Shown one piece after another: positions 1 through 64,000 of a DNA stretch of 64,000 nucleotides (positions within the stretch are counted from its first letter, which is position 1; every line of letters begins with the position of its first letter). The stretch lies in the IMG/VR virus record IMGVR_UViG_3300023179_008905, positions 1-64,000 of that record; one strand, written 5' to 3'. The notes beneath the pieces are model-generated. The model did not search any database and was not told where the DNA came from. It worked only from the letters and a program-made list of their open reading frames with translations. Origin of the DNA: a virus. Position numbers and translations under genes: made by a program.

Positions 1-366
1 CCTGGAGTTAAATTTATTAAAGAGTGGATGCCGATATTTGTAGAGCTACCTGATGAAATAACTGTTGAAAAGGGTGATCTTTATGATTCGCCTGAATTAA
101 GAAATGAAGTTATTGAAGCGATAACCCGTGCGTTTGATGCTAACATGGCAAAAGATAAAGAGCTTGTAAATGATTTTATAGACTCATTAAAATATAAAAA
201 CAGCTATTCGCACTCGAGTGAGAAAAAAGAAGGTGAAGGTACAGGTGAAGAGCCTAACATTGAAGAATATCCTGAAGACGATGATGTAACAGGGGAGCTA
301 AGATCTATGGGTGCAATTGGCGGCCGTCGTGGTTATGACGCGGGTGGTTTTAGTTACGGGGACTAA
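1..366 (+). CDS. Hypothetical acidic protein, probably 5'-truncated
   Basis: Frame is open from base 1 (cct gga gtt...) into the ORF called at 28; E/D-rich, no motif recognised. Confidence 0.55.
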   Translation, partial: PGVKFIKEWMPIFVELPDEITVEKGDLYDSPELRNEVIEAITRAFDANMAKDKELVNDFIDSLKYKNSYSHSSEKKEGEGTGEEPNIEEYPEDDDVTGELRSMGAIGGRRGYDAGGFSYGD

Positions 367-1099
367 TCTCTTTACACTTAAACTTTTCCCAAGGTATTGA
401 AATTTTATACTTTAAAGGGTCTATAACCCTCGAATCTATAAAGCCTTTTATTCTCAAAGAGCACGCAGTACATTCACCGCATGCTTGCTCTTCTCCCTCA
501 TAACAAGTCCAGGTTTGACTAAAATTAACCCCGAGCTTTATACCGAGTTTTACAATCTCTTCTTTAGATTTATCAATTAAAGGGGCTTGAACTACAATTC
601 TATTTCTTCTGTTAAGAGCGGATACTTTATTGATTTGTTCGAGAAATTCTTCACTACCATCCCAAAACCCAGCAACGCTATCGGCTTGGGCAGCTCCATG
701 AAAAACTGTGCTAGCACCGTAGTTTTCTGCTATAGCAAGTGAGATACTGAGTAACATTAAGTTTCTATACGGAACATAGTTAACTGTCTGCGGATCCCCC
801 ATTACATCCTTTGCCTTAGCAACTGCAATTTTGTTATTTAGAAGTGAAGAGACCTGACATATATCTCTAAAAAACGGTAATTTTATGTGTAAACTATCGA
901 CCGGCATATCAAGCGTTTCAATCTGAAATGAAGCGCAGTTTACTTCTTTATCACGGTGCTTTTGACCGTAGTCGTAGTTAACCGTAATTATTTTATCATA
1001 CCTACTAGCGGCTAAATGTAGTAGGACGGTACTGTCCATTCCCCCAGAAATGGGGACTACAGCTTTACTCGTGAGGCTCTTCTTCGCCTTGCACTTCAT
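350..1099 (-). CDS. queC: 7-cyano-7-deazaguanine synthase
   Basis: SGGMDS PP-loop, YGQKH, VPYRN, and Zn motif TWTCY...CGECTAC; exact start uncertain. Confidence 0.95.
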   Translation of the reverse strand: MKCKAKKSLTSKAVVPISGGMDSTVLLHLAASRYDKIITVNYDYGQKHRDKEVNCASFQIETLDMPVDSLHIKLPFFRDICQVSSLLNNKIAVAKAKDVMGDPQTVNYVPYRNLMLLSISLAIAENYGASTVFHGAAQADSVAGFWDGSEEFLEQINKVSALNRRNRIVVQAPLIDKSKEEIVKLGIKLGVNFSQTWTCYEGEEQACGECTACSLRIKGFIDSRVIDPLKYKISIPWEKFKCKEISPRN

Positions 1100-2183
1100 T
1101 TGCGTTGTATTTGTATTCCTCTGCTAAGCGCTTGTCGAGTTCCGGAATAATAAACTCCTCGTAGAAAGCGGGGTCTTTAGCAAAAGTCTTTGCATAGCCC
1201 AGTTTATCGCCCTGTTTATACTTTCCACTAGTAACACCAACTGTATATGTTGCGCCGTTTTGTTCAACGATACCTCTCACTGCAGCCATACCAAGCAATC
1301 CACTATACTTGTTAAGCCCGGTCTTAAAAGAAAGATACATTTCTGTCTCTAGAAACGGTGGAAGAAAGCGATTTTTTACAGTTAATGCGCGAAGTGTTGT
1401 GCCGCTATACTTATTAGCTTCTGCAAGCTTCTTATCTTCTGCATCCATAGAATCACCCTCGCCTTCCTTTTCATGCCGCTTAGCAAGCTGTACTAAAATA
1501 CTCGCCATATATACAGGGCCTGAGCCTCCAGCTTGATTCTTAACTAAGCTGGGAAACATTGCAGCCGGGTCATCATAAGTATGGTTTGTAAACAATATTG
1601 TAACACCAGCCTTAGCTGCTTTAAAAGTTAGAGTACGGAACATACTCTTTAAAGACTTTGCACGAAGTCCCATATCAGATGCAGACTTGTCCTTAGCTAC
1701 ATCGTCTAACTCTTTCTGTGAAGCAAGATTACCTAAACTGTCAATACTAATAATAAACTTACCCTTAGCATTATTCTCAATAATACTATCAAGTAACGCG
1801 CTGATTTGATTACGACACTGATCAATCGTATCAACAGGAACATATTTAACATTTTCAGGATCCAAGCCTACACCCTTTGTACTGTTTTCGTCAATAGCAA
1901 TTTCTGTATCAAATATAACTGGAGTAATGCCTTTCTTTTGTGCAGTAGCAAGAATCTTATTAACAATAAACGTCTTACCGGTTTGACTAGGGCCAGAAAA
2001 GCCTGTTATTCTCCCCTTAGGAACGCCACCACCGCGGCAACTCCCGCCGAGTATAGCGTTAAGAGCATAACATCCTGTATCAAACCACTCATCAACTTTA
2101 CTAAGTGCATTTTCGTTTAAAAAAGAAGCTTCACTGTTTAATTTGTCTAACGACGCGAATATTTTATTAAGGTCTTTACTCAT
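1065..2183 (-). CDS. uvsX: RecA-like recombinase (UvsX)
   Basis: Walker A GPSQTGKT, FDTE, IDSLGNL, TNHTY, KNRF; T4-like synteny with gp43. Confidence 0.93.
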   Translation of the reverse strand: MSKDLNKIFASLDKLNSEASFLNENALSKVDEWFDTGCYALNAILGGSCRGGGVPKGRITGFSGPSQTGKTFIVNKILATAQKKGITPVIFDTEIAIDENSTKGVGLDPENVKYVPVDTIDQCRNQISALLDSIIENNAKGKFIISIDSLGNLASQKELDDVAKDKSASDMGLRAKSLKSMFRTLTFKAAKAGVTILFTNHTYDDPAAMFPSLVKNQAGGSGPVYMASILVQLAKRHEKEGEGDSMDAEDKKLAEANKYSGTTLRALTVKNRFLPPFLETEMYLSFKTGLNKYSGLLGMAAVRGIVEQNGATYTVGVTSGKYKQGDKLGYAKTFAKDPAFYEEFIIPELDKRLAEEYKYNANEVQGEEEPHE

Positions 2184-2189
2184 ACCTCT

Positions 2190-2217
2190 AGTATAAAGGA
2201 TATAAAAATAAAAACAA
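2190..2217 (-). promoter_or_regulatory. Sigma70-like promoter TTGTTT-16-TATACT, 6 nt before uvsX ATG
   Basis: Read directly from the reverse complement. Confidence 0.6.
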
Positions 2218-2225
2218 GTAAAAAA

Positions 2226-2585
2226 TTACTCGTCAAACAACTTAATTACTTTTTCGCCCTGAGGAGGTGTAATAATGCCTGAGGGAGCAGAAAATAGCTT
2301 CTTATATTGATCAACTAGTCTAGAATCATTATCAATATCAATACCTAGTACGACATTGGCAAGATTAAACTTCCATACTGTTCCTTCATTCTTACTCTTA
2401 TCCCCGACAAATTCACGGAAATAAAGTGGAATAGTCTGTACATTAAGTTGACCCTGTTGTGTAGGCTGTACATGAATAATAGCAGGGTTCTTAACAGTGA
2501 GTGTTGTCTTATCCTGGCTAACTTGCTCGGCTAAAATTGTTCTACCAATATGGTCTATAAAAGTTACTAATGTTTGTTCGCTCAT
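2226..2585 (-). CDS. Hypothetical protein (possible Sm-like beta fold) between gp43 and uvsX
   Basis: Clean ORF with TATAAT just upstream; C-terminal SGIITP tail. Confidence 0.7.
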   Translation of the reverse strand: MSEQTLVTFIDHIGRTILAEQVSQDKTTLTVKNPAIIHVQPTQQGQLNVQTIPLYFREFVGDKSKNEGTVWKFNLANVVLGIDIDNDSRLVDQYKKLFSAPSGIITPPQGEKVIKLFDE

Positions 2586-2615
2586 GTAGTTATATTATAA
2601 TATCTTACTATTAAA

Positions 2616-5204
2616 TCAACTGTCTTTTAATAAATCGAACAAATCTGTTTGTACTTGACTACCAGGTGATTGCAGCTTCCAATTTACTGCCTGATAGAAC
2701 CTTTCTATTACTGAAAAAATAATCTTTTCAAACATCAATTCGTAATCAACTTCAAAAAATTCTGCAAATTCTTTAGGAAAATTATATTTGTATCCTATTG
2801 TCGAAATACCAAAGCGGTTGGGCTGTTTAGTATAAAAATATCTTACTTTGTCACCAGAAGATATTTTTTCATACTTTTTACCGGTGTTAAACCGATCAAG
2901 TAATATATTATAAAAATAAGCTGCTTTAACATGAATTGGCATATGCTTAGCAGTTTTAAAGTTATCACACATTGCAGCATATTTTTCGTACCCCTTAATA
3001 CCCATTACAAAGGCTACATCCTCAATAGGCAATTTCTTAAAAATATCATATGTTTCATTAAAAATCTTATTAGTTTGCGAAAAGTCTTTAGTAAGCAGCA
3101 TTGTCTCAATTATCTTCTTAACATAAGGTTTAATTGGAGTAGGCATTGTTGTTCTTACAACTTCAACTCCTGTGTATTTAAACTTATTGCAAGGAATACC
3201 CTCTTCGTCTAGTACATGTAATACGTATCTTTTCTTCTGCAAGAACAGTCCAACATCTGCTATAGCTTCTCTCTTAAAATTTAATCTACAATCTTGTGAC
3301 CCTAGAGCTTGTTGCCCCCATTTAATAATATTTTTATTAAGATAATCTTCTATATCTTGTACCTGTTTGTAGTATTCAGGAGTAATCTTACCTCTCTCTG
3401 TAAGCATTTTTAATCCTGTTTTTCTAACAATATGCTTAATGGAAACATAAGAGCTATCTGTATCGTTATAGATAATAGGAGTATCGTTAGATATCTCTTC
3501 ATCTGTAAGGTTAGCCTTAGATTTAATATATTCTTCTAATAAGCGGTTTGATTCCTTAATAACAGCTTGGCCGGTGAGTGTGATCGATTCTGCAAGTTCA
3601 TCATCGCCTAGAGGACTGTGTTTATTTCCAAAATAACCATAGATTGTATTAATTAAAATCTTAATTGTATGTTGTAGGATGTTAAGATTTTCGCTTTGTA
3701 ACTTAAGGTTTTTATATTCTTCTGTTTTCTTATCTACGTCAACTAATTTCTTTTTCAAAAGTTTTAATTGTCTTTTTATTTCTACTCTCTTCTTGTAATA
3801 GTGATCTACTGTGAGCGGTATAATGCCTTTTTCTTTCTGTGTAAAAAGCACTTTTGCCTTAGAAATAGCTATTTTTTCTTTTTTAACAAATTCTACAAAG
3901 TGCGCAGGAGATAATTTAAATGTTTGTCCGTTGACGTGATTGATTGTAATTTCTTTATCTGTTTTTTCTGTAATTACGCCAACTTTAGTTTCAGGCGATA
4001 AATTGAGAGTTATCATAACGTTTGGATACAGGCTGTTAGCATCAAACGAAACAACGTTTTCTTGAAAACCTTGACGAGGCTCACCTACATAAGCACCGGC
4101 ATTTTGTTCGTTATTAAATACTTCTTTATTAAAAGTCGGTATTCGTTGATTACGCATACGCGCACGAATAGCGCATAATCCTGTTATAACAGATAGCGAT
4201 CCTAATGCCCCTTCAAACGTTGTTAATCCCGCATATGCAATCATTCTTAAAAGCTTTAAGTATTGAAGCTTTTCTTCCAATCTTACAAGTAAATTAACGT
4301 CTTGAATGTTATAGTCGACAAACAATTCCCAATTTTCATCAGCAAGACTTGTTAAATTAGTATCGCCATAATCAATTTTATTCTCACCCAATTCTATTTC
4401 ACCGATAGCATCTAGTTTGTAGGATTCACGTAATACTGGGCAAAATCTTTTATAAATGTCAAGATAATCGACGCATGAAACACCTTCAATATGCCAATGA
4501 ACTTGATCTCTGCCGAACTTCCCTTTAAAAGAAATAGGTCTAATATAACCAACGGGTGAAAGCTTTTTAGTTTCATCTTCACCTAGAATACGAGTCATTC
4601 TATTGATAATATACGGTACGTCAAAGAACTCGCTATTCCACCCCGAAAGTATATCTGGGTAGTCAGAAATAAAATAATGCAAGAATTTCGATAGTAAGTC
4701 CTTTTCTGTTTTACAATAGATATAGGTAGTATTGTCTTTCTTTTTATCATATGATTTTAACCCCCAAGTTATAAATTTACCTCTTAATGTATCGTAAACT
4801 GTAATAATATTAATAGGGTGGTTAGGGTTATCTGGAACTGGAAATTCATCAGGACTATATGTCTCGATATCAATAAACAATACTCTAATAGGAAGAGATG
4901 AGAATTCATCTTTCTCATTATCTTGCCAAAAACTATCAATTAAAAATTGTTGTTGTATGTTTAAATTCTCAAATACTCTAGTTATTTTATTTTCTCTTAA
5001 ATAATGGGCTCTCTCAGCTTGATTGCGAAATTTCTTTTTCTTTAAGCGAGTATTAAATATACTAGTTGTATCTGGATGGTTATTTGTCTCTAAGAAGATA
5101 TAAGGCTCAAAAGTTGTATCTAAAGCGACGCGCTTGCCGTCTTTATCCCAGGTAAAGAGGCGCATTAATTGGCTTTTCGGTAAATAGGCTACATTTCTAT
5201 ACAC
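2616..5204 (-). CDS. gp43: Family B DNA polymerase (gp43)
   Basis: Exonuclease DIET and GWNSEFFD; polymerase SFDANSLYP, KILINTIYG, YNDTDS; likely start is GTG at 5204, not 5270. Confidence 0.97.
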   Translation of the reverse strand: MYRNVAYLPKSQLMRLFTWDKDGKRVALDTTFEPYIFLETNNHPDTTSIFNTRLKKKKFRNQAERAHYLRENKITRVFENLNIQQQFLIDSFWQDNEKDEFSSLPIRVLFIDIETYSPDEFPVPDNPNHPINIITVYDTLRGKFITWGLKSYDKKKDNTTYIYCKTEKDLLSKFLHYFISDYPDILSGWNSEFFDVPYIINRMTRILGEDETKKLSPVGYIRPISFKGKFGRDQVHWHIEGVSCVDYLDIYKRFCPVLRESYKLDAIGEIELGENKIDYGDTNLTSLADENWELFVDYNIQDVNLLVRLEEKLQYLKLLRMIAYAGLTTFEGALGSLSVITGLCAIRARMRNQRIPTFNKEVFNNEQNAGAYVGEPRQGFQENVVSFDANSLYPNVMITLNLSPETKVGVITEKTDKEITINHVNGQTFKLSPAHFVEFVKKEKIAISKAKVLFTQKEKGIIPLTVDHYYKKRVEIKRQLKLLKKKLVDVDKKTEEYKNLKLQSENLNILQHTIKILINTIYGYFGNKHSPLGDDELAESITLTGQAVIKESNRLLEEYIKSKANLTDEEISNDTPIIYNDTDSSYVSIKHIVRKTGLKMLTERGKITPEYYKQVQDIEDYLNKNIIKWGQQALGSQDCRLNFKREAIADVGLFLQKKRYVLHVLDEEGIPCNKFKYTGVEVVRTTMPTPIKPYVKKIIETMLLTKDFSQTNKIFNETYDIFKKLPIEDVAFVMGIKGYEKYAAMCDNFKTAKHMPIHVKAAYFYNILLDRFNTGKKYEKISSGDKVRYFYTKQPNRFGISTIGYKYNFPKEFAEFFEVDYELMFEKIIFSVIERFYQAVNWKLQSPGSQVQTDLFDLLKDS

Positions 5205-5210
5205 AATATT

Positions 5211-5238
5211 ATTATAAATGCTTAAACCGAAAGTACAA
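5211..5238 (-). promoter_or_regulatory. Sigma70-like promoter TTGTAC-16-TATAAT, 6 nt before gp43 GTG
   Basis: Read directly from the reverse complement. Confidence 0.65.
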
Positions 5239-5418
5239 TTAGAAATGTAAAACGATCTTAAACAAAACAATAGCAGAGCTTATAGCTGCTATAAGACTAG
5301 TAAACGTTCTTAGTAGCTCTAATTTATGATTGTGCTTATCTACCCAGATCTCAACATGATCGCGAAGGCGTCCTTCTTTCTCTAATTTTTTTATTTCTTT
5401 TTTAGAGAGCTTTCTCAT
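5239..5418 (-). CDS. 59-aa small membrane protein (not in ORF track)
   Basis: MRKLSKKEIKK...LIAAISSAIVLFKIVLHF*; ATGA overlap with the upstream glycosyltransferase stop; C-terminal hydrophobic helix. Confidence 0.6.
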   Translation of the reverse strand: MRKLSKKEIKKLEKEGRLRDHVEIWVDKHNHKLELLRTFTSLIAAISSAIVLFKIVLHF

Positions 5419-6638
5419 GCAATAATTCCGTTTAAGGCATTCAAGAGCTTCCTATCCTTGTGTGCATATGGTAGCGTATAGAGTTCTTGATACGCGCCAA
5501 TATTAGAGTCATTTTCTAACCATCTGCTTTCCGCTACTTTTCTAAACTTTGCACACATATTCATATATTTACCCTTCTTGTCTAATGTCTCTTCTATACA
5601 CGCTAACATTTCTTCACCTGTTTTAAATTTAATTGGTGCATTAGAATAGGTAACTAAATCTTGACAAGCGATTGGCAGACCAAAGCAACATGCTTCTATA
5701 TATTTTAAGTCGCTTTTAGCTTTGTTAAAAGTATTATCTTGTAACGGGGCAACCATCATATTAATCTGTAAGTTAGAAATCTTTTCTGGGTAAGAATAAA
5801 GATGCTGCCAAGGATGAAACTCTAGATCACCGTTTTGTACATAGGGATGTAATGGTAGAGGAAACGCTCCTAAAAATACCCAGCGATACTTTTGACGAGT
5901 CTTAACGATAGCCTCAATTACGTGCTCGAAATCATCTTTCTGACCAACACGGTTTTCAACATCAAAATGCGCACCAGATCCTGCATAAAGAATGCGCGGT
6001 CTTGCTCTATGCGTATCATAATTTTCTGAAATACGTCTCTCGTTATAAAAATTACCAATCCACCACTTTGGAGGAAAATTAGGGATAACTGTTATATTTT
6101 TATTCTTAATCTTGCTAGAATAGTAATCCTTCATAAAGTCACAGGTAACTGTGATTTCATCGCAAGTCTCCATAATTTTTTGTGCGGTGTTTCTAATTTC
6201 TGGATCAGCAAAAGCAGGCTTAAATTTATTATACTCAGGAATATCTTCTATAAAAACCAAATCATCAACTTCATAAATTAGTTTAAACCCGATCTTTTGG
6301 CTTAGTTCCTTTAAAAATTCTATAAATTTTAATTGATGTGGTGTTGCTTGGCGCTGTACGCGTACTGTCTTCACCCCGCGAAAATAGTTAGGATCAAAAC
6401 ACATTACAGTACTGCCGTGAATAACTAGCTTTTGATGGGCATTAAGAAAATGTTCAGGCCAAATCATTCTCCAGAATCCACAGCCACTATAATCTGCATA
6501 ATAATTTAAGCATCTCTGTAAGTCTAATTCAGGTGGTCGGGGAGAAGTATTTGCTGCGGGAAGTTGAGCTGTAGGAAAAGGCGATGCAAAAGGAGAGACA
6601 AAAGGTGAAGGCGATACAAAGGGAGAAGGGGTAAACAT
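5415..6638 (-). CDS. Glycosyltransferase (GT-B-like) with Ser-Pro-Phe repeat N-terminus
   Basis: GCGFWRMIWP, YEVDD, APLQDNTFNKAKSDLKYIEA (GT4-like acceptor/donor motifs). Confidence 0.75.
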   Translation of the reverse strand: MFTPSPFVSPSPFVSPFASPFPTAQLPAANTSPRPPELDLQRCLNYYADYSGCGFWRMIWPEHFLNAHQKLVIHGSTVMCFDPNYFRGVKTVRVQRQATPHQLKFIEFLKELSQKIGFKLIYEVDDLVFIEDIPEYNKFKPAFADPEIRNTAQKIMETCDEITVTCDFMKDYYSSKIKNKNITVIPNFPPKWWIGNFYNERRISENYDTHRARPRILYAGSGAHFDVENRVGQKDDFEHVIEAIVKTRQKYRWVFLGAFPLPLHPYVQNGDLEFHPWQHLYSYPEKISNLQINMMVAPLQDNTFNKAKSDLKYIEACCFGLPIACQDLVTYSNAPIKFKTGEEMLACIEETLDKKGKYMNMCAKFRKVAESRWLENDSNIGAYQELYTLPYAHKDRKLLNALNGIIA

Positions 6639-6646
6639 AATATATA

Positions 6647-8458
6647 TTAACTACTATATTCTTTATAATCAACTCTACGAGTTATACCGTTTGTCTTCTC
6701 TAAGAATATAATATCGCCGGTGGCAGCTTTAATACTTTCCTTTCTATGACTAATAACCATTATACTTTCATTATATTTTTCTACTCGTTCCTTAAGAATA
6801 TTAATAACTAAGTCTACTCCTTTTTCATCTAAGCTTGAATCAAAAAGCTCATCATAGATGCTAAAATTAAAGGATACATCACCCTGAAGTCTTCGAATAT
6901 CCATAAATGTAAATAAACAAGCTAAATCTATATTTTTACGCTCTGCTCCGCTAAAATTAAAGTAAGAGCATTGTTTGCCTTTATTATCAAATATTTCTTC
7001 TTCAAAGTATTCATTAAAAGTACATGTACAATTTGCATCCATTTTTTTAAGATAATATGATAGCTTACTGTTGAACAGCTGTAGTATCTTTTTGACAATA
7101 TAAGATTTTACACCTTCTTCAGACACCACAAACTTAACTATATCTAAAACATTCAATGATTCTTTAATAGTTTCTATTTGATCTCTTGTTTCTATTAATC
7201 TCTTATTTTGTTCCTCTATAAGAGTATCAAATGTATTCGAATCCGTTTCTATATCTATTAAATCCTGCTCTAATTCTTTTTGCCATAACTGTAGCTGAGA
7301 TAAGCGATCTTCAAGATTTTTCTTTTGTGTAACTTTTGTTTTGTAGGAAGATATTTCGTCTCGTAGTTTTTGTATTTTAAGATCTAGTTTGTTTTGCGCA
7401 CCTACAAACTGTTTTTCTTCTTCTTTTAATTTAACAATTTTTTCTTCGTGGTCTTCAATTTCTTGATTAAGCTTTTTTTTCTCACTTTTAATATGATTGC
7501 GATCAACATCCTGTATTGATCTTAAGCATGTAGGGCAAACTTCTTTATCTGTACCCACTGATTGAATTTTTTTATTGATTTGAGAAATAAGAGTAGTGCT
7601 CTCTGAGATAGAATGTCTAATATCCTGTATTTTTTTATCAGCTTTATTGTAATTTGACTCCTGTGCTTGTATTTCATCTCTTATTTTTTGAATATCCGGT
7701 AAAGCAAAGCTTTCAAGCTGTTTATTGATATCTGCTATCTCTTTTTCATTATTAACTTGGCGTGTTTCATACTTCTCTTTTTTCTTCTTCCTCTCTAAAG
7801 CAGAATTCTCTTTTTGCTTATTGTATGTTAAAATTGTTTTTTGTATTTCATCGTGCTTTGCAACTTCTATATCAAATGTCTTCTTTTTATCATTAACATC
7901 TGTTTTAAGAATATTAAGCATATCGCCAAAAATACCAAGATTAAAAATGTCTTCAATAAACTTTCTTTTTTCTTGTTTTTTCTTTGCCATAAACGGTATT
8001 GTATTGTTTATGGTCATAATTACACAGTTTTGAAATATCTCTGGTGTGCAGTTAAACTTTGACATTATAAATTCACTAGTATTAGAAATGCTGTCTCGGG
8101 TCTTATCTTCACCGTTCACAAAAACAAAACACTTAGACGGCTCTATTGTTCTTATAATTTGTATGTTTTCTGTTTGATCTAAATTCTTAATAGTTACATC
8201 TAAGCTAACTTCACAATTCTTTCTATTTACATTATTAATAATGTTTTCTTTTTTAAGATCTCTTAATGTTTCACCAAATACAGCAAAATAAACTGCATCT
8301 GCGATAGTAGATTTACCAACACCGTTTCTTCTATCTTCTTTATCTTTATTAATGCCTGTAATAATATGAAGACCACGATTAAATTCTACAGCTACAGGTG
8401 TATTACCAACTGACAAGAAATTTTTAATACTAATTTTATTAAAAATAATATTTCTCAT
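6647..8458 (-). CDS. gp46: Recombination nuclease ATPase subunit (gp46, SbcC/Rad50-like)
   Basis: KNFLSVG, NGVGKS, CPTC hook in coiled coil, FSGAE signature, YDE, SH. Confidence 0.95.
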   Translation of the reverse strand: MRNIIFNKISIKNFLSVGNTPVAVEFNRGLHIITGINKDKEDRRNGVGKSTIADAVYFAVFGETLRDLKKENIINNVNRKNCEVSLDVTIKNLDQTENIQIIRTIEPSKCFVFVNGEDKTRDSISNTSEFIMSKFNCTPEIFQNCVIMTINNTIPFMAKKKQEKRKFIEDIFNLGIFGDMLNILKTDVNDKKKTFDIEVAKHDEIQKTILTYNKQKENSALERKKKKEKYETRQVNNEKEIADINKQLESFALPDIQKIRDEIQAQESNYNKADKKIQDIRHSISESTTLISQINKKIQSVGTDKEVCPTCLRSIQDVDRNHIKSEKKKLNQEIEDHEEKIVKLKEEEKQFVGAQNKLDLKIQKLRDEISSYKTKVTQKKNLEDRLSQLQLWQKELEQDLIDIETDSNTFDTLIEEQNKRLIETRDQIETIKESLNVLDIVKFVVSEEGVKSYIVKKILQLFNSKLSYYLKKMDANCTCTFNEYFEEEIFDNKGKQCSYFNFSGAERKNIDLACLFTFMDIRRLQGDVSFNFSIYDELFDSSLDEKGVDLVINILKERVEKYNESIMVISHRKESIKAATGDIIFLEKTNGITRRVDYKEYSS

Positions 8459-9528
8459 GTACTATGCGCCCTTTTGTAAAGATCTAAGCAATAGTGTGAT
8501 ACTTCACTCTTTTTATCCACATCTAGTAAAGAAACAAACTCTTCAATAGCTTTGCCCATATCAACACCTGAGAGATCATATGGTTGCTCCTCATTTACTG
8601 TTATGCTGTCGCTATAGAGAGAATAATCCACAGACAGATTAAAGGGCTTATAAGCAGATATCTTTTGAATTAATATATCGATGTTATCACTTGTCACTTT
8701 CTTATCTATAACTAGCTTAATAATATTATTAGAAACTGTATCCTTTACTTCTGTAGCACTTAAAGATTTAAGAGTAGCAATATCTGTGATAGAAAGCTTT
8801 TTATGCTTAGGCGACAAGCTATTTTCAAAAAACGAATACGATAAATCTGTAAAATCTAAAATGTAGTAGCCTTTAGTTGAGCCGGTGTCACCAAAATCCA
8901 TTTCAAAAGGATTACCTACATATAGGATTGTTTTATTGTCATATTTTCTTTCATCACGCAAATGAAAATGACCGGTCATAATTAAGTTTGCTTTAGAGAG
9001 AAGATCTTTTGATTTAATACCATGATCACAAGACTTGTGACTATTCATTTTAAAAGTTTCAATTTCTAAATGACCAAAAATAACATCACTTTGCGGTATG
9101 TTTTCTAGAGTAGCTCCCCATGGTAAAAACGAACACTCCTTACCAAGAATAGTAAAGGTACTGGGCTCGCTGATAATGTGTATATTTTTCCAACCATTTA
9201 GAATAGAAAGAGAATTAATATCGGCCCTATCTTTGTAAAATGCGTCATGATTACCGACTAAAATAACAATATTAAACTCTTCCCATATGTTTAAGATTTG
9301 ATTAACAACATGTATAGTGTTAACTGCAATTTCATCGCGATAGTGATAAAGATCTCCTAATATAAAAATATCCCTTATACTTTTTTGTTGTAATTCTTTT
9401 TTAAGCCATTCAGCCCATTTAAGAGCTGTTTCATGCCAAAAAATACTATTTTGATGAACGCCAATATGAAGATCGGCGATACAGCAAACTTTATTGGATC
9501 TAATTGTGAGTTCTTTTATATGTTTCAC
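8455..9528 (-). CDS. gp47: Recombination nuclease subunit (gp47, SbcD/Mre11-like)
   Basis: DLHIG, LGD, GNHD, GHFH metallophosphoesterase motifs. Confidence 0.95.
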   Translation of the reverse strand: MKHIKELTIRSNKVCCIADLHIGVHQNSIFWHETALKWAEWLKKELQQKSIRDIFILGDLYHYRDEIAVNTIHVVNQILNIWEEFNIVILVGNHDAFYKDRADINSLSILNGWKNIHIISEPSTFTILGKECSFLPWGATLENIPQSDVIFGHLEIETFKMNSHKSCDHGIKSKDLLSKANLIMTGHFHLRDERKYDNKTILYVGNPFEMDFGDTGSTKGYYILDFTDLSYSFFENSLSPKHKKLSITDIATLKSLSATEVKDTVSNNIIKLVIDKKVTSDNIDILIQKISAYKPFNLSVDYSLYSDSITVNEEQPYDLSGVDMGKAIEEFVSLLDVDKKSEVSHYCLDLYKRAHST

Positions 9529-10139
9529 TCTGTTCTATTATAATTGTCGTCAGTCGGCTCAACGTAAATATGAGCACTCCCACCTTCATCGGAACTAAGC
9601 ATCAAATCAGTATAAACCTTATCGCGGTATTCATTTAAAACAGCATGATGTTTATTTTCCTTTTTAATTCTGTTAATAAATGCATGAAATGCAATGGTCG
9701 TAAAATAAGAAAACGGACTAAATCCTGTGTTTAATTTAAACTTCTTATTTCTTAAAGCAGAGAACATCTTTACTATAGCATCGCCTATCATATCATCTTT
9801 GTAGGAGTAATTGATAAAATTAGGTGCATAAGATAGTCCATGTGCAATTTTTGTTAAACTTTCTCCAAGCTTTTCTGTAATATTACCAGATTTATAATAC
9901 TTTCTAATCTCATCTTCAAATTCTTTACTATTTACATAATGAACCTTATCTTTTGGCTTTACTTTTTTTCCGTCTGGGGTAACTTCAGGTGTTGCTATAT
10001 TTGTGGTAAGTATCTTCTTAAGCTCCGGGTCGCTTTGAATACTCTCCGTATCTTCAGATAATTCTTCTACTTTCTGATTTTTCTTTTTTTCAGATTTCGG
10101 CAATTTTTTTGATGGTATATTTGATTTTTTCTTTCTCAT
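9525..10139 (-). CDS. gp55: Late-transcription sigma factor (gp55)
   Basis: HYVN..EF, NFINYSYKDDMIGD, PFSYFTTIAFHAFINRIKKE; adjacent to gp47. Confidence 0.9.
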   Translation of the reverse strand: MRKKKSNIPSKKLPKSEKKKNQKVEELSEDTESIQSDPELKKILTTNIATPEVTPDGKKVKPKDKVHYVNSKEFEDEIRKYYKSGNITEKLGESLTKIAHGLSYAPNFINYSYKDDMIGDAIVKMFSALRNKKFKLNTGFSPFSYFTTIAFHAFINRIKKENKHHAVLNEYRDKVYTDLMLSSDEGGSAHIYVEPTDDNYNRTE

Positions 10140-11547
10140 AAAGGTTTATTCGTTTTTCCATGTGTGCAGTACTATATTTAAAATCATCGGCTATGTCGAA
10201 TATTATAAGCTTATCCTTATCCTTATGCAAGCGAAGGCCTCTACCAATTGATTGAACTATTTTTATTTTTGCTTTTCCACCGCACGCAAAAACAATATAA
10301 TGTAAATTCTTAATATTGATTCCTGTAGAAAATATTTTTGATATTGCGACCACTACTACATCTGATCTATTTTCCATTAATGATCTTATTTTTTCTCTCT
10401 CTGCAACCTCTACTTCACCGCGAATAAAATATATCTGCTTCTTAGAGCAAAGTTCTTTTAAAGCTCTGTAAAGCGCCTCTCCATGCTCAATAAAGTCTAC
10501 TAAAATGAGAGCATTATTAGTTAACTTGCAAGCTAGCTTACCAATAACATTATTTCTAAATTTATTTCTAATTAAAAATCTCTGCTCTTCTCTATAAAGA
10601 TTTGCGGACGATATAACAACATCTTTGAAGGGGTCTTCATTGTAGCTTATTTTAAGAATCTGCACTAAAACATTGCTTACATAGTTTTCAAGTCTAAGTT
10701 CATGACTATGTTTTTCATATATAACAGGTCCTATTTTACCTATAATATTCCATTGATCAATTAACCCCTCAGGCATTGTACCCGTAAAACCAAAGCGAAC
10801 TGGTGTTTTTATCTTTTTTATAATTTTGTTTATTTCATTTCCTTTACGTATTTTGTGAACCTCGTCTACAATTAAACAATCTATATCTTCAATCCAGGTA
10901 AGATCTGTATTTTTACTTTGTAAAATGCCGAGATTTGCAACTGTAACATTTGCATTACCTTCTAATGGGGTACTACCTGTCCATTTACGAACAGTAAATG
11001 GTACATTATATGTTTTAAAATCTTCAGATGTCTGTTCAACTAAGCCTAGATCAGGTACAATGTAAAGACATTTGAAATTTGAGCCATGTAGTAAGAACAT
11101 CTTTGTTAACAAAGATGCAGCTGTCAACGTCTTGCCACCAGCGGTAGCTAATACTATTGTACCGCGGCCTATTGAATAAGCCTTTTTGACAATCTCTTCT
11201 TGATAATCGCGCAACGGTAAAGCAAGTGGTATTATATTATCACTGTAAAGAGGGTTCGACTTCCATCTGGTAGATGGAACAATTTGTTCGTGAAATAAAG
11301 GATCAGTTTTTACTTCACCTACATAGTTTTTTGTAGTTAAAAATTTTCTTATTTCAAAATAAAGCCCGGGTTCAAATCTACCTGTGGGTGTTATTGCATA
11401 AGTTCTTTGAGGTAAAAATCTTCCGTATCTTCTGCGTACAAAAAAAGCAGCATCATTTTTAACAGAAAAATTCTCTCTAATTTCTTCAAATTGTTCGCCA
11501 GATAGAATACCGGTACCCTTCTTAGGGTCGTAAGAAAAATTAATCAT
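10090..11547 (-). CDS. uvsW: SF2 helicase UvsW
   Basis: LRDYQ, ATAGGKT, DEVH, TGT, QSIGRGLR. Confidence 0.92.
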   Translation of the reverse strand: MINFSYDPKKGTGILSGEQFEEIRENFSVKNDAAFFVRRRYGRFLPQRTYAITPTGRFEPGLYFEIRKFLTTKNYVGEVKTDPLFHEQIVPSTRWKSNPLYSDNIIPLALPLRDYQEEIVKKAYSIGRGTIVLATAGGKTLTAASLLTKMFLLHGSNFKCLYIVPDLGLVEQTSEDFKTYNVPFTVRKWTGSTPLEGNANVTVANLGILQSKNTDLTWIEDIDCLIVDEVHKIRKGNEINKIIKKIKTPVRFGFTGTMPEGLIDQWNIIGKIGPVIYEKHSHELRLENYVSNVLVQILKISYNEDPFKDVVISSANLYREEQRFLIRNKFRNNVIGKLACKLTNNALILVDFIEHGEALYRALKELCSKKQIYFIRGEVEVAEREKIRSLMENRSDVVVVAISKIFSTGINIKNLHYIVFACGGKAKIKIVQSIGRGLRLHKDKDKLIIFDIADDFKYSTAHMEKRINLYEKEKIKYTIKKIAEI

Positions 11548-11936
11548 GTAGTTTCTAGCTTAATAATGTCTACTAAATTTTTTATATCGTACGAAGTTGA
11601 GCTTAATGTTTTTTCTGACTTTTCGAGTAGTTCAACAACAAGTTCTAATTCTTTTATCTTGCTATCTATTTCCGCCACTTCACTATGTTTTTCTGCTGTT
11701 CTTTCTATAACTGGAAGTGCTAATTTTACCGGGCTTTGCTCTTGTATTTTATCTACTAATTCTTTTTTTAGTAATTCTCGTTTTTTACGCAACTCATTGA
11801 TATCCATCTTATGACGTATTAATCTACCTGCCCATTTGTGTTTAATGCCTGGCAGTTTGAGTTGATATTCTTTTAATACCAATTCATCAATTTTAAGATC
11901 ATTTTCTAGCTCTTTTATATAATTTTCTAGCAGCAT
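11544..11936 (-). CDS. uvsY: Recombination mediator, UvsY-like
   Basis: About 130-aa helical protein (start MLLENY at 11936) with DLKID motif, directly upstream of uvsW. Confidence 0.7.
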   Translation of the reverse strand: MLLENYIKELENDLKIDELVLKEYQLKLPGIKHKWAGRLIRHKMDINELRKKRELLKKELVDKIQEQSPVKLALPVIERTAEKHSEVAEIDSKIKELELVVELLEKSEKTLSSTSYDIKNLVDIIKLETT

Positions 11937-11962
11937 TAACTTAAATAATAGTATAGAGTTAT

Positions 11963-12229
11963 ATGAAATCAAATAATTTATTTGAAGAAGCTTTTTTAAA
12001 GGCTCTAAATGAAATGAATATGGCAGGAGGCTTGGGTAGTGTTTTTGGAGGAGGATTTGTTGATGTAGGCGCAACCGGAGGTAAGGTACCTGGAGCTCCT
12101 AATGACGTCTATGCTCCTAATGATACAAGAGTTCCAAAAGTTCTAGGAATGGGTAAAAAAAAGAAAAAAGAAAAAATTGTTATTCAAAGACGCCCACTTC
12201 CGGGCTTAGGCAAAGAAGTTGTAAATTAA
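11963..12229 (+). CDS. Small late protein homologous to the major capsid protein N-arm
   Basis: Residues 17-61 align with gp23 residues 60-108 (PNDVYAPNDTRVPKVL vs PNDTYAPNDTRLPKIL); TAAATA upstream. Confidence 0.8.
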   Translation: MKSNNLFEEAFLKALNEMNMAGGLGSVFGGGFVDVGATGGKVPGAPNDVYAPNDTRVPKVLGMGKKKKKEKIVIQRRPLPGLGKEVVN

Positions 12230-12250
12230 TTGTTTACACCTAATTACCTT

Positions 12251-12670
12251 ATGGATTTAGGCCACTGGGTATTGACTGAAGGTGTTTCATTAGACGAAAA
12301 TACTTTTGGATTTATTTATGAAATTACCAATACTTTAAATAATAAAAAATATATTGGCAAAAAACAATGTAAATCTAAATTAAAAAGAAAGCCTTTAAAA
12401 GGCAAAAAAAATAAAAGAATAGAAATTAAAGAATCGGATTGGAAAGAATATACAAGCTCCTCAACAGAATTAAATGAAGATATTAAAAAATATGGAAAAG
12501 ATAAATTTACTTTTAGAATTATACGGGCTTGTAGTTCTAAATGGGAATTAGCATACTTTGAAATTTCTGAACAAATTGCTAAAAACGTTTTAATGAGAGA
12601 TGATTATTATAACGGCATTATTAATGTTCGTATCGGTCGCCCTCCTAAAAACTTCTTGAATAGTTTGTAA
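12251..12670 (+). CDS. GIY-YIG family endonuclease
   Basis: GFIYEITN...KKYIGKK, YYNG; likely start MDLGHW. Confidence 0.8.
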   Translation: MDLGHWVLTEGVSLDENTFGFIYEITNTLNNKKYIGKKQCKSKLKRKPLKGKKNKRIEIKESDWKEYTSSSTELNEDIKKYGKDKFTFRIIRACSSKWELAYFEISEQIAKNVLMRDDYYNGIINVRIGRPPKNFLNSL

Positions 12671-12688
12671 TTTCATACATACTTAAGT

Positions 12689-13249
12689 ATGCTCAAAAAA
12701 CTTGAGTTTAAGCAATATAATTTTAGACTCGTTAACTTTAACCATATTTTGCGTAAAGTAGAGGTCGATATTATTAATGATCTGCACAAATACCATTTAT
12801 TAAAAGATAGAATAACAACCAGCGCTAAACAATTTTTCTATCATCATATTATATTTGGCATTTGTGAATATCTTCTAAATGATAAAACAAATGAAAAAAC
12901 AGTTGTCTATTTTAACAATACCCAACTAGAACAGTTATTGTTAGTAAAATACTTTAAAGAAGAAGATATACTGAAACTACTCGATCAAATACTTAGTAAA
13001 GTAAAAAAATTGCTTCCAATTAAAGTATTTCTAACAAATATTTCATTTGAATTCTTACACCATTTACTCTCAAAAAATGAAGGTAGAGGGTTAGAATTAA
13101 TTAGTAATATACGTTCTTACATTGATAGTGTTAATATTGAACGATATACCTTTGCAAAAGTAAAAACATTTACAAAGAAAAATAACCTTATTTTTTTAAA
13201 TAAAGAATACTTCAATCAGCTTAAGACTAAACAACTTCTGATCGTTTAA
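12689..13249 (+). CDS. Hypothetical protein
   Basis: ORF preceded by TTGAAT-16-CATACT-5 nt-ATG. Confidence 0.65.
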   Translation: MLKKLEFKQYNFRLVNFNHILRKVEVDIINDLHKYHLLKDRITTSAKQFFYHHIIFGICEYLLNDKTNEKTVVYFNNTQLEQLLLVKYFKEEDILKLLDQILSKVKKLLPIKVFLTNISFEFLHHLLSKNEGRGLELISNIRSYIDSVNIERYTFAKVKTFTKKNNLIFLNKEYFNQLKTKQLLIV

Positions 13250-13265
13250 ATTAATAAATATTTAA

Positions 13266-14177
13266 ATGGCCGATATAACAGTTTCCCAGCTTACTAGAGG
13301 ACTGCCTCCGGTAAATGCTTTTATCCCTTTTTCTAATGGAACGACTACGCTTGCTGTTGCTCCTTCTGGGTTATTGGTTAATGCGGGTAAAGTTGGTATT
13401 AATACAGCAACACCAACGTCAGAATTAACACTTTCAAGATCTGTACAGCTTTCGGCTGATTCTATAGAGCTTAATGTTAGAAGCGGTATTACTGAAGGTA
13501 ATTTTGATGGAATAAAATTTACGCAAACCGCAGGTACTTATAATGAGCTCGCAGCTATAAGATGCAAGTATTTTAATAACGGGCAAACGGCATTAGAACT
13601 TTCAACAAGAGAAAATAATGGTGTAAACCTTAAGGTTGAGTCAATGCTTACTCTGGACCGTAATAACGGTAATGTCTTAAATCATGGTTTAATATTAAGT
13701 GGTAGCAGTTTATATAATCAAGGAAATAGTGCTTTTCCTGATAGTGGTGTTACAAGTCTAAATGTTGCTAGAGGGTGGACATATGGCTACAACGATGTTA
13801 CTGGAAACCTATCTTTTTACACTCATATACTATTACCTCCTGATTTTAATCAAAACAACTATCAAATGTTTTTATTAGAAATAAAAGGATATAATTTTAG
13901 AAGCGCTACAGCTCAACTTATAAATTTAATTGTAGGTGGTTACGTAACCCCAGTATCAAACGGTGGACCAATAAGAAATGTTTCCGCCTGGCAGGCATTA
14001 GGTGATTTTAATCCAACAGCATATTATAGCAGTACATATAATAGAGGGGTTGTGAGGTTTTACTTATCAAATGCTTACTATGCTTCTTTTGTAGTTAATT
14101 CCATATGTGTAGGTAATGGTAGAATTATTAAGCCTGGGGAACTACAAATCATTTATAGTTCCAGTGCAACATTATAA
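13266..14177 (+). CDS. Putative fibre/decoration protein (MAD-anchor family)
   Basis: GKVGINTATP tail-fibre repeat; N-terminus shared with 20776 and 21659; TAAATA 5 nt upstream. Confidence 0.65.
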   Translation: MADITVSQLTRGLPPVNAFIPFSNGTTTLAVAPSGLLVNAGKVGINTATPTSELTLSRSVQLSADSIELNVRSGITEGNFDGIKFTQTAGTYNELAAIRCKYFNNGQTALELSTRENNGVNLKVESMLTLDRNNGNVLNHGLILSGSSLYNQGNSAFPDSGVTSLNVARGWTYGYNDVTGNLSFYTHILLPPDFNQNNYQMFLLEIKGYNFRSATAQLINLIVGGYVTPVSNGGPIRNVSAWQALGDFNPTAYYSSTYNRGVVRFYLSNAYYASFVVNSICVGNGRIIKPGELQIIYSSSATL

Positions 14178-14188
14178 TAAATAACTAT

Positions 14189-14638
14189 ATGAGCTTTAAC
14201 TCTAAGTTGTCCGAATATTTAAAATTGTTTACTGAGCAAGGTGAAGAACAGCAGGTTGATGCTACAGCTCCTGCACCTCAGCAAGCACCACCTCCTACAC
14301 CACCCACAGCTCAAAAAGAAGAGCCCTCTGCATTACCACCAGAAGGTTATGTTGATATGGTTAGAATGTTAGCGAAAGCTTTAGTCATGAATATACCTGC
14401 AGGTACTATTGATGCTTTGTTTACAAAACCTATTAATCAAGAATCTGCAGTTGAAGCAAGAGAAGCATTGCAACAGTCTATAGCTTCTAACGAAAATTAT
14501 GAAGATAACCCTCAGCGTATAACTAACCCCCATGTTAAAAAGTTTGTTGATTCTATAAATGAAAATAACTTTATGGCAAAATACAAAGAGATTCTTAATA
14601 TAATGAAGCGTTATAGCAACGATCCCAATCTCAAATGA
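14189..14638 (+). CDS. Hypothetical late protein with Pro-rich linker
   Basis: TAAATA 14178-14183; leader MSFNSKLSEYLKLFTE. Confidence 0.65.
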   Translation: MSFNSKLSEYLKLFTEQGEEQQVDATAPAPQQAPPPTPPTAQKEEPSALPPEGYVDMVRMLAKALVMNIPAGTIDALFTKPINQESAVEAREALQQSIASNENYEDNPQRITNPHVKKFVDSINENNFMAKYKEILNIMKRYSNDPNLK

Positions 14639-14639
14639 T

Positions 14640-15869
14640 ATGCATAAGAAAAAGCTTAAAAAGCCTTACAAGTCTCTTGATGAGATTTATCTAAAAGAAT
14701 CTTTTGCTAAGCCTGTACCAGCTCTACCTAGACAAACAATTTTTAACGAAGCTCCAGAAGATAAAACAATAGATGTTTATGCACAAGTAGATGACGGCGG
14801 TAGGCCAAAGCTATTAGGTGCAGTTGATAGAAAAGGTCTTACAAAAATTACTAATATAGTAAGTTCTGATAAAAGCGGAACCGTATTTAAGGACCTTATG
14901 AGTGTATGTAATTTACAAGGATTAGAAAATTTTATATATCCTATTTTTGAAAAATATAATATTAATTACGATGAAGTAAAAAGATTATTAGTTGATGGTA
15001 AAAATTCTAAAGCTATGCAATTTCCTATCTCTAATAAAATTGTTGGAAAATCGGGTAGCTTTGAGCTTTGGAATACTTTAAAACCGGTTATAAAAGCTGT
15101 TTTAGTAGAACAAGAAGAAAATGATGCTGTAAATTTATTTTCTGAATTATTTAATTTTGAACCCCCTAAGGGTACAGTAGCTACCGGTAAAGGCGAATTA
15201 GTTATAATTCTTTTTAGTGACGGTAAAAAAGTGAAGTATGAAAAAGATGATGTATCAAAAGGTGATATTGTTTTATCAGATGGTCGACGACTTGAACTAA
15301 AGGTAGGTCAAGGAAGATTAGCTTCTGCAAGAAGTAGAGGATTTGAAAAATTGCGACAATCTGTAGAACAGCTAGTACACAAACGAATGACAGGAGAAAA
15401 TTTAACGTTTGATGAGCTAAAAAATGTTAATTTAGCTTTATCTAAAGAAGAAGATATTAATTTTTCATTACAATTTATTAATAAAAATACTGATCCAAAT
15501 GTTTTAGAAAGTTTAATTTGGGCTCCGAGTTTATTAGGTTATGGTGGAAAGGGGTTTGAATATCTTTTAATTATGAGTAATAAGGATAGAGCAGCGGGTA
15601 AATTTATTCTTAGTTATTATGATATAAAAGATAAGAATATTATTATTGATGCATTGCTAAATAAAAATCTTAGTGTTTATGCAGACAATGAAGGTTTAAC
15701 AATAACTTCTGGCTTAAGACCTACTGGTAAAAGTGCCTATAAGCAGTATAGACCTGCTCCAGTTAAAAAATCTGCTAAAGCAGTAAACCCTTCTTTTACC
15801 CCACCGGTAAGACCACCCGCAATACCAGCTCAACCGACAACACAGGAACAACCTAATGCTAACGTTTAA
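14640..15869 (+). CDS. Putative PD-(D/E)XK nuclease-fold protein
   Basis: GKGE...KGD..DGRRLELK pattern. Confidence 0.45.
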   Translation: MHKKKLKKPYKSLDEIYLKESFAKPVPALPRQTIFNEAPEDKTIDVYAQVDDGGRPKLLGAVDRKGLTKITNIVSSDKSGTVFKDLMSVCNLQGLENFIYPIFEKYNINYDEVKRLLVDGKNSKAMQFPISNKIVGKSGSFELWNTLKPVIKAVLVEQEENDAVNLFSELFNFEPPKGTVATGKGELVIILFSDGKKVKYEKDDVSKGDIVLSDGRRLELKVGQGRLASARSRGFEKLRQSVEQLVHKRMTGENLTFDELKNVNLALSKEEDINFSLQFINKNTDPNVLESLIWAPSLLGYGGKGFEYLLIMSNKDRAAGKFILSYYDIKDKNIIIDALLNKNLSVYADNEGLTITSGLRPTGKSAYKQYRPAPVKKSAKAVNPSFTPPVRPPAIPAQPTTQEQPNANV

Positions 15870-17043
15870 GCAATTTCTTCTTGAAGGTGGAGTAGCTGGT
15901 CATATGGCTCATCCTTTCGATTTACCTAATGTAAATACGGGTAAAGATCTTATTAATATTTTTAATAAAATAGTTAATAGTTTAAAAAAGAAGCCTTCTA
16001 CAGTAAAGATAGACGGTGTTAACGCTTCTATAAAGTTAATAACAAATGCCGAGGGTAATAAAGAGTTTGCTATGGATAGAGGCTCTAGCAAGCCTGAAGA
16101 CGTGGAAGGTGTTACAATATCAAGACTAACTGCAAGGTTTCCAGCAGGTCATGGTATGATAGAAACAGGAAAGACTGTTCTTAATATTTTTAATACAGCT
16201 ATTCCTAGCATAGAACCTGAACTAAAAAAACTTAAAATGTGGAATAATCCTAAAATTCTTTTTAATATGGAATTCGTAAAAGGTGCAACCAATGTTATTG
16301 GATATGCTAATAACTTCTTAGCAATACATGGTTTAAATGAAATTATAGAAGTAAAAAGCCCTGTTCGTGGAAGCGTAAGAAGAGCTTCACGTGAAATATC
16401 TTATGACAAAAAAGCATTACTTTCTTTAATTCAAAAAGTAGACCCTATTGCTAAGAAGTCCGGTTTTGATGTTGAGCATGAATTTACTGTAGAATTAAAA
16501 GATGTAAATTTTAATGATGTTTTAAATCAAAAATTTACCGTTAGCTATGATTCTAAAACTTTTGATACTAGGCCTTTAAAAGATTGGCTTTTAAAAGCTA
16601 AGAATCCTAGGGCTGAAAAAATTAAAACAGCTTCTGGCAAAACAATAAGTGCAATGAGCTTAGAAAACTATAAGAATGTAATTTCTGGTATTCCTATGAT
16701 ACAGTATATAGGTAATAATAAAAAGGTAATAGAAAAAGCTATCAACGGTGCTTTATTTTATCATGCAACATTACTAATGGGTGATAAGATTAAGCAAGCT
16801 TCGACATCAAAGCTTGGCTCTCTTCAAACACAAGAAGGCATTGTTGTAAGAGATTCTACAGTATCTTCTAACCCAGTTAAAATAACAGGAAGCTTTATCA
16901 CAGGAAAAGAGGCTGGTAAATTTGCCAAACGCGGTGAAAATGAAGAAAATCAAAGACAAATGTCTAATCAAAATTATATGGTAAATCCTGAATTTGGAAA
17001 AGAAGGTGCACGATTAACGCAAACACCAGGAATGTCTATATGA
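15856..17043 (+). CDS. Ligase-superfamily nucleotidyltransferase-like protein (DUF6267-like)
   Basis: GHMAHP, TVKIDG (KxDG), EGIVV, VKITG. Confidence 0.55.
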   Translation: MLTFKQFLLEGGVAGHMAHPFDLPNVNTGKDLINIFNKIVNSLKKKPSTVKIDGVNASIKLITNAEGNKEFAMDRGSSKPEDVEGVTISRLTARFPAGHGMIETGKTVLNIFNTAIPSIEPELKKLKMWNNPKILFNMEFVKGATNVIGYANNFLAIHGLNEIIEVKSPVRGSVRRASREISYDKKALLSLIQKVDPIAKKSGFDVEHEFTVELKDVNFNDVLNQKFTVSYDSKTFDTRPLKDWLLKAKNPRAEKIKTASGKTISAMSLENYKNVISGIPMIQYIGNNKKVIEKAINGALFYHATLLMGDKIKQASTSKLGSLQTQEGIVVRDSTVSSNPVKITGSFITGKEAGKFAKRGENEENQRQMSNQNYMVNPEFGKEGARLTQTPGMSI

Positions 17044-17690
17044 AATTCGATAAATTAGTAAATGAAATTTTAATGCCACAAAAAAATAATTTAATCGTTA
17101 TATTTCCTGGGCGCTTTCAACCTTTTCATGTAGGTCATAAACATTTATTTGATATGGCTAAAAAACAGTTTCCGGGGGCTGATTTTTTTATAGCTACAGC
17201 AGATGAAATAGCTAAAAAAGAAGACCCATCTCGCTATCCTTTTAATTTTAAAGAAAAAAAAGAAATTATTAAAGCAACGGGTATTCCTGAAAAAGAAATA
17301 GCCCAGGTTAAAATGCCTTATAAGCCTTTAGAAATTTTAAAAAATTATGATCCTAATGTTGCAAAAGTAGTTTATCTTGTAGGTAAAAAAGATATGGAAT
17401 CAGATCCTCGTTTTGCATTTGGAATAACTAAGAAAGGAACGCCTACTTATTTTCAACCGTTTGCTGATTTACAATCTATGCAACCATTTAAAGAGCAAGG
17501 TGGTCACGGTTATATCTATGCTCCGGCTACAATTGAATTTAACCTAGGTAAAAAGAAGATAACAAGTGCAACCGAACTTAGAAATATGTATAAAGCATCT
17601 AATGAAGCTGTAAGAAAACAAATCGTGCAAGCTGTTATTGGAAAATTTGACCCTAAAATTTATAACCTATTTAATTCTAAATTAAGTTAA
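17040..17690 (+). CDS. HIGH-motif cytidylyl/adenylyltransferase-like protein
   Basis: FPGRFQPFHVGH, VGKKD, SATELR. Confidence 0.8.
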   Translation: MKFDKLVNEILMPQKNNLIVIFPGRFQPFHVGHKHLFDMAKKQFPGADFFIATADEIAKKEDPSRYPFNFKEKKEIIKATGIPEKEIAQVKMPYKPLEILKNYDPNVAKVVYLVGKKDMESDPRFAFGITKKGTPTYFQPFADLQSMQPFKEQGGHGYIYAPATIEFNLGKKKITSATELRNMYKASNEAVRKQIVQAVIGKFDPKIYNLFNSKLS

Positions 17691-18335
17691 ATTCTTTTTC
17701 TTTTCAAGTATTAGAATAGTTTCTAGCAATACCTTTTCTAAGTTTTCGGCAGATTCGCGTCTTAAAACATCACTTAGTTTATTCAAAAGAACATCTCCAC
17801 CTTTTGTGATAGCACTATAAAGCTCCTCTTCATTACTCTCTTCAAAGTTGTTGTCGCCACACATTCCATGTTGTGGGTTTAGAGCTTTTTCATAATCTTC
17901 ATAACCAAACACTGATTCAATTTGATCGTGTGCATTAGTTAGCTTGCTTAAAACCCAAGCTTCAACATTATCTTTACCGTTCATTAAATCATGTAACATA
18001 GCGGATAATTTGAAAATTCTAAACAAAAGCTGTCTACACATCTTACCATTACTGTCATAAGTTTCAGGATTATAGCCTTCACAATCTTCGCTTTTATCTT
18101 TATGTTGATTAGCTTTACATTCTACACACCCATTACACTTACATCCTTTAGCAGCATAAACGCAATGCTCTTCAGATTCTTCACAACCGCAATGTCTTTT
18201 TGGAATAGTAATTTTAGCTAGCTTTGTAGGGGTAGGGCCTACATCGGAAATAGCTTGGGGACCCATTCCTACGTCTTCTTTTACAATCTTTTGATTGTAA
18301 ATTTCGTTTAATAAATGAAAGTCTTTGTGAAACAT
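17682..18335 (-). CDS. Hypothetical late protein with Cys-rich segment
   Basis: CGC...C...CKCNGCVEC; VEAWVLSKLT; TAAATA upstream on the minus strand. Confidence 0.65.
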   Translation of the reverse strand: MFHKDFHLLNEIYNQKIVKEDVGMGPQAISDVGPTPTKLAKITIPKRHCGCEESEEHCVYAAKGCKCNGCVECKANQHKDKSEDCEGYNPETYDSNGKMCRQLLFRIFKLSAMLHDLMNGKDNVEAWVLSKLTNAHDQIESVFGYEDYEKALNPQHGMCGDNNFEESNEEELYSAITKGGDVLLNKLSDVLRRESAENLEKVLLETILILEKKKNLT

Positions 18336-18371
18336 ACCGATAAATATTTATTCAAATATATAAATAATTTT

Positions 18372-18659
18372 ATGTTATTCGAAAAAGCATTTATCAATGC
18401 ATTGCAACAAGATATATTAGAAGAAGGAAAAGGTTCTCGTTGTACAAAAGTAACAGGACAACAGTCTTCTACCCGTTCTGATAAAAAATATATGAGATGT
18501 GTTAGAAAAGACGGTAAGTTAAAGAGAATACACTATGGAGATCCAAATTTAAGAATAAAAAAGTCTAATCCTTCAAGACGTAAATCATTTAGAGCTCGTC
18601 ATAAATGTTCATCAGCAAAGCCCGGGACTCCAAAATATTACAGCTGTAAGAACTGGTAA
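18372..18659 (+). CDS. Small basic protein of T4-like phages (DUF6321-like)
   Basis: YGDPNLRIK...RRKSFRARHKC...YYSCKNW; TATAAATA 5 nt before ATG 18372. Confidence 0.7.
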   Translation: MLFEKAFINALQQDILEEGKGSRCTKVTGQQSSTRSDKKYMRCVRKDGKLKRIHYGDPNLRIKKSNPSRRKSFRARHKCSSAKPGTPKYYSCKNW

Positions 18660-19045
18660 CCGCTTCCTGTAGAATAATAAACCTTTTTAAATTTTAGTTG
18701 ATCTAATAACGAACTACATCCTTGACAGGGTTTAGATAAATCTAAGGCGTTATTTCTATTAATTCTTGTATTAATAATTGTATAATCAGAGCAGTCTTCT
18801 TCTCCAAGCTTTAATACGGCAGATAACTCAGAATGTACACCAATAGTATCAGAAATATCTTCCCCCTTTCTATTGTAAAACCCTATTTTTTTGTTCTTTG
18901 GATGTGTTTTGTTTGGATTGTTGAAACCTATAGAAACTAACCTATTTTTGTAGAAAATAAAAGAGAAATGCTTACAGCGATAATTACCATGCTTTTTTAG
19001 TAAAGCATAAGAAATTTCAGTACACCTCTTAAATAAATTATCCAT
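18638..19045 (-). CDS. Zn-dependent cytidine/nucleotide deaminase-fold protein
   Basis: HSE...SKPCQGC (HxE/PCxxC). Confidence 0.8.
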   Translation of the reverse strand: MDNLFKRCTEISYALLKKHGNYRCKHFSFIFYKNRLVSIGFNNPNKTHPKNKKIGFYNRKGEDISDTIGVHSELSAVLKLGEEDCSDYTIINTRINRNNALDLSKPCQGCSSLLDQLKFKKVYYSTGSGYQFLQL

Positions 19046-19092
19046 ATAGTAATGTTATATGAAACAAGCTTACAAATCAATAAATATTTAAA

Positions 19093-19752
19093 ATGGAAAC
19101 ATTTAAAGAATTTTATGATAAACCGGTCTTTGGAGTTACTGAGTTTGTTGACATCGATGGTGTGGGTCGTGTTAAAGCCAAAATTGATAGTGGTAACGAG
19201 GCCTTTAACGTCCTTCATGGGGTGGATGTCTCTGAAGATAGTGAAAGTGTATCTTTCACTACCGTAGATGGTAAACAAATCAAAGCACCTAAAGCAGGTG
19301 ACATTAAAATTCATATTGGAAGCGGAGTAAAAGAAGATAGACCTATAGTAAAATTGAATATAAAAATAAATGGAAAAGAATACAAAGATGTTCCTTTCAG
19401 TATTGCTGATCGTTCAGAAAATGAAGATCCTATTTTAGTTGGTGAGCCCTTTCTTAAGAAACTAAATGCGGTTATTGATGTTAACAAAGAATTACATGAA
19501 TCAACGCGTTACAATGTTATTGCTATTAATAAAAAAGATCCGTTGTCAAGAGAATGGATGAGACCGAGTTTTAGCGAAAAGGCCATTCGCCATATAGCTA
19601 ACAAACAGAAAACTTTAATTGTAAATCAACACGGAGGTCCTAAGTTTAAGGGAAAAGATATTCTAAAAATTTACAACCCACAAACAAAAAAACCTTTTAT
19701 AGTTTTTAAGAAAAAATTAAAATCTAAACCCTCTGAATCCGATACTCTGTAA
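19093..19752 (+). CDS. RimK-associated retropepsin-like protease
   Basis: AKIDSG, ADRS..EDPILVG; TAAATA 6 nt upstream. Confidence 0.75.
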   Translation: METFKEFYDKPVFGVTEFVDIDGVGRVKAKIDSGNEAFNVLHGVDVSEDSESVSFTTVDGKQIKAPKAGDIKIHIGSGVKEDRPIVKLNIKINGKEYKDVPFSIADRSENEDPILVGEPFLKKLNAVIDVNKELHESTRYNVIAINKKDPLSREWMRPSFSEKAIRHIANKQKTLIVNQHGGPKFKGKDILKIYNPQTKKPFIVFKKKLKSKPSESDTL

Positions 19753-20046
19753 AATAGATTCAACATTGTTTTGATCAATTACCTCTGCAACGTAAACTGT
19801 GGGATGGTAATTAAAATCTTTATCAATTCTCATACCTTCTTCTTCACCGAATACAGTTAATTCATCTACAAAATCCATGGCACCAAATGCTTTTAAAAAA
19901 CGATAATAAAAATCCTTTTCAGCAATACATTCTATAATTACATCAAAATTTAAATACTCATGAGCTATAAAAGTCACATCCCTCACACACGAAATAGACG
20001 ATGGAGGGTTTATTAAATCGCCATTTATTAATAGCGACTGACTCAC
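19717..20046 (-). CDS. Hypothetical protein
   Basis: GTG start with TAAATA just upstream. Confidence 0.55.
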   Translation of the reverse strand: MSQSLLINGDLINPPSSISCVRDVTFIAHEYLNFDVIIECIAEKDFYYRFLKAFGAMDFVDELTVFGEEEGMRIDKDFNYHPTVYVAEVIDQNNVESILQSIGFRGFRF

Positions 20047-20065
20047 ATAAATATTTAGTCAATAT

Positions 20066-20719
20066 TTAGATCAATTTTCTATTTTGTGCAAATTCAATAA
20101 ACTTATAAAACTCGTTTCTTGAGTTATCCTTATCATCTAAGAAAGCACCAGACATTCTAGCTGTACGCATGGTAGAATCATGTCTAATACCACGATTCGA
20201 ACAACAGGTATGAGCTGCTTCAATCATTACAGCTACACCCTTATTCTTTAAGCATACCTCATCAATATATTTGTGAATTTGCATTGTTAGGTTTTCTTGA
20301 ACTTGAGGGCGACGGGCAAACCAATCAACAATACGATTTAGCTTACTTAAACCAATAACCTTACCGTCTTTAGCAGGAATATAAGCAACATGCGCAAACC
20401 CCATAAAGGGCGCATGATGATGAGAGCAAAGAGATGTTAATTTAATATTTGTTTGTGCGACTATACCGTCATACTTATCTACATTATCGAATGCAGTAAC
20501 TTTAGGAGGAGTGCTATAACAGCCCCATGCAAAATCTTCAACAAAAGCCTTTGCTACCCGGTGTGGTGTATTATCACTATTTGGATCGTTTCTCCAATCA
20601 TAACCTAAAGCATCCATGTACGCTTCGTACGCTTTAGCTGCTCGTTCTATAATTTGTTCTCTTTCTTCTTGAGTATGAGGGTGATTGTGATTTGCAAAAG
20701 CTAATTTCTTTTTAAACAT
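20066..20719 (-). CDS. folE: GTP cyclohydrolase I
   Basis: TPHRVAK, CSHHHAPF, GLSKLNR, RPQVQE, HTCCSNRG. Confidence 0.96.
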   Translation of the reverse strand: MFKKKLAFANHNHPHTQEEREQIIERAAKAYEAYMDALGYDWRNDPNSDNTPHRVAKAFVEDFAWGCYSTPPKVTAFDNVDKYDGIVAQTNIKLTSLCSHHHAPFMGFAHVAYIPAKDGKVIGLSKLNRIVDWFARRPQVQENLTMQIHKYIDEVCLKNKGVAVMIEAAHTCCSNRGIRHDSTMRTARMSGAFLDDKDNSRNEFYKFIEFAQNRKLI

Positions 20720-20775
20720 ATTGAGTATTATATGATAAGATGTGCCTAGTTCAACATAAATATTATTGTATATCT

Positions 20776-21654
20776 ATGGCTGATACAACCATTAAACAAT
20801 TGACAACAGTAATACCTAAAGGTGTAGGGCTAATACCATTATCACAAGATAATGTTACAGTTAATACTCTTGCTTCTAGTATTACTGCAAGTGCTATGCC
20901 TTCTAGTGTAAGATATAGTGTTGAATATTTAGTGGTGGGAGGAGGCGGTGGAGGGGGGCAAGATTATGCCGGTGGTGGGGGTGCAGGTGGCTATGTTGAA
21001 GGAAATATGTTTTTAAATGTTGGTGAAAGATATCAAGTTATAGTGGGCTTAGGGGGGAGAAAAGATTTACAACATTATTATAATGAAGATGGTACTGATT
21101 CTGTTTTTGGCCCTGTAGTAGCTTTTGGTGGTGGTGCAGGTATGTCATATCAAAACAGACGACAAGCTAATAATGGTGGTTCAGGCGGTGGGTGTGGCTA
21201 TCAGTATGCTTATATCGGTAGAGGCTTTCCGGGTCAAGGTAATAATGGTATAATAGGAGGTAATATAGGTTCAACAGCAGGTGGTGGTGGTGGTGGAGCT
21301 GGTGGAGTTCCTCTAACAATAACACCCTATATTGGCGGGGTAGGTAAGTCTTCATCAATTACGGGAACAAGTACTTTGTATGCAAGTGGTGGTTCACATA
21401 TAGGTGATTTAGGTACTGTTAAAGCGTCTGACCCTACACCAAACACTGGTCACGGGGGTAATAGTGCTTATGGATCGTGGACAGGCGATGGAACAGCGGC
21501 TAACGGAGCAACTGGTATTGTTGTTATAGCTTATGCTGGCGCACAGCGCGGTACTGCTTACAATTATAATAATGTTATAATACCAGCTGATACCTCTTCT
21601 AGAGCAGGCTATACTGTGCATAAATTTACTCAAGGAGGCTATTACATAGCTTAG
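20776..21654 (+). CDS. Gly-rich putative fibre/decoration protein (MAD-anchor family)
   Basis: VEYLVVGGGGGGG...GGGGAGG, GIVVIAY, VHKFT; true start probably MADTT at 20776. Confidence 0.7.
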   Translation: MADTTIKQLTTVIPKGVGLIPLSQDNVTVNTLASSITASAMPSSVRYSVEYLVVGGGGGGGQDYAGGGGAGGYVEGNMFLNVGERYQVIVGLGGRKDLQHYYNEDGTDSVFGPVVAFGGGAGMSYQNRRQANNGGSGGGCGYQYAYIGRGFPGQGNNGIIGGNIGSTAGGGGGGAGGVPLTITPYIGGVGKSSSITGTSTLYASGGSHIGDLGTVKASDPTPNTGHGGNSAYGSWTGDGTAANGATGIVVIAYAGAQRGTAYNYNNVIIPADTSSRAGYTVHKFTQGGYYIA

Positions 21655-21658
21655 TTTT

Positions 21659-22498
21659 ATGGCAGACGTAACAATATCTAATTTAACTTATGGGATTCCT
21701 TCTACAGGGTCCTTTATACCTTATACTGATAATGGTGTTACGCTTAAAGTTTCACCCTCTGGTATATATGCTCAAAAAAATAGTTTATTAATGGTAGGTG
21801 CATCGGGGATTGCACCTGATGTATTTCCTGAAAATCAGACTGCTGCAATTGCACCGCTGACAAACTATAATGCAATTTTTCGAGGAGGGTGGTTAGTAAA
21901 CATTACAGATAAAAATACAACTTGGGGTGATTCTGCAGCAAGAATAGGTGTTTTAAAAGTTGGAGCGGGTGATAGCTGGTGGTTTTCACATAATGCAGAC
22001 GGTTCTTGTGGAATACATCAAAGTAGACAAGGTGATAGAATACATATACTTTCTGGTGGTGAAGTGACTAAACCCTACCAGCCATTTTTATATGCAAGTA
22101 GAGCAGGTAAAGGTGATTATACATACTCAAATGCTACTGTTGTAGCAAATACAGCTACAATACCTTTTAATACTATCATAAAGCAAGTTGGAGACAATTA
22201 CAATACGTCAACTGGATTATACACTGCACCTGTGAATGGTGTTTATTTAATAGAAGCGGGTATAAATTTTGGCGGTGGGAAAGTAAATCAAATGTGGCCT
22301 TTAATAGATGGGGTAAGGCAACCTACATTCGGGGGAGGACAGGACTATTCTAGTTTTAATATTTTATTCGGTACAACAATTTTATATTTAAATAAAAATC
22401 AAACTGTGGGTATAAGAGTTTACAGTGGTCAAACAAGTAATATTACTATTTATGAAAATGAATCACATACATTTTTAAAGATAGCTTTATTAGGATAA
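21659..22498 (+). CDS. C1q-like-domain putative fibre protein (MAD-anchor family)
   Basis: PYQPF, FN.....G..YNTSTGLYTAPVNGVY C1q-like signature. Confidence 0.7.
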   Translation: MADVTISNLTYGIPSTGSFIPYTDNGVTLKVSPSGIYAQKNSLLMVGASGIAPDVFPENQTAAIAPLTNYNAIFRGGWLVNITDKNTTWGDSAARIGVLKVGAGDSWWFSHNADGSCGIHQSRQGDRIHILSGGEVTKPYQPFLYASRAGKGDYTYSNATVVANTATIPFNTIIKQVGDNYNTSTGLYTAPVNGVYLIEAGINFGGGKVNQMWPLIDGVRQPTFGGGQDYSSFNILFGTTILYLNKNQTVGIRVYSGQTSNITIYENESHTFLKIALLG

Positions 22499-22508
22499 AT
22501 AATATTGT

Positions 22509-22943
22509 ATGGAATATACCAACGTAATAAAAGAGAGTCTAAAGAAAACAGCTCTTAAGAGAATAAGAGTAAAAGTGGATCCTGCTTTGGTTACTGCTGG
22601 GGTTGATTTTTCTAAAGTAGACGGTTATGAAGGTTATGTATTAGAAGAATGTATGGGTAGGTTAAGAGTATTAGTTCTTTCTCCAGATATGCCTATTTGT
22701 GATTTACCAGAAGAAATGTTAGAAATAGTTGCAGATAGTATCGATAGCGATGTATTTGAAGAATATAAAGCTTTTGTAATGCACAGGCTTATTAAAGATG
22801 GTAAAACTATTAATGACCCTTTATTAGAGCAGATAAGATGTAGTGCTGATATAAATAGTATAGAAGTTTTAATCAATCAGGCCGGTTATACCGGGGATAG
22901 GTTGGCAGAACTTTATAGAGATTTTATAACTAATGAAAACTAA
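22509..22943 (+). CDS. Hypothetical late protein
   Basis: TAAATA 22496-22501. Confidence 0.6.
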   Translation: MEYTNVIKESLKKTALKRIRVKVDPALVTAGVDFSKVDGYEGYVLEECMGRLRVLVLSPDMPICDLPEEMLEIVADSIDSDVFEEYKAFVMHRLIKDGKTINDPLLEQIRCSADINSIEVLINQAGYTGDRLAELYRDFITNEN

Positions 22944-23598
22944 ACAATTTGATGCTTTAGTAGAACAGCTTTTAAAAGAAGCCGATGGTGATGGTGGAGG
23001 CAGTTTTCTCTCCAAGATTGGAAGCGCAGCAAAAACGGTAGGTAGAGGTTTAGCCCAAGCTTATAATGCCCCTGCTACTTTCGCAAGAGGTGCTGCTAAA
23101 TTACGTAGTGCAGTACAAACCGGTGAAATACCTTTAGATGATAAAGAAAAAAAAGCAGGAAAAGGTACAATGGCAGCTTCCGGAGAAATACCAAAACAAG
23201 GTGATTCCGTAAATATACGTTTAAAAGGGTTAGGTACCTCACCTACCGGTATAACTGGAAAATTAGAAAACCCTAAACCCTATCAGGGGGGTCAATTATT
23301 TGATGTAAGAGTTACCGGTAATCCGCAAGTAGATAAACTTAGAATTTTAGACAAACCCAACGAAAAAGGTACTATGGAGAGGCAGATCTATTATTTTAAT
23401 AAAGACAATATGCCTGTAGATCCTGGGTTTCTTAAACAAAAGAAATTAAACTCTATGGGCTTTTTTGGTATGAATCCAAATATAGATAAATCTAAAAACC
23501 CCACCGGTAGAGAATGGATAGTTTCAGATAATGAATATCCTTTTCTTCCTCAAGATCAACAAGAACCAGGAACTCCTGGTAAAATACCTACTAAATAA
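22933..23598 (+). CDS. Hypothetical protein with capsid-targeting-like leader
   Basis: MKTKQFDALVEQLLKE leader. Confidence 0.6.
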   Translation: MKTKQFDALVEQLLKEADGDGGGSFLSKIGSAAKTVGRGLAQAYNAPATFARGAAKLRSAVQTGEIPLDDKEKKAGKGTMAASGEIPKQGDSVNIRLKGLGTSPTGITGKLENPKPYQGGQLFDVRVTGNPQVDKLRILDKPNEKGTMERQIYYFNKDNMPVDPGFLKQKKLNSMGFFGMNPNIDKSKNPTGREWIVSDNEYPFLPQDQQEPGTPGKIPTK

Positions 23599-23609
23599 TA
23601 AATATTAAT

Positions 23610-23813
23610 ATGCCCGCAAAAACAGAGAAACAAAGAAAATTTTTTGGTGCCGTAATGGGTGCAAAGAAACATCAAAAAGGTGTTAAAGGAGCTGCAAAAA
23701 AAGTAGCAAAAGAAATGCCTAAAAAGGAAATTAAAAAGTTTTTAAAGAAAGAAAGTTTCTCTTCTTTAGTAGAGGATATTCTTACCGAGCTATACAAGCC
23801 TAATGCCTCCTAA
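23610..23813 (+). CDS. Small basic protein (DUF3008-like MPAKxxxQ N-terminus)
   Basis: MPAKTEKQRKFFGAV; TAAATA 5 nt upstream. Confidence 0.65.
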   Translation: MPAKTEKQRKFFGAVMGAKKHQKGVKGAAKKVAKEMPKKEIKKFLKKESFSSLVEDILTELYKPNAS

Positions 23814-23976
23814 GCTAATTAACGGTAAGCTTTTTATTACTAAGTGCGGTTATTTCTTAGTTGACGAACACGGTAAAGAAATTACTAATTCTACCGGCGA
23901 TTTAATTACCTTTACAAGCGCTTTAGACGCAGAAAAATATTTAAAAGAAAATAATATTAAAGGTTCATACAAATAA
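23803..23976 (+). CDS. 57-aa hypothetical protein (not in ORF track)
   Basis: MPPKLINGKLFITKCGYFLVDEHG...GSYK*; fills the gap before the queD promoter. Confidence 0.5.
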   Translation: MPPKLINGKLFITKCGYFLVDEHGKEITNSTGDLITFTSALDAEKYLKENNIKGSYK

Positions 23977-24036
23977 ACAGTTGATTTTTTAAAAAATTCG
24001 CTTATAATATTAAGGATATAGAAAAGTAGAGTTCTG

Positions 24037-24750
24037 ATGAGATATAAAAGTACTAAGATCTTAGAATTAGGTAGTTGTGCATTTAGACAATGGAGAGCTG
24101 TACATAGTCATTGTAAGTTTATTCATGGCTATAGATTAGTTGCTAAGTTTTGGTTTAGTTGTGATTCTTTAGATGATAAGAATTGGGTAGTAGATTTTGG
24201 AGGGTTAGATGAACTTAAGAAAATTTTACAAAAACAATTTGATCATACATTATGTGTTTCAGAAGATGATCCTTTGTTAGAAGGATTTAAATCATTACAT
24301 ACTGCTGGTGGTTGTGATTTAAGAATTATGCCTAAGGGAGTAGGTATTGAAAGGACAGCTGAATGGTGTTTAAATGTTTCTGATGCGCATGTAAGACAGT
24401 TAACAAATAATCGTTGTTGGGTTGAAAAAGTTGAAGTATGGGAACATGAAAAAAATTCAGCTATAGCAATTGCAGAAAATATTAATCATAATCATGTTAA
24501 TTTGAGCAATGCATTTAATGTTACAAATAATGTTACAACTGGTAATTCTGAAACTGTTGCAACAACATTGCAACCACCTATTAATCAGGTAAGAACGTTT
24601 TTAGACGACGTACAGCAAGAAACCGGTGTTAATGTTGCTAATGTTTTAAAACAAGTTCCTCAGCAGCAAGTACCGAGACCAGCTAATGTAGGTAATAAGA
24701 CGTCTTCAGGTTTTTCGAATTTATTTGGCGGTACAAGCTGGGGAATGTAA
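24037..24750 (+). CDS. queD: 6-carboxy-5,6,7,8-tetrahydropterin synthase with C-terminal extension
   Basis: HCKFIHGY, VVDFG, FDH, VEVWE; promoter TTGATT-16-TATAAT at 23981-24008. Confidence 0.9.
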   Translation: MRYKSTKILELGSCAFRQWRAVHSHCKFIHGYRLVAKFWFSCDSLDDKNWVVDFGGLDELKKILQKQFDHTLCVSEDDPLLEGFKSLHTAGGCDLRIMPKGVGIERTAEWCLNVSDAHVRQLTNNRCWVEKVEVWEHEKNSAIAIAENINHNHVNLSNAFNVTNNVTTGNSETVATTLQPPINQVRTFLDDVQQETGVNVANVLKQVPQQQVPRPANVGNKTSSGFSNLFGGTSWGM

Positions 24751-25488
24751 TTAGATTTTTGGCTTAATTGTTGCTATTACTTTTACTATAAATTTAAGTA
24801 ATTTACTTCTAGTAATATCATCTTCTGTAAAATGAAAAACATGTATTCCGTGATCCTTACTATCTTGTGAATCGAAACCACCCATAATATTTTTAAATCC
24901 GGATTTTTGAATATCTGATTGCAAAGAATCTCCTATAACAAACAATTTACAATTTTTTCCAAACCTAGTTAAAATCGTAACTAATTCACTATGCTCTAAG
25001 TTTTGTGCTTCATCAACTATTACAACACTGTTTGCAAAAGTTGCACCTCTCAAGAAATTAACAGGCGTACATTTTAAGTATTCATTTTCAAATAACATAT
25101 TTGTTATTTGTTTACCTACTAATTCATCACATTTTTCTATTAATGGAATACTCCATGGCTTAAACTTATCGTCTACCTCACCAGGTAAGCTTCCTAGTTT
25201 ACGTGTAGCAGATTCTACTATACTCCTTATATAGATTATCTCATCTATCTTTTTTTCCTTTAACATAGACAAAGCAACATATGTTGCACAGTATGTTTTC
25301 GAAGAACCAGCAGGCCCGTCACAGAATATAATATGGGTATCGTCTTGAAAAGCCTTGTCTACAAAAGCTTTATGATGTTCATTAAAATGAAATTTCTGCT
25401 CTACTTTAAAATTCAGAAAAATATCTGATTTTATAAGCTTATTATCTTCGCGAGCAGCTTTTTTTAGCTGTCTGTCCTTCTTAGACAT
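24751..25488 (-). CDS. phoH: PhoH-like ATPase
   Basis: GPAGSSKT, FLRGATF, DEAQN, LTR.G, GD..QSD. Confidence 0.92.
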   Translation of the reverse strand: MSKKDRQLKKAAREDNKLIKSDIFLNFKVEQKFHFNEHHKAFVDKAFQDDTHIIFCDGPAGSSKTYCATYVALSMLKEKKIDEIIYIRSIVESATRKLGSLPGEVDDKFKPWSIPLIEKCDELVGKQITNMLFENEYLKCTPVNFLRGATFANSVVIVDEAQNLEHSELVTILTRFGKNCKLFVIGDSLQSDIQKSGFKNIMGGFDSQDSKDHGIHVFHFTEDDITRSKLLKFIVKVIATIKPKI

Positions 25489-25542
25489 CTGTAATTATTT
25501 ATTCTTGAATAGTAGCAGATATGTAATATAATATAAAAATTA

Positions 25543-26286
25543 ATGAGTGATTCGTATATTTTTTTAAGTGACGATAAGTTATTTTATACTCTAGAAGGTG
25601 AAGGTGAGTATGTAGGATATCCTTCTGTTTTTATGCGTTTATCAATGTGTAATTTAACGTGTAAAGGATTTGCTTCATCTGATTCACCTCACGGTTGCGA
25701 TAGTTTTGTCAGCTGGTCAGTAAAAAACAGAATGACGTTTGATGAGGTGTTTGAATATATGGCACAAAATAGTTATAACTGCCATTTAAAAGATGGTGCT
25801 ATATGGAAAATTACTGGTGGCGAACCACTTATTCAACAAAAAACATTATTAGAGCTTGTTGATCAATTTATTTTCCGCTTTGGGTTTGTACCGAGAATAG
25901 ACTTTGAAACAAATGCTACAATTATACCTGACCATCAGTGGGTAGATTGGAAAGCAACATTTACAACTTCACCTAAGCTTTCAAACAACGGAGATCCGAT
26001 TGAAAAGAGATATAAGCCTGAAGTATTAAAATGGCATGTAAAACATAATTCGGGCTTTAAATTTGTTATTAATAATGAAAACGATTTTAATGAAGTTTTA
26101 GAAAAATATATACTTGAGCCGAATATTAAAGTTCCCCGGGAAAGAGTATGGTTAATGCCTTGTTGTGGTAGTAGAGAAGAGCATATTGAAAAGGCGTCTG
26201 TTATTGCCGAGTTATGTAAAAAACATAAGCTTAAATTTAGTCCAAGATTACAACTTGTTATTTGGAATAAAGCTCTTAAAGTATAA
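25543..26286 (+). CDS. queE: 7-carboxy-7-deazaguanine synthase (radical SAM)
   Basis: FYTLEGEG, FMRL..CNLTC, ITGGEP, ETN, SPK, SPRLQ. Confidence 0.92.
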   Translation: MSDSYIFLSDDKLFYTLEGEGEYVGYPSVFMRLSMCNLTCKGFASSDSPHGCDSFVSWSVKNRMTFDEVFEYMAQNSYNCHLKDGAIWKITGGEPLIQQKTLLELVDQFIFRFGFVPRIDFETNATIIPDHQWVDWKATFTTSPKLSNNGDPIEKRYKPEVLKWHVKHNSGFKFVINNENDFNEVLEKYILEPNIKVPRERVWLMPCCGSREEHIEKASVIAELCKKHKLKFSPRLQLVIWNKALKV

Positions 26287-26287
26287 T

Positions 26288-27025
26288 ATGAGAATAGCTA
26301 TTTCCGGTAGCGCATGTCAGGGTAAATCTACATTAGTTAAAGATTTTTTAAAAAATTGGCCCCAGTATAAAAGATCTGAAGAATCATATAGAAAGCTAAT
26401 AAAGAAAGAAAAAATTAATATTAATAAAAAAGTTGATCAAGATGGCCAATGGAAAATTTTAAATTGTCTTATAGATGATATACAAAAAACGGAAAAGGGT
26501 GACAAGGTAATTTTTGATAGATGTCCGCTAGATAATATTATCTATTCTTTATGGGCAGAAGAAAAAGGTACTTCTGATATTGATAGAGATTTTATTAAAA
26601 AATGTATACCTTTAGTACAGGAGAGTATGAAATCTATTGATATTATTTTCTTTTTACCTATTACAAAAGTTGCACCGGTACCTATAGAAGATAGACCTGA
26701 TCGCGAAATTGATAAAGTTTTTATTGAAGAAGTAGATCATATCTTTAAAGCTGTTTCTCATGCTTTGGCACAAAAAGGCATATGCCCTTTTATGGCTTCA
26801 GATGACAGGCCTCCAATTATTGAAGTATTTGGAACACCAGAGGAGCGTATTGAGATTATAAAACTTTATTTGGATGAAAAAGGTGATGTAATAACTGATT
26901 CTACTAGTGTATTAGATCCTGAAAATATTAATAATATGGAAACCATACTAAGAGCACAAGAGAAAGCACTTAGTGATGAAAAATACGAGCAAAAAATAAA
27001 AAAGAATATAATACTCGGACAATAA
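26288..27025 (+). CDS. P-loop nucleotide kinase (AAA_28/NadR-like)
   Basis: ISGSACQGKST, DRCPLD; start MRIAIS immediately after queE. Confidence 0.75.
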   Translation: MRIAISGSACQGKSTLVKDFLKNWPQYKRSEESYRKLIKKEKININKKVDQDGQWKILNCLIDDIQKTEKGDKVIFDRCPLDNIIYSLWAEEKGTSDIDRDFIKKCIPLVQESMKSIDIIFFLPITKVAPVPIEDRPDREIDKVFIEEVDHIFKAVSHALAQKGICPFMASDDRPPIIEVFGTPEERIEIIKLYLDEKGDVITDSTSVLDPENINNMETILRAQEKALSDEKYEQKIKKNIILGQ

Positions 27026-27033
27026 ATAATTAC

Positions 27034-27246
27034 ATGTCCAAGTTTAATGATAAGTTTGAAGAATTACTAGAAAGTTTTAATTTTATTAAAACAGTTAAAA
27101 GAGAGTTTTATCCAAAAAACTTTAAGCTATCAGAAGATTTTATTAAATCATTTAAAAATGAATATGTAAGGTTAGTAAAAGAAGGAAATCACCCACGGAA
27201 GGTTTTAGCGCGTATTAATAAAGCGCTTTTATTCCATACAAAATAA
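27034..27246 (+). CDS. Small late protein
   Basis: TAAATA 5 nt upstream; leader MSKFNDKFEELLE. Confidence 0.6.
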   Translation: MSKFNDKFEELLESFNFIKTVKREFYPKNFKLSEDFIKSFKNEYVRLVKEGNHPRKVLARINKALLFHTK

Positions 27247-28005
27247 TTAACTATTACCGCCAGTTAGAGCAGTTACATTTACCCATAGAGTAGAATTATA
27301 CAAGTACAGGAATCTCCAATAAGCCCTTACTGGGGCACCGCCAATCGGTATTACATATCCAAGATCTACATTAAAGTTTAAATTGTTACCGCTTTTTATA
27401 ATACTATCGTAAGGAATATAAGGTACGTAAAGAGATGATGTACCGAGCGTTATAGTAAATAAATCTGGTCTCTTAACAGCATTAATTGTAATATCAGAAA
27501 AATTATAAAAAAAGTTTGCAATAGTTATGAGACTACTCTTGTTAGTCGGTTGAATGTCTGTATAACCCCAAAATTCTACTACACGCTTGTAGAGCTGATT
27601 TTGATAAGCAGTTAAATTAGGAATTAAAGTTTGTGAAATATAAACGTAATCAGGAGATGCATTTTCTACATAATTAGCACTTGTAATTAAACCGCCGCTA
27701 AAGGTGAATCTATTATAATAATCATCTTGACCGGTAAATCCTAGCTCACTTTCTGTAACGTAAAGAGGTGAAGAAATGACCGAACTTGCAGAAACGGTAT
27801 CAAACCTTACATATTCACCTGTAAGGCTTCCGGGTAAAACTGTTTCACCATTAGGATTAGTTTTAACGACATTTAAATTTTCAAACGTTATAGTCTGGGT
27901 ACCATTTTCTGTTTGAAGAATAAAAAGATCGCTACCTAAAACTTCTTGAGATTTAGGTAAACTATTAATATTAACAAAATTACTATTGGATGTATTAATT
28001 GCCAT
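27247..28005 (-). CDS. Putative virion structural/fibre-associated protein
   Basis: TATAAATA upstream; INSLP...DLFILQT..GT..ITF anchor-like N-terminus; T/S/N-rich. Confidence 0.55.
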   Translation of the reverse strand: MAINTSNSNFVNINSLPKSQEVLGSDLFILQTENGTQTITFENLNVVKTNPNGETVLPGSLTGEYVRFDTVSASSVISSPLYVTESELGFTGQDDYYNRFTFSGGLITSANYVENASPDYVYISQTLIPNLTAYQNQLYKRVVEFWGYTDIQPTNKSSLITIANFFYNFSDITINAVKRPDLFTITLGTSSLYVPYIPYDSIIKSGNNLNFNVDLGYVIPIGGAPVRAYWRFLYLYNSTLWVNVTALTGGNS

Positions 28006-28037
28006 CGTTATTATTTATATTAAAATACAATTAATAT

Positions 28038-28853
28038 ATGGAGAAAATAGGTGTTGGTATTATAACATGTAATCGACCACGGTTTTTTGTAAAATGCTTT
28101 AGATCTATACCTCTAGTAGATAATATTATCGTTGTTAATGATGGTGCGGATTTTGAGGATGTAAGTAAGCTGCAACAGGAAAAGTCTTTTTATTATGTTC
28201 ATAATAAAACAAATATTGGTGTTGGTAGATCAAAAAATATTGCTTTAAAATATTTATTAGAACAAGGCTGCACACATTTATTTCTTATAGAAGATGATAT
28301 AGTAGTAAAAAATAAAGACGTATTTAATGTTTATATTAATGCTAGAAAAATAACCGGTTTACAGCATTTTAATTTTGGTTATCATGGTCCAGCTAATAGA
28401 AACAATATTTCTAAAGGTCAGCCGGTTCCCAGATTTATTATTGATTACGGTGATACAAAAATTGCTATAAATGCAAATAGCGTTGGCGCATTTTGTTATT
28501 ACACCAAAGAGGCTCTCGAAGAAACGGGGTTATTAGATGAAAGTTATTTAAATGCTTTTGAACATGTAGATCATGACTACAGGCTTTTTAAAGCAGGATA
28601 TTATACGCCATATTGGAATTTTGCTGACATAGCTAATAGTTTAGAATATTTAGATGAATTAGAATGCTCTGAAAATAGTAGCTCTATTAGACCGAGATCA
28701 GATTGGCGTCAGAATATTGAGCGCGGATTACAAATTTTTAAAAATAAGCATGGTTATACACCAGCATGGGAAAATAGAGTACCCGATTCTACAGAAGAAG
28801 AGGTAAAAAAAGTTTTAAAGACGATTTATAAAAAATATTCATTGAAAAAATAA
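28038..28853 (+). CDS. GT2 glycosyltransferase
   Basis: IITCNRP, VVNDG, LIEDD, GLLDE, EHVD. Confidence 0.85.
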   Translation: MEKIGVGIITCNRPRFFVKCFRSIPLVDNIIVVNDGADFEDVSKLQQEKSFYYVHNKTNIGVGRSKNIALKYLLEQGCTHLFLIEDDIVVKNKDVFNVYINARKITGLQHFNFGYHGPANRNNISKGQPVPRFIIDYGDTKIAINANSVGAFCYYTKEALEETGLLDESYLNAFEHVDHDYRLFKAGYYTPYWNFADIANSLEYLDELECSENSSSIRPRSDWRQNIERGLQIFKNKHGYTPAWENRVPDSTEEEVKKVLKTIYKKYSLKK

Positions 28854-28875
28854 TGATGTAATATAAAATAATCTT

Positions 28876-29313
28876 GTGCAAAGAAAGTACTTACCTACCT
28901 TTTCAGAATTAGTTGATAGACTTACAATAGTTTTACTTAAAAGTATTTTTATCCCTCAAAACAAATCTCAGTATAATCAGGAAATAAAAGATATTAAGCA
29001 CGATATAGATCAAATAATTAATGATAAAAATATTAAGCTAAATTCTGATATTATTAAATCAATTTGTATTATTATGCTTGCAAACCGATATATTTGGGAG
29101 AATGAAAGTAAATGTCGGTCTGGTGAATCACAGGACTTATCTCTTCTTAAACTTACCCATTCAATTAACGGGGTAAGAAATACTGCAAAAAACATTTTAG
29201 CAAAAGAATTTAATGAAAGACAAGATCTTAAAATTGATTGCCTTGCTGCTGAACTTTTATCAGATTTTCAAAATTGGGATATTTTTAAAGATTATGAAGA
29301 AAAAACAAAATAA
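28876..29313 (+). CDS. Hypothetical helical protein (DUF6165-like)
   Basis: ELVDRLTI..LK, IWE.E, N.VR; promoter TTGAAA-16-TAAAAT-6 nt-GTG. Confidence 0.55.
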   Translation: MQRKYLPTFSELVDRLTIVLLKSIFIPQNKSQYNQEIKDIKHDIDQIINDKNIKLNSDIIKSICIIMLANRYIWENESKCRSGESQDLSLLKLTHSINGVRNTAKNILAKEFNERQDLKIDCLAAELLSDFQNWDIFKDYEEKTK

Positions 29314-29641
29314 ACAAACACCTCCAAACATTCCTTTTAATGAATATTATAAAGGATATCTAAAGAAACATACAAACCTAATTAATCGTAGATTACATGT
29401 ATTAGGTCAATTAACAACAATTGCTTATTTCCTTACTGTAACTTATTTGACAGTGAAAGTAAGCCTGGCGTTTGCTTTGTTATACCCTTTTACTTTATTT
29501 GTTGTTTACCCGTTTGCATGGTCGGGGCATTTTTTCTTTGAAAAAAATAAACCCGCTGCTTTTAAAAATCCTTGGAAAGCTAAAGCAGCAGACTGGGTAA
29601 TGTTAAAAGATATTCTTCTTGGAAGAATTAAATTATGGTGA
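29294..29641 (+). CDS. DUF962/Mpo1-like membrane protein
   Basis: YLKKH...NRRLHVLG, YPFAWSGHFFFEKNKPAAFK.P. Confidence 0.8.
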   Translation: MKKKQNKQTPPNIPFNEYYKGYLKKHTNLINRRLHVLGQLTTIAYFLTVTYLTVKVSLAFALLYPFTLFVVYPFAWSGHFFFEKNKPAAFKNPWKAKAADWVMLKDILLGRIKLW

Positions 29642-30174
29642 GAACAAAAACAGACTATGTAAGTAATACGATTAAAGATTTATTGGTATTAAAGCCAGGA
29701 ATCTTTCGTGATTATAGAGGAGAAAACGTTGAAACGTTTGATAAAGAATATAATCGTATTTCTTTAGCACACATTGATGAGTTTAGAAAAGAGAAATTAG
29801 AGTTTGTCGTAGATTCACTTTCCTTTTCTAGAAAAAATGTTCTTAGAGGATTCCATGGTGATACAAAAGCTTGGAAATTAGTTCAATGCATTCAAGGCAG
29901 CATTTACTTAGTAGTTATTGATACAAGAAAAGATTCTCCTACTTTTAAAAATATTGAAACATTTACTTTAGATGATAAAGATAGGCATCAAGTTCTCATT
30001 CCACGTGGTTGCGTTAATGCGCATTTATGCTTAACAGATACATGCACTTTTTTCTATAAATTAACACATGGCTATGTTAATCCTGAAGATCAAATTACTG
30101 TAAAATGGAATGATCCAAGTTATAATGTAAAATGGCCTATAGTTAACCCCATTTTATCATTAAGAGATTCATGA
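29635..30174 (+). CDS. rmlC: dTDP-4-dehydrorhamnose 3,5-epimerase family
   Basis: FRDYRG, NVLRGFHG, KLVQC..G, D.RKDSPT, WNDP, ILS.RD. Confidence 0.85.
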   Translation: MVRTKTDYVSNTIKDLLVLKPGIFRDYRGENVETFDKEYNRISLAHIDEFRKEKLEFVVDSLSFSRKNVLRGFHGDTKAWKLVQCIQGSIYLVVIDTRKDSPTFKNIETFTLDDKDRHQVLIPRGCVNAHLCLTDTCTFFYKLTHGYVNPEDQITVKWNDPSYNVKWPIVNPILSLRDS

Positions 30175-31112
30175 AAATATTAATTACCGGTGGTGCAGGG
30201 TATATTGGGTGTAAGCTTACGCAAGCTTTAGCCGATCATTATAAGACTGAAAAAGTAATTGTTTACGATAATTTAATGTACAAGCAAGATGGACTTTTTT
30301 CACTTCTTAGTCACCCTAAGATTGAATTTGTCTACGGTGATGTAAGGGAAGAACAAAAACTATCTAAATTAGTTAAAGAAGCTGATATCGTTATTCCTCT
30401 TGCTGCTATAGTAGGGTTCCCTGCCTGTGCAAAAGATCCTGATACTGCTAACAAAGTAAATAATTTACAAATACAAAATATTATTAAATGGGCTAACAAT
30501 GATACAAAAATAATTTACCCAAATACTAATAGTGGCTACGGTGTTGGCGTAGAAGGTGAATTCTGTACAGAAGAAACACCTCTTAATCCTATCTCGGTTT
30601 ACGGGGTAACAAAATGCGCGGCAGAAAAATCAGTTCTCGATTTTGGGGGGATATCTTTTAGGCTTGCTACAGTATTTGGTGTCTCACCTCGCTTTCGAAA
30701 AGATCTATTAGTAAATAGTTTTGTCTTAAAAGCACTAACAGACAAATATATTGTTTTGTTTGAGAGTCATTTTAAACGTAATTTTATACATGTAAACGAT
30801 GTTGTAAAAGCATTTATAGCAATGATACACAACTATAATAATTACAAGGGTCAAGCTTTTAATGTTGGCTTATCTACTGCAAACCTTTCAAAGCTTGAAT
30901 TGTGTGAAAAAATAAAACAATATATACCTGATTTTGTTATAACAACTAACGAATTTAATACAGATCAAGATAAACGAAATTATATTGTAAGTAATGAAAA
31001 ATTAGAGGCCATCGGTTGGAAGCCCGATTGTAGTCTAGATTATGGTATACAGGAGCTAATTAAAGCATATCCAGTTATTATAAATACGGATACTAAACAT
31101 ACTAACTTGTAA
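30171..31112 (+). CDS. NAD-dependent sugar epimerase/reductase (extended SDR)
   Basis: ITGGAGYIG, YGVTK, RLATVFG. Confidence 0.9.
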   Translation: MKILITGGAGYIGCKLTQALADHYKTEKVIVYDNLMYKQDGLFSLLSHPKIEFVYGDVREEQKLSKLVKEADIVIPLAAIVGFPACAKDPDTANKVNNLQIQNIIKWANNDTKIIYPNTNSGYGVGVEGEFCTEETPLNPISVYGVTKCAAEKSVLDFGGISFRLATVFGVSPRFRKDLLVNSFVLKALTDKYIVLFESHFKRNFIHVNDVVKAFIAMIHNYNNYKGQAFNVGLSTANLSKLELCEKIKQYIPDFVITTNEFNTDQDKRNYIVSNEKLEAIGWKPDCSLDYGIQELIKAYPVIINTDTKHTNL

Positions 31113-31138
31113 AAATTATAGCTTCACATATATAATAT

Positions 31139-32635
31139 ATGAGTTTAGATTTACTTGTTATTCACCCCAACGCTGCTAAAAAAATTTATCAAGGGCTAAG
31201 TAAAAGTTTTTCTGCCAAAGAGCCACCCATATGGGCAGGGCTTATAGCTAATTACATACGTAAGCATGGTCATTCTGTACAAATTTTAGATTGTGAAGCA
31301 TTAGAATATACTTTAGATGAAACACTTAGTGAAATAAGAAAACTTGATCCTAAGCTCGTGTGTACTGTAGCTTACGGTCAGCAGCCTTCAGCATCCACAC
31401 AAAATATGACTGGTGCTTTAAGCTTAATGCAGAAAATTGGCGCCGAAACAAACATTCCTAGAGTTTTCTCTGGTCCTCACCCTTCATCTCTTCCTGAGCT
31501 TACTCTTAAGCAAGACCCGGGTTGCTATGTCTGTGAAGGGGAAGGCCCTAAAACAGTTTTACATCTGTTAGAAGCTATTAAAAATAATGAAAAAGATTTA
31601 TCTAAAGTCCCGGGATTATGGTATAGTAGTGAAGCAGGTCCTATACGCAATGCACCAGCAACATTATTTAAAGATTTAGATAATGAACTACCTGGAGTTG
31701 CTTGGGATTTATTACCATTAGAAAAATATAGAACGGCTAATTGGCACAGTTGGACAAATAATAATAACACTCAGCCGTTTGCATCTATTTATACGAGCCT
31801 AGGCTGTCCTTTTCAATGCACGTTTTGTATGATTAATGCTCCGTTTAACGACGGTGATATTAAGAATAATGCGTTCAGACACTGGTCTCCGGAATTTATA
31901 ATTAAGCAGTTCGATTTTTTTGCAGAAAAAGGTATTAAGAATGTAAAGATAGCTGATGAAATGTTTGTTTATAAGCCTGCACATTTTATGAAGTTGTGTG
32001 AACTTATAATTGAACGTGGTTATAATTTTAATATGTGGGCTTATGCACGTGTAGACACAATTAGAGAAAAATATCTCGAAACACTTAAAAAGGCCGGTGT
32101 AAATTGGCTGGGTATTGGTATTGAATCTGCTAATAAGCTTGTTCGTCAGGAAGTTACTAAGGGCAAGTTTCAGGAAGTTAATATTCGCGACATAGTAAAA
32201 AAGGTATCGGATTCCGGTATTTGTGTAGGTGGTAATTATATTTTCGGTCTGCCAGGTGATACACACGAAACTATGCAAGAAACGTTAGATCTCGCTTTAG
32301 ACCTTAAAACAGAATATGCTAATTTTTACTGTGCTATGGCTTACCCCGGATCACAGCTTCATAGAGAAGCTGTAAAAAACCGTCCTCACGTATTACCTGA
32401 AAATAATGGAATTGGTTGGGTCGGTTATTCACAACATGCTTTTGAAACATTTAATTTACCCACCGATAAATTAACTAATAAAGAAATTTTACAATTTAGA
32501 GATAAAGCTTTTGAAACATATTTTACTAATCCGGACTATATAGCTAAAATGAAAGCAAAGTTTGGAGTTGCATTTGAAGAAGAATTAACTAGAATGTTAA
32601 GTATAAAGCTTGAAAGGAAGCTATTAACTGAATAA
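31139..32635 (+). CDS. B12-binding radical SAM enzyme
   Basis: N-terminal cobalamin-binding-like domain (GPHPS, GEG); GCPFQCTFC. Confidence 0.88.
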   Translation: MSLDLLVIHPNAAKKIYQGLSKSFSAKEPPIWAGLIANYIRKHGHSVQILDCEALEYTLDETLSEIRKLDPKLVCTVAYGQQPSASTQNMTGALSLMQKIGAETNIPRVFSGPHPSSLPELTLKQDPGCYVCEGEGPKTVLHLLEAIKNNEKDLSKVPGLWYSSEAGPIRNAPATLFKDLDNELPGVAWDLLPLEKYRTANWHSWTNNNNTQPFASIYTSLGCPFQCTFCMINAPFNDGDIKNNAFRHWSPEFIIKQFDFFAEKGIKNVKIADEMFVYKPAHFMKLCELIIERGYNFNMWAYARVDTIREKYLETLKKAGVNWLGIGIESANKLVRQEVTKGKFQEVNIRDIVKKVSDSGICVGGNYIFGLPGDTHETMQETLDLALDLKTEYANFYCAMAYPGSQLHREAVKNRPHVLPENNGIGWVGYSQHAFETFNLPTDKLTNKEILQFRDKAFETYFTNPDYIAKMKAKFGVAFEEELTRMLSIKLERKLLTE

Positions 32636-32638
32636 TTT

Positions 32639-33172
32639 ATGAAAAAAGCACTAATATTAACCTGGGACGGATACCAAGATCAAGAAGTAATTTACCCTTT
32701 TTATAGGCTAAAAGAGGAAAATTTTGATATTACTCTTTGCGCAGAAAAAGAAGGTCTATTTTATGGAATTCTTGGTACTAAAATGACTGCTAATGGTACT
32801 TGCAGTAGTATTAATACTAATAATGTACTAAACTATGATTTTCTATTGCTCCCTGGCGGTGTTAAAGCGCTAGAAAAAATCAGACAGCAAAAAAATATTT
32901 TAGACTCTATTACACACTACGTAAATTCAGGTCGAATTGTTGCTAGTACATGCCACGGTGCACAGCTATTAGTTTCTGCTAAGGTTGTTAAGGGTAGAAA
33001 GATTGCAGCATACTATAGTATTGAAGATGATATTAATAATTCTGGTGCTATATATACACGTGAGCCAGTAGTTATTGCAGATAATATTGTCTCATCTCCA
33101 CACTATGATCACATGGGCATTTGGATGAAGACTGCAATTGAACAATACTATAAGTGGGCTGATCGTAGTTGA
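32639..33172 (+). CDS. DJ-1/PfpI family protein
   Basis: DQEVIYP, LPGG, TCHG. Confidence 0.88.
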   Translation: MKKALILTWDGYQDQEVIYPFYRLKEENFDITLCAEKEGLFYGILGTKMTANGTCSSINTNNVLNYDFLLLPGGVKALEKIRQQKNILDSITHYVNSGRIVASTCHGAQLLVSAKVVKGRKIAAYYSIEDDINNSGAIYTREPVVIADNIVSSPHYDHMGIWMKTAIEQYYKWADRS

Positions 33173-33187
33173 TAGCTAAAATGGTAT

Positions 33188-33838
33188 ATGCATGATGCTA
33201 CCGATTTTAGGAATTACGTTATTCCTAAACCATGGGGTCATGAGTATATTATTTTTGAAAATAATTTCTTAAGTATTTGGTATTTGTTTATAAAAAGCGG
33301 TGCAAGCACCTCTCTTCATTGTCATCCTAAGAAAAAAACCGGGCTCGTTGTACTAGAGGGTACTGCTCGCTTTCATCTTATTGAAAGAGATTTTGAACTT
33401 CAAAGCAATCAAAAAGTTATGATAAGACCGGGCTCATTTCATAAGACAGAAAACAGAACAAATCAAAACTTGCATATTATAGAGGTTGAAACACCAAAAG
33501 ATAAAGAAAACTTAGTACGAATATCTGATCTTTATGGAAGGCAGAATAAAGCGTATGAGTCTGAAACATTAAAAAGAACTAATGAGTTTTTTATTCCTAA
33601 TGATAGCTTTTTAAAATTAGAATTTTTAAATAATAGTTTTGAAATTGTTTCTAATTTAATAACCCTTAACCCTAATGATTCGGATTTATTAGTTGTGTTA
33701 AGCCCTACCCTTTTTAAGCACCATGATCATGATTTATGTCCCGTAGGTGAAATTTTATCAGGTAAAACTTTTAAAAAATTGGCAATCGATTATACTATTG
33801 CTAAAAATGCACAAATACTTAAAATCTGTCACTTATGA
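33188..33838 (+). CDS. Cupin (mannose-6-phosphate isomerase type II-like)
   Basis: KPWGHE, SLHCH, EVETP, RISD.YGR. Confidence 0.78.
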   Translation: MHDATDFRNYVIPKPWGHEYIIFENNFLSIWYLFIKSGASTSLHCHPKKKTGLVVLEGTARFHLIERDFELQSNQKVMIRPGSFHKTENRTNQNLHIIEVETPKDKENLVRISDLYGRQNKAYESETLKRTNEFFIPNDSFLKLEFLNNSFEIVSNLITLNPNDSDLLVVLSPTLFKHHDHDLCPVGEILSGKTFKKLAIDYTIAKNAQILKICHL

Positions 33839-34323
33839 TACTTGACTATGATACTATTATTTTAGATTTAGATGATACTGTATGGCACGGTAGTGAAAAA
33901 AATATTTGGGCTAAGACATTAAGAGGTCAAATAACATTACAAAATGTAAATGATCAGAAAAGAGTATATGATGAAACGGGAAGATACCTATATCTTGACA
34001 AGGATATAGTTGTTTTTTTAAATAAATTAAAAAACGACTTTAAGCGAATTGAATTTATATCGCGCGGTATGCTGCCTTGTATTTCTTTTGATAAACAACC
34101 ATCGATAATTGCTCTTAAATATTTTGACATTTTTCATTTGTTTGATAAGCGTACTTTATTGTATAAGAACGAAAATAAAGGCCATCACATTATTTCTACC
34201 GGCAAAACAATTTTTATTGACGATAATGATATAGATGTCAATCGAGTGCAAAAATTACATAAAAATATTACTTGCATTAACAGAAATATATTTGATAATT
34301 GGATGCATCTTTATGAACGATAA
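33835..34323 (+). CDS. HAD phosphatase (MDP-1-like)
   Basis: DLDDTVW, FIDD. Confidence 0.75.
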   Translation: MILDYDTIILDLDDTVWHGSEKNIWAKTLRGQITLQNVNDQKRVYDETGRYLYLDKDIVVFLNKLKNDFKRIEFISRGMLPCISFDKQPSIIALKYFDIFHLFDKRTLLYKNENKGHHIISTGKTIFIDDNDIDVNRVQKLHKNITCINRNIFDNWMHLYER

Positions 34324-35164
34324 CGAAAGATTACAAATTTTTTCTGAAGCATGTAAATGCAGAGCGTTTGAAGAAATAGTATATAAGTATATAGAAAATA
34401 AAACATTTAAGTATCCTCTTTATCTTTCAGCTGGAGAAGAGTATATTGCATGCTCAGTTGCACATTTTACTAAGAAATATTCTCCATATATATTTGCACA
34501 ACACCGTGCACATAGCACGTATCTGGCGTTTGGTGGTGTAATACAAGAATTAATTGATGAGCTTTTAGGTAGGCCAACAGGTTGTTGTAAGGGTATGGGT
34601 GGATCAGCTTCTATACAATCAAAACATATAAAAATGTTTGGTCATGATGGTCTTATGGGCAGTCAAGTACCTATTGCTGTTGGTGCATGTCATGCTAATA
34701 GACACTTTACTGTTGCTATTATGGGCGATGCTGCAGCAGAAGAAGATTACGTAATGTCTGCTATAGCTTGGGCAGGCACTAAAAAGCTTCCTATTCTTTT
34801 TGTAATAGAAGATAATAATTTATCTATTTTAACAAAGAAGAATGTTAGACGTAACTGGAGTATGGTAGATTTTGCAAAGTCTGTTAATGTTAATGCAGCT
34901 GAAATTAGCGATGAGCCTACAAGCTTTGAGTCATGGTTAAGCGAAGAAAAGTTATTTAACAATTTACCGCTACTACTTAATGTAAATACAGATAGATTAT
35001 ATTGGCATGCAAATGCTGGCATCGATGTATACGAAAAAGTAGATAGATTTACAGAAGAGAAATTTGCACTAGAGAAGATTTTTGGAGATAAACCACTTTT
35101 AATGTTTAATGAAACAAAACATGAACTGGAGAAAATATGGCAAAAAACCTTAGAGATACAATAA
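34313..35164 (+). CDS. TPP-dependent dehydrogenase E1 alpha-like subunit
   Basis: YLSAGEE, HRAH, GMGGS, GDAA...EDN (GDG/N-type TPP motif); start MNDNE. Confidence 0.85.
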   Translation: MNDNERLQIFSEACKCRAFEEIVYKYIENKTFKYPLYLSAGEEYIACSVAHFTKKYSPYIFAQHRAHSTYLAFGGVIQELIDELLGRPTGCCKGMGGSASIQSKHIKMFGHDGLMGSQVPIAVGACHANRHFTVAIMGDAAAEEDYVMSAIAWAGTKKLPILFVIEDNNLSILTKKNVRRNWSMVDFAKSVNVNAAEISDEPTSFESWLSEEKLFNNLPLLLNVNTDRLYWHANAGIDVYEKVDRFTEEKFALEKIFGDKPLLMFNETKHELEKIWQKTLEIQ

Positions 35165-36039
35165 AAGAAATTTCTGCTTATCATCTGAGTAAAGGTAACA
35201 AACTTTACGGTCAATGTCTTACTGCTGTTGGCTGGGTTAACGGTACAGTACCAGAATTAACAGAAGAACAGGGTATAGTTGAGCTATCTATGGCTGATGT
35301 TATGGCAGGTGGGATTGTTACGGGCGCAGCACTAGCTGGTCAGCGACCTATTTACGTAGTACGCTATCAAGGATTTCAATGGTTTAATGCACCTATTATA
35401 GCTAATTATGCTGGTAAGAGTAAGGACATTTGGGGGATATCTTGTCCAGTGTTTATTAGATCTATTGCTATGGAAGGCGGTATAGGACCGGTTGCCGGTT
35501 CATCACACCATGGAATTTATTATCGTATGCCGGGTGTAAAGATAGCTTCACCTATGACACCTTTTGAGTATGAAGAAGTGTACAATTCGTTTATGCTAGA
35601 CGATATGCCTTACTATGTAAGTGAGCATAGAAAAAGTTATGAGTGCGATTATCGTTTAGAAGATATTGAATATGAAAATCCGGATATTTGTTTATTCCCG
35701 TTTTCTATTACTAGATTTGAATCAGTTAAAGCATCACAATCGCTAGCTAAACAAGGCATAAAAGTCAATGTATACCACCAGCTTTGGATTAACCCCTTAT
35801 TAATATCTGAGAACCAAAAAGATCAATTAAAGAAATCAAAATACGGCGGTATTGTTTTAGATGACGATTATCCGAATGGTATAGCCAAACAAGTTGCTTA
35901 TGAGTTGATGCTTGAGACAAACAAGCCAGTTAGAACTTTATGTATTAAAGAAAAGACAGCCGGCTTTCAGCCTGAGGACGACAACATGCCACCTACATCT
36001 ATTGAAATTGAAGAATATATACTTAAATTACTAAAATAA
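35137..36039 (+). CDS. TPP-dependent E1 beta/transketolase C-terminal-like subunit
   Basis: G.ALAG.RP, MPGVKIASP, EHR. Confidence 0.82.
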   Translation: MAKNLRDTIKEISAYHLSKGNKLYGQCLTAVGWVNGTVPELTEEQGIVELSMADVMAGGIVTGAALAGQRPIYVVRYQGFQWFNAPIIANYAGKSKDIWGISCPVFIRSIAMEGGIGPVAGSSHHGIYYRMPGVKIASPMTPFEYEEVYNSFMLDDMPYYVSEHRKSYECDYRLEDIEYENPDICLFPFSITRFESVKASQSLAKQGIKVNVYHQLWINPLLISENQKDQLKKSKYGGIVLDDDYPNGIAKQVAYELMLETNKPVRTLCIKEKTAGFQPEDDNMPPTSIEIEEYILKLLK

Positions 36040-37259
36040 TGAGCGCTGAAAAGTATTTGTTGATGGATGATAATATAACTCGTAATGATATTAACGAAGT
36101 TATAAAATTCCTACAACAAGACCCTTTGCCGCAGCTAACAAACGGACCAAAGGTACGAGAGTTTGAGCAAGCTTGGTCTAAGTGGTTAGGGGTAAAATAT
36201 AGCGTTTTTGTCAATTCAGGTACTATTGCAAATCAGCTAACTATGCTATTAGTACGCTATCTAAATAATAATAAAAACTTTTCACCACGAGTTATTGTTC
36301 CCCCGCTTACATGGGTTTCCGATATTGCATCAACATTGCAAAATGGTATCGAGCCTGTATTTTGTGATATAAATTTCTCTAACCTTAGCTTTGATAATAA
36401 AAAGCTTTTGCAAAAAATAGAAAAAATAAAACAAGATACTGGTGAATACCCAGCAGCAATTTTTCTTACACATATTTTAGGGCTTAATGGACTTACTGAT
36501 TATATTATTAACCTTTGTAAAGATAATAATATTTTGCTTATTGAAGATGTCTGTGAATCGCATGGAACGACTTTTAAAGGCCATAAAGTCGGTACTTTTG
36601 GAGATGTAAGTAATTTTAGTTTTTATTTTGCACATCACATGTCAACCATAGAAGGCGGTATTATTTGTACAAACAATGAACATTATTACAATTTGTTAAG
36701 AGCATTTAGATCTCATGGTATGGTGCGTGAATGTGATAGTTTAGAATTTAAAAATGATATTATTAAACAAAATCCTCAATTAAATTCTGATTTTATTTTT
36801 CTTGCGCCAGCTTTTAATGCTCGTAGTACAGAAATTAATGCTGTGCTAGGATTATCACAACTCAAAAAACTAGATAATAATAATGAGATTAGAAGACAAA
36901 ATTTTGATTATTTTATTTCTAATTTGGATGGTGAAAAATATATTAAAACATTTGACATTACAGGACAATGTAATTACGCATTTATTGTAATTCTTAAAAA
37001 CGGCAATATTGAAAAGCGTAATAAAGTAGAAGCTGTTTTAAAACAGAACAATATTGAATTTCGTAGAGGTCTTTCCGGGGGCGGCAGTCAAATTCAACAA
37101 CCATATTTAAGAAATTTTTATAAAAATTATTCTCAAATAAATTTATATGAATTCGACGTTATGAATTATATTCATGATCATTCCTGGTATATTGGTAATT
37201 ATCCTACACTTAAGAAAGAAAAAATAGATAGTCTTCTAAGCATCTTAAACGGTGTTTAA
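36039..37259 (+). CDS. DegT/DnrJ family PLP enzyme (sugar 3-dehydratase ColD/RfbH-like)
   Basis: FVNSGT.AN, EDVCESHG, FSFYFAHHMSTIEGG; His replaces the aminotransferase Lys, as in dehydratases. Confidence 0.85.
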   Translation: MSAEKYLLMDDNITRNDINEVIKFLQQDPLPQLTNGPKVREFEQAWSKWLGVKYSVFVNSGTIANQLTMLLVRYLNNNKNFSPRVIVPPLTWVSDIASTLQNGIEPVFCDINFSNLSFDNKKLLQKIEKIKQDTGEYPAAIFLTHILGLNGLTDYIINLCKDNNILLIEDVCESHGTTFKGHKVGTFGDVSNFSFYFAHHMSTIEGGIICTNNEHYYNLLRAFRSHGMVRECDSLEFKNDIIKQNPQLNSDFIFLAPAFNARSTEINAVLGLSQLKKLDNNNEIRRQNFDYFISNLDGEKYIKTFDITGQCNYAFIVILKNGNIEKRNKVEAVLKQNNIEFRRGLSGGGSQIQQPYLRNFYKNYSQINLYEFDVMNYIHDHSWYIGNYPTLKKEKIDSLLSILNGV

Positions 37260-37264
37260 TCATT

Positions 37265-38188
37265 ATGAAATACCTAGTGGTATTTAATACATGCGAACTT
37301 AAGGGACCGAATTTTAAGTGGTATGAATCCTGTTTAGATAATCTCCTCAAAGTAAAATCAGATCAATATGAATACGATATTGCGGTTTCTGGTTGCATGA
37401 TAACACCCGATACACAAGAAAAACTGTTAAAAAAATATAAAAATAAAATAATCTTTAATTTTATAGAATGTAAGCTTACGGTAAATGTGACTTTTAATCA
37501 TACAATTAATAAAATAGTTGAGCAACGCGGCAGATATGATGGGTATGTATATTTTGATTCTGGTGTTAATATTAATGACAATTTACATTATCTTGACGAA
37601 ATACATTCTCGCTTTGCTACTAAAAAATATGGTATGGTAACGCTACAGACCGATACCGATACAGGTTTTTATTTTCTTGGATTGTATGGTTATTTTTACG
37701 ACCACGATTACATTGTACCAGTTGGCAAGGCATGTAATCTACATGTAACTTGTTTTAGCGATAAGCTTCTTCAATACTATAACAAACTTATACCTGATAT
37801 ATTTTTAGCTTATTGTACAGAATCGGTTTTTAGCTTTTTAAATGCGGCATTAAATTTGCGTTGGATTATTGTAAAAGATCTTATTTTGGAGCACAAAAAA
37901 TCTATTGATGGCGCTTCTGCTGGATTTGATCATGTAGGAAAAAAGGAGCACTGGAATAATCTTTACGGTGGTCTAGATATGCTTGATATTATTAAAGACC
38001 CAGAAGCAAGAAGATTAGGTCTAGGATATGAAGAGATTAATCACATCATGATGCATGATGTTGAAGCATTTACACACTACGGACATGCTAAAAATAATGG
38101 GTTAAAAGACTATATAAAAGAAAAACTTTTTCTAAAAGATAGAATGCTTAACTATAATCATATTCCTTTTAAATTTTATAATATTTAG
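37265..38188 (+). CDS. Putative GT-A glycosyltransferase, paralog 1
   Basis: VNVTFN, YFDSG, YCTES; inside the sugar cluster. Confidence 0.55.
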   Translation: MKYLVVFNTCELKGPNFKWYESCLDNLLKVKSDQYEYDIAVSGCMITPDTQEKLLKKYKNKIIFNFIECKLTVNVTFNHTINKIVEQRGRYDGYVYFDSGVNINDNLHYLDEIHSRFATKKYGMVTLQTDTDTGFYFLGLYGYFYDHDYIVPVGKACNLHVTCFSDKLLQYYNKLIPDIFLAYCTESVFSFLNAALNLRWIIVKDLILEHKKSIDGASAGFDHVGKKEHWNNLYGGLDMLDIIKDPEARRLGLGYEEINHIMMHDVEAFTHYGHAKNNGLKDYIKEKLFLKDRMLNYNHIPFKFYNI

Positions 38189-38216
38189 TATTTCTTTTTT
38201 GATAAATATATTAAGT

Positions 38217-39143
38217 ATGAAATACTTAGGAGTATATAACATTTGTGAACGTAAGCATAAAAATTATGAGTGGTATGAGTCATGCATAGATAATCTTTTA
38301 AGAGTAAAATCTGATCAATATGATTACGATATTGCGGTCTCCGGGTGCATGGTTTCAGCCGAAACGCAAGAAAAATTGTTAGCTCGCTACAAAGATAAAG
38401 TTTTTTTATACTTTACAGATGAAAATTTTACAGTTAATGTTACCTTTAATCATGCTGTAAATAAAATTGTCGAAGAAAAGGGAAGATATGATGGTTACAT
38501 TTATTTTGATTCAGGAATTAACATTCACGATAATATAAACTATCTAGATGAAATACATTCAAGATTTGTAACTGGTGAATTTGGTATGGTCACCGTACAG
38601 ACCGACACAGATACAGGGTTTCATTTTGTAGGGAGATCTAACAGCCATTTTCGTGATGAGGATTATATAATACCTGTTGGTAAAGCTGTAAATTTACATG
38701 TAACTTGCTTTAATGATAAATTGCTGCAATATTACGGAAAAGTAATACCCGATATATTTTTAGCATATTGCACAGAATCGGTTTTTAGCTTTCTTAATGC
38801 TGCATTACATTTAAAATGGGTCATTGTAAAAGATCTTATTGTCGCTCACAAGGCTGTTGATGGCGGTTCTTCCGGGTTTTGTCATTACGGTAAAAAGTCT
38901 TGTCCGTGGAACAACGTCTTCGGCGATTTAGATATGAACGATATTATTAATGATCCGGAAGCAAAAAGATTGGGACTGGGGTATGAAGAAATCGGCAATG
39001 TAATGATCCATGATGAAAATGCTTTTACTTCTGAAGGTTTTGCCAAGTATGATGAGCTTAAAGTTTACATAAAAGAAAAACTCTATTTATCAAAACAAAT
39101 GCTGGACTATGATAAAATTGAGTTTAAATTTTATAGTAAATGA
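38217..39143 (+). CDS. Putative GT-A glycosyltransferase, paralog 2
   Basis: Clear tandem paralog of 37265-38188; start MKYLG with TAAATA upstream. Confidence 0.55.
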   Translation: MKYLGVYNICERKHKNYEWYESCIDNLLRVKSDQYDYDIAVSGCMVSAETQEKLLARYKDKVFLYFTDENFTVNVTFNHAVNKIVEEKGRYDGYIYFDSGINIHDNINYLDEIHSRFVTGEFGMVTVQTDTDTGFHFVGRSNSHFRDEDYIIPVGKAVNLHVTCFNDKLLQYYGKVIPDIFLAYCTESVFSFLNAALHLKWVIVKDLIVAHKAVDGGSSGFCHYGKKSCPWNNVFGDLDMNDIINDPEAKRLGLGYEEIGNVMIHDENAFTSEGFAKYDELKVYIKEKLYLSKQMLDYDKIEFKFYSK

Positions 39144-39844
39144 AGTTTAGTATTCTTGTCCCTACTAGAAAAAGAGTTAAGAATATAAAAAATTTAGTTC
39201 AGTCGGTATATTCTACAACTAAAAATCTTAACAATATAGAATTATTGTTTTATGTTGACAAAGATGACATTGAAACTCAAAATTTTTTTGATCAAGAGAA
39301 AGTAAAGCCTAGGTTTACACATCTTATATCTACAAAAGTTATTGTACAAGAAAGACAGCCTACATTTGGTGAAACAAATAATGTTCTCTATAGAGCTAGT
39401 ACAGGTGATATTATAATGATGGCTGCTGATGATGTATGCTTTAGGACACAAAATTGGGATGAAATTGTTGCTAGTGAATTTGAGAAATATCCCGATAATA
39501 TTGCTCTTGTTTTTGGTTATGATGGTATTCAGCCTCCTGGTACTTTAGCCACACACAGCTTTGTATCTAGAAAAGCTATAGATATATTAGGTTATGTTAC
39601 GCCAAGCGATTTTGGCTATAACTATGCTGATAATTGGATTACAGAAATCTATAGACAAGTCAATAGATTAATTTATATACCGGTATACTTTGAACATTGT
39701 CATTGGGGAATTGGGAAAGCTCCTTTTGATGAGACATATGAACGCGGCTCTCATGCACCGCATGATAACAGTATAAAAATTTGGGAAGATAAAGCTCGTT
39801 TAAATAGAGATATTGAACGTTTAAAATTACACATAAATAAATAA
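39140..39844 (+). CDS. GT2 glycosyltransferase
   Basis: SILVPTR.R, YVDKDD, AADD. Confidence 0.8.
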   Translation: MKFSILVPTRKRVKNIKNLVQSVYSTTKNLNNIELLFYVDKDDIETQNFFDQEKVKPRFTHLISTKVIVQERQPTFGETNNVLYRASTGDIIMMAADDVCFRTQNWDEIVASEFEKYPDNIALVFGYDGIQPPGTLATHSFVSRKAIDILGYVTPSDFGYNYADNWITEIYRQVNRLIYIPVYFEHCHWGIGKAPFDETYERGSHAPHDNSIKIWEDKARLNRDIERLKLHINK

Positions 39845-39846
39845 TA

Positions 39847-40599
39847 ATGCTTACTAAGCCTGTTCTTATTATAGGTGATTCCTGTAAAGATGCCTTTATA
39901 TATTGTAAGTGCGATAGATTATGTCCAGAAGCACCTGTACCTGTGCTCGATATTATAGAAAAAAGACATAACGGAGGGATGGCTATGAACGTATTTAAAA
40001 ATTTTAAAAAGCTCTATAAAAATGTAGAAATAGTTACTAATAAAAATTGGAGCAGGATTACAAAAACCAGATATATGGATATTAAAACAAACCATATGTT
40101 TATAAGAATAGATCATTGTGAAAATAATAACTTTACCTTTAAAAATATTAAAAATAAAATTAATTTTAAAAACTATTCAGCAGTAATAATAAGCGATTAT
40201 GACAAAGGATTTTTATCTACTGAAGATATTCAATATATTTCAAAAAATCATGAATTAACTTTTTTAGATACCAAAAAGATTCTCGGCGAATGGGCTAAAA
40301 ATATTACTTTTATTAAAATTAACAGAAACGAATTTGATATTTCTTTTGATTCAATAAAACATTTACCTAATATTTTAAATAAAATTATAAAAACTCTAGG
40401 TAAAGACGGTGCAGAATATAAAAATAAAGTCTACCCTGTAAAAGAGGTTGAAATAAAAGACTTATCTGGAGCTGGAGATACATTTATTGCCAGTCTCGTA
40501 TACGGCTATTTAACAACAAGAGATATAGAAAAATCTATTGAACTTGCAAATAACCACGCCACAATAGTAGTACAAAAAAGAGGCGTCACTACCATATAG
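39847..40599 (+). CDS. RfaE/HldE-like PfkB sugar kinase
   Basis: RLCPEAPVP, TKTR, ISDYDKG, DLSGAGDTF. Confidence 0.85.
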   Translation: MLTKPVLIIGDSCKDAFIYCKCDRLCPEAPVPVLDIIEKRHNGGMAMNVFKNFKKLYKNVEIVTNKNWSRITKTRYMDIKTNHMFIRIDHCENNNFTFKNIKNKINFKNYSAVIISDYDKGFLSTEDIQYISKNHELTFLDTKKILGEWAKNITFIKINRNEFDISFDSIKHLPNILNKIIKTLGKDGAEYKNKVYPVKEVEIKDLSGAGDTFIASLVYGYLTTRDIEKSIELANNHATIVVQKRGVTTI

Positions 40600-40623
40600 T
40601 AACGCTCTCTAGGCATTTAAAAA

Positions 40624-41550
40624 ATGATAAAGATATACGTATATCCAAATGCTCGTAAACCATTTGAACATGATACCTTAGACTTTAATTATAATACTAC
40701 TGTTTTTTCTGAAAAAGGAATTAAGGATCATTGTACATTAGTATCTCCGGAAGAGGCGGAGCTATTTTATATGGGTCAAATATCCTGCGGTACATATACT
40801 GAATTTAGCGAATCTGATTTTAAATACTTAAAAAATAATTACACCAAGCACGTTGTAGAAATAGAAGGAGATTGGTATCAAAAGCGTATACCCTCCTGGC
40901 TCTTAGATTGTAACTGCGTTGGAAATGGCAATAGAACTTATTATTATCCGAGATTATTTTTTACAAGGCCTTGTTTAAGTAGATTGTTAGTTTATTTAGC
41001 AAAAAATAATATTGAATATGATATTGATTTACCGGAGCAAATTTCTTTTGGATTTATCGGTCAACATGATCCATATCATACTAGAATTAAAACTTATAAT
41101 ATTTTAAAATCTAATAACATTAATCATGAAATTTATTTTAATGAAAAATGGAGCGCTCAAGTAGATCTTAAGAAAGATAATCAAATTATACAAAATTTTG
41201 CAGGTGTTCTTAAAAGAAATATTTTATCTTTATGTCCTCGTGGAGTTGGTGAAGATAGCTCAAGGTTTTACGAAACATGTTTTTTTGGTAGAGTACCGGT
41301 CATTATAGGCCATTGTAAAATAATGGATGAAGATAAATTAGAAGATAAATTTTTTTACAGAATTAATCCTGATTTACCCGACGATAAGCTTTTAGAAGAG
41401 CTTAACAAAATTTACAGCACACCTTTAGAAGAATTAAAGAAAAAATGTTATCAAGCTAAAGAGTATTTTAATAACAATGTAAAAAAATATTTTGAAGACC
41501 CCACAAAATATTATTTAACTTTTTTAAATTTTAATGAAAAAAATAGCTAA
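40624..41550 (+). CDS. Exostosin/GT47-like glycosyltransferase
   Basis: IKIYVY, LCPRG...SRFYE...G.VPVII. Confidence 0.7.
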   Translation: MIKIYVYPNARKPFEHDTLDFNYNTTVFSEKGIKDHCTLVSPEEAELFYMGQISCGTYTEFSESDFKYLKNNYTKHVVEIEGDWYQKRIPSWLLDCNCVGNGNRTYYYPRLFFTRPCLSRLLVYLAKNNIEYDIDLPEQISFGFIGQHDPYHTRIKTYNILKSNNINHEIYFNEKWSAQVDLKKDNQIIQNFAGVLKRNILSLCPRGVGEDSSRFYETCFFGRVPVIIGHCKIMDEDKLEDKFFYRINPDLPDDKLLEELNKIYSTPLEELKKKCYQAKEYFNNNVKKYFEDPTKYYLTFLNFNEKNS

Positions 41551-42349
41551 TTTTACTCAAACATATCAAGGCGATCCTATCTGGAGCCCGGGGTGTGATA
41601 ATAAAGATAGAGAGTTTTTAATTGATGCTTTAAGATTAAACCCTGGTAAATATGACGCTATTAATTTATTAGACTATCAGACTTTTAATTTTCATAATTT
41701 AACTGAAGAAAAAAGTAAGCAATTAGCTAAAAAAATAAAAAAAGTAATACCTAACTGTCAATTTTATGTCTATCAAAATATGACATTTGGAAGTACAATA
41801 TTAAAGCATTTACAGATGTTAAGATCAAACAATATTACAGACTTTTTATGGGTACAAGATGATGAATTTTTTATACATACAAATTTTGAAGATTTTAAAA
41901 ATCTTTTAAATTATTATAGAGAAAATAAAGATTTAATGCACATTAATTTACTCTATTCTTTTCATAATAACACTCTTACTAGCCGCTATGCTACGCTAAA
42001 AAATGTTGACCCCTGTGAAGAGATCTCTATCACTAGCAATTTAAAGCTCTACAACACGCATACAGATCATTTAAAGAATGCCTCTAATTATAGAATGGAT
42101 TTTTCTGCATTTTTATGCAATATAGATTATTTTTTAAAATACATGTTTAGTGCTGCTTTTATTAATATTTTTGATGCATATAAATTAGAGAGCGCAATTA
42201 ATGAATTTAGTACTAAGAATAATATTCAGAGATATTTTACAAATATTAATTTTTTTGAATCTTTTAATATTGTCGGTATGCCGCCGTCTTTAAATAAGAG
42301 CGACGAAGCACTTACAAGGCTAAAAAATATTTGCTCACAAAATTCTTGA
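41534..42349 (+). CDS. Putative glycosyltransferase-like protein
   Basis: WVQDD DxD-like motif; last gene of the sugar cluster. Confidence 0.45.
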   Translation: MKKIANFTQTYQGDPIWSPGCDNKDREFLIDALRLNPGKYDAINLLDYQTFNFHNLTEEKSKQLAKKIKKVIPNCQFYVYQNMTFGSTILKHLQMLRSNNITDFLWVQDDEFFIHTNFEDFKNLLNYYRENKDLMHINLLYSFHNNTLTSRYATLKNVDPCEEISITSNLKLYNTHTDHLKNASNYRMDFSAFLCNIDYFLKYMFSAAFINIFDAYKLESAINEFSTKNNIQRYFTNINFFESFNIVGMPPSLNKSDEALTRLKNICSQNS

Positions 42350-42379
42350 TATTTAAAAATTACTTTATATAATAGATTT

Positions 42380-42967
42380 ATGATTATTACGGATATTAAA
42401 TGTTATGATGGCAAGCTTTTGCATTCAAGATTTGCATATAAATTTTTTAGAGAAAAAACTCTTCCTATAGGTAATATAATTGCTTTTCGCGCTCCTATGA
42501 AGGTAGAGACGGAGGGAATGATTGATAGCGAGGATGTACTTAACAATGATTTTATTTATAGTGATGATGCGATAAACTTTTTGTGGGAAATTCCTAACCT
42601 TGATGCATTCGGAGCTGTTGCATACCAGCGCTTATTAAACACTCAGATTGCAAATATACTAAGTACAAAATATTTAAATGCGCCAATTGAGGTTGACGGT
42701 GATGATCTAATTGTTCACAAAGAACACACCCAAGGTGGTGTTACGCAGACAAAAGGTAAGTGCTCAGTAAGCATTACATATACAAAGAATAACGTAGCTC
42801 TGGGTCATACAGGAATTAATGTTACCGCAGGTAAAAAAGCCCCTGCATTTGCTTATTCTACTAATTTAACAGAAGAGCAAGCAAACTTATTTATGAGAGA
42901 AATAATAGAGTTATTTTATACTATAAATGATGATATTTTTATTGCTACATCAAAAGTTATTAGTTAA
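42380..42967 (+). CDS. DUF366-like protein (BPL/LplA fold)
   Basis: YDG..LH, VDGDDL, KCSVSI, HTGINV; promoter TTGATA-16-TATAAT-6 nt-ATG at 42346-42373. Confidence 0.6.
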   Translation: MIITDIKCYDGKLLHSRFAYKFFREKTLPIGNIIAFRAPMKVETEGMIDSEDVLNNDFIYSDDAINFLWEIPNLDAFGAVAYQRLLNTQIANILSTKYLNAPIEVDGDDLIVHKEHTQGGVTQTKGKCSVSITYTKNNVALGHTGINVTAGKKAPAFAYSTNLTEEQANLFMREIIELFYTINDDIFIATSKVIS

Positions 42968-43347
42968 TGACTATATTTGACTTTATATCAAATATTCTTT
43001 TTACTAAAAAACAAAAATTTTTAGACAATATTGATAGTGCGTCTGAATTTTCGCCTTTTATTTTAAATAGGTGGATAAGTATGTATTCACCAGAAATAGT
43101 ACCGCTATGTAATGCTATTAATCGATATTTAGGAGTTTTTGAAAATAAGACAGAATTGTATTCTTTGTTTTTTTCAGTTTTTAATAAGCAACCTTCTAAA
43201 AAAATTAATTATTTTAAAAAAAATAAAGAACAAAAACAAGAGAACAATGATCTAGATCTTTATAAAAAAATAGCTAATTCAAAAGAACTCTCCTTTAGAG
43301 AAATAAAAGAATACGTTGAATTATATAAAGATATAGCTAAATCTTAA
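42967..43347 (+). CDS. gp62: Clamp loader small subunit (gp62-like)
   Basis: IFDFI..I..K, FSPFILNRWISM. Confidence 0.7.
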   Translation: MTIFDFISNILFTKKQKFLDNIDSASEFSPFILNRWISMYSPEIVPLCNAINRYLGVFENKTELYSLFFSVFNKQPSKKINYFKKNKEQKQENNDLDLYKKIANSKELSFREIKEYVELYKDIAKS

Positions 43348-43348
43348 T

Positions 43349-43804
43349 ATGCCTGCAGATATTGATTTGTTGCCTGTTCATAAAAGTTTAATAGATCTAT
43401 CAGAATTACCAAAAAATTCCTTTAATTCAGTTTTTTATGGTTATAATCTTAAAACTGTATTAGATGATGTATTACTTGTAAAGTATGTCGATGAAACGGA
43501 AGATGGTTCCTCTATAGTGAGAAAAGGAATAGTTATACCTATAAATGCAGATACTAAAGCTTGGCGAATTGGTGAAGTTATTTTGGCTGGGCCTAATACA
43601 AAATATGTTAAGAAAGGAGATCATGTTTGCTTTCCTAACAATTTAGGAGTACCAGTAGCAAATTTAGATATTGATGGTTATGGTAATTTAAAGAAGGGAT
43701 TATTTCTTAATGAACAGCGCATTTTTGGTATTTGCTCCATAAGAAAAGACGATGAAAGTGTCGCTACCCACATTAAAAAATCTTCTTCTAAGCAACGTAG
43801 CTGA
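43349..43804 (+). CDS. GroES/gp31-like co-chaperonin
   Basis: GIVIP, GEVILAGP, VKKGDHV, LNEQRIFG. Confidence 0.75.
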   Translation: MPADIDLLPVHKSLIDLSELPKNSFNSVFYGYNLKTVLDDVLLVKYVDETEDGSSIVRKGIVIPINADTKAWRIGEVILAGPNTKYVKKGDHVCFPNNLGVPVANLDIDGYGNLKKGLFLNEQRIFGICSIRKDDESVATHIKKSSSKQRS

Positions 43805-44129
43805 AATTAAATTCTTGAGAAGACGTCCTAAAGCCGGCGCGCCTTCAACAAGAAGAATGCTATGTACGAACTCACTTCAACTTTTAAGCAGCCCGGAAGG
43901 AAGAATTGCTTTAAACTACCGTAGAGCAATTAACATGCCCAGGTATAACCCGGAAGCTAAAACACTTTTAATTACATGGGATATCTTTATGCAAGACTAT
44001 CGCTGTGTAAATATGTCCGCATGTGATTTAATTAATATTATTCCTGCAAATAAATCTTTTTGGTCTTTTTTTAATCAGCGCTTAGCACTAATGTCAACAG
44101 ATCAAAAAGTAAGGTTTATGAACTCATGA
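43752..44129 (+). CDS. Hypothetical protein (WYL/SH3-like)
   Basis: F.RR...RRMLCT, WDI..QDYR. Confidence 0.55.
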   Translation: MKVSLPTLKNLLLSNVAEIKFLRRRPKAGAPSTRRMLCTNSLQLLSSPEGRIALNYRRAINMPRYNPEAKTLLITWDIFMQDYRCVNMSACDLINIIPANKSFWSFFNQRLALMSTDQKVRFMNS

Positions 44130-44473
44130 CATCTATAGAGGAAATAGAAAAAATATTCTCAACATTTTTGCAAAAAACATTAATGTTTCAACTTGAACAC
44201 AAAACTCTTAAAAAAGGTAGATTATTGCTTTTTTGCGTAAAGGATTTCTTTTGTACTTTTACTTTGCTTTGCGAAGAAAAAAATAATAAAAAAATTATTT
44301 ACGAAATACCCTATCCTTTTGGTATTATAGCATCTGAAAATAAATTAATTTTTGACTATACCTTAAAGCGATTTAGTAGAAATAATTCAGAGTTAGAATC
44401 TTGTGTTAAGCAAATAATGCCAGATAAACCATCAAAGATTTTTAATAAAAAAATAACAATTACAGCACTTTAA
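44126..44473 (+). CDS. Hypothetical protein
   Basis: ATGA-coupled ORF. Confidence 0.55.
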   Translation: MTSIEEIEKIFSTFLQKTLMFQLEHKTLKKGRLLLFCVKDFFCTFTLLCEEKNNKKIIYEIPYPFGIIASENKLIFDYTLKRFSRNNSELESCVKQIMPDKPSKIFNKKITITAL

Positions 44474-44501
44474 TTTGCAAATTTTTAGTATATAATAAAG
44501 T

Positions 44502-46133
44502 GTGTTTAGTAGATATATTCAGCATTTTCCTAAAGAGTATAATCCAAGCACTAGTCAGGTAAAACTAATACGCGGCGTTGAAAAAGCATTTAATAGTGGA
44601 AAAAAATTTGTTATTTGTTGTGCTCCAACAGGAACAGGTAAAAGCTTTTTAGCAAAAACGCTATCCGGATTAAGTTCGTCACCTACTAGTAAATTTGTTA
44701 ATAATATTGAAACCTACTCTGCTTTTAAACAAGATTTTTCCGGTAATTACATAAATGAAATAGATTGTATATCTCAACCACCTTTTGGTACTTTTGCGCT
44801 AACGATTACCAAGTCTTTACAAGATCAATATTTAAACCTTTTTCCTGATACCGATATATTAAAAGGCAAATCGAACTATCTTTGCGATATAGACCAAAAT
44901 TTTGATGTTGAAACCGCTCCATGTGTTCTTGTTCCAAAAATAAAAGAAGATTGCTGGGAGAAAAATCGCTGCCCTTATTTTAATGCTAGAAATTCTGCAA
45001 TACTTTCAAAGTTTGCAGTTTTAAATTATAAGATGTTTTTATCCTTACCGAATCATGTAAAGAGAAAAAACTTTATTATTTGTGATGAGGCATCTGAATT
45101 AGAGGATGAATTAGTAAAGCAATTTTCTGCTGAAGTAAATTATGATAGACTTCGTGCTTACGGTATAGACATATCTACCCTTTTAACAGAAAATAGAGAT
45201 AAAACGCGTTCATGGCTTTATGAATTAATATTTTTAATAAGTGAAAAGATAAATCAAACTATTAATAAAGTCAATAAAAAGCAAAGAACATTCTCACAGC
45301 CGGAAAAAATAAAAATACAATACCTTAAAAATGTTCATAGCGCTCTTACTACTGTAGATACATTATGGCGTGACTGCGAATTTGTTATTGATAGAGATGT
45401 AAAAAAGGTTTTATTTACTCCTCTTAAAGTAAGCAAACTTACAAAATATATTTTTGATTTTGCAGATAATATTCTCTTAATGTCGGCAACTATTATTGAT
45501 CATAAAAATTTTGCAAAAACGCTAGGTATAACAGACTATGAATATGTAGAGGTGGAAAGCGGGTTTGATCCCGAAAAATCTCCCATCTATGTATCATCAA
45601 AAAATAAATTAAACTATAAAAACTTAACGCACGTTTTACCAGCTATATGTGATCAAATTAATACTATTATCGAACATCACAAGACAGAAAAAGGTATTAT
45701 ACATACACATTCCCGAGATATTACAAATTTTATAAAACTTAGGTTGGGAAGTAATAAAAGATTTTTATTTCGTGATGAACAGGCTAATAATGAAAACATC
45801 TTAAAAGAACATTTTAGTACAGACGAGCCAACTATCCTAGTATCACCTTCCCTTGCATTTGGGGTTGATCTAAAAGATCATTTAGCGCGCTTTCAAATTG
45901 TAATTAAACTTCCGTTTCCACCTCTTTCTTCAAAATATATTAAAAAGCTTTTTGAGGTAGATAAAAATTGGTATGAAAATAAAATGCTTAACGCACTAGT
46001 ACAGGCGTGTGGAAGAGCAACACGAAGTAAAGATGACTTCTCTACGACATATATTTTGGATGGAAACGCTTCTAATACATTAAAGCGTGTAAAATCTAAG
46101 CTTCCAAAATACTTTATTGACCGTATATGTTAA
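44502..46133 (+). CDS. DinG/XPD-like helicase
   Basis: APTGTGKS, LKGKSNYLC Cys cluster, CDEAS, MSAT, KLPFP, QACGRATR. Confidence 0.85.
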   Translation: MFSRYIQHFPKEYNPSTSQVKLIRGVEKAFNSGKKFVICCAPTGTGKSFLAKTLSGLSSSPTSKFVNNIETYSAFKQDFSGNYINEIDCISQPPFGTFALTITKSLQDQYLNLFPDTDILKGKSNYLCDIDQNFDVETAPCVLVPKIKEDCWEKNRCPYFNARNSAILSKFAVLNYKMFLSLPNHVKRKNFIICDEASELEDELVKQFSAEVNYDRLRAYGIDISTLLTENRDKTRSWLYELIFLISEKINQTINKVNKKQRTFSQPEKIKIQYLKNVHSALTTVDTLWRDCEFVIDRDVKKVLFTPLKVSKLTKYIFDFADNILLMSATIIDHKNFAKTLGITDYEYVEVESGFDPEKSPIYVSSKNKLNYKNLTHVLPAICDQINTIIEHHKTEKGIIHTHSRDITNFIKLRLGSNKRFLFRDEQANNENILKEHFSTDEPTILVSPSLAFGVDLKDHLARFQIVIKLPFPPLSSKYIKKLFEVDKNWYENKMLNALVQACGRATRSKDDFSTTYILDGNASNTLKRVKSKLPKYFIDRIC

Positions 46134-46144
46134 TAAATAATTAA

Positions 46145-46954
46145 GTGAAGAATGAGACGTTTCACTTTGAGATAAAAGATCTGCTTACACAATTTGTAGC
46201 AGCTTTTGATGATATTATTATTAAAAGATTTGATAATAATAGGAGTGCACAACAAAAGGTACAAGTAAGATATGTTTATGCTCCAAAGCAAAGAGTAATA
46301 TATGATTTAGTTAATAAAGCTCAAAATTTAACTGTACCTGTAATAGCTATTAATATTAATAGCGTAAGTCGCGATGAAACTAGAGTTTTTAATAAACTTG
46401 CAGGTTTTTATGTCTCTCGAGGTCTAAGTGAAACAGACACCAAGCTAATATCACAATTTTATAGAACCCCGGTGCCTGTTAATATTCAAATTAACATGTC
46501 AATATTAACAAAATTTCAAACTGATATGGATCAAATTATATCTAATTTTGTACCTTACAGTAATCCTTACATCATACTGTCGTGGAAAGTACCGAAAGAT
46601 ATTCTAGGCAATTCAGTACCTCAAGAAATTAGAAGTGAAGTTCTATGGGATGGTGGTATAACTCTTTCCTATCCTACGGATATAAATGCTAATGAAAAAT
46701 ATAGAATAGTCGGTGATACAGCATTTACTATTAAGGGTTGGTTATTTCCGTATGCATCTAACCCTGCAGGCAACATTTATACTATAAATGCTAATTTCTA
46801 CAATTCTAGAATAGTAACTGATTACGAATCTTTATCCGGAGATACATACATGTACCCTGTAAGTACTAATTTAATAAATGAAAAAGAATCTATACTTTTA
46901 AAAGGTAATCCTGAACTAACAGGTATAGAATACATTAATATAGAATACATATAA
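46145..46954 (+). CDS. gp15: Tail terminator/sheath stabiliser (gp15-like)
   Basis: FDDIIIKRF, YAPKQR, PVPVNI, FTIKGWLF; TAAATA 5 nt before GTG. Confidence 0.75.
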   Translation: MKNETFHFEIKDLLTQFVAAFDDIIIKRFDNNRSAQQKVQVRYVYAPKQRVIYDLVNKAQNLTVPVIAININSVSRDETRVFNKLAGFYVSRGLSETDTKLISQFYRTPVPVNIQINMSILTKFQTDMDQIISNFVPYSNPYIILSWKVPKDILGNSVPQEIRSEVLWDGGITLSYPTDINANEKYRIVGDTAFTIKGWLFPYASNPAGNIYTINANFYNSRIVTDYESLSGDTYMYPVSTNLINEKESILLKGNPELTGIEYINIEYI

Positions 46955-46997
46955 TATTAGTTTAAGTTTGCTTAATGTATTATAAATAATATATCAT

Positions 46998-48794
46998 ATG
47001 GCTGATCCAAATAGGGAAAGTACGTTCGGTAGAGATTTAATGAAGTTTATTTCGTCTAAGCTTCCCTACCAGTCTGTTAGTGTTCAAGATAAAATTAAAG
47101 CTTTAAATCCAAAGTATGAGGAATTCTATGATAAAGGTACAAAACGAGATGAGGCATTATCACGTCAATCAATTTCATCATCTTTAACATTTACAGATGA
47201 TTTATACGCGAATGTTGTACAGAACAAAGACTATCATAATTTCATGTATGCCAATATACAGCCGGATAAAGGTCGTAGGTTAGTTGATTACAGAGTGATG
47301 GCTGCTTTTTCTGAAGTAGCAGACGCGCTAGATGAAATATGTGATGAGTTTATAAATGTAGATGATAACGGTAATATTGTAAAATTAAAATTTAAGTCCT
47401 CTGGTCTATCGGATGAACAGGAAGAAAAAATAAGAAAAGAATTTCAAAAATATATAGGTTTTTTTGATCTAGAAAATAAAGGGTGGGAATACTTGAGACA
47501 GCTTCTAGTTGATGCAGAAGTATATTTTGAACATATAGTTCATAAAAAGTATCCTCAAGAAGGTATTTTAGGTGTTGTATTAGTACCTTCAGATATTATT
47601 GATCCGGTTTTTGAAAATGTACAAAATCAAATTGTCCGTGGATATTTACTAAGAAAAAATATTTATGACCCTAAAAACCCTGGTAAAGTAGCTAAAGTCG
47701 AGCTAGTTCCTCTCGACATTAATCAAGTATCCTATATCAATTCAGGCATATGGAATGAGACTAAAACAATTCGGCTTCCGTTCATTGAAAATGCACGACG
47801 TGCATACAGACAACTTTCTCTTATAGAAGATTCTATCGTAATTTATCGCTTAGTACGTGCACCAGAGCGTTTAGTATTTAACGTTGATGTGGGTAATATG
47901 CCGCCACCAAAAGCAGAAGCTTATCTAAAGAAGCTTATGCAAAATTATTGGTCTCGTAGAACATATGATGCCGATCAAGGCGCAACAGTACAAAAATTTA
48001 ATCCTCAATCTATGTTGGATAGTTTTTGGTTTGCTAAAAGAACAGGTAGTACAGGAACAGAAGTACAACAATTACCTGGCGGTCAAAATTTAGGTGAGCT
48101 TACCGACTTAATGTATTTTGTACAAAAACTATATAAGTCGCTAAAAGTACCTGTTACGCGCTTAAATGTCGAAGACGTCTTTAAGGACGGAACTGACATT
48201 CTTCGCGAAGAATTAAAATTTGCAAGGTTTATTATTCGCTTACAACAAAGATTTGCTGCAGGTTTAAAGCCAGGTTTTATTACACATCTCAAACTTAAAA
48301 AATTCTGGGATGAATTAAAATTAAAAGAAACAGATTTTGAGCTTGTATTTAATGTACCTACTAACTTCTATGAGTTAAGAGAAAATCAAAAGTTCCAGCT
48401 TAAAGCAGAAAACTTTAATAGCATTACTCAAAGTGATCTAGTTTCTAAGACATTTGCACAAAAGAAATATCTTGGATGGTCGGAAACAGATATGATGGCT
48501 AATAGAGAGTTTCTACGTAAGGATAGAGAATTACTTTGGGAATTAGACCAAATTACTAATGGTGGTCCAAACTGGAGAGAGCTTGGAGCAGTTGCGCCTG
48601 GTCAAGGCGGTGGAGCGGGTGAAGCTGGTGGTGGTGGCGGAGGTGGTGGAGGTGGTTCTGCACTACCTCCTCAATTTGGCCCTGCTCCTGGGCCGGCAGG
48701 CGGAGCTACCGGTGCTGAAGGCGGAGGGCCCGCTGGCGCCGAGGGTGGTGCTGCAGGCGGTGCAGCAGCTGCTCCTGGCGCGCCAACAGCTTAA
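46998..48794 (+). CDS. gp20: Portal protein (gp20)
   Basis: IYRLVRAPERLVFNVDVGNMP, LPGGQNLGE, LYKSLKVP; Gly/Ala/Pro-rich C-terminal tail. Confidence 0.96.
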   Translation: MADPNRESTFGRDLMKFISSKLPYQSVSVQDKIKALNPKYEEFYDKGTKRDEALSRQSISSSLTFTDDLYANVVQNKDYHNFMYANIQPDKGRRLVDYRVMAAFSEVADALDEICDEFINVDDNGNIVKLKFKSSGLSDEQEEKIRKEFQKYIGFFDLENKGWEYLRQLLVDAEVYFEHIVHKKYPQEGILGVVLVPSDIIDPVFENVQNQIVRGYLLRKNIYDPKNPGKVAKVELVPLDINQVSYINSGIWNETKTIRLPFIENARRAYRQLSLIEDSIVIYRLVRAPERLVFNVDVGNMPPPKAEAYLKKLMQNYWSRRTYDADQGATVQKFNPQSMLDSFWFAKRTGSTGTEVQQLPGGQNLGELTDLMYFVQKLYKSLKVPVTRLNVEDVFKDGTDILREELKFARFIIRLQQRFAAGLKPGFITHLKLKKFWDELKLKETDFELVFNVPTNFYELRENQKFQLKAENFNSITQSDLVSKTFAQKKYLGWSETDMMANREFLRKDRELLWELDQITNGGPNWRELGAVAPGQGGGAGEAGGGGGGGGGGSALPPQFGPAPGPAGGATGAEGGGPAGAEGGAAGGAAAAPGAPTA

Positions 48795-48824
48795 TAATAT
48801 ATTCTATTGATATAAATAATAGAT

Positions 48825-49901
48825 ATGGACTGTTTAGAAGTAACACCAATAACAGCGTTTCAGAGTACTAATCTAGCTAGTAAGATAGATACATTTACTA
48901 GACTTGGAGATAGAATAGTACGCGCTATGGGCGCACCTTTAATTAATTTAGAAATACATCATGATCAATTGTTTGAAAATATTTCTATTGCATGTGAGAT
49001 GTTTTCAAAATTTGCCGGCTATACAGAAGAAATTTTAGTTTTTGATTCAAATCTTTACATAGATAATGTAGGTGTTAGATTAGATCAGCTCTATACAGTA
49101 ACTCCTTATTTTAATAAAACTATAACTACAGCTTCAACAGTCTATGTTGCAAATAATTCATTACCTGCAAGTACATTCTCAACATCGCCTCTTCTATCTT
49201 CCGAATATAAAGATGGTATTTTTAAGAATCAAATATTAACTGAAACAAAATATCTAAGTGTTATTAATTTTGATGGTACATTAGCTATTAATTTTGCCCC
49301 TTCTAATTCTCAAGAACAGAAATTTGTTAACAGTTTTGATTATGATATTATGGATTATAGAAAAGTTATTGATGTAATAGATTTTGAAGAGGGTACTAGT
49401 ACTGGTGTTAATACTCTATTTACCATTGAGCAAACGCTTGCTCAACAAACATATTTTAGCTATGCAATGGGTAATTATGGGTTTGATTTAATAAGCTGGT
49501 ACGTTTTAAAAAATTGGTTAAAAGATAGGGAAAAACTTTTAGCAATTAGACGATATATTCAATTTGATGATAGAACACAATATTTAACTATGTACCCACC
49601 TCCTAGAACACCGGGATCAGGATCAAGGTTTTATGGGGTAGTAAATTGCTATGTTGAAAGGCGTTTAAGAGATATTATAAAAGAGCCTTGGGTATATCAA
49701 TATGCCCTTGCATTATCTAAGATTGCCATAGGTAATGTAAGAGGCAAGTACACCGGTACCACAATGTTTGGTGGTGGTCAAATTAATTATAATGATTTAC
49801 TAACTCAAGGATTAAGAGAAAAAGAAGAGCTAGAAAAAAAGCTATTCGAAGGTGCACCCGGGTTTGGTGATGCTTCACCACCTTCTTTCTTTGTTGGATA
49901 A
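48825..49901 (+). CDS. gp13: Neck protein (gp13-like)
   Basis: GAPLINLE, WVYQYALA..K...G..RGKY...GG.QIN. Confidence 0.82.
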   Translation: MDCLEVTPITAFQSTNLASKIDTFTRLGDRIVRAMGAPLINLEIHHDQLFENISIACEMFSKFAGYTEEILVFDSNLYIDNVGVRLDQLYTVTPYFNKTITTASTVYVANNSLPASTFSTSPLLSSEYKDGIFKNQILTETKYLSVINFDGTLAINFAPSNSQEQKFVNSFDYDIMDYRKVIDVIDFEEGTSTGVNTLFTIEQTLAQQTYFSYAMGNYGFDLISWYVLKNWLKDREKLLAIRRYIQFDDRTQYLTMYPPPRTPGSGSRFYGVVNCYVERRLRDIIKEPWVYQYALALSKIAIGNVRGKYTGTTMFGGGQINYNDLLTQGLREKEELEKKLFEGAPGFGDASPPSFFVG

Positions 49902-50359
49902 TGATACCTCTAAATAGTTCTGATAAATTTAGACAAGGTATTTTTAGACCAAAAAATCTAAAAAAATATATTGGTAAGTCATTACCCGTCTATAGGTCAG
50001 GATGGGAGCTTAGATTTTTTAGATGGTGCGATGAGAATACAAATGTATTAGAATGGGCATCTGAAGCAATAGTTATACCTTACATAAACCCCGTAGACGG
50101 TAAAGCACATAGATATTTTACTGATGGTGTTATTGCTTTAAAAGAAGGAGAAAAAATTAAAAAATATATTGTTGAAATCAAGCCCAGCTCTCAAACAGTA
50201 AAGCCTGTACCCGGAAAAAAACGTCAATCTACTATATTATATGAAACGGCTAGATATATTCAAAACCAAGCTAAATGGACAGCAGCAAAAAAATGGTGCG
50301 ATGCTAGAAGTTACTCCTTTTTAATATTGACTGAGAAAGAGCTGGGATTAAGTAGATAG
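49901..50359 (+). CDS. gp4: Head completion nuclease (gp4-like, TnsA fold)
   Basis: YRSGWE, WASE, HRYF.D, VEIKP, NQAKW, ILTEKEL. Confidence 0.88.
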   Translation: MIPLNSSDKFRQGIFRPKNLKKYIGKSLPVYRSGWELRFFRWCDENTNVLEWASEAIVIPYINPVDGKAHRYFTDGVIALKEGEKIKKYIVEIKPSSQTVKPVPGKKRQSTILYETARYIQNQAKWTAAKKWCDARSYSFLILTEKELGLSR

Positions 50360-50917
50360 GTGAAGCTAAATATCGAAGAGCTTAATAATTTAGATCTCTC
50401 TAACTCTTTAAAATATGCAAACGGATCTAGCGATATAGATTACCTTGCTCCTGCAGGAAGAGCTCATTATAGATTATTAACTCATATTTCAAATACATTT
50501 AATAATAAAAAAATAATTGATATAGGCACACACTACGGCTGGAGTGCTTTAAGCTTAAGCTCTAATAAAACAAATAAAGTTTTAACTTATGATTTAGAAA
50601 ATTTTTTAAAAAATATTTCTCCTTCTATTTTAGAAATTAAAAATATTACTTTTAGACAAAAAAATATTTTAGAAGATAAAGAAGAATTAAAAAACACAGA
50701 CATTATATTTCTCGACGTTGATCCACATGATGGTATACAGGAAAAAATAATATATAATTTTTTGATTGAAAACAACTTTAATGGTATACTAATATTAGAT
50801 GATATAAAGCTAAATACACGTATGATTGAATTCTGGGATTCAATTACACATGATAAAGAAGATATTACAGAATACGGACATTATTCAGGTACAGGGTTAG
50901 TTTATTTTAATAGGTAA
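50360..50917 (+). CDS. Class I SAM-dependent methyltransferase
   Basis: IDIGTHYG, IFLD..HDG, ILDDI. Confidence 0.75.
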   Translation: MKLNIEELNNLDLSNSLKYANGSSDIDYLAPAGRAHYRLLTHISNTFNNKKIIDIGTHYGWSALSLSSNKTNKVLTYDLENFLKNISPSILEIKNITFRQKNILEDKEELKNTDIIFLDVDPHDGIQEKIIYNFLIENNFNGILILDDIKLNTRMIEFWDSITHDKEDITEYGHYSGTGLVYFNR

Positions 50918-50948
50918 AAAATAATGGTTAAATTAAATAAATAATTAT

Positions 50949-51620
50949 ATGTCCTTTCGTCTACTCGTAGAAACACCTGCTCCAGAAGAGCAGTTTGAAT
51001 ATATTCTAGAGGAAAAAAATCCGAAAGAACCAGCTAAGCTTCATATTCAAGGTCCTTACATGATGTGTAACGAGGTTAATCGCAATCAACGCGTTTATGA
51101 AAAGACTGATATGGAGCGTGAAGTTAGCCGATATATTAAAGAAATGGTTAATACAAAGCGCGCTATGGGCGAATTAAATCACCCTGCTTCTGCAGAAGTA
51201 AATCTTGAAAGAGCTTGTCATATGGTTACAAATTTAAAAATGGAAGGTAATATTGTATATGGTAAATCGCAAGTGCTCTCTACTCCTATGGGACAGCTTG
51301 TTCGCTCTTTAATTAATGACGGGGTTAAAGTAGGAATGTCTAGTCGCGCACTAGGTAAGTTAAACGAAGAAACTGGTGGCGTTAACCGCGTAACTGATAT
51401 GAGGTTAGTAGCTATTGATTGCGTCGCTGATCCGTCGTGCCCTACTGCCTTTGTAAACGGTATTTTAGAGAGCAAACAATTTTTAGTTGCATCTAATGGT
51501 AAGCTTGAAGAAGTTTTTGATAGGTTAGAAAACTCAATATCTAATCTACCTCGTAAAGACGTACAAGGTTTTTTAAAAGAACAGATTTTGACGTTTTTTA
51601 AGTTTTTAAAGACGTCATAA
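50949..51620 (+). CDS. gp21: Prohead protease (gp21)
   Basis: NRNQRVY, GELNHP, GMSSRALG, DCVADPS. Confidence 0.95.
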   Translation: MSFRLLVETPAPEEQFEYILEEKNPKEPAKLHIQGPYMMCNEVNRNQRVYEKTDMEREVSRYIKEMVNTKRAMGELNHPASAEVNLERACHMVTNLKMEGNIVYGKSQVLSTPMGQLVRSLINDGVKVGMSSRALGKLNEETGGVNRVTDMRLVAIDCVADPSCPTAFVNGILESKQFLVASNGKLEEVFDRLENSISNLPRKDVQGFLKEQILTFFKFLKTS

Positions 51621-51659
51621 AAAAATGGAAAATATACTTGTTTAATAATAAATAATAAT

Positions 51660-51845
51660 ATGGCCAAAAAAGACTTAAAGAAAAAAGCTAACAAAAAACA
51701 AGTTAATGAGAATCATGAATTAATTAACTTTATTAAGTCTATTTCTCAAAAAAATTATTCTGAGGCTAATAAATATTTACAGAACATTGTCGATTATAAG
51801 TTAAAAGCTAAAATCGGTGATGCTCTAAAAGAAAAACTTTTTTAA
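51660..51845 (+). CDS. Small prohead core protein (gp67/68-like)
   Basis: Position between gp21 and gp22; TAAATA 5 nt upstream. Confidence 0.5.
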   Translation: MAKKDLKKKANKKQVNENHELINFIKSISQKNYSEANKYLQNIVDYKLKAKIGDALKEKLF

Positions 51846-51848
51846 TTT

Positions 51849-52733
51849 ATGGAAAACAACATCACAAAGATACTGAGAGAAGCTACAAAGGATATCCTTA
51901 CTGAGGATGTTCTTAAGGAAATTGAAGCTGCTTTTGATAGCACAGTAAATGAAAGAGTACAGATTCACGTAGAAAAAGCTCTTTCTGAACAAGATGCTGA
52001 TTATTCCAAGAAGCTAGAAACATTAGTAGAAGCTATCGATACTGATCACACCAATAAGCTTAAAAAAGTTGTTGAAGCTATTGATGCAGACCGTGCTGCT
52101 AAATTAAAAACAGTTGTTGAAAAGTATCAAAAAGCTCTTAATGAAGAGGCTAAAAATTTCAAAGAGAATATTGTAGATCAAGTTAGCAAATATCTTGATT
52201 TATATCTCGAAGAAAAACTTCCTTTAGCTGATATAAAGGAAGCTGTGAAGAACAAGAAAGCAGTTGCTCTTCTTGAAAGTCTTCGCTCTTCTCTAGCCGT
52301 AGATATGGCATTGTCGAAAGATACTATTCGTGATGCAGTTATCGAAGGCAAGAAGAAAATAGATGAAGCTGCTAGTCAGCTTGAAGCCGCAACCTCTACT
52401 GTTGCAAAACTTACTGAAGAGAATAAGAAAATGGCTGCCTCTCTTTTACTCGAAACAAAGATAACCGATCTAAGTGAAGATAAAAAGACATACATGAAGA
52501 AGATGCTTGGAAGTAAGTCCGTAGAATTTATCAAAGAGAATTTTGATTATACATTAAAGCTTTTTGAAAAAACAGAAGAGGAGAGGCTTGCAAATCTAAA
52601 GTCTGAAGCTGTAGCTGAAACAGTTACAGCTCATGTTGATCGTCCTGTAATTGAGGAATCAGTTACAACTTCTGAATCTGTTGAAGACGATCGTTCTTTT
52701 GGCGCTTATCTTAGCGAGCTTAAGAAATATTAA
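51849..52733 (+). CDS. gp22: Prohead scaffold (gp22)
   Basis: Acidic coiled coil, YLDLY motif, position before gp23. Confidence 0.82.
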   Translation: MENNITKILREATKDILTEDVLKEIEAAFDSTVNERVQIHVEKALSEQDADYSKKLETLVEAIDTDHTNKLKKVVEAIDADRAAKLKTVVEKYQKALNEEAKNFKENIVDQVSKYLDLYLEEKLPLADIKEAVKNKKAVALLESLRSSLAVDMALSKDTIRDAVIEGKKKIDEAASQLEAATSTVAKLTEENKKMAASLLLETKITDLSEDKKTYMKKMLGSKSVEFIKENFDYTLKLFEKTEEERLANLKSEAVAETVTAHVDRPVIEESVTTSESVEDDRSFGAYLSELKKY

Positions 52734-52812
52734 TTTTTTAGATTTTGTTAAGAGTCTAGTACTCTGAATAGTTATAAAATTGGTCGACATATTATTTGTT
52801 AAGGATTTATAA

Positions 52813-54303
52813 ATGGCTAAACAAATTCGTCCTACACAGGCTTACATCGATGAATCTCGCGCTAAGGTATTGCTCGAGAAGTGGGGTCCAGTATTGGATT
52901 ACACTTCGGACAATGTCCGCGCAATCGAAGATGATCATACTCGTTTAAATACCGCCATCCTCTTGGAAAACCAGGAGAAGTGGTGTTTCGAAGCTAGTAA
53001 TATCGCCGGTGGTTCCAGCTCTGTCTTTAATCAGGCAGGCGCTGGGCTACCTAATGTTGGTGGTACAGGTGGAGTATTCCCCGGTTCCCCTAACGATACT
53101 TACGCTCCTAACGACACTCGTCTTCCTAAGATTCTAATTCCGATGATTCGCCGTACGTTCCCTGAGTTGATCACCAACGAAATCGTTGGCGTTCAGCCCA
53201 TGAGCGGTCCAGTAGGTCTCGCTTTTGCCCTCCGTTATAAGTACGAAGCTGATGCTTTAGGTTCTCAAGTTAACAGCGGTGATGCTGCTCCAAACGTCTC
53301 TGGTCCTACCAGTGGCTGGACAAACAAAGCCGATGGTGCAGAACTTGGCTATCAGTACCTCGACACAAGATACACAGGTCAGTCCGCCTCGGCCCTTTCG
53401 GGTCTAGGTACCGGAAGTGACTTTGAAATTCTTGGTCAGGACCAGGGTGTTGCTCAGTTACTAGCTAACTTTGAGTTAACATCAAAGATTCCTCAGATTG
53501 TCGTTTCTTTCGAAAAGACAGCTGTTGAAGCTGGTACTCGTAGGTTATCCGCTCGTTGGTCAGTAGAATTAGAGCAGGATCTTAAGAATATGAATGGCAT
53601 CGATATCGATACCGAACTCACAAACGCAATGTCTTATGAGTTGCAGGCCGAAATCGATCGTGAAATGATTATTCGCATGATCCAGACAGCTCTAAACGCC
53701 GGATACGGCACAGGTTACTCCGTATGGAGCCCTGTCTCCGCAGACGGCCGCTGGCTCGTTGAGCGTAATCGTGACTTCTATCAGAGACTAATCGTTGAGG
53801 CTAATCGTATTGCTGTTCGTAATCGTCGTGGTGCTGCCAACTTCGTTGTTGCTACACCTCGCGTTTGCGCAATCTTGGAAATGCTCCCTGAGTTTCAGTG
53901 GGCACCAGTCCAGGGCAATGTCAATACACAGCCCGTCGGTGTTGCAAAAGTAGGCTCGCTGGGTGGCAGGTTTAACGTTTATCGCGATACACGTACTGAA
54001 GCTCAAGCTGAAGCATCCACAGGTAATTTCCCTGCTGGTGCTACACGCTCGATTCGCTTAGAGTACGCCCTCCTTGGTTACAAGGGACCTGAATTCTACG
54101 ACACTGGTATCATCTATTGTCCGTATATTCCGGTAATGGTTCAGAGAACTATTGGTCCTAACGATTTCTCCCCTCGTGTTGGTCTATTAACCCGTTATGG
54201 CGTTGTAGATAACATCTTCGGAGCTAATCTTTACTACCACGTAATTATTCTGAAGAATCTCGGTACTGCGTTTACCCCGGGAACTCAGTCGGTTTACTTC
54301 TAA
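52813..54303 (+). CDS. gp23: Major capsid protein (gp23)
   Basis: LLENQ, GVQPMSGPVGLAFALRY, ELEQDLK, EIDRE, YCPYIP, TRYG; codon usage biased toward high expression. Confidence 0.98.
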   Translation: MAKQIRPTQAYIDESRAKVLLEKWGPVLDYTSDNVRAIEDDHTRLNTAILLENQEKWCFEASNIAGGSSSVFNQAGAGLPNVGGTGGVFPGSPNDTYAPNDTRLPKILIPMIRRTFPELITNEIVGVQPMSGPVGLAFALRYKYEADALGSQVNSGDAAPNVSGPTSGWTNKADGAELGYQYLDTRYTGQSASALSGLGTGSDFEILGQDQGVAQLLANFELTSKIPQIVVSFEKTAVEAGTRRLSARWSVELEQDLKNMNGIDIDTELTNAMSYELQAEIDREMIIRMIQTALNAGYGTGYSVWSPVSADGRWLVERNRDFYQRLIVEANRIAVRNRRGAANFVVATPRVCAILEMLPEFQWAPVQGNVNTQPVGVAKVGSLGGRFNVYRDTRTEAQAEASTGNFPAGATRSIRLEYALLGYKGPEFYDTGIIYCPYIPVMVQRTIGPNDFSPRVGLLTRYGVVDNIFGANLYYHVIILKNLGTAFTPGTQSVYF

Positions 54304-54363
54304 TTGAAGTACATCGGTTAAGAAAAAAGAAAACATTTTCACCTAGTAAGTCCTAGGAAATTT

Positions 54364-54396
54364 AAAAAAGGGCCTCTTGCGGGGCCCTTTTTTTTT
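54364..54396 (+). terminator. Rho-independent terminator after gp23 (possibly bidirectional)
   Basis: AAAAAAGGGCCTC-TTGC-GGGGCCCTTTTTTTTT. Confidence 0.9.
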
Positions 54397-54439
54397 GAGC
54401 AGATATAAAAAAACTCACATGCGAAGAATAAATATTTGT

Positions 54440-54820
54440 ATGGCATCATTAGTATTTTTAAACACAGTAGTCGACCCAACAGCTACATTTCCAGTATCTT
54501 TAAATCTTTCGCTTACATCTAACGGAGTAGATATTTGGACGCTAGGAAGTAACGCAGTCGGATTACTTTTTAATGCTGTATCTCCTTTAGCAGGAACAAC
54601 AACTCTTTACTCTGTAACTGCTAATAATATTAAAACAGTATTTAGAGCAGACGATGCTTATGATGGAACTGTATTTGCTTTACAGTTAAAAGACGGTACT
54701 TCTTCAACATTTACACTAGCTCTAGCTACACCGAATGCCCAAACTTTAACTTCTAACGGCTTTGATTCTGTTGGGCCAGAAAAACTTCGTAAGTGGGGTC
54801 AGGAAAACGGCGGACTATAA
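54440..54820 (+). CDS. Putative virion decoration protein
   Basis: Start MASLV with TAAATA 5 nt upstream; beta-rich T/S/A composition; follows gp23. Confidence 0.5.
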   Translation: MASLVFLNTVVDPTATFPVSLNLSLTSNGVDIWTLGSNAVGLLFNAVSPLAGTTTLYSVTANNIKTVFRADDAYDGTVFALQLKDGTSSTFTLALATPNAQTLTSNGFDSVGPEKLRKWGQENGGL

Positions 54821-55735
54821 TTACTGTCTTACCGTCTTAGTAAAATACTTAAACTCGTCTATTAAAGCCGTATCTAATAAGCTATAGTTACTAGCTCTTG
54901 TTGGATTAATATCGATACCACCACGTCTTACATATAGACAACTTACTACAAGCTCTTCTGGTTTAAACAATCTAAACAACCGCATATAAATTGTCTCACA
55001 AATCTCTTCATGAAAATGACATTCATCTCTAAATGAGACAATATACTGTAAAAGAGATGTCTGATTAATCTCATACTTTCCTTTATAATGAATATAAACA
55101 TCGCCCCAATCAGGTTGTGAAGTTACCCTACAATTACTTTTTAATAAAGCAGAATGAAATCTTTGTACTCTAGATTCAGGGATCTTTATTGCAGATAAAA
55201 TAGAAGGATCCTCAGTATATGATTTAGATTGTATCATTGTAACATCAATATTATTTTCTAATGTAGGGTAGTCTTTATTCGAAAACACCGGGGGATAATA
55301 CAAATCATCCGATACTGCTGCAGCAGATCTTACATAGACCTTCACATCTGTTTCCAAAAGATTAGATAGATCTCTTGCAATTGTATTTTGCAATTCATTT
55401 AAAACTTGAATCATATTACCTTTAAATACTTGCATGTTAAAAGAATTCATATATAGCTTAATAGATTTTGATTCAACTATATAATGGTTTTTACAAGGAT
55501 AAACAATTTTAGCTATAGCGGCTATAGGCATTCCTTCTGCAGTCAGGCACGATACTTCATATGCATTCCAAATATCATAACCACCAAACGGGGCGTTTTC
55601 ATCAGTTATATCTAAATGCTTTCTATTATTAATTCTTGGTTCACGGACTAACAGAGAAGGGTCGTAAGTCGACTTATAACCAGTTACCTTACCTAAATGC
55701 TTTGAAATGTTACTATTATCTAATACCTTGTTCAT
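54821..55735 (-). CDS. queF: NADPH-dependent preQ0 reductase (bimodular QueF)
   Basis: D.WNAYE.S, VESKS.KLY.NS, SNCRVTSQPDWG, FHE, RRGGIDINP. Confidence 0.93.
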   Translation of the reverse strand: MNKVLDNSNISKHLGKVTGYKSTYDPSLLVREPRINNRKHLDITDENAPFGGYDIWNAYEVSCLTAEGMPIAAIAKIVYPCKNHYIVESKSIKLYMNSFNMQVFKGNMIQVLNELQNTIARDLSNLLETDVKVYVRSAAAVSDDLYYPPVFSNKDYPTLENNIDVTMIQSKSYTEDPSILSAIKIPESRVQRFHSALLKSNCRVTSQPDWGDVYIHYKGKYEINQTSLLQYIVSFRDECHFHEEICETIYMRLFRLFKPEELVVSCLYVRRGGIDINPTRASNYSLLDTALIDEFKYFTKTVRQ

Positions 55736-56300
55736 GTAGTTTAATTTTAATCTGTTCCATTCGTTCTTCAACTGTTCCTTTTAAAAACACTACTCTTTCT
55801 CTCCATGGGTGTTGATTAAGATAATAATTTTCATACTTATCGATAATTGCATCTCTAAACTCTATATCAATACTCCTCTCACCATCGCTAACTAAATTAA
55901 TCTCATGAGGATTCGGATAAAATATAATATCATACTTAGTAAAAAAATTATGCCAATAATTTTTCGCTTGATCGTATGATAATCTTGAAACCCGTCCCTT
56001 TTCAAAAAAGTATTCTGTATACACTAACCCATCTAGTAAACATCTATCATGTACAGTACCCTTACACCATCCACCCATACTACCGCATGTAAACAAATTC
56101 TTTAGTTCCTCGTTTATTATTAAAAGCTGTGTTACATCACTTGCACCCTCTTCATTAATCGGTACGTTACATTCATCTCTTATTTTCCTAGTAACTTCGT
56201 TAATATAAAAGAATTTATCAAATATACCTCCACTGCTTCTCATTGTCTTAAGCAATGTCGTTTTACCAGAGCACTGAGGACCTGTAAACGTAATATTCAT
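55716..56300 (-). CDS. P-loop nucleotide kinase (AAA_28-like)
   Basis: TGPQCSGKTT, DRCLLD, DGER, GTVEER. Confidence 0.78.
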   Translation of the reverse strand: MNITFTGPQCSGKTTLLKTMRSSGGIFDKFFYINEVTRKIRDECNVPINEEGASDVTQLLIINEELKNLFTCGSMGGWCKGTVHDRCLLDGLVYTEYFFEKGRVSRLSYDQAKNYWHNFFTKYDIIFYPNPHEINLVSDGERSIDIEFRDAIIDKYENYYLNQHPWRERVVFLKGTVEERMEQIKIKLHEQGIR

Positions 56301-56449
56301 TTCTTATTCCAATCAACACCAAATAAAAGATTTTTTAATATCTTTATTTCTTCTAAAAATACTTTATTTTCTTGCTCAAGCTCAGCCAAAAGAATCTTCA
56401 ATCTCTTGACTTCATCATTCTTTTTTCGAAAAATATCTAATAAAGACAT
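56297..56449 (-). CDS. 50-aa coiled-coil protein (not in ORF track)
   Basis: MSLLDIFRKK...VDWNKK*; TTGATT-17-TATACT-5 nt-ATG; ATGA overlap with the kinase. Confidence 0.55.
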   Translation of the reverse strand: MSLLDIFRKKNDEVKRLKILLAELEQENKVFLEEIKILKNLLFGVDWNKK

Positions 56450-56484
56450 ACTATAGTATAAATGACTTTTTATTATTAATCAAG

Positions 56485-56832
56485 CTATTTACACCACTTT
56501 TTTCTTTTCACAATTTCAGCAATTATACAGTATACCGATGTATCACTAAATGCATCAAAGATAGGCTCATTAGCAGATTCAAACGTCTTCTTACGCAATA
56601 CTAAATTAATTAAACGCTGAATTTTATCGTTAAGTCGAACTACGATTGCAGAAATAGAGGCAATAATATCTTCTTTCTTGTGTAAATCAGATCCCAGGCT
56701 TATGTTGTGCGGCCCGTAATCAAATTGCTTCTTACAGAATGTTTCGTATTGCTCTTTTTGAATCTTTTTAAATTCCTCGCAAGTCTCAGGATACGTAGAC
56801 TCTACACTTTTAATATAATCTTCCGGGTTCAA
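56485..56832 (-). CDS. DUF1599-like nucleotide-modification-associated protein
   Basis: KQFDYG..NI, RLNDKIQRL, E.I.D...D..VY. Confidence 0.72.
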   Translation of the reverse strand: MNPEDYIKSVESTYPETCEEFKKIQKEQYETFCKKQFDYGPHNISLGSDLHKKEDIIASISAIVVRLNDKIQRLINLVLRKKTFESANEPIFDAFSDTSVYCIIAEIVKRKKWCK

Positions 56833-57800
56833 ATTCTTACTCCGTAACCAATCTTATTTAAATTAAGAGCATTTAAATTGCAACCCCCAGCATAGCTGAT
56901 TGCGCTCTGAAGATCTTGAGTTATTTCTAATAGCTTTTCATCGTAAGTAAATGAATCGGTTTCCATAAGCTTCATTGTACCTTCTATGTTCTTTTTATCA
57001 ATCTTATTATGTATACTAGCAGAACCGTAATACTGTTTATACCGTCTCCCGTTAGTATCTTTTACAACCGGTGCAGGGCTATCCGTACAAGCAGCAAATA
57101 TAGATCCGCACATAACCATACTAGCCCCAGCGACTAGCGCTTTAGCTATATCACCGTTGCAGCGAACTCCACCGTCTGCAATAATAGGTACATCAATATC
57201 TGAATTATAATTATTTGCACACTCCATAACGCAGCTAAACATAGGATATGTAAACCCGGTTTTGTCTTTAGTAGTACATGCATGACCACCACCGATACCA
57301 ACTTTAACTGCATCAGCACCTGCAAGGGCAAGATATTCAACACCTTTACGTGTAGCTACATTACCAGCTATTATCTTTGTTTCAGGTAGTTTATTTTTAA
57401 TAAACTTTACTTGGTCAGCAACTTTAGCATGATGCCCATGAGCCACATCAATTGTAATAAAATTTACTCTTAATTTATGTCGAGATATATTGTCAATTAA
57501 CGCTTTATCTTTTTCCTGTATCCCTACACTTATAGATACATAATTGAAAAAAGCTTCATTTGCATCTCTTACAAACGCAAAAATATCGTGATCAAACCGA
57601 TGCATAACATAAAAGTAATATTTCGAATCTAACGCTTGACAAATATCAAAATCTATGCAGCATTTCATATTTGCTGGGATAACTGGAAGACGAAAATTTT
57701 TATCTAAAAACTTTACCTCTGTACTAATTTCTGCCCTCGTCTTAACCGAATTAAAATTAGGCTTAAGAAAAACGTTTTCGTAATGCAGAGAAATGTCCAT
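56829..57800 (-). CDS. guaC: GMP reductase
   Basis: PANM, IDVAHGH, KVGIGGGHACTT, IIADGG, YYGSAS; no CBS domains. Confidence 0.88.
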   Translation of the reverse strand: MDISLHYENVFLKPNFNSVKTRAEISTEVKFLDKNFRLPVIPANMKCCIDFDICQALDSKYYFYVMHRFDHDIFAFVRDANEAFFNYVSISVGIQEKDKALIDNISRHKLRVNFITIDVAHGHHAKVADQVKFIKNKLPETKIIAGNVATRKGVEYLALAGADAVKVGIGGGHACTTKDKTGFTYPMFSCVMECANNYNSDIDVPIIADGGVRCNGDIAKALVAGASMVMCGSIFAACTDSPAPVVKDTNGRRYKQYYGSASIHNKIDKKNIEGTMKLMETDSFTYDEKLLEITQDLQSAISYAGGCNLNALNLNKIGYGVRI

Positions 57801-57801
57801 A

Positions 57802-58371
57802 CTAGCGATTTAAAATATTATATGCTTTAAAAAAGCTTTTCCACAAATCAAATGCAACGTCATGTAAAATATTATAGACTTCATTTAATGTTTTACTCTC
57901 TATCGATACCCCTTGACTCATCATAATTTCACCCTCATCAACTTCAGGCACTACTTTATGAATAACGCAACCAGCTAATTTATAGCCATTTACAAACGCT
58001 CTCTCCTGAGGATTAAACCCTTTTAGAGACGGGTACTTGTCAATAAGCCCGGGGTGTAGATTATATATTTCATATTTTTCACATATTTCTTTTGGAACAA
58101 TACGTAAATAGCCGTGTAAAGTTATAACTGGATTTTTAAATTTAGATAATACTTCTGTATAATCTTCTAAAGAAGGTTTTAGAGGTAACATATACCATAT
58201 AGTTTGATTGAGTTTATGCTCTCTAAAAGTAGTTGTACGAAGCAAATCTTTATTTACATTATCCGTTGTAATTTTATTAGTAACGATAGCATCAGGATAA
58301 ACTTCTAAGGCTTTACAGAGATTATTAATTTCTGTACCGGTCTGTGAAAAAAACGCTACCCAAGGTCTCAT
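57802..58371 (-). CDS. PurN-like formyltransferase (DpdN candidate)
   Basis: FSQTG, GYLRI, YNLHPG, GCVIH.V..EVDEG. Confidence 0.85.
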   Translation of the reverse strand: MRPWVAFFSQTGTEINNLCKALEVYPDAIVTNKITTDNVNKDLLRTTTFREHKLNQTIWYMLPLKPSLEDYTEVLSKFKNPVITLHGYLRIVPKEICEKYEIYNLHPGLIDKYPSLKGFNPQERAFVNGYKLAGCVIHKVVPEVDEGEIMMSQGVSIESKTLNEVYNILHDVAFDLWKSFFKAYNILNR

Positions 58372-59180
58372 CTATATAAAATGCGCTTAAACATTTTAAC
58401 ATTATAATTTAAAATTTCCAATTGATCTGGTGTAAATTGATGCTCTATTAAATCTGCTAATTTTGTCTTAGGTTTAGTCTGTAGACCGTATTCTGCATCA
58501 TAACGCATATTATGAATAGCTGCGACTACAGGGTTACTCGTATCACAACTTACAATATTATATACATTTTTATCAACATAAAATCTAAACTCTTTTGCAA
58601 GAGAGCAGCCTAATAAATGATGAGGCTTATTCCATTCCCATAACCCTGATTCAATTAAATCTGTAATAAATCTCTGTCGTCCTGAACAAAACCTTTCTAG
58701 CTCAGTATTACCCTCACCTATTGTTTGATAATAACTAAAATCAAAACTTATAGCTACCATGTCAGCATCAAATGACATAAAACGATAACAGTTTTTTAAT
58801 TCTTGCCATGTCTTACCCTGTACTGCTCCAATAGCTTTAGTCTGAAATGATGATTTTAAATCCTTAGCTTTATCTCTAAAGCTTAAAAAACTCACCATCG
58901 TTTCTTGCGAATTTTCCAAAACATCTGGAACAATAAACATACTAGGCTCAAGATCTTTTGCGGCTTGATAAAACATTTGCGGATCAAAAGCTTTTCCAAG
59001 CTCAAATATTGAATTATCGAGCAATACTTCTCTGTTATATGTATTTTTGGAGGCTTTAAAAAAATTATAATATTCTGGATATTTTTGAAAAAGATGAACT
59101 AATGCATAGTCAAAATCATTATATTTTCTTGATTGTTCTAATAATGAAATAGGAGATTCATGAGATACTTTCAATAGCAT
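58368..59180 (-). CDS. TGT-fold 7-deazaguanine insertion enzyme (DpdA-like)
   Basis: LLDNS.FE, PDV, AVQG, HHLLG, SCDTS; first gene of the operon ending in queF. Confidence 0.75.
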   Translation of the reverse strand: MLLKVSHESPISLLEQSRKYNDFDYALVHLFQKYPEYYNFFKASKNTYNREVLLDNSIFELGKAFDPQMFYQAAKDLEPSMFIVPDVLENSQETMVSFLSFRDKAKDLKSSFQTKAIGAVQGKTWQELKNCYRFMSFDADMVAISFDFSYYQTIGEGNTELERFCSGRQRFITDLIESGLWEWNKPHHLLGCSLAKEFRFYVDKNVYNIVSCDTSNPVVAAIHNMRYDAEYGLQTKPKTKLADLIEHQFTPDQLEILNYNVKMFKRILYR

Positions 59181-59186
59181 AATTAT

Positions 59187-59214
59187 ATTATAAATGTAAA
59201 TAATACTATATCAA
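59187..59214. promoter_or_regulatory. Nested divergent promoters: minus-strand TTGATA-16-TATAAT (DpdA-like operon) and plus-strand TAAATA 59197-59202 (baseplate gene)
   Basis: Both elements read directly in the 35-bp intergenic gap. Confidence 0.65.
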
Positions 59215-59215
59215 C

Positions 59216-62065
59216 ATGAAGTATCCAAAATACTATGGTCATTATCTAGGTATTGTAGTTCAAAATAATGATCCTGATAAAAGGGGCAGAGTTAAGGTGT
59301 TTGTACCACATATCTCTCCAACTGTTTATAAGAAATGGAATGAAGCTGTAAAAGACAAGAAATTTAAATTTATAGGTAAAAACGTAGGTAGCGATATAAC
59401 AGATGTAACGGATGATTTAAAGAAAATTCTACCATGGGCAGAAATTGCAGCACCGCTGGCAGGTGAAAGTAGTAGCGGTAGATTTAATGCTTATAAAAAT
59501 ATTGGAACAATTAGTGATTCGAGTAGCTTAAGCGGTTCTATTTCTAATACACAAAACAGCGAGATAGATGTTTCAAAATTAGATTATTTTTCTCCAAATC
59601 TTGACAACATAGGTGAAAAGCCAGGTAATATATTTGATATATCCTACTACAAGCTGAAAGATGCGTTCAGCGTTCCAGCAGAAACAAATGTTAATAATGC
59701 TAATAAATTTAGCTATAATTATACACCAGAATGCTATAGTAACTGCGCGCGTGGTTCTTTTCCTCTTTTAAACGTAGGTTCTCACGTGTGGGTATTTTTT
59801 CATAATGGTGATGCTCTTAAGCCTATTGTTTTTGCTGCAGCATTTGGTACCGAAGATTGGAAAAGTATTTCAAATATTCCTACTACTAATGCAATAGAAC
59901 TATCTGCAGCAAAAAGCCCGGGTGTAGATTACCCCGGTGCTTATGAAAATAGAAGCTCTGTTTCTAGTCAAGAATACGATATTAATGTTGAAACTTATAG
60001 GAATAAATATGTAATTAATCAAAAAGGCGGTACTATATCATTTGTAAATACTGATAATAGAGAAGCTTTAAAACTAACACATTATTCTGGTTCATTTAAA
60101 GAGTTTAATAATTTTACTAATACAGAATTAGCTACTAATAATGATCAAAAATTAGTTTTAAATGATCAATTTTTAACTGTAAGAGGTTCCAGAAACGAGT
60201 ATACACAACTGGATTACGATAACGTTACTAAAGGAGATGTGTATAGAAAAATAGGAGATTTAAATAGAAATTTACATTTACAATGGAAATCTATAGTTCA
60301 AGAAATAGCTGATGTAAAACAATTATTTGATATTCAAAGAGCAGAAAAAGCGGTTTCTGAAAATGGCATGCTCTTAACGTCACCGCTTCAAACACAAGCT
60401 TCTGGTGGGTTTGATAACTGCCCTGTGTGTAATAAAAATATAAACTCTTATTTTTCAGTTAATAATTCATATAGTAATAATTTTAATTTAAAGCTTTTTC
60501 CAAGTCTAGCTGATAGCGGTGGTAATTATATATTTGGTAATACGCTAACACCAGATGGTATAATGGGTAGCTTAGACTTTGTCGGCTCACTAGGCGCACC
60601 TCAATTTGGTCCCCCTACACAGGTTTTAGGTAATTCAGGTGATGGTTCTTCTGATCCTAATAAACCAGGAACTATATTTGGGGTTACTTGCCCTGCATGC
60701 GGTGGAACAGGAAAAAGCCCTAGTTCACTTGGTGGTAATTGGCCACCCGATCCTAAAAAACAAAATTTAAATAATTTAATTAAAAGTAAAATACAAGATC
60801 TTGCTAAAATAGAAAAAGATATGGGTCTAGGGGGTAGTGAGATTATAGAAATTACAAAACATAAAATAGAAACGATCGGCACAGTAATGAACGATTTTGG
60901 TAGCATAAGAGTAGATATGAAAGGTAAAATGTATATCTCAGATGTACAGGTGGGTAAATACGGAACATTTTATAATAGAAAACCTTCACCCCTCGTAGAG
61001 CTAGTACATGTAGATGATCTGCCTGGTGGTAATTATACTCTAAACGTTTGTAATAGATATAATGTAATGGTTGGAGCTGGAGGCTTAAATCTTAAATCTT
61101 ACGGACCAGTTAACATTAGTGGATCTCTTACTAACATTGCAGGCAAGCAAGTAAATATAGGTAGTGAACTAGAAACCAATATTGATGGTGGTCGTCGATT
61201 ATCTCTAGTTGCAGATATCATAAGCTTGAGGCAAAGAAACAAAGAGCAAGTAGTTGTAGAGGGGTCATTAGGAATTACAAATAATTTAATAGTAGCGGGC
61301 GGTCTGCACGTAGAAGGTGAGTTTACTGCTAACCACATTACTATGCCTACTGAAGTACAGGCTACGGAGGAGACAAATGTATTTGCTGCAGCTACAACAG
61401 ATGAGAGTAATATGAATGGTAAAATAATTGGATTTGCTGTTCCTCTATCAAATTATGCTACTGTTAAAAATGCTAAGGATAAATCATTTAAAGAAAACAC
61501 TAAAAAAGATACCGGAGCACCTTACTTAGGCTATACTGATGCATCAGTAGTCGCTGGTCGGCTTAAAAAAGATGAAAATATAGGTTATTTAAAATCTGGG
61601 CAAATTATAGGCTATATAAAGCAAACAGACATTGCATCTATAATTGCACCATCAACCGGTGGTGCGTGTTCCTCTACAGTAAACATTCCCATCTATTGCT
61701 CTACAAATATTGCAACAGATACAGATGTATCGGTAAAAGCATCTAGTACAGGTAGCTCTACCAACTCTAAGGACACGCCAGTATATGGATCAGGACCGGG
61801 TGGTAATGCAGATCTTGCAGGCGGTACAGTTAGAGGCAGTATTAAGGGTGCAGATACAGGCGCTGGTGGTAAAGATCCCATGCAAATGCCTATAGTCGTG
61901 TATGGTTCCGGTCGTGATAGAGATAGTATTTACGTAGAAAAACACTCGCACATGTTTAAAGGATTACCTTCTACTCTTACAAATACTAATGCACAGACTA
62001 GAGAAAAAATATCTGGCAAGCTAGCCCCACTAAATTCAGAAGTAGTTGCAAATTACAAGAAATAA
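59216..62065 (+). CDS. Baseplate hub/spike protein (gp5/VgrG OB-fold)
   Basis: YLGIVVQNNDPDKRGRVKVFVP, PWAE, GSHVWVFF..GD...P; beta-helix-like C-terminal part; HSH near the end. Confidence 0.75.
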   Translation: MKYPKYYGHYLGIVVQNNDPDKRGRVKVFVPHISPTVYKKWNEAVKDKKFKFIGKNVGSDITDVTDDLKKILPWAEIAAPLAGESSSGRFNAYKNIGTISDSSSLSGSISNTQNSEIDVSKLDYFSPNLDNIGEKPGNIFDISYYKLKDAFSVPAETNVNNANKFSYNYTPECYSNCARGSFPLLNVGSHVWVFFHNGDALKPIVFAAAFGTEDWKSISNIPTTNAIELSAAKSPGVDYPGAYENRSSVSSQEYDINVETYRNKYVINQKGGTISFVNTDNREALKLTHYSGSFKEFNNFTNTELATNNDQKLVLNDQFLTVRGSRNEYTQLDYDNVTKGDVYRKIGDLNRNLHLQWKSIVQEIADVKQLFDIQRAEKAVSENGMLLTSPLQTQASGGFDNCPVCNKNINSYFSVNNSYSNNFNLKLFPSLADSGGNYIFGNTLTPDGIMGSLDFVGSLGAPQFGPPTQVLGNSGDGSSDPNKPGTIFGVTCPACGGTGKSPSSLGGNWPPDPKKQNLNNLIKSKIQDLAKIEKDMGLGGSEIIEITKHKIETIGTVMNDFGSIRVDMKGKMYISDVQVGKYGTFYNRKPSPLVELVHVDDLPGGNYTLNVCNRYNVMVGAGGLNLKSYGPVNISGSLTNIAGKQVNIGSELETNIDGGRRLSLVADIISLRQRNKEQVVVEGSLGITNNLIVAGGLHVEGEFTANHITMPTEVQATEETNVFAAATTDESNMNGKIIGFAVPLSNYATVKNAKDKSFKENTKKDTGAPYLGYTDASVVAGRLKKDENIGYLKSGQIIGYIKQTDIASIIAPSTGGACSSTVNIPIYCSTNIATDTDVSVKASSTGSSTNSKDTPVYGSGPGGNADLAGGTVRGSIKGADTGAGGKDPMQMPIVVYGSGRDRDSIYVEKHSHMFKGLPSTLTNTNAQTREKISGKLAPLNSEVVANYKK

Positions 62066-62257
62066 TTATTTTTTGTTAAGCCAATCAGTTCTATGATGTG
62101 TAACCCAATCCATTAAGGCTCTCTCAAACCCCACATCATGTCCAGACCGCTCAGACATATACCATTTATTTCTTAAAATCTCTTCTCTTTCTTGAAGAAA
62201 TCTTTTATAAAGATCGGTATTTTTTAATTCTAAACTTGTAGATGACAGTGAATCCAT
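62066..62257 (-). CDS. Stand-alone DUF4032-like small protein
   Basis: EREEILRNKWYMSERSGHDVGFERALMDW; TAAATA upstream. Confidence 0.75.
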   Translation of the reverse strand: MDSLSSTSLELKNTDLYKRFLQEREEILRNKWYMSERSGHDVGFERALMDWVTHHRTDWLNKK

Positions 62258-62275
62258 TACTACAATATTTATTCT

Positions 62276-62339
62276 TACACTAGTAACCTTGCAATAAATT
62301 CAAGGTTCCCACCAACCCACCCCTAGTGTACGTCGTACA
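62276..62339 (-). other. Structured intergenic element: nested stems enclosing a G-tract run
   Basis: TACACTAG/CTAGTGTA outer stem, AACCTTG/CAAGGTT inner stem, and GGGGTGGGTTGGTGGG on the minus strand. Confidence 0.6.
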
Positions 62340-62360
62340 GTTGCTCCTTCTAAAATTTAT

Positions 62361-62588
62361 TTATTGTTGAGCGAGCTTATTTTTTAAATTATCAAATATA
62401 ATTTTTTTATCGTCTAATGCTTGAGCTTTAAGTACATCTATCATTCTTAAAACAACATCTAATCTAAGCATTTTTAAATAATCATATTTTATTTCTAAAC
62501 CGATACATGCAAGAAACCTTTCACAAATAAAAAATAAAACAGATAATTCTTCTTCAGTTAATTCTTTTAATGTATGGCTATAAATCAT
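62361..62588 (-). CDS. Hypothetical protein
   Basis: Start overlaps the 3' end of nrdB. Confidence 0.55.
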   Translation of the reverse strand: MIYSHTLKELTEEELSVLFFICERFLACIGLEIKYDYLKMLRLDVVLRMIDVLKAQALDDKKIIFDNLKNKLAQQ

Positions 62589-63649
62589 AGTTCAATATCT
62601 TCAAAAACACTTTCAGATATATTTGTATCTCTTGCACCTATCTTGTAAGTAGAGATTTCTGTCTCTTGTGGAGCAACCTGTACTTTGCTTGAATCAAGAT
62701 AACTATCTAACCATCCTGAAATTGGATTTTCTTTTTGATTAAATATCTTTTTATATCCTAAAGAACGCAACCGATTATCACACAACCATTTAGAATACCC
62801 TCCTAGAACTTCAGCGTTTAATCCTAGTAATGACCCTTTACTAAAAAGATATTGCGCCCATTCAATTTCATTTTTTGCGGCTTGCTCGTAGAATGCATAA
62901 ATTTTATCTTCACTTTTTTTAACAATAGATGCAAACCCTTCCTTATCTTCATCGCGTAAAATTTTTATTAAATTTTGTGTAATTGCAAAATGCTGAGCTT
63001 CATCACGTTGAATAAATTTTATAATCTTTGCATTACCTTCCATTTTACCGCGATATCCAAAATAAAAACTACAGGCAAAGCTTACATAAAATACTAACCC
63101 TTCCATAACATTTACGGATAAGATACAATCAAATATTTTTTGTTTTAAATCTTTCTTTGTATCGTCTCCTAAGATTTTATCAAAATTATTTCTAATTAAC
63201 TCTGCTCTACTTACAATATCTTTATCTTCCATTATACTATCAAAAAAATTAGATGCGTCCGGGTGTACATTATTTAAGAGGTAAGAATAACTATAACTAT
63301 GTATACCTTCAAACCGCTGCCATGTATTCATGCAAATCTCTAGTTCTGGGTTGCTCACATAATCTTTTAAAGAATGAATACTTCTAGATAGCATTGAATC
63401 TCCTAAAGTTTGAAATTTTAAGTTTGTATCAAATACAAACCGCTCTTCTCCTTTAAGCTCTCTATAATCTCCTCTATCTTTTTGAAGAGATATTTCATGA
63501 GGCCACCAAAAAAATTCTTCCTGTTTTTTAAACAATTCAAAGAACGTAGGGTATTTAAATTTATCGTATCTCTGTAAATTTAAATCTTCACCAAAAAAAA
63601 GAGGCTGTTTGGTGTGATCAATGTTTTTTATATTTAAAACAGACTTCAT
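62585..63649 (-). CDS. nrdB: Ribonucleotide reductase class Ia beta subunit
   Basis: FWWPHE, EGIHSYSY, EGLVFYVSF, RDEAQH, QVAPQETE. Confidence 0.96.
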   Translation of the reverse strand: MKSVLNIKNIDHTKQPLFFGEDLNLQRYDKFKYPTFFELFKKQEEFFWWPHEISLQKDRGDYRELKGEERFVFDTNLKFQTLGDSMLSRSIHSLKDYVSNPELEICMNTWQRFEGIHSYSYSYLLNNVHPDASNFFDSIMEDKDIVSRAELIRNNFDKILGDDTKKDLKQKIFDCILSVNVMEGLVFYVSFACSFYFGYRGKMEGNAKIIKFIQRDEAQHFAITQNLIKILRDEDKEGFASIVKKSEDKIYAFYEQAAKNEIEWAQYLFSKGSLLGLNAEVLGGYSKWLCDNRLRSLGYKKIFNQKENPISGWLDSYLDSSKVQVAPQETEISTYKIGARDTNISESVFEDIEL

Positions 63650-63661
63650 AAGGAGGTAATA

Positions 63662-64000
63662 TTATAGCTTACAAGCACCGCTAGAGCAATCATTATTCTC
63701 TTTTTGTGTTATAAGTTGTTCTTTATCGCCATCATCTGTATTATTATAGTATAAAGATATTAAACCTAGACTATAAGCATACATTATTTCTTTCATTACC
63801 TTGCTATCTGGTAATACATTATTTTCATAATGACTGTAATTATAATACAAATTCGTTGATATAGCCATGTCAATATATTTTTGTATAACGGCGTTTAAAT
63901 TTATGATTCCCGTATTATCCTTAAAATCAAACGCAAAATTGTAATGATTATCAAACTTACCTATACCCGGTACAAGTACGGGAAGTTTTCCCATCTTTGA
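63662..64000 (-). CDS. nrdA: Ribonucleotide reductase alpha subunit, C-terminal part (runs off the window)
   Basis: QKYIDMAISTN, SLYY, C-terminal CSSGACKL. Confidence 0.9.
   Translation of the reverse strand, partial: SKMGKLPVLVPGIGKFDNHYNFAFDFKDNTGIINLNAVIQKYIDMAISTNLYYNYSHYENNVLPDSKVMKEIMYAYSLGLISLYYNNTDDGDKEQLITQKENNDCSSGACKL

Follow-up and report, generated by a model that had tools for sequence, protein, structure and literature searches.

Why would a phage keep, as a gene of its own, a short stretch of protein that otherwise forms the N-terminus of its major capsid protein? The question is raised by the window, the 64,000-nucleotide stretch of DNA analyzed here, which is part of a 76-kb record of a lake-water viral contig (about 35% complete). 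The genes and the segment concerned are as follows.

11963..12229, plus strand: the small gene that is the subject of this report (ATG start, open frame, 88 aa)
52813..54303, plus strand: gp23, the major capsid protein, 496 aa (PF07068, E 1.5e-89; the sole PF07068 gene in the record)
52993..53172, plus strand: aa 61-120 of gp23, from its predicted mature N-terminus through N-fist and N-arm to RRTFPEL, the parental segment of the small gene

The small gene is preceded by a stop codon 6 nt upstream of its ATG. Residues 19-61 of its product match gp23 residues 63-108 with 29 identities in 46 positions (BLASTP with composition-based statistics, E 4e-17), and the Smith-Waterman score of 150 lies at z 24.7 relative to 2000 shuffles (mean 31.4, sd 4.8, maximum 59). 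None of the other open frames of the window scored above 45 against the small protein (Smith-Waterman), and a six-frame search of the whole 76-kb record placed the arm sequence at two places only, the small gene and gp23. The two genes use the same codon at just 6 of the 29 identical residues, with AGA, AAA and TTT in the small gene where gp23 has CGT, AAG and TTC, and it follows that the similarity has been kept at the protein level. The initial annotation of this locus had matched nt 12011-12145 with 52990-53136, coordinates that realignment reproduced exactly, and its claim that many of the DNA differences are synonymous is borne out by the scarcity of common codons and by Arg (AGA versus CGT). 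It also placed the start of the homology just past a Glu, which is correct to an offset of one residue (LNE/MNMAGG and CFE/ASNIAGG, with a slash here and below marking the position after the Glu).

Searches of Pfam and PHROGs with the small protein found no family. The HK97-fold body, PF07068, is absent from it, and that model begins at gp23 residue 106, which is where the small protein ends; by sequence, the small protein is a paralogue of the pre-domain segment of gp23 only. Predicted alone, it folds without confidence (Atlas pLDDT 0.33), its profile found only a chance match among PDB sequences (E 1.8), and a complex prediction that paired two copies of gp23 (61-496) with residues 18-88 of the small protein (alignments A3 and A2; score 0.00, run without controls) weighs neither for nor against an interaction. 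It is nearly certain that the gene is real, under selection and a paralogue of the N-terminal region of gp23. The clade that carries it is missing from cultured phages: neither the small protein (tblastn, E <= 1e-3) nor 5 kb of the DNA (megablast) matched any of 50,697 phage records. A description of a small gp23 N-terminal paralogue as a stand-alone protein was not found in the literature.

How much of gp23 has been copied can be read from the four parts of the protein.

11963..12013, plus strand: leader, aa 1-17, MKSNNLFEEAFLKALNE, with hydrophobic-x-Glu motifs LFE (aa 6-8) and LNE (aa 15-17)
12014..12145, plus strand: aa 18-61, containing YAPNDTRVPKVL, paralogous to the gp23 N-fist together with the fist/arm junction (29/46 identity to gp23 63-108)
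12146..12184, plus strand: Lys-rich insert, aa 62-74, GMGKKKKKEKIVI, missing from gp23
12185..12208, plus strand: QRRPLPGL, aa 75-82, equivalent to gp23 IRRTFPEL (aa 112-119) and T4 VRRAIPNL (aa 99-106)

The copy had been described as followed by a Lys-rich tail. The Lys-rich stretch is indeed present, but homology resumes past it (QRRPLPGL with IRRTFPEL). All family members have such a stretch, on either side of the RR motif: L053 reads PKILGKVQRRTFPEL and then a basic tract, with RRTFPEL kept, P0212 reads TPMIRRTLVRE, with PMIRRT kept, and L067 reads PKALGGVQRR with the basic tract past it. From these readings the stretch is taken as an insert and not as the end of the homology. Within the close family R76-L82 does not vary, and a set of 35 diverse family members has Y50, A51, P52, D54, R56, P58 and G62 in every sequence and R76 and R77 in nearly all. 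The YAP of the fist, invariant in the small protein, is looser in gp23 (YAQ, YAS, YAT, YAA). The gp23 of the window is about 33% identical to cyanophage gp23, and HMMER aligns its irrtfp to T4 vrraip, residues 99-104. In T4 the gp23 N-fist comprises residues 66-91 (PMC7136217), and L106 is the first ordered gp23* residue of the unexpanded head (PMC9546572). Because the homology resumes past the Lys-rich stretch (RRPLPGL, RRTFPEL and T4 RRAIPNL), the copy spans the N-fist and N-arm of gp23*, which are disordered inside the unexpanded T4 prohead. Judged by alignment, the small protein thus copies this flexible part of gp23, beginning at the maturation Glu and ending at the counterpart of L106.

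The family is large. A profile search of 1.84 billion representatives (E <= 1e-3, clusters at 50% identity) returned 329 clusters, mostly of 60-100 aa, and no gp23-length protein stood among the best 150 matches. One profile match, P0170 (708 aa, 10 stretches), was rejected as an unrelated repeat protein and a false positive. A word-indexed search found 16 close homologues at 58-86% identity, and in IMG/VR the gene occurs at 196 places; the 80 of these that were retrieved yielded about 40 distinct small ORFs. Orthologues, whose absence from relatives would by the initial annotation have counted against its reading, are therefore plentiful. Selection acts on them: dN/dS in informative close pairs was 0 (dS 0.05-0.09), 0.18 and 0.05-0.08, and the median of 84 pairs was 0.25, values well short of the ratio near 1 that would have counted against a retained function. 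The small gene is under purifying selection.

The position of the gene is equally constant. In 28 of 28 loci examined, the minus-strand order SbcD-like (gp47), gp55, UvsW and UvsY is followed by the plus-strand small gene, and in the window a SbcC-like (gp46-type) gene lies upstream. Two neighboring features bear on its expression and its origin.

11940..11947, plus strand: late-promoter-like element CTTAAATA, located within the 24 nt that separate the uvsY start from the small gene
12230-12670, plus strand: SegE-type GIY-YIG protein, 146 aa (PF19835, E 4.4e-31)

At 25 of the 28 loci the small gene is followed by the GIY-YIG protein, which is 51-88% identical across relatives, and the small gene persists where its neighbor is absent or displaced (L053, L060, L061). 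The GIY-YIG protein looks more like a domesticated core gene than a mobile endonuclease; it is without a DNA-binding extension and is labelled 'NAD synthetase' in many phage records. By this gene, the nearest cultured relative is the Methylophilales phage Melnitz-3, where it occurs in a different context and no arm-like ORF adjoins it.

The 24-nt gap to uvsY is conserved, and the element within it, one base off NATAAATA in the window, recurs in the upstream regions of relatives as ATAAATA in 11 of 34 distinct sequences and as [TC]TAAATA in 20 more, mostly at -22, compared to a background of 1.3% of random 45-mers. NATAAATA precedes 15 of the ORF starts checked in the window at a distance of 11-17 nt, those of the portal, protease and gp3-like genes included, and exact TATAAATA is rarer than expected (8 found versus 19). 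Examples of NATAAATA occur at 46981-46988, 48811-48818, 18359-18366 and 28012-28019 (minus strand). The spacing suggests that late promoters in the window may have very short leaders, and the element would fit a T4-type late promoter, from which we infer late expression of the small gene. No RNA sequencing run is listed with the locus, and the one run listed with it in full is a lake-water metagenome, which may be where the record comes from.

The T4 CTS is MKTYQEFIAE (PMC8442874), in which residues 4 and 7 serve targeting and residues 8 and 10 processing, and gp21 cuts after L/I-x-E (PMC9026906). The leader of the small protein is similar in that it ends in hydrophobic-x-Glu with aromatic and hydrophobic residues upstream; among 16 homologues F7, E8 and E17 never vary, and L6 and L15 hardly do. 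A Glu-ended leader stands directly before x-N-V-A-G-G in 39 of 40 distinct relatives, a pattern read by eye (an automatic 'last Glu' parse of 149 profile matches often fell inside the arm), and the residue two before the final Glu is hydrophobic in most of the relatives, hydrophobic-x-Glu being a short motif. The most CTS-like leaders are MKSFKQYVIE (L068), MITFQQFYKE (G014) and MKFKEYFLKE (P0167). In gp23 the last Glu likewise stands just before A-S-N-I-A-G-G, where the predicted site in the window is C-F-E and not L/I-x-E. The predicted mature part of the small protein, aa 18-88, has 12 Lys/Arg to 5 Asp/Glu (net charge about +7) and is thus basic, as in CTS-bearing internal head proteins. 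Taken together, these features make it probable, if by a modest measure, that the small protein is associated with the head and cut by the head protease. The record provides candidates for the enzyme and the docking partner, and a second gene with a leader of this type.

50949..51620, plus strand: gp21-type head maturation protease, the presumed processing enzyme (phrog_207, E 1.5e-57)
51849..52733, plus strand: gp22-type scaffolding protein, candidate docking partner for both arms (PF25623 T4_CASP, E 3.8e-5, below the Pfam cut-off; the location between protease and gp23 fits)
18372..18659, plus strand: second small and very basic protein, 95 aa, DUF5754-like, leader MLFEKAFINALQQDILEE (leader HMM, E 2e-4)

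Between the protease and scaffold genes lies a Lys-rich ORF of 61 aa (51660-51845, plus strand) with AATAAATA upstream, which could be a small prohead-core protein at the gp67/gp68 position. When the leader HMM was run on the 443 ATG-started N-termini of the record, the sole match besides the small gene was 18372-18659. A perfect TATAAATA lies 13 nt upstream of this gene, at 18359-18366. Its Cys-containing product has a weak DUF5754 match (phrog_7595) and 461 homologues in large phage contigs; in 15 homologues that were read, the leaders vary, most ending in h-x-E or LEE, and the basic body is almost invariant. The protein is a candidate for a packaged, DNA-binding internal protein, and a leader common to unrelated small basic proteins is a pattern familiar from the T4 internal proteins.

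Relatives of the small protein also carry cargo. Among the 32 members of at least 130 aa, DUF5661 occurs in 16, GNAT in one and cREC_REC in one, and in two genomes from different samples (L053 and L056) a CCA-adding enzyme is fused in frame.

L053:4558-6219 and L056:4558-6219: CCA-adding enzyme fusion (PolyA_pol head, RNA-binding and HD domains)

The fusion in L053 and L056 occupies the same uvsY-adjoining site and has a leader-like N-terminus, then …YLEE/NSAAG…VQRRTFPEL, then a basic tail. Two layouts were found. In one, the leader is followed by the cargo, which ends in I-D-E, L-N-E or L-E-E immediately before the arm and its basic tail; in the other, the leader is followed at its Glu by the arm and a basic stretch ending in RR-x-h-x-E, after which the cargo begins (RRRLIE/S, RRNLVE/A, RRTFVE/T). 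A protease-type Glu site splits cargo from module in most of the fusions read, and T4 Alt, which is trimmed at both ends, offers a precedent (PMC9026906). Pfam and PHROGs searches of eight fused members found no family. DUF5661 is absent from the 76-kb record, and no mention of it was found in the literature. Two members of 213-222 aa (L047:6001-6666 and L062:4730-5368) have a C-terminal DGNHR motif, ParB/sulfiredoxin-like, that is without a Pfam match. A module that loads head-internal, possibly ejected proteins would be expected to occur in such fusions, and they are hard to fit to a purely structural patch or a decoy.

The initial annotation had further anticipated that the arm would co-vary with its cognate gp23, and it does so by clade in the 12 genomic records that hold both genes, where the variable fist was compared between the paralogues. 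A fist of the GNQFPSQND type occurs in both paralogues of G003, G004, G005, G009 and c8764, the TGGxxPGxPND type in both of the window and c2417, the [YF]SPP type in both of G006 and the D[FW]YA type in both of G007 and G008. After a single ancient duplication, cognate and non-cognate pairs should be equally similar. Instead, the similarity across paralogues peaks within a genome or clade: the score sum of the cognate pairs (1384) was matched by 6 of 100,000 permutations, with only about four or five clade-level co-transitions on the gp23 tree behind this co-variation, the small protein of G006 scores 140 with its own gp23 compared to 52-82 with others, and 11 of 12 pairs have the same N/G residue in YAP[NG]D. 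In G010 and G014 the co-variation is imperfect. Further, the fraction of identical codons is equal in cognate (0.348) and non-cognate (0.353) pairs, and Arg is encoded by AGA/AGG in 9 of 11 small genes and by CGT in 11 of 11 gp23 genes, and for these two reasons recent gene conversion is excluded. Ancient gene conversion confined to the fist is possible. The simplest functional reading is that one co-evolving partner surface would hold both arms. In alignment A3, the gp23 of 15 relatives is 79-93% identical to that of the window, and its hypervariable parts are the N-fist (window aa 61-100) and one surface insertion (about aa 145-210).

The reading that we prefer, to which we give an even chance, is that the small protein is a basic internal head protein that would be targeted to the prohead, cut by the protease and docked in the manner of the N-terminus of gp23 itself. 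It would be a small, disordered, basic protein of four parts: an amphipathic leader of 17 residues ending in hydrophobic-x-Glu, the paralogue of the gp23 N-fist and N-arm, the Lys-rich tract, and the RRxxPxL that marks the entry point of gp23 into the ordered shell. After late transcription, leader and arm would bring the protein into the assembling prohead by the contacts that the gp23 N-terminal region itself makes, be it to the scaffolding core, to the inner face of the shell or to both. Cleavage after Glu17 by the gp21-type protease would then remove the leader, and the remaining basic peptide of about 71 residues would, like T4 internal proteins, stay with the DNA inside the head. In T4 the corresponding gp23 segment lies inside the prohead before expansion, probably on the scaffolding core (PMC9546572), and from that location the copy may be a core-docking or loading module. 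Since relatives carry cargo domains on the module, with Glu sites at most junctions, it may act as a loading tag. The hydrophobic-x-Glu leader, the late-promoter-like element, the basic mature part and the cargo fusions each support, at the level of sequence, a head protein cut by a gp21-type protease. Against it, a CTS of 10 residues suffices for targeting in T4, which leaves a conserved arm of 45 residues unexplained, the gene adjoins recombination genes 41 kb from the head module, and the promoter-like element of the window is one base off consensus. A more tentative proposal, and one that we would hold possible but not probable, is that the gp23 N-terminal region is a scaffold docking element that has been copied as a portable, protease-releasable tag, with which basic peptides and enzymes (GNAT, CCA-adding enzyme, DUF5661) would be packed in the head and so delivered to the host, or else that the arm, as a free peptide, joins the capsid lattice in trans at portal or vertices.

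Two further explanations seem unlikely to us, each to a similar degree. The main idea of the initial annotation was that a free N-fist and N-arm fills armless gp23 acceptor sites after expansion, for example at the portal, and cements them. In T4 the N-fist contacts four subunits and stabilizes the expanded shell (PMC9958956), and the N-fists of the five portal-facing subunits, which have no neighboring capsomer, are disordered (PMC7136217). The small protein retains the YAPxDxRxPK.L and RR that are conserved in gp23 and co-varies with it. Additionally, gp23 searches found no gp24-type vertex paralogue in G003, G005, G008 and G014 (up to 74% complete) or in G000, and with only gp23 and the small gene found, gp23 may also build the pentons of this clade. 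Even so, a Lys-rich tract, a leader of the cleavable type and enzyme-like cargo suit an internal protein better than a patch of 5-10 copies, and the T4 arm moves to the outside while tethered to its shell body, a tether that a free peptide would not have. An assembly regulator that is not packaged is the other explanation: a pseudo-substrate or competitor acting on the prohead protease, the scaffold or free gp23, whose effect would be on the timing of cleavage or on the size of the head, as with T4 Inh or the capsid-length mutations in the gp23 segment. Those mutations in T4 (A66D, A94V and G97S) do fall in this segment, which interacts with gp22 (PMC9546572). The context of the cleavage site is gp23-like (E/xN[VI]AGG), and the co-variation would fit a common partner, but a regulator explains neither the conserved poly-Lys tract nor the fused cargo, most junctions of which have Glu sites.

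An immune decoy, in which the free arm soaks up a host sensor of the gp23 N-terminal region, is very improbable. Capsid-sensing defenses exist, the Lit-activating Gol peptide of T4 starts close to RRAIPNL, and co-variation with gp23 is to be expected of a mimic; the promoter-like element is of the late and not the early type, only about 8 residues overlap with the equivalent of Gol, and a decoy would have no need of a poly-Lys tract, of cargo fusions or of a leader ending in a Glu site. None of the three roles suggested in the initial annotation (filling vacant arm sites, tethering DNA to the inner shell through the basic tail, and an immune decoy) has direct support. Homing-type elements can move flanking DNA and the next gene has a SegE GIY-YIG domain, but a gp23 fragment moved by that endonuclease, or a decaying partial duplication, retains practically no credibility: the GIY-YIG gene is fixed and not roaming (25/28 loci), which rules out carriage, the synteny of the small gene (28/28), dN/dS of 0-0.25 and 329 clusters of intact small ORFs refute non-functional debris, and the leader, the poly-Lys tract and G62 are features that gp23 lacks.

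Returning to the internal head protein, the closest comparison is with the internal proteins (IPs) of T4. Like them, the small protein is small and basic, with a leader in the 10-17 residue range that ends in hydrophobic-x-Glu and a gp21-type cut site (predicted here); one leader type stands on unrelated small proteins of one phage, and foreign cargo is carried, through engineered fusions in T4 and natural ones in the small-gene family. The mature parts are without sequence homology: neither Pfam and PHROGs nor tblastn against the 50,697 phage records, which should include T-even phages, gave homology to IPI, IPII or IPIII. Unlike the T4 proteins, the mature part here is a co-varying gp23 N-terminal paralogue, and to our knowledge a capsid-protein paralogue forms the mature part of no IP. 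IPs are poorly conserved among T-even phages, whereas the small-gene family is syntenic and widespread.

The N-fist and N-arm of T4 gp23* (66 to about 106) are homologous to the small protein and share the start after a Glu, the Gly-rich variable fist and the RRxxPxL end; in T4 they lie disordered inside the head before expansion and are exposed on the outside once it is mature. The small protein differs in being free-standing, without an HK97-fold body, and in having its own leader and a Lys-rich insert, and the fist of the small-gene clade is about 17 residues longer than that of T4, with a YAPxDxRxPK motif absent from T4. As with T4 gp24, a gp23 paralogue is kept alongside gp23, but gp24 is full-length and without the N-fist, whereas the small protein is fist and arm only. 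No capsid decoration or cement (Soc-like) family in Pfam, PHROGs or the PDB sequences matched it. Outside the phages, adenovirus pX/mu and pVII are short precursors that the virion protease cuts to very basic, DNA-associated peptides; virus and protease are unrelated and the adenovirus peptides have no similarity to a capsid protein, and the likeness is an analogy only. On these comparisons, we see in the small protein a putative head protein of the CTS type, with a body that is copied from the scaffold-facing arm of the capsid protein and co-varies with it.

How proteins are placed in a T4-type core, and how the gp23 N-terminus and the core communicate, have been described as unresolved (PMC9958956). 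A natural and widespread stand-alone copy of the core-facing gp23 segment provides a direct experimental handle on both, and the invariance of YAPxDxRxP and of RR flags the residues that matter. The family suggests that a natural protein-loading tag may serve the heads of abundant freshwater and marine myophages. Should the arm instead work in trans in the lattice, it would represent a new kind of capsid cementing.

Follow-up and report, generated by a model that had tools for sequence, protein, structure and literature searches.

Does this phage replace the guanine of its genome and, if so, is the modified base made in finished DNA or on free nucleotides before replication? The question is raised by a single run of seven minus-strand genes (54821-59180) in the window, by which we mean the whole 64,000-nucleotide stretch of DNA that was analyzed. 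The source is an uncultured lake-water phage, T4-like and with an AT-rich genome, that encodes a family-B polymerase. All seven open reading frames of the run, which had been proposed in a first-pass annotation, were recovered at the coordinates given below. They encode DpdA3, DpdN, a type-2 GMP reductase, a 115-residue DUF1599/Nmad1-like protein, a 50-residue ORF, an AAA_28 kinase, and a bimodular QueF. This arrangement is not due to chance, since DpdN, the 115-residue gene, the kinase, and QueF are found downstream of DpdA3 in all 61 related IMG/VR loci that have enough flanking sequence for comparison. A sigma-70-like promoter match (59187..59214, minus strand; TTGATA-16-TATAAT, 11 of 12 positions) lies directly upstream of DpdA3; it is a consensus match only, and such matches show no excess across the region overall.

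A gene set for a formylated 7-deazaguanine

The evidence supports the view that the window contains the gene set published for complete substitution of guanine by a formylated 7-deazaguanine. The first gene of the run (58368..59180, minus strand) encodes a 270-residue transglycosylase of the DpdA3 subfamily with a TGT fold (phrog_19058, 1.6e-57). It shares 43-47% identity with the DpdA3 proteins of Campylobacter phage CP220 and Flavobacterium phage immuto_2-6A (43% for immuto). The Pfam TGT model did not match the protein, and no Cys/His zinc motif was found after its DTS motif. The AlphaFold (AF2) model has a pLDDT of 94.4, and its best 50 Foldseek matches in the PDB are all tRNA-guanine transglycosylases (E about 2e-8). 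D55 of the LDNS motif, H188-L-L-G, and D213 of the DTS motif are invariant in DpdA3. On this evidence, DpdA3 is the base-inserting enzyme. The DpdN gene (57802..58371, minus strand) encodes a PurN-like formyltransferase (PF00551, 61 bits; cut-off 26.1) that shares 46% identity with immuto DpdN. Its closest PDB relatives are GAR transformylases (1.3e-15), which act on a 5'-phosphoribosyl amine, and N104, H106, and D145 are conserved. The predicted target of DpdN is the aminomethyl group of preQ1, to which it would add a formyl group.

The genes that would supply the precursor are also present. Bimodular QueF (54821..55771, minus strand; QueF_N 118 bits, QueF 79 bits), for conversion of preQ0 to preQ1, probably starts at the ATG at 55735. 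It is 47% identical to immuto QueF and scores 266 bits against TIGR03138, under the cut-off of 293. FolE, QueD, QueE, and QueC, which the first-pass annotation had placed elsewhere in the window, were all located, spread across 55 kb. QueC (350..1099, minus strand) matches PF06508 at 190 bits and TIGR00364 at 164 bits (cut-off 150). FolE, a GTP cyclohydrolase I (20066..20719, minus strand; 53% identity to immuto FolE), matches PF01227 at 166 bits and NCBIfam models at 1e-45 to 1e-50, with scores under their cut-offs. In the 237-residue QueD-like protein (24037..24750, plus strand; PF01242, 55 bits; phrog_2389, 5e-35), residues 3-150 form the QueD part and the remainder is a C-terminal extension. 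The radical SAM protein QueE (25543..26286, plus strand; Fer4_12, 23.3 bits) is divergent: its matches to five QueE NCBIfam models (1e-9 to 1e-12) all fall far short of the cut-offs, and the cysteine spacing is C36-x3-C40-x11-C52.

On the basis of orthology to the characterized phage immuto_2-6A, a full pathway can be proposed. FolE, QueD, QueE, and QueC would convert GTP to preQ0, which QueF would convert to preQ1; DpdA3 would exchange guanine for the 7-deazaguanine base and DpdN would formylate the aminomethyl group. The predicted product is 2'-deoxy-7-(formylamino)methyl-7-deazaguanosine (fdPreQ1), replacing genomic dG. In immuto_2-6A, dG is undetectable and fdPreQ1 stands in its place (PMC10516641), and complete replacement is likewise expected for the window. 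The formyl-preQ1 module recognized at first pass, together with its complete preQ0 pathway, is therefore orthologous to that of a phage with full replacement. Both phages have the core order DpdA3-DpdN-kinase-QueF. The window differs in the addition of the GMP reductase, the 115-residue Nmad1-like gene, and the 50-residue ORF to the operon, in a second kinase beside QueE, and in the scattering of its preQ0 genes. Immuto, unlike the window, has a family-A polymerase, a PRA-PH/MazG-like hydrolase, and a phosphoribosyltransferase-domain gene; neither of the latter two was found in the window.

Kinases, GMP reductase, and small proteins

Kinase 1 (55716..56300, minus strand) is a small P-loop protein of the nucleoside/nucleotide kinase type (AAA_28; PF13521, 48 bits, cut-off 27; phrog_2107 ‘thymidylate kinase’, 1.8e-25). 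The profile of its family best matches the thymidylate kinase 2PBR over the full length (9.5e-7), followed by deoxynucleoside kinase, the NadR ribosylnicotinamide kinase domain, and deoxyguanosine kinase (dGK). Three residues outside the P-loop, R86, D90, and R142, are invariant in the family. A paralogue, kinase 2 (26288..27025, plus strand), lies directly after QueE and was overlooked at first pass. The two kinases share 25% identity, and the HMM of the kinase-1 family detects kinase 2 at 6.6e-30; kinase 2 also matches phrog_2107 at 7.8e-16, AAA_28 at 38.8 bits, and, weakly, dNK. The gene order QueD-PhoH-QueE-kinase 2 is maintained in three relatives.

A survey of co-occurrence across phages, suggested at first pass, linked such proteins to DpdA3. 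Of 85 DpdA3 loci, 77 have a small ORF with an N-terminal P-loop no more than 3 kb from DpdA3; none of 17 DpdA1 (9g-like) control loci, a small set mostly from one clade, has such an ORF near DpdA1. Among 114 deduplicated IMG/VR DpdA3 loci, 100 have an AAA_28 kinase within the gene run; the 14 without a kinase there include an entire lineage ordered DpdA3-DpdN-DUF3310-QueF-QueC. In all six isolate lineages checked, a small P-loop protein adjoins DpdA3, and these proteins together represent at least two Pfam families. The neighbors are AAA_28-type orthologues of kinase 1 in immuto (31% identity), CP220, and CC_R7, and AAA_18/AAA_33 proteins in Cellulophaga phage phiST (gp041) and MA9V-3; in BSTP12, a Walker-A protein without a family assignment occupies this place. 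The published description of immuto does not mention the kinase (PMC10516641). Comparative genomics, spanning distant lineages and more than one kinase family, supports but does not prove that the kinase belongs to the DpdA3 system.

The same grade of comparative support applies to the GMP reductase. GuaC (56829..57800, minus strand) is a type-2, Bacillus-like enzyme (NF003966, 327 bits, just below the cut-off of 344) that best matches 1YPF in the PDB (4e-71) and retains the active-site Cys loop. Two non-orthologous GMP reductase types adjoin DpdA3 in different lineages: type 2 in the window and locus L175, and type 1 in loci L154 and L165 (527 and 502 bits; cut-off 397). This strengthens the earlier proposal that GuaC is part of the system, but the gene is not constant: of 61 close relatives, only 32 have it in the vicinity of DpdA3, at varying locations. 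GuaC is an accessory component.

The 115-residue four-helix protein (56485..56832, minus strand; phrog_1485, 1.2e-12; AF2 pLDDT 89.6) is kept in all 61 close loci. Its closest named ESM-Atlas clusters carry DUF1599 (score 0.96); a search of the contig for PF07659 found nothing and the protein has no match in Pfam or NCBIfam, so the DUF1599 label is a lead rather than a membership. The suggestion at first pass that it might be a nucleotide hydrolase was not borne out, as no relation to MazG or PRA-PH proteins was detectable and fold searches returned generic helical matches only. The 50-residue ORF (56297..56449, minus strand) is detectable in only 7 of the 61 related loci and gave weak coiled-coil-type matches but no reliable one; its status as a real gene is uncertain.

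The level at which guanine is exchanged

That kinases and a GMP reductase travel with DpdA3 points to, but does not prove, assembly of the modified base on free nucleotides before replication. DpdA3 may use deoxyguanosine in free form, as a nucleotide or nucleoside and most simply as dGMP, rather than finished DNA. The two phage kinases of nucleoside/nucleotide type would next phosphorylate the product in the direction of the triphosphate, for incorporation by the family-B polymerase. A GMP reductase, in genomes that encode one, would convert released or salvaged guanine nucleotides to IMP, keeping dGTP low and feeding the adenine pool of an AT-rich genome. A base swap on free nucleotides would explain why replacement is complete in DpdA3 phages.

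Further observations point the same way. An NTP hydrolase is present in the cluster of all three phages with proven complete replacement: MazG in phiST, the PRA-PH-like gp208 in immuto, and the HD-kinase fusion in CP220. DpdA3-DpdN fusion proteins occur in two cluster representatives (P0273, P0308), and we also count the closeness of DpdN to GAR transformylase and the lack of the zinc motif in the 270-residue DpdA3. The ADG nucleoside has been reported in the cytoplasm of CP220-infected cells, and a modified dGTP route was formerly proposed for Campylobacter phages. In the E. coli assay of the published study, attempts to obtain DpdA3 activity did not succeed. CP220 (dADG) and phiST (dDG) resemble the window in having DpdA3 with an adjoining small P-loop kinase. 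They differ in that their pathways end at CDG-derived bases, with no QueF or DpdN; in addition, the phiST kinase is of the AAA_18 type and located upstream, while the HD-kinase fusion of CP220 is an extra component.

The proposed logic has precedents. The hydroxymethyl-dC of T4 is made before replication by the dCTPase gp56, the dCMP hydroxymethylase gp42, and the dNMP kinase gp1. Base replacement in S-2L-type Z genomes, through MazZ, DatZ, and PurZ, is also pre-replicative. An NTP hydrolase, an enzyme that alters the base at the monophosphate level, and a kinase would in each case together yield complete replacement. However, the T4 and Z-pathway enzymes are not homologous to those of the window, the DpdA3 version is read from the genes, and no enzyme removing dGTP or another canonical dNTP was identified in the window.

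Other considerations count against the nucleotide route. To our knowledge, every characterized member of the TGT superfamily uses a polynucleotide, either tRNA or DNA, and none a free nucleotide. Phage nucleotide-metabolism genes cluster in general, making gene adjacency indirect evidence, and a GMP drain competes with the GTP required by FolE. The kinase is missing from the run in 14 of 114 loci and GuaC from the vicinity of DpdA3 in about half of close relatives. A 2025 paper still gives the post-replicative view as the standard example. The pre-replicative route proposed at first pass thus gains comparative support from the locus counts, the kinase profile, and the two GMP reductase types, but it is unproven. 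We give the joint reading, an fdPreQ1 pathway with the DpdA3 swap on free nucleotides before replication, about an even chance.

The strongest competitor, to which we assign roughly a one-in-three chance, is the published post-replicative view, which its authors proposed for all DpdA subfamilies: phage DNA would first be replicated, and DpdA3 would then put preQ1 or formyl-preQ1 in the place of its guanine. GuaC would then recycle guanine freed from the DNA. The P-loop protein would be an ordinary dNMP kinase in an early nucleotide-metabolism block or an ATP-using transglycosylase helper with a DpdB-like function. The helper role has a model in bacterial DpdA, which requires the ATPase DpdB to put preQ0 into DNA, and all characterized TGT/DpdA enzymes use polynucleotides. 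DpdB is ParB-like, however, whereas the DpdA3 partner resembles thymidylate and deoxynucleoside kinases, with conserved acceptor-site-type residues. An ATPase helper also leaves the MazG, PRA-PH, and HD hydrolases, the second kinase, and the two GMP reductase types unexplained. In favor of the post-replicative view, the kinase is absent from the run in some DpdA3 lineages; against it, no small P-loop ORF adjoins DpdA1 in the 17 control loci. A NUMOD3 DNA-binding motif in the C-terminal region of one DpdA3 representative is consistent with action on DNA; likewise, the proposed substrate of DpdM, a sister hypermodifying enzyme, is preQ1 that has already entered the DNA. The DpdA/DpdB systems of bacteria and the DpdA1/DpdA2 systems of phages (dPreQ0, dADG, dG+) share the TGT superfamily, base exchange, and the preQ0 precursor pathway with the window, but these systems, shown or proposed to act on DNA, modify only 0.1-30% of G, compared with 100% in DpdA3 phages.

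An improbable variant of the free-nucleotide route would begin at the ribonucleotide level. The base would be placed on a ribose phosphate, by DpdA3 acting on GMP/GTP or by a phosphoribosyltransferase. The phage kinases would phosphorylate the product, and the adjacent class Ia ribonucleotide reductase would reduce it ahead of polymerization. NrdB and NrdA lie just past the operon, but such genes are common in T4-like phages whatever their DNA modification. A phosphoribosyltransferase-domain protein is encoded within the immuto cluster, yet neither this operon nor any of the 61 close relatives was found to have one. Resemblance of the kinase family to the NadR ribosylnicotinamide kinase domain also fits this variant; against it, free ribonucleotides of this type would enter RNA as well. 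Lastly, it is very unlikely that the genes leave DNA unmodified and boost queuosine precursor for host or phage tRNA, with the TGT-like enzyme acting on tRNA: phages without DpdA were once suggested to raise host tRNA queuosine, but DpdN has no role in queuosine synthesis, DpdA3 lacks the Pfam TGT match and zinc motif, and its orthologues occur in three phages whose DNA retains no dG.

The phage and its 7-deazaguanine genes

The window is taken from a viral contig of 76 kb in IMG/VR (~35% complete according to CheckV), of which it spans the opening 64 kb; its G+C content is 30-35%. It encodes a gp23-type major capsid protein, family-B DNA polymerase, gp55-like late sigma factor, and UvsY, together with a RecA/UvsX-like protein and a class Ia ribonucleotide reductase. 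The capsid protein shares no more than 35% identity with those of sequenced isolates. The stretch is present in one sequencing run only, a lake-water metagenome that is probably the source sample, and no RNA run is listed as containing it. On the basis of gene content, capsid divergence, and this lake-water run, the sequence is therefore assigned to an uncultured freshwater T4-like phage. Late-gene neighbours include a match to a retropepsin-like RloA3-type peptidase (19093-19752, plus strand), a cytidylyltransferase-like protein (17040-17690, plus strand), and a rhamnosyltransferase-like protein (28038-28853, plus strand). Domains of the C1q or glycine-rich kind (Gly_rich_2, C1q) form the C-termini of several fibre-like proteins, both in the window (20740-22498, plus strand) and in the compared locus L006 (13194-14042).

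All seven ORFs that the first-pass annotation listed as a single run (54821-59180, minus strand) are present on that strand, with short or overlapping junctions. They encode the TGT-like protein DpdA3, the formyltransferase DpdN, the GMP reductase GuaC, a 115-aa protein, a 50-aa ORF, a P-loop kinase (kinase 1), and QueF. The genes that it placed elsewhere in the window were also recovered: QueC, FolE, and a QueD-like gene with Pfam models, and QueE as a probable, divergent copy (25543-26286, plus strand). DpdA3 is co-encoded with 7-deazaguanine synthesis genes in the window.

QueF is bimodular, with PF14819 (QueF_N; 118 bits) and PF14489 (QueF; 79 bits) both over their cut-offs; against TIGR03138 it scores 266 bits, under the cut-off of 293. 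The only NCBIfam matches of QueE are five QueE models (36-47 bits against cut-offs of 200-300), and its Fer4_12 match is barely over the cut-off. Its cysteine spacing is unusual (C36-x3-C40-x11-C52, not CX3CX2C or CX14CX2C), and a motif scan for either of the latter patterns overlooks it. The protein encoded at 31139-32635 (plus strand) was rejected as QueE. This 498-aa B12-binding radical-SAM enzyme of another kind lies amid structural genes, and its best NCBIfam matches (HpnJ, BchE, and PhpK-type methyltransferases) are all far under their cut-offs. The QueD-like protein (24037-24750, plus strand; 237 aa) matches QueD over residues 3-150 only, and its C-terminal ~85 residues give just a weak NikR-like match. 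At the DNA level, ~7% of the queried stretch (54892-55591, inside QueF) is 72% identical to QueF of Vibrio phage 2.275.O (349 kb), and 70 bases at the 5' end of DpdA3 (59071-59141) are 81% identical to Campylobacter Firehammervirus DNA. Such identities are unusually high for phages this distant. As a control, the Vibrio phage was uninformative, given that no DpdA3 or kinase is annotated near its QueF.

DpdA3 is 43-47% identical to the DpdA3 proteins of Campylobacter phage CP220 and Flavobacterium phage immuto_2-6A (hereafter immuto) over 90-97% of its length (tblastn, E 3e-52 to 4e-54), and matches phrog_19058 at 1.6e-57. The 50 best Foldseek PDB matches to its AF2 model (pLDDT 94.4, pTM 0.90) are all bacterial, human, or archaeal TGTs (E 2e-8 to 4e-7, TMq 0.58-0.71), and the predicted structure is a TGT-type barrel. 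D55 (LDNS) and D213 (DTS) are invariant in both a set of 9 sequences and a set of 25 diverse sequences, and probably represent the TGT catalytic aspartates. An HLLG...S-D-T stretch lines up with its counterpart in the bacterial DpdA 7UI4, at an E of only 1.6; this was the sole match when the PDB was searched with a DpdA3 profile, and the single sequence returned nothing. DpdA3 was rejected as a canonical TGT with a structural zinc site, as PF01702 (TGT) does not match it even at E 10 and the Cys-x-Cys-x2-Cys zinc motif is absent from its last 57 residues. The sole Pfam match is to DUF6610, the DpdA4 family, at 19 bits and under the cut-off. Previous attempts to test DpdA3 in Escherichia coli failed (Cui et al. 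2023, PMC10516641).

DpdN scores 61 bits against PF00551 (cut-off 26.1), and its invariant residues N104, H106, and D145 coincide in alignment with the GAR transformylase catalytic motifs. It is a short form of 189 aa, is 46% identical to the immuto protein, and adjoins DpdA3 in the presence of the full pathway. Judged by sequence, it is a DpdN as defined by Cui et al. 2023, namely a short form homologous to YP_010114479 that is co-encoded with DpdA and FolE to QueF (PMC10516641).

In immuto DNA, dG is undetectable and 2'-deoxy-7-(formylamino)methyl-7-deazaguanosine (fdPreQ1) is present instead; complete replacement by DpdA3 is reported for CP220, Cellulophaga phage phiST, and immuto, and the roles of DpdA3 and DpdN were assigned by comparative genomics (Cui et al. 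2023, PMC10516641). The immuto cluster runs DpdA3, small ORF, DpdN, 'thymidylate kinase', QueF. The operon core of the window is therefore a diverged copy of the published system, and from this orthology we infer, with good support, that the module very probably makes fdPreQ1 DNA. As the gene set is already published, the window mainly adds a member of an abundant uncultured freshwater T4-like clade. Its value lies in the accessory genes, which keep reappearing in DpdA3 lineages far apart from one another; in some cases the enzymes are non-homologous yet share the same generic activity.

Accessory enzymes and their recurrence

Kinase 1 (55716..56300, minus strand) belongs to the AAA_28 family (PF13521, 48 bits against a cut-off of 27) and carries an invariant N-terminal Walker A motif (G7-x4-G12-K13-T). 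A profile of its family matches the thymidylate kinase 2PBR over positions 1-180, the full length, at 9.5e-7, followed in order by a deoxynucleoside kinase, the NadR ribosylnicotinamide kinase domain, and a deoxyguanosine kinase. Outside the P-loop, the family also has invariant Arg and Asp residues. These matches place kinase 1 among P-loop nucleoside/nucleotide kinases resembling thymidylate kinase and dNK. The profile search was required, since the single sequence yielded only spurious beta-2-microglobulin matches in the PDB. Directly 3' of QueE lies kinase 2 (26288..27025, plus strand), which is 25% identical to kinase 1 and clearly belongs to its family. The QueE-kinase 2 arrangement is kept in three relatives.

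GuaC (323 aa) reaches neither of the curated equivalogs NF003966 (327.4 bits, cut-off 344) and TIGR01306 (288 bits, cut-off 466); its orthologue in locus L175 reaches the NF003966 cut-off with 350.6 bits. The best PDB match is the GMP reductase 1YPF (4e-71), with IMPDH entries at 1e-41 or weaker. The protein lacks CBS domains and its active-site Cys loop aligns. It is predicted to be a GMP reductase closest to the Bacillus type (type 2).

The 115-aa protein was previously labelled DUF1599 and suggested to be a nucleotide hydrolase. The label is borne out in language-model features only: of the 30 named clusters closest to it in the ESM Atlas, 27 have DUF1599 annotated on 30-46% of their members. 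PF07659 (DUF1599/Nmad1) membership did not hold, as hmmscan of the protein against family models including PF07659 gave no match up to E 10, a PF07659 search of the whole 76-kb contig found nothing, and none of 120 homologues has a precomputed Pfam domain. Fold searches and hhalign likewise lend no support to the hydrolase role. Phmmer against the PDB gave nothing meaningful, the best Foldseek PDB match was AF_0060 (E 1.9), and a wide VIA search returned only generic helical hairpins (Z ~7). Kinship with MazG, PRA-PH, or DUF3310 proteins was not detected, with hhalign probabilities of ~0.1% against the immuto PRA-PH protein, phiST MazG, and a DUF3310 protein.

The DpdA3 family comprises 3915 representatives at 50% clustering (E <=0.001), or 1782 at E <=1e-10, and a single peptide pattern retrieved 423 IMG/VR relatives. 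All 61 close relatives with enough flank have DpdN, the 115-aa gene (p115), the kinase, and QueF; GuaC is present in 32 of the 61 and is sometimes relocated beside nrdB. A wider set of 114 deduplicated, more diverse loci was sorted by gene order. The order DpdA3-DpdN-p115-kinase-QueF accounts for 35 loci, DpdA3-DpdN-GuaC-p115-kinase-QueF for 24, and DpdA3-kinase-QueF for a further 24. The remainder are DpdA3-DpdN-QueF-QueC (12 loci), DpdA3-DpdN-kinase-QueF (7), DpdA3-kinase (6), DpdA3-DpdN-kinase-QueF-QueC (3), and three other gene orders found once each. The kinase is therefore retained in loci without DpdN, without the 115-aa gene, and even without QueF. When DpdA3 was clustered by single linkage at 50% identity, nearly all loci merged; as a result, gene orders and isolate lineages were used instead of a lineage count.

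Among isolates, immuto, CP220, and CC_R7 pair DpdA3 with an AAA_28-type kinase. In phiST and MA9V-3 the gene immediately upstream of DpdA3 encodes an AAA_18/AAA_33-type protein, and in Bacillus phage BSTP12 a Walker-A protein is encoded upstream. The co-occurrence that the first-pass annotation proposed as a check is indeed recurrent: 77 of 85 DpdA3 loci have, within 3 kb of DpdA3, a small ORF whose N-terminus bears a Walker A motif, compared with 0 of 17 phage 9g-related DpdA1 loci, a control drawn mostly from one clade. In addition, all three phages with proven full replacement have an NTP hydrolase in the cluster, namely MazG in phiST, a PRA-PH-type protein encoded two genes ahead of DpdA3 in immuto, and an HD domain fused to a kinase in CP220. 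Two non-orthologous forms of GMP reductase also recur in DpdA3 loci. The window and L175 have type 2, and L154 and L165 encode 380-aa type-1 enzymes, well over the curated cut-off, beside FolE and DpdA3. GMP reductases are also present in many phages with no known deazaguanine link.

The route of the base into DNA

According to the published model, the base enters at the DNA level after replication, and a 2025 paper still treats 7-deazaguanine as the textbook case of a base modified at the nucleic-acid level. A 2019 paper notes that Campylobacter phages had once been suggested to make modified dGTP. There is no mention of a kinase or of MazG in that paper or in the 2023 one, and our literature search on DpdA3, dGMP with deazaguanine, and DUF1599/Nmad1 found no paper testing or discussing the kinase link. 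The recurrence of the accessory genes offers a concrete, testable alternative. DpdA3 would exchange the base while the nucleotide or nucleoside is still free, and the kinases would then phosphorylate the result to a 7-deaza-dGTP analogue that the phage polymerase could use.

The partners of DpdA3 are those that such a nucleotide-level route would predict: a nucleotide-type kinase (two in this phage), a GMP-draining enzyme, and, in certain lineages, an NTP hydrolase. It also fits a formyltransferase most like one acting on a phosphoribosyl amine. Furthermore, it would explain why every G is replaced only in DpdA3 phages, whereas the DNA-acting DpdA1, DpdA2, and DpdA4 replace 0.1-30% (PMC10516641). 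The pre-replicative reading of the first-pass annotation finds comparative backing for its kinase and GMP reductase, and none for the hydrolase role given to the 115-aa protein. Against nucleotide-level exchange counts that no TGT-family member is known to act on a mononucleotide. Bacterial DpdA requires an ATPase partner, so the P-loop neighbour could be a helper of an enzyme acting on DNA. In addition, one DpdA3 lineage has no kinase in its run, and no dGTP-removing enzyme was identified in the window.

Taken together, we judge the chances of a nucleotide-level, pre-replicative route to be nearly balanced, and the published DNA-level route to be somewhat less probable. We tentatively propose that DpdA3 may be the first TGT-superfamily enzyme to act on a free deoxyguanosine nucleotide or nucleoside; together with the kinases, GMP reductase, and the NTP hydrolase of some lineages, it would define a pre-replicative pathway to a 7-deaza-dGTP analogue. 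If this is true, these phages would be a source of enzymes for making 7-deaza-dGTP analogues, and their genomes would be read differently in restriction-evasion and sequencing work.

Variant DpdA3 loci

In the lineage with no kinase in its run (L154 1-13686, L141, L134), a 92-aa DUF3310 gene fills the slot between DpdN and QueF. The full order there is ThyX, QueD, a 313-aa ORF, FolE, type-1 GMP reductase, two ORFs, DpdA3, DpdN, DUF3310, QueF, QueC, Vut_1 (a YhhQ-like precursor transporter), and a dCTP deaminase-like gene. Fusions also occur. DpdA3-DpdN fusions (447 aa) are found in two clusters (P0273 and P0308), and P0380 and P0276 comprise a DpdA3-DUF3310 fusion of 344 aa and a form of 475 aa whose C-terminal region bears a NUMOD3 DNA-binding motif. 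Unassigned extensions of DpdA3 are seen in P0255, P0265, P0366, and P0388.

In Bacillus phage BSTP12 (L182 4381-5729) and the related BSP7 and BSTP5/8/10, a DpdA3-like gene is flanked on one side by the gene for the small Walker-A protein and on the other by that for DNA polymerase I. The locus in these Bacillus subtilis phages also has QueC, QueD, and FolE alongside, and in the records the gene is labelled NadR, integrase, or polynucleotide kinase. The loci of the BSTP12 group look like unrecognised DpdA3 systems.

Follow-up and report, generated by a model that had tools for sequence, protein, structure and literature searches.

Comparative sequence analysis identifies the G-rich hairpin downstream of nrdB as a member of a previously uncatalogued, strongly conserved family of small RNAs in uncultured T4-like phages from lakes. 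The window, i.e., the complete 64,000-nucleotide stretch that was analysed (positions 1 to 64,000 of IMG/VR record IMGVR_UViG_3300023179_008905), is part of a 76-kb contig from lake water with an estimated completeness of ∼35%. The contig encodes a T4-type portal, major head protein and DNA polymerase, a UvsX-like recombinase and a gp46-like nuclease, together with nrdB, a gp5-like baseplate hub, QueC, QueF and a GMP-reductase-like protein. From the conservation pattern of its relatives, the element is very probably a structured RNA under selection with a quadruplex-type core.

In the window the element occupies positions 62350-62276 of the minus strand, where a check of the sequence recovers all of its pieces; those listed in the initial annotation are confirmed letter for letter. 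It begins with the single-stranded heptamer GAAGGAG (62350-62344; GAAGGHG in the family consensus), the putative 5′ end of the RNA, which a CAAC linker connects to a small hairpin, P1 (TGTAC-GAC-GTACA, 62339-62327). The 3′ arm of P1, a hairpin that is optional in the family, overlaps the 5′ arm of helix P2 (TACACTAG, 62330-62323), which pairs with the P2 3′ arm CTAGTGTA (62283-62276). The 16-mer GGGG-T-GGG-TT-GG-T-GGG (62323-62308) includes the G tract GGGTGGGTTGGTGGG (GGG-T-GGG-TT-GG-T-GGG, 62322-62308), whose 11 guanines are proposed to form a three-layer parallel G-quadruplex that is one guanine short. The tract is followed by hairpin P3 (AACCTTG-AATTTATTG-CAAGGTT, 62307-62285, with arms 62307-62301 and 62291-62285) and by an unpaired junction A at position 62284, the sole nucleotide on the 3′ side of the internal loop. 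Upstream, a TAAATA box of the T4-late −10 type (62363-62358) is separated from GAAGGAG by 7 nt (AATTTTA) and overlaps the TAA stop codon (62363-62361) of the upstream 75-aa gene, c4. On the other side, AGAA separates the P2 3′ arm from a second TAAATA box (62271-62266), which together with an 8-nt spacer TTGTAGTA and the ATG of the 63-aa gene c0 at 62257 spans positions 62271-62255, also on the minus strand. The heptamer at 62350-62344 and the TAAATA box at 62363-62358 are conserved parts that the initial annotation had overlooked.

Within the window (32.8% GC) the 16-mer is unique, with one match where 0.01 is expected, and it holds the only G3-G3-G2-G3 run on either strand. The standard folding energy of the window element is unremarkable (z = −0.10 and +0.49). 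Since this energy is not significant, the case for the element rests on its relatives, i.e., on at least 55–57 distinct copies with covarying stems and invariant guanines.

These relatives were collected by scans of viral contigs and with two covariance models. An exact scan of viral contigs with the 16-mer yields 43 loci, ∼30 of which have the full architecture. This first collection used patterns that fix the guanines; to control for the resulting bias, 80 loci anchored on the c0 protein were searched with a covariance model representing P2 and P3. The search gives 41 matches, many with changed spacers between the G tracts, and only these 41 copies are free of the pattern bias, while the covariance model itself also rewards guanines, in the c0-anchored set included. 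A degenerate pattern scan and a second covariance model bring the total to at least 55–57 distinct sequences. The proteins encoded on either side are 17–61% (c4) and 46–65% (c0) identical to those of the window. The element is single-copy in each of its genomes, one of which (229.7 kb) is rated 100% complete, and secondary matches to the covariance model in the same genomes (E = 0.02–0.8) fall in coding-like sequence.

A pattern scan of metagenomes returns at least seven true copies, none new in kind, the remainder being mostly eukaryote-like GA-rich junk. In bacterial and archaeal genomes, all of the at least 120 pattern matches listed are chance matches in GC-rich DNA. Among cultured phages no relative is found by blastn of the locus or the element, nor by tblastn of c0. 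The Rfam search that the initial annotation had proposed was carried out over positions 61900-62700 and matches no known family at E ≤ 10 in Rfam 15, which includes the preQ1, guanine/purine, 2′-dG-II, c-di-GMP and ZTP families and the phage motifs; five related loci likewise give no Rfam match over the element at E ≤ 1. A search of sequencing runs finds the sequence only in a lake metagenome, its probable source, and lists no RNA run that contains it.

Helices P2 and P3 are defined by extensive covariation. In an alignment of 57 distinct rows, fitted to the covariance model, which favours structure, 97.8% of the cells over P2 and P3 form standard pairs, and 11 of the 14 pairs show compensatory, i.e., two-sided, changes. 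The raw listings and a MAFFT-based count on 17 sequences agree with this result. The covariation score amounts to 0.769, compared with 0.188 ± 0.015 in shuffles, and in a control in which the partners are slid by 1–3 columns only 18–46% pairing is retained. P2, with a length of 6–12 bp across the family, has 98.6% of its cells paired and compensatory changes in five of eight pairs; the corresponding values for P3 are 96.8% and six of six modelled pairs. A count from the listing gives ∼17 distinct P2 sequences and ∼17 distinct P3 sequences, and the P3 loop is free in sequence and length. The covariation analysis suggested in the initial annotation thus indicates that the stems are under selection. 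In the same 57 rows, 35 G-U cells are observed versus 17 other non-pairs, an excess which indicates that the fold forms on the G-rich strand, which is also the coding strand of the flanking genes. The earlier proposal of a structured element on this strand is borne out, and the G-U excess fits either RNA or single-stranded DNA of that strand. At the junction, ACT is found in nearly all rows aligned with the covariance model, an AT-rich subgroup with Hsp20 being irregular there; in the parse of 55 copies the junction A is invariant by construction, as the parser requires it.

The guanine tract shows a different type of conservation. Each copy reads AG followed by GGG-H-GGG-H(1-2)-GG-H-GGG, with 11 guanines that are invariant in all 55–57 copies. 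In the set of 55, spacer 1 is T (42), C (11) or A (2), spacer 3 is T (46), C (8) or A (1), and spacer 2 occurs in seven variants, TT (25), A (11), AC (6), T (4), TA (4), AT (3) and TC (2); no spacer contains a G. Among the matches listed for patterns that permit G in the spacers, the P2/P3 architecture accompanies none of 136 that have a G in a spacer and 37 of 85 that are G-free. The tract lengths are always 3(+1), 3, 2 and 3: tracts 1, 2 and 4 are never shorter and tract 3 is never longer than GG, while the extra 5′ G is paired in P2 (GC in 53 copies, GU in two). All 55–57 copies therefore match the canonical quadruplex pattern (four tracts of G≥2 joined by N1-7), with guanines kept and loop letters varying, and all have 4n−1 core guanines with one tract one G short, as in guanine-vacancy quadruplexes. 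This pattern agrees with the quadruplex prediction of the initial annotation, including its short third tract. With G-quadruplex terms switched on, ViennaRNA, which here models a two-layer quadruplex only, returns P2, the quadruplex and P3 as the minimum-energy fold for 56 of 57 sequences, at a mean energy of −23.1 kcal/mol versus −17.7 kcal/mol without these terms.

From these features we infer that the tract folds into a quadruplex. The invariance of the tract lengths by itself suggests three layers with one vacancy (11 = 4n−1) and not a plain two-layer quadruplex. In such a parallel core, with P2 below and P3 above, four propeller links of one or two nucleotides would be provided by the three spacers together with the junction A, the latter forming the fourth, one-nucleotide link from P3 to P2. 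Spacers that vary but never contain G fit a quadruplex and argue against a small open reading frame, a fixed antisense target and a GGTT/AACC pairing. A fixed antisense target was ruled out, as the spacers vary in both base and length. The GGGUU/AACC pairing proposed by RNAalifold was also rejected, since both the spacers and P3 vary but do so independently of each other.

The 5′ heptamer is GAAGGAG in 43, GAAGGCG in seven, GAAGGTG in four and GTAGGCG in one of the 55 copies, and it sits 8–21 nt before the AG that closes P2. A TAA(A/G)TA box lies ∼5–7 nt upstream of GAAGG in 52 of the 55 copies, being absent from L136, L152 and L222, and it is present behind four different upstream genes (c4, c5, c7 and GNAT). 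T4 late promoters carry TATAAATA at −10. The genes of the phage have no Shine-Dalgarno sequences, and many of their ATGs are preceded by TAAATA at a fixed distance of 5–7 nt; in this phage 18 such sites are found where 9.5 are expected. At the box of the downstream gene, TAAATAWT is invariant in an alignment of 22 sequences, and in other lineages the downstream genes have, as judged by eye, their own late-like, sigma-70-like or MotA-box-like boxes after the element. The spacing of the box in front of GAAGG follows both T4 late promoter logic and the phage's own box-to-ATG spacing, which points to a start of the RNA at or next to GAAGG. The RNA thus probably has its own promoter. Alternatively, the box could belong to the 3′ untranslated region of the upstream gene, since TAAATA overlaps the upstream stop codon and A/T-rich sequence. 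A U run follows within ∼25 nt after P2 in most lineages, as judged by eye. In the window P2 is not followed by a U run, and 18 nt separate it from the start of the next gene, so the RNA may simply be a leader. A search for base-pairing targets yielded CCTCCTT before nrdB as the only candidate, and pairing of GAAGGAG with this site was rejected because it is not conserved.

The genes around the element vary considerably. In the window, nrdB (62585-63649, minus strand) encodes the small subunit of a class Ia ribonucleotide reductase (RNR; PF00268, E = 4.4e-53). The c4 gene (62361-62588, minus strand), the last of the nrdA-nrdB cluster in this lineage, encodes an acidic 75-aa protein with no Pfam or PHROG match. 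The commonest downstream neighbour is c0 (62066-62257, minus strand), a 63-aa protein with the signature KWYMSE..G.DVGFERAL.DW, which is found downstream in 44 of 54 loci; in some of these it is the next gene, and in others an insertion (c8, a DenV-like Pyr_excise protein or c16) comes first. In other lineages the downstream gene encodes Hsp20 or a metallophosphoesterase. For c0, Pfam gives only a weak match to the C-terminal part of DUF4032, the AF2 model is good and describes a three-helix protein, and fold and sequence searches of the PDB give no useful match. Most relatives of c0 carry the label Verrucomicrobiota, a hint at the host. In six loci c0 is followed by a GMP-reductase-like gene. 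Upstream, the contexts nrdA-nrdB-c4, nrdB-c5, c13-c9-c7 and nrdA-c4-nrdB-GNAT are found, and the c13-c9-c7 context has no nrd gene within 3.5 kb upstream. The initial annotation had placed the element at the end of the RNR transcript; this proves to be no more than a frequent neighbourhood, since in several lineages the 3.5 kb upstream contain no nrd gene, and the element is preceded by a promoter-like box. A specific link to the 7-deazaguanine pathway was rejected as well, as QueC is present in all five genomes examined with the element and in three of four without it. The element is missing from 39 of the 80 c0 loci, including loci of identical synteny (nrdB-c4-c0 or c7-c0), and from two genomes rated complete; c0 accordingly also occurs without it. 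With both flanks variable and relatives that lack it, the element is an autonomous accessory module, without a strict tie to nrdAB, c0 or the 7-deazaguanine pathway.

A model that combines these features would be an independently transcribed RNA gene of roughly 75–100 nt in a clade of uncultured freshwater T4-like phages. Driven by a T4-late-type TAAATA box, minus-strand transcription would begin with GAAGGAG or directly beside it. In the rod-like fold P2 would lead into the 14–15-nt guanine tract, arranged as a parallel three-layer quadruplex (3, 3, 2, 3) with one position vacant; P3 would stack on the quadruplex, and the single A would return the chain to P2, in place of a fourth propeller loop. 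As the only sequence-constrained part of the fold, the quadruplex junction is taken as the working surface; it may bind a protein or a small molecule of the guanine type that would occupy the vacancy. The 5′ GAAGGHG could provide a second recognition or effector element. In some lineages two extra pairings lend the RNA the appearance of a switch or terminator and may influence whether transcription continues into the following gene: P1, which competes with P2, and P0, in which GAAGGAG pairs with a CUCC on its 3′ side that precedes a U run. The guanine-vacancy quadruplex would be the binding core. That the element is a stand-alone, non-coding structured small RNA, with the quadruplex junction as a binding platform and GAAGGHG as a second functional element, has about an even chance of being correct.

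A cis-acting riboswitch is an unlikely alternative reading of the same fold, in which a guanine-vacancy aptamer for GTP, GMP, guanine, a 7-deazaguanine base or a G-containing cyclic dinucleotide would set read-through by the choice between P2 (with P0 and the U run) and P1. The element has covarying helices around a conserved candidate aptamer, as riboswitches generally do, a gene on the same strand always lies within ∼10–60 nt downstream, and recognition of a ligand within a tetrad is established for synthetic RNAs. The setting also points to nucleotide metabolism, with nrdAB upstream, the GMP-reductase-like gene after c0 in six loci, and QueF, QueC and a GMP-reductase-like protein in the phage; QueC, however, does not track the element. 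The possible switching parts are unevenly distributed. P1 is confined to the 37 of 55 members that have a long linker, where a stem of ≥5 bp is found in 73%, compared with 25% of shuffles, with 16 distinct arm pairs, and it often, though not always, overlaps the 5′ arm of P2. The competition between the small hairpin and the outer stem described in the initial annotation thus holds for the window and many members, but not for the roughly one third of the family that has no P1, a P2 of 10–11 bp and no alternative pairing, so that switching is not a general property. P0 (GGAGCAGAT/ATCTGCTCC followed by a U run) has the look of a terminator in L141, L145, L156, L185, L206 and L217. Pairing of GAAGGHG with a 3′ CUCC or U-rich stretch is nevertheless significant in only ∼10–12 of the 55 copies, mainly in one clade with a U run after it, and P0 was rejected as a general feature; in the window GAAGGAG has no pairing partner. 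The short-linker forms have neither P1 nor P0, and a switch is only partly indicated. The downstream genes moreover form no coherent regulated set (c0, the DenV-like protein, Hsp20, the metallophosphoesterase and two unknowns), they have promoter-like boxes of their own after the element, and c0 occurs without the element in syntenic loci.

It is quite unlikely that the element serves as the 3′ end of the upstream operon (nrdA-nrdB-c4 and its counterparts), where a stable rod would terminate transcription or block 3′-to-5′ exonucleases and so shield the message. Its position ∼10–25 nt after the stop codon in each context, the U-rich stretch after P2 in most lineages (directly after it in L137 and L214), the absence of a canonical GC-rich terminator from the AT-rich region and its dispensability, which terminators often share, are all compatible with such a role. 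Terminators and roadblocks, however, do not normally fix 11 guanines, a junction A and a heptamer across loci whose proteins are 17–65% identical, and the promoter-like box and GAAGGHG would be left unexplained. In addition, a U run is missing from the window and from the c5-type members, no site resembling an intrinsic terminator is found in 61900-62800, and a single copy per ∼160–230-kb genome contrasts with the many operon ends. A role at the DNA level, with a quadruplex or an R-loop-prone non-template strand as origin, recombination site or packaging signal, is very unlikely. R-loops of this kind are established for ColE1 and mitochondrial CSBII, and a G-rich non-template strand right after a promoter-like box would favour them, as the single copy per genome would favour a DNA site. 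Yet the G-U covariation is seen on the G-rich strand only, and the loops and stem letters are free while pairing is kept, which argues for a folded single strand and not a duplex site. The phage's 7-deazaguanine pathway could also remove N7 from the guanines of its DNA. The absence of the element from complete related genomes would be unexpected for an origin or pac site, and the origin of replication that the initial annotation had offered as an alternative is accordingly unlikely. Least credible of all are a leader peptide or split ribosome-binding site, in which GAAGGAG would act as Shine-Dalgarno sequence for a GUG-GGU-UGG-UGG mini-ORF, and a VIPR-type guide RNA, i.e., a vrRNA repeat. In the window GAAGGAG lies 22 nt before the GTG, with P1 between them and tandem TGG codons after it, a layout that recalls the split ribosome-binding site of T4 gene 38. 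The mini-ORF was rejected, because in relatives GCG or GAG replaces GTG, CGG or AGG replaces TGG, and the frame is broken by indels in the P3 loop and in spacer 2; the phage genes, moreover, have no Shine-Dalgarno sequences. The vrRNAs are G-rich phage RNAs as well, and consist of 9–16 tandem YNNGG repeats with hypervariable NN and a conserved 3′ tail, next to vipr (RAMP-like) and vap genes (bioRxiv 10.64898/2026.04.26.720920). The element instead has four tracts with spacers of 1, 1–2 and 1 nt and no 5-nt period, and its neighbours are nrdB, the 75-aa c4, the 63-aa c0 and the gp5-like hub; a VIPR guide RNA was rejected for want of 9–16 five-nucleotide repeats and a RAMP-like neighbour.

RNA G-quadruplexes are easily predicted, while selection on them is hard to show. 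In the present family the comparative signature is given directly: the helices covary freely, eleven guanines and no other positions are fixed, G is avoided in the spacers, and tract 3 is always one guanine short. With the element, laboratory-made G-quadruplex aptamers would have a counterpart in nature. A more far-reaching, and rather improbable, possibility is that it represents the first natural RNA family with a guanine-vacancy quadruplex as ligand pocket, a phage aptamer that captures a guanine-containing metabolite as riboswitch or as free decoy. If so, GTP or GMP as ligand could report on the guanine pool, depleted as the phage makes 7-deazaguanine DNA. Another candidate is an immune signal in the form of a G-containing cyclic (di)nucleotide, for which the RNA would serve as a sponge. 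With a single RNA of 75 nt the old question becomes testable whether natural RNAs use G-quadruplexes, including the vacancy pockets known from SELEX and promoter DNA. In addition, the family would provide a conserved non-coding gene for a large uncultured clade of guanine-modifying T4-like lake phages, and a well-supported new entry for catalogues of the Rfam type.

We know of no catalogued bacterial or phage RNA family that is defined by a G-quadruplex; searches of Rfam and the literature found none, and no description of such a natural motif was found in the literature. The closest parallels are guanine-vacancy quadruplexes and the class V GTP aptamer, which take a guanine ligand into a tetrad (PMC12718690). 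The element resembles these in its 4n−1 core guanines, here 11 in tracts of 3, 3, 2 and 3, and in the proposed position of its quadruplex between Watson-Crick helices. The tetrad of the known examples is completed by a free guanine nucleotide. These examples are synthetic RNAs or eukaryotic promoter DNA, whereas the element belongs to a phage RNA family that is natural and conserved across relatives. The class V aptamer, furthermore, builds a two-layer quadruplex from two bulges with an 8-bp helix between them, whereas all guanines of the element lie in one 14–15-nt strand within a single internal loop. The fluorogenic G-quadruplex aptamers Mango, Spinach and Corn are a further close case: as proposed for the element, their quadruplex lies in an internal or apical loop and stacks on flanking helices, with short connecting loops and almost nothing sequence-constrained beyond the guanines. 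Unlike the element, these RNAs are artificial and bind planar dyes, and their junctions differ, being GAAA-like in Mango and containing mixed tetrads in Spinach; the GAAGG of the Mango core is a coincidence of letters, as the GAAGG of the element lies on the far side of P2.

The riboswitches of the guanine family (guanine, 2′-dG, preQ1-I/II/III, ppGpp/PRPP and c-di-GMP) are, like the element, small conserved RNAs near nucleotide-metabolism genes, and the enclosing helix P2 could communicate with alternative pairings. None of them uses a G-quadruplex, however, and the element has no Rfam match even at E ≤ 10; its gene associations are heterogeneous and many of its members have no expression platform. 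In phage T4, the species 1 and 2 RNAs (rnaC and rnaD) are small stable RNAs from the tRNA cluster that are processed from a precursor. The element resembles them in being short, highly structured, phage-encoded, non-coding, present in a single copy and dispensable in relatives. It shows no similarity to rnaC and rnaD in sequence or structure, and differs from them by its own promoter-like box and its putative quadruplex core.

The commonest downstream neighbour of the RNA element is c0, a gene for a 63-residue protein (window 62066-62257, minus strand) that is common in the clade of the window phage and was not found in cultured phages. The c0 proteins share the invariant motif KW..SE..G.D.GFE.AL.DW and show a weak, C-terminal match to DUF4032. 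AF2 confidently models c0 as a three-helix protein, for which no fold match was found in the PDB. The relatives of c0 in the Atlas mostly carry the label Verrucomicrobiota, a possible hint of the host.

Genes are inserted just 3' of the element, and their identity varies by lineage. They are a GMP-reductase-like gene placed after c0 (L015:2436-3389, minus strand, and five other viral contig loci), a pyrimidine-dimer glycosylase resembling T4 DenV, and two proteins of 150-167 residues with no assigned function; one such insertion lies at L145:5875-6294 (minus strand). The site behind the element looks like a hot spot of gene gain. In the window itself, QueC (434-1066), the nitrile reductase QueF (54821-55735) and a protein of the IMPDH/GMP-reductase family (56829-57800), all on the minus strand, jointly indicate a 7-deazaguanine (preQ1-type) pathway; QueC also occurs in related phage genomes, in carriers of the RNA element as well as in genomes that lack it.

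The identical 16-mer GGGGTGGGTTGGTGGG also occurs in a second group of viral contigs (L026:12493-12508; L043, minus strand; L044:6754-6769). There it is flanked by a 10-bp hairpin on one side and by two more hairpins on the other, and lacks both the enclosing outer helix P2 and the conserved heptamer GAAGGAG. These sites may represent an unrelated G-quadruplex or a distant variant of the element. The AAGGAG of the element is complementary to an anti-Shine-Dalgarno-like run, CCTCCTT, directly 5' of the nrdB ATG (window 63650-63656, minus strand). This pairing is probably coincidental, since the run is not conserved in the relatives compared.

The genes in the window lack Shine-Dalgarno sequences, and a subset of ATG codons is preceded at a fixed 5-7 nt by TAAATA (18 sites versus 9.5 expected), for example at 13255-13268, 19081-19095, 39834-39849, 48813-48827 and 50938-50951, and on the minus strand at 25486-25501 and 28003-28017. 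With a T4-late-type -10 box at this distance, transcripts would begin at or adjoining the ATG, which suggests that the late mRNAs of the phage are leaderless. In some lineages (L132, L136, L152, L222, L145 and L160) the gene following the element has, in place of the TAAATA box, a sigma-70-like TTGACA-N17-TAnnnT or a TGCTT(T)A resembling the T4 MotA box; judged from these promoter-like sequences, the temporal class of the downstream gene would differ among lineages.
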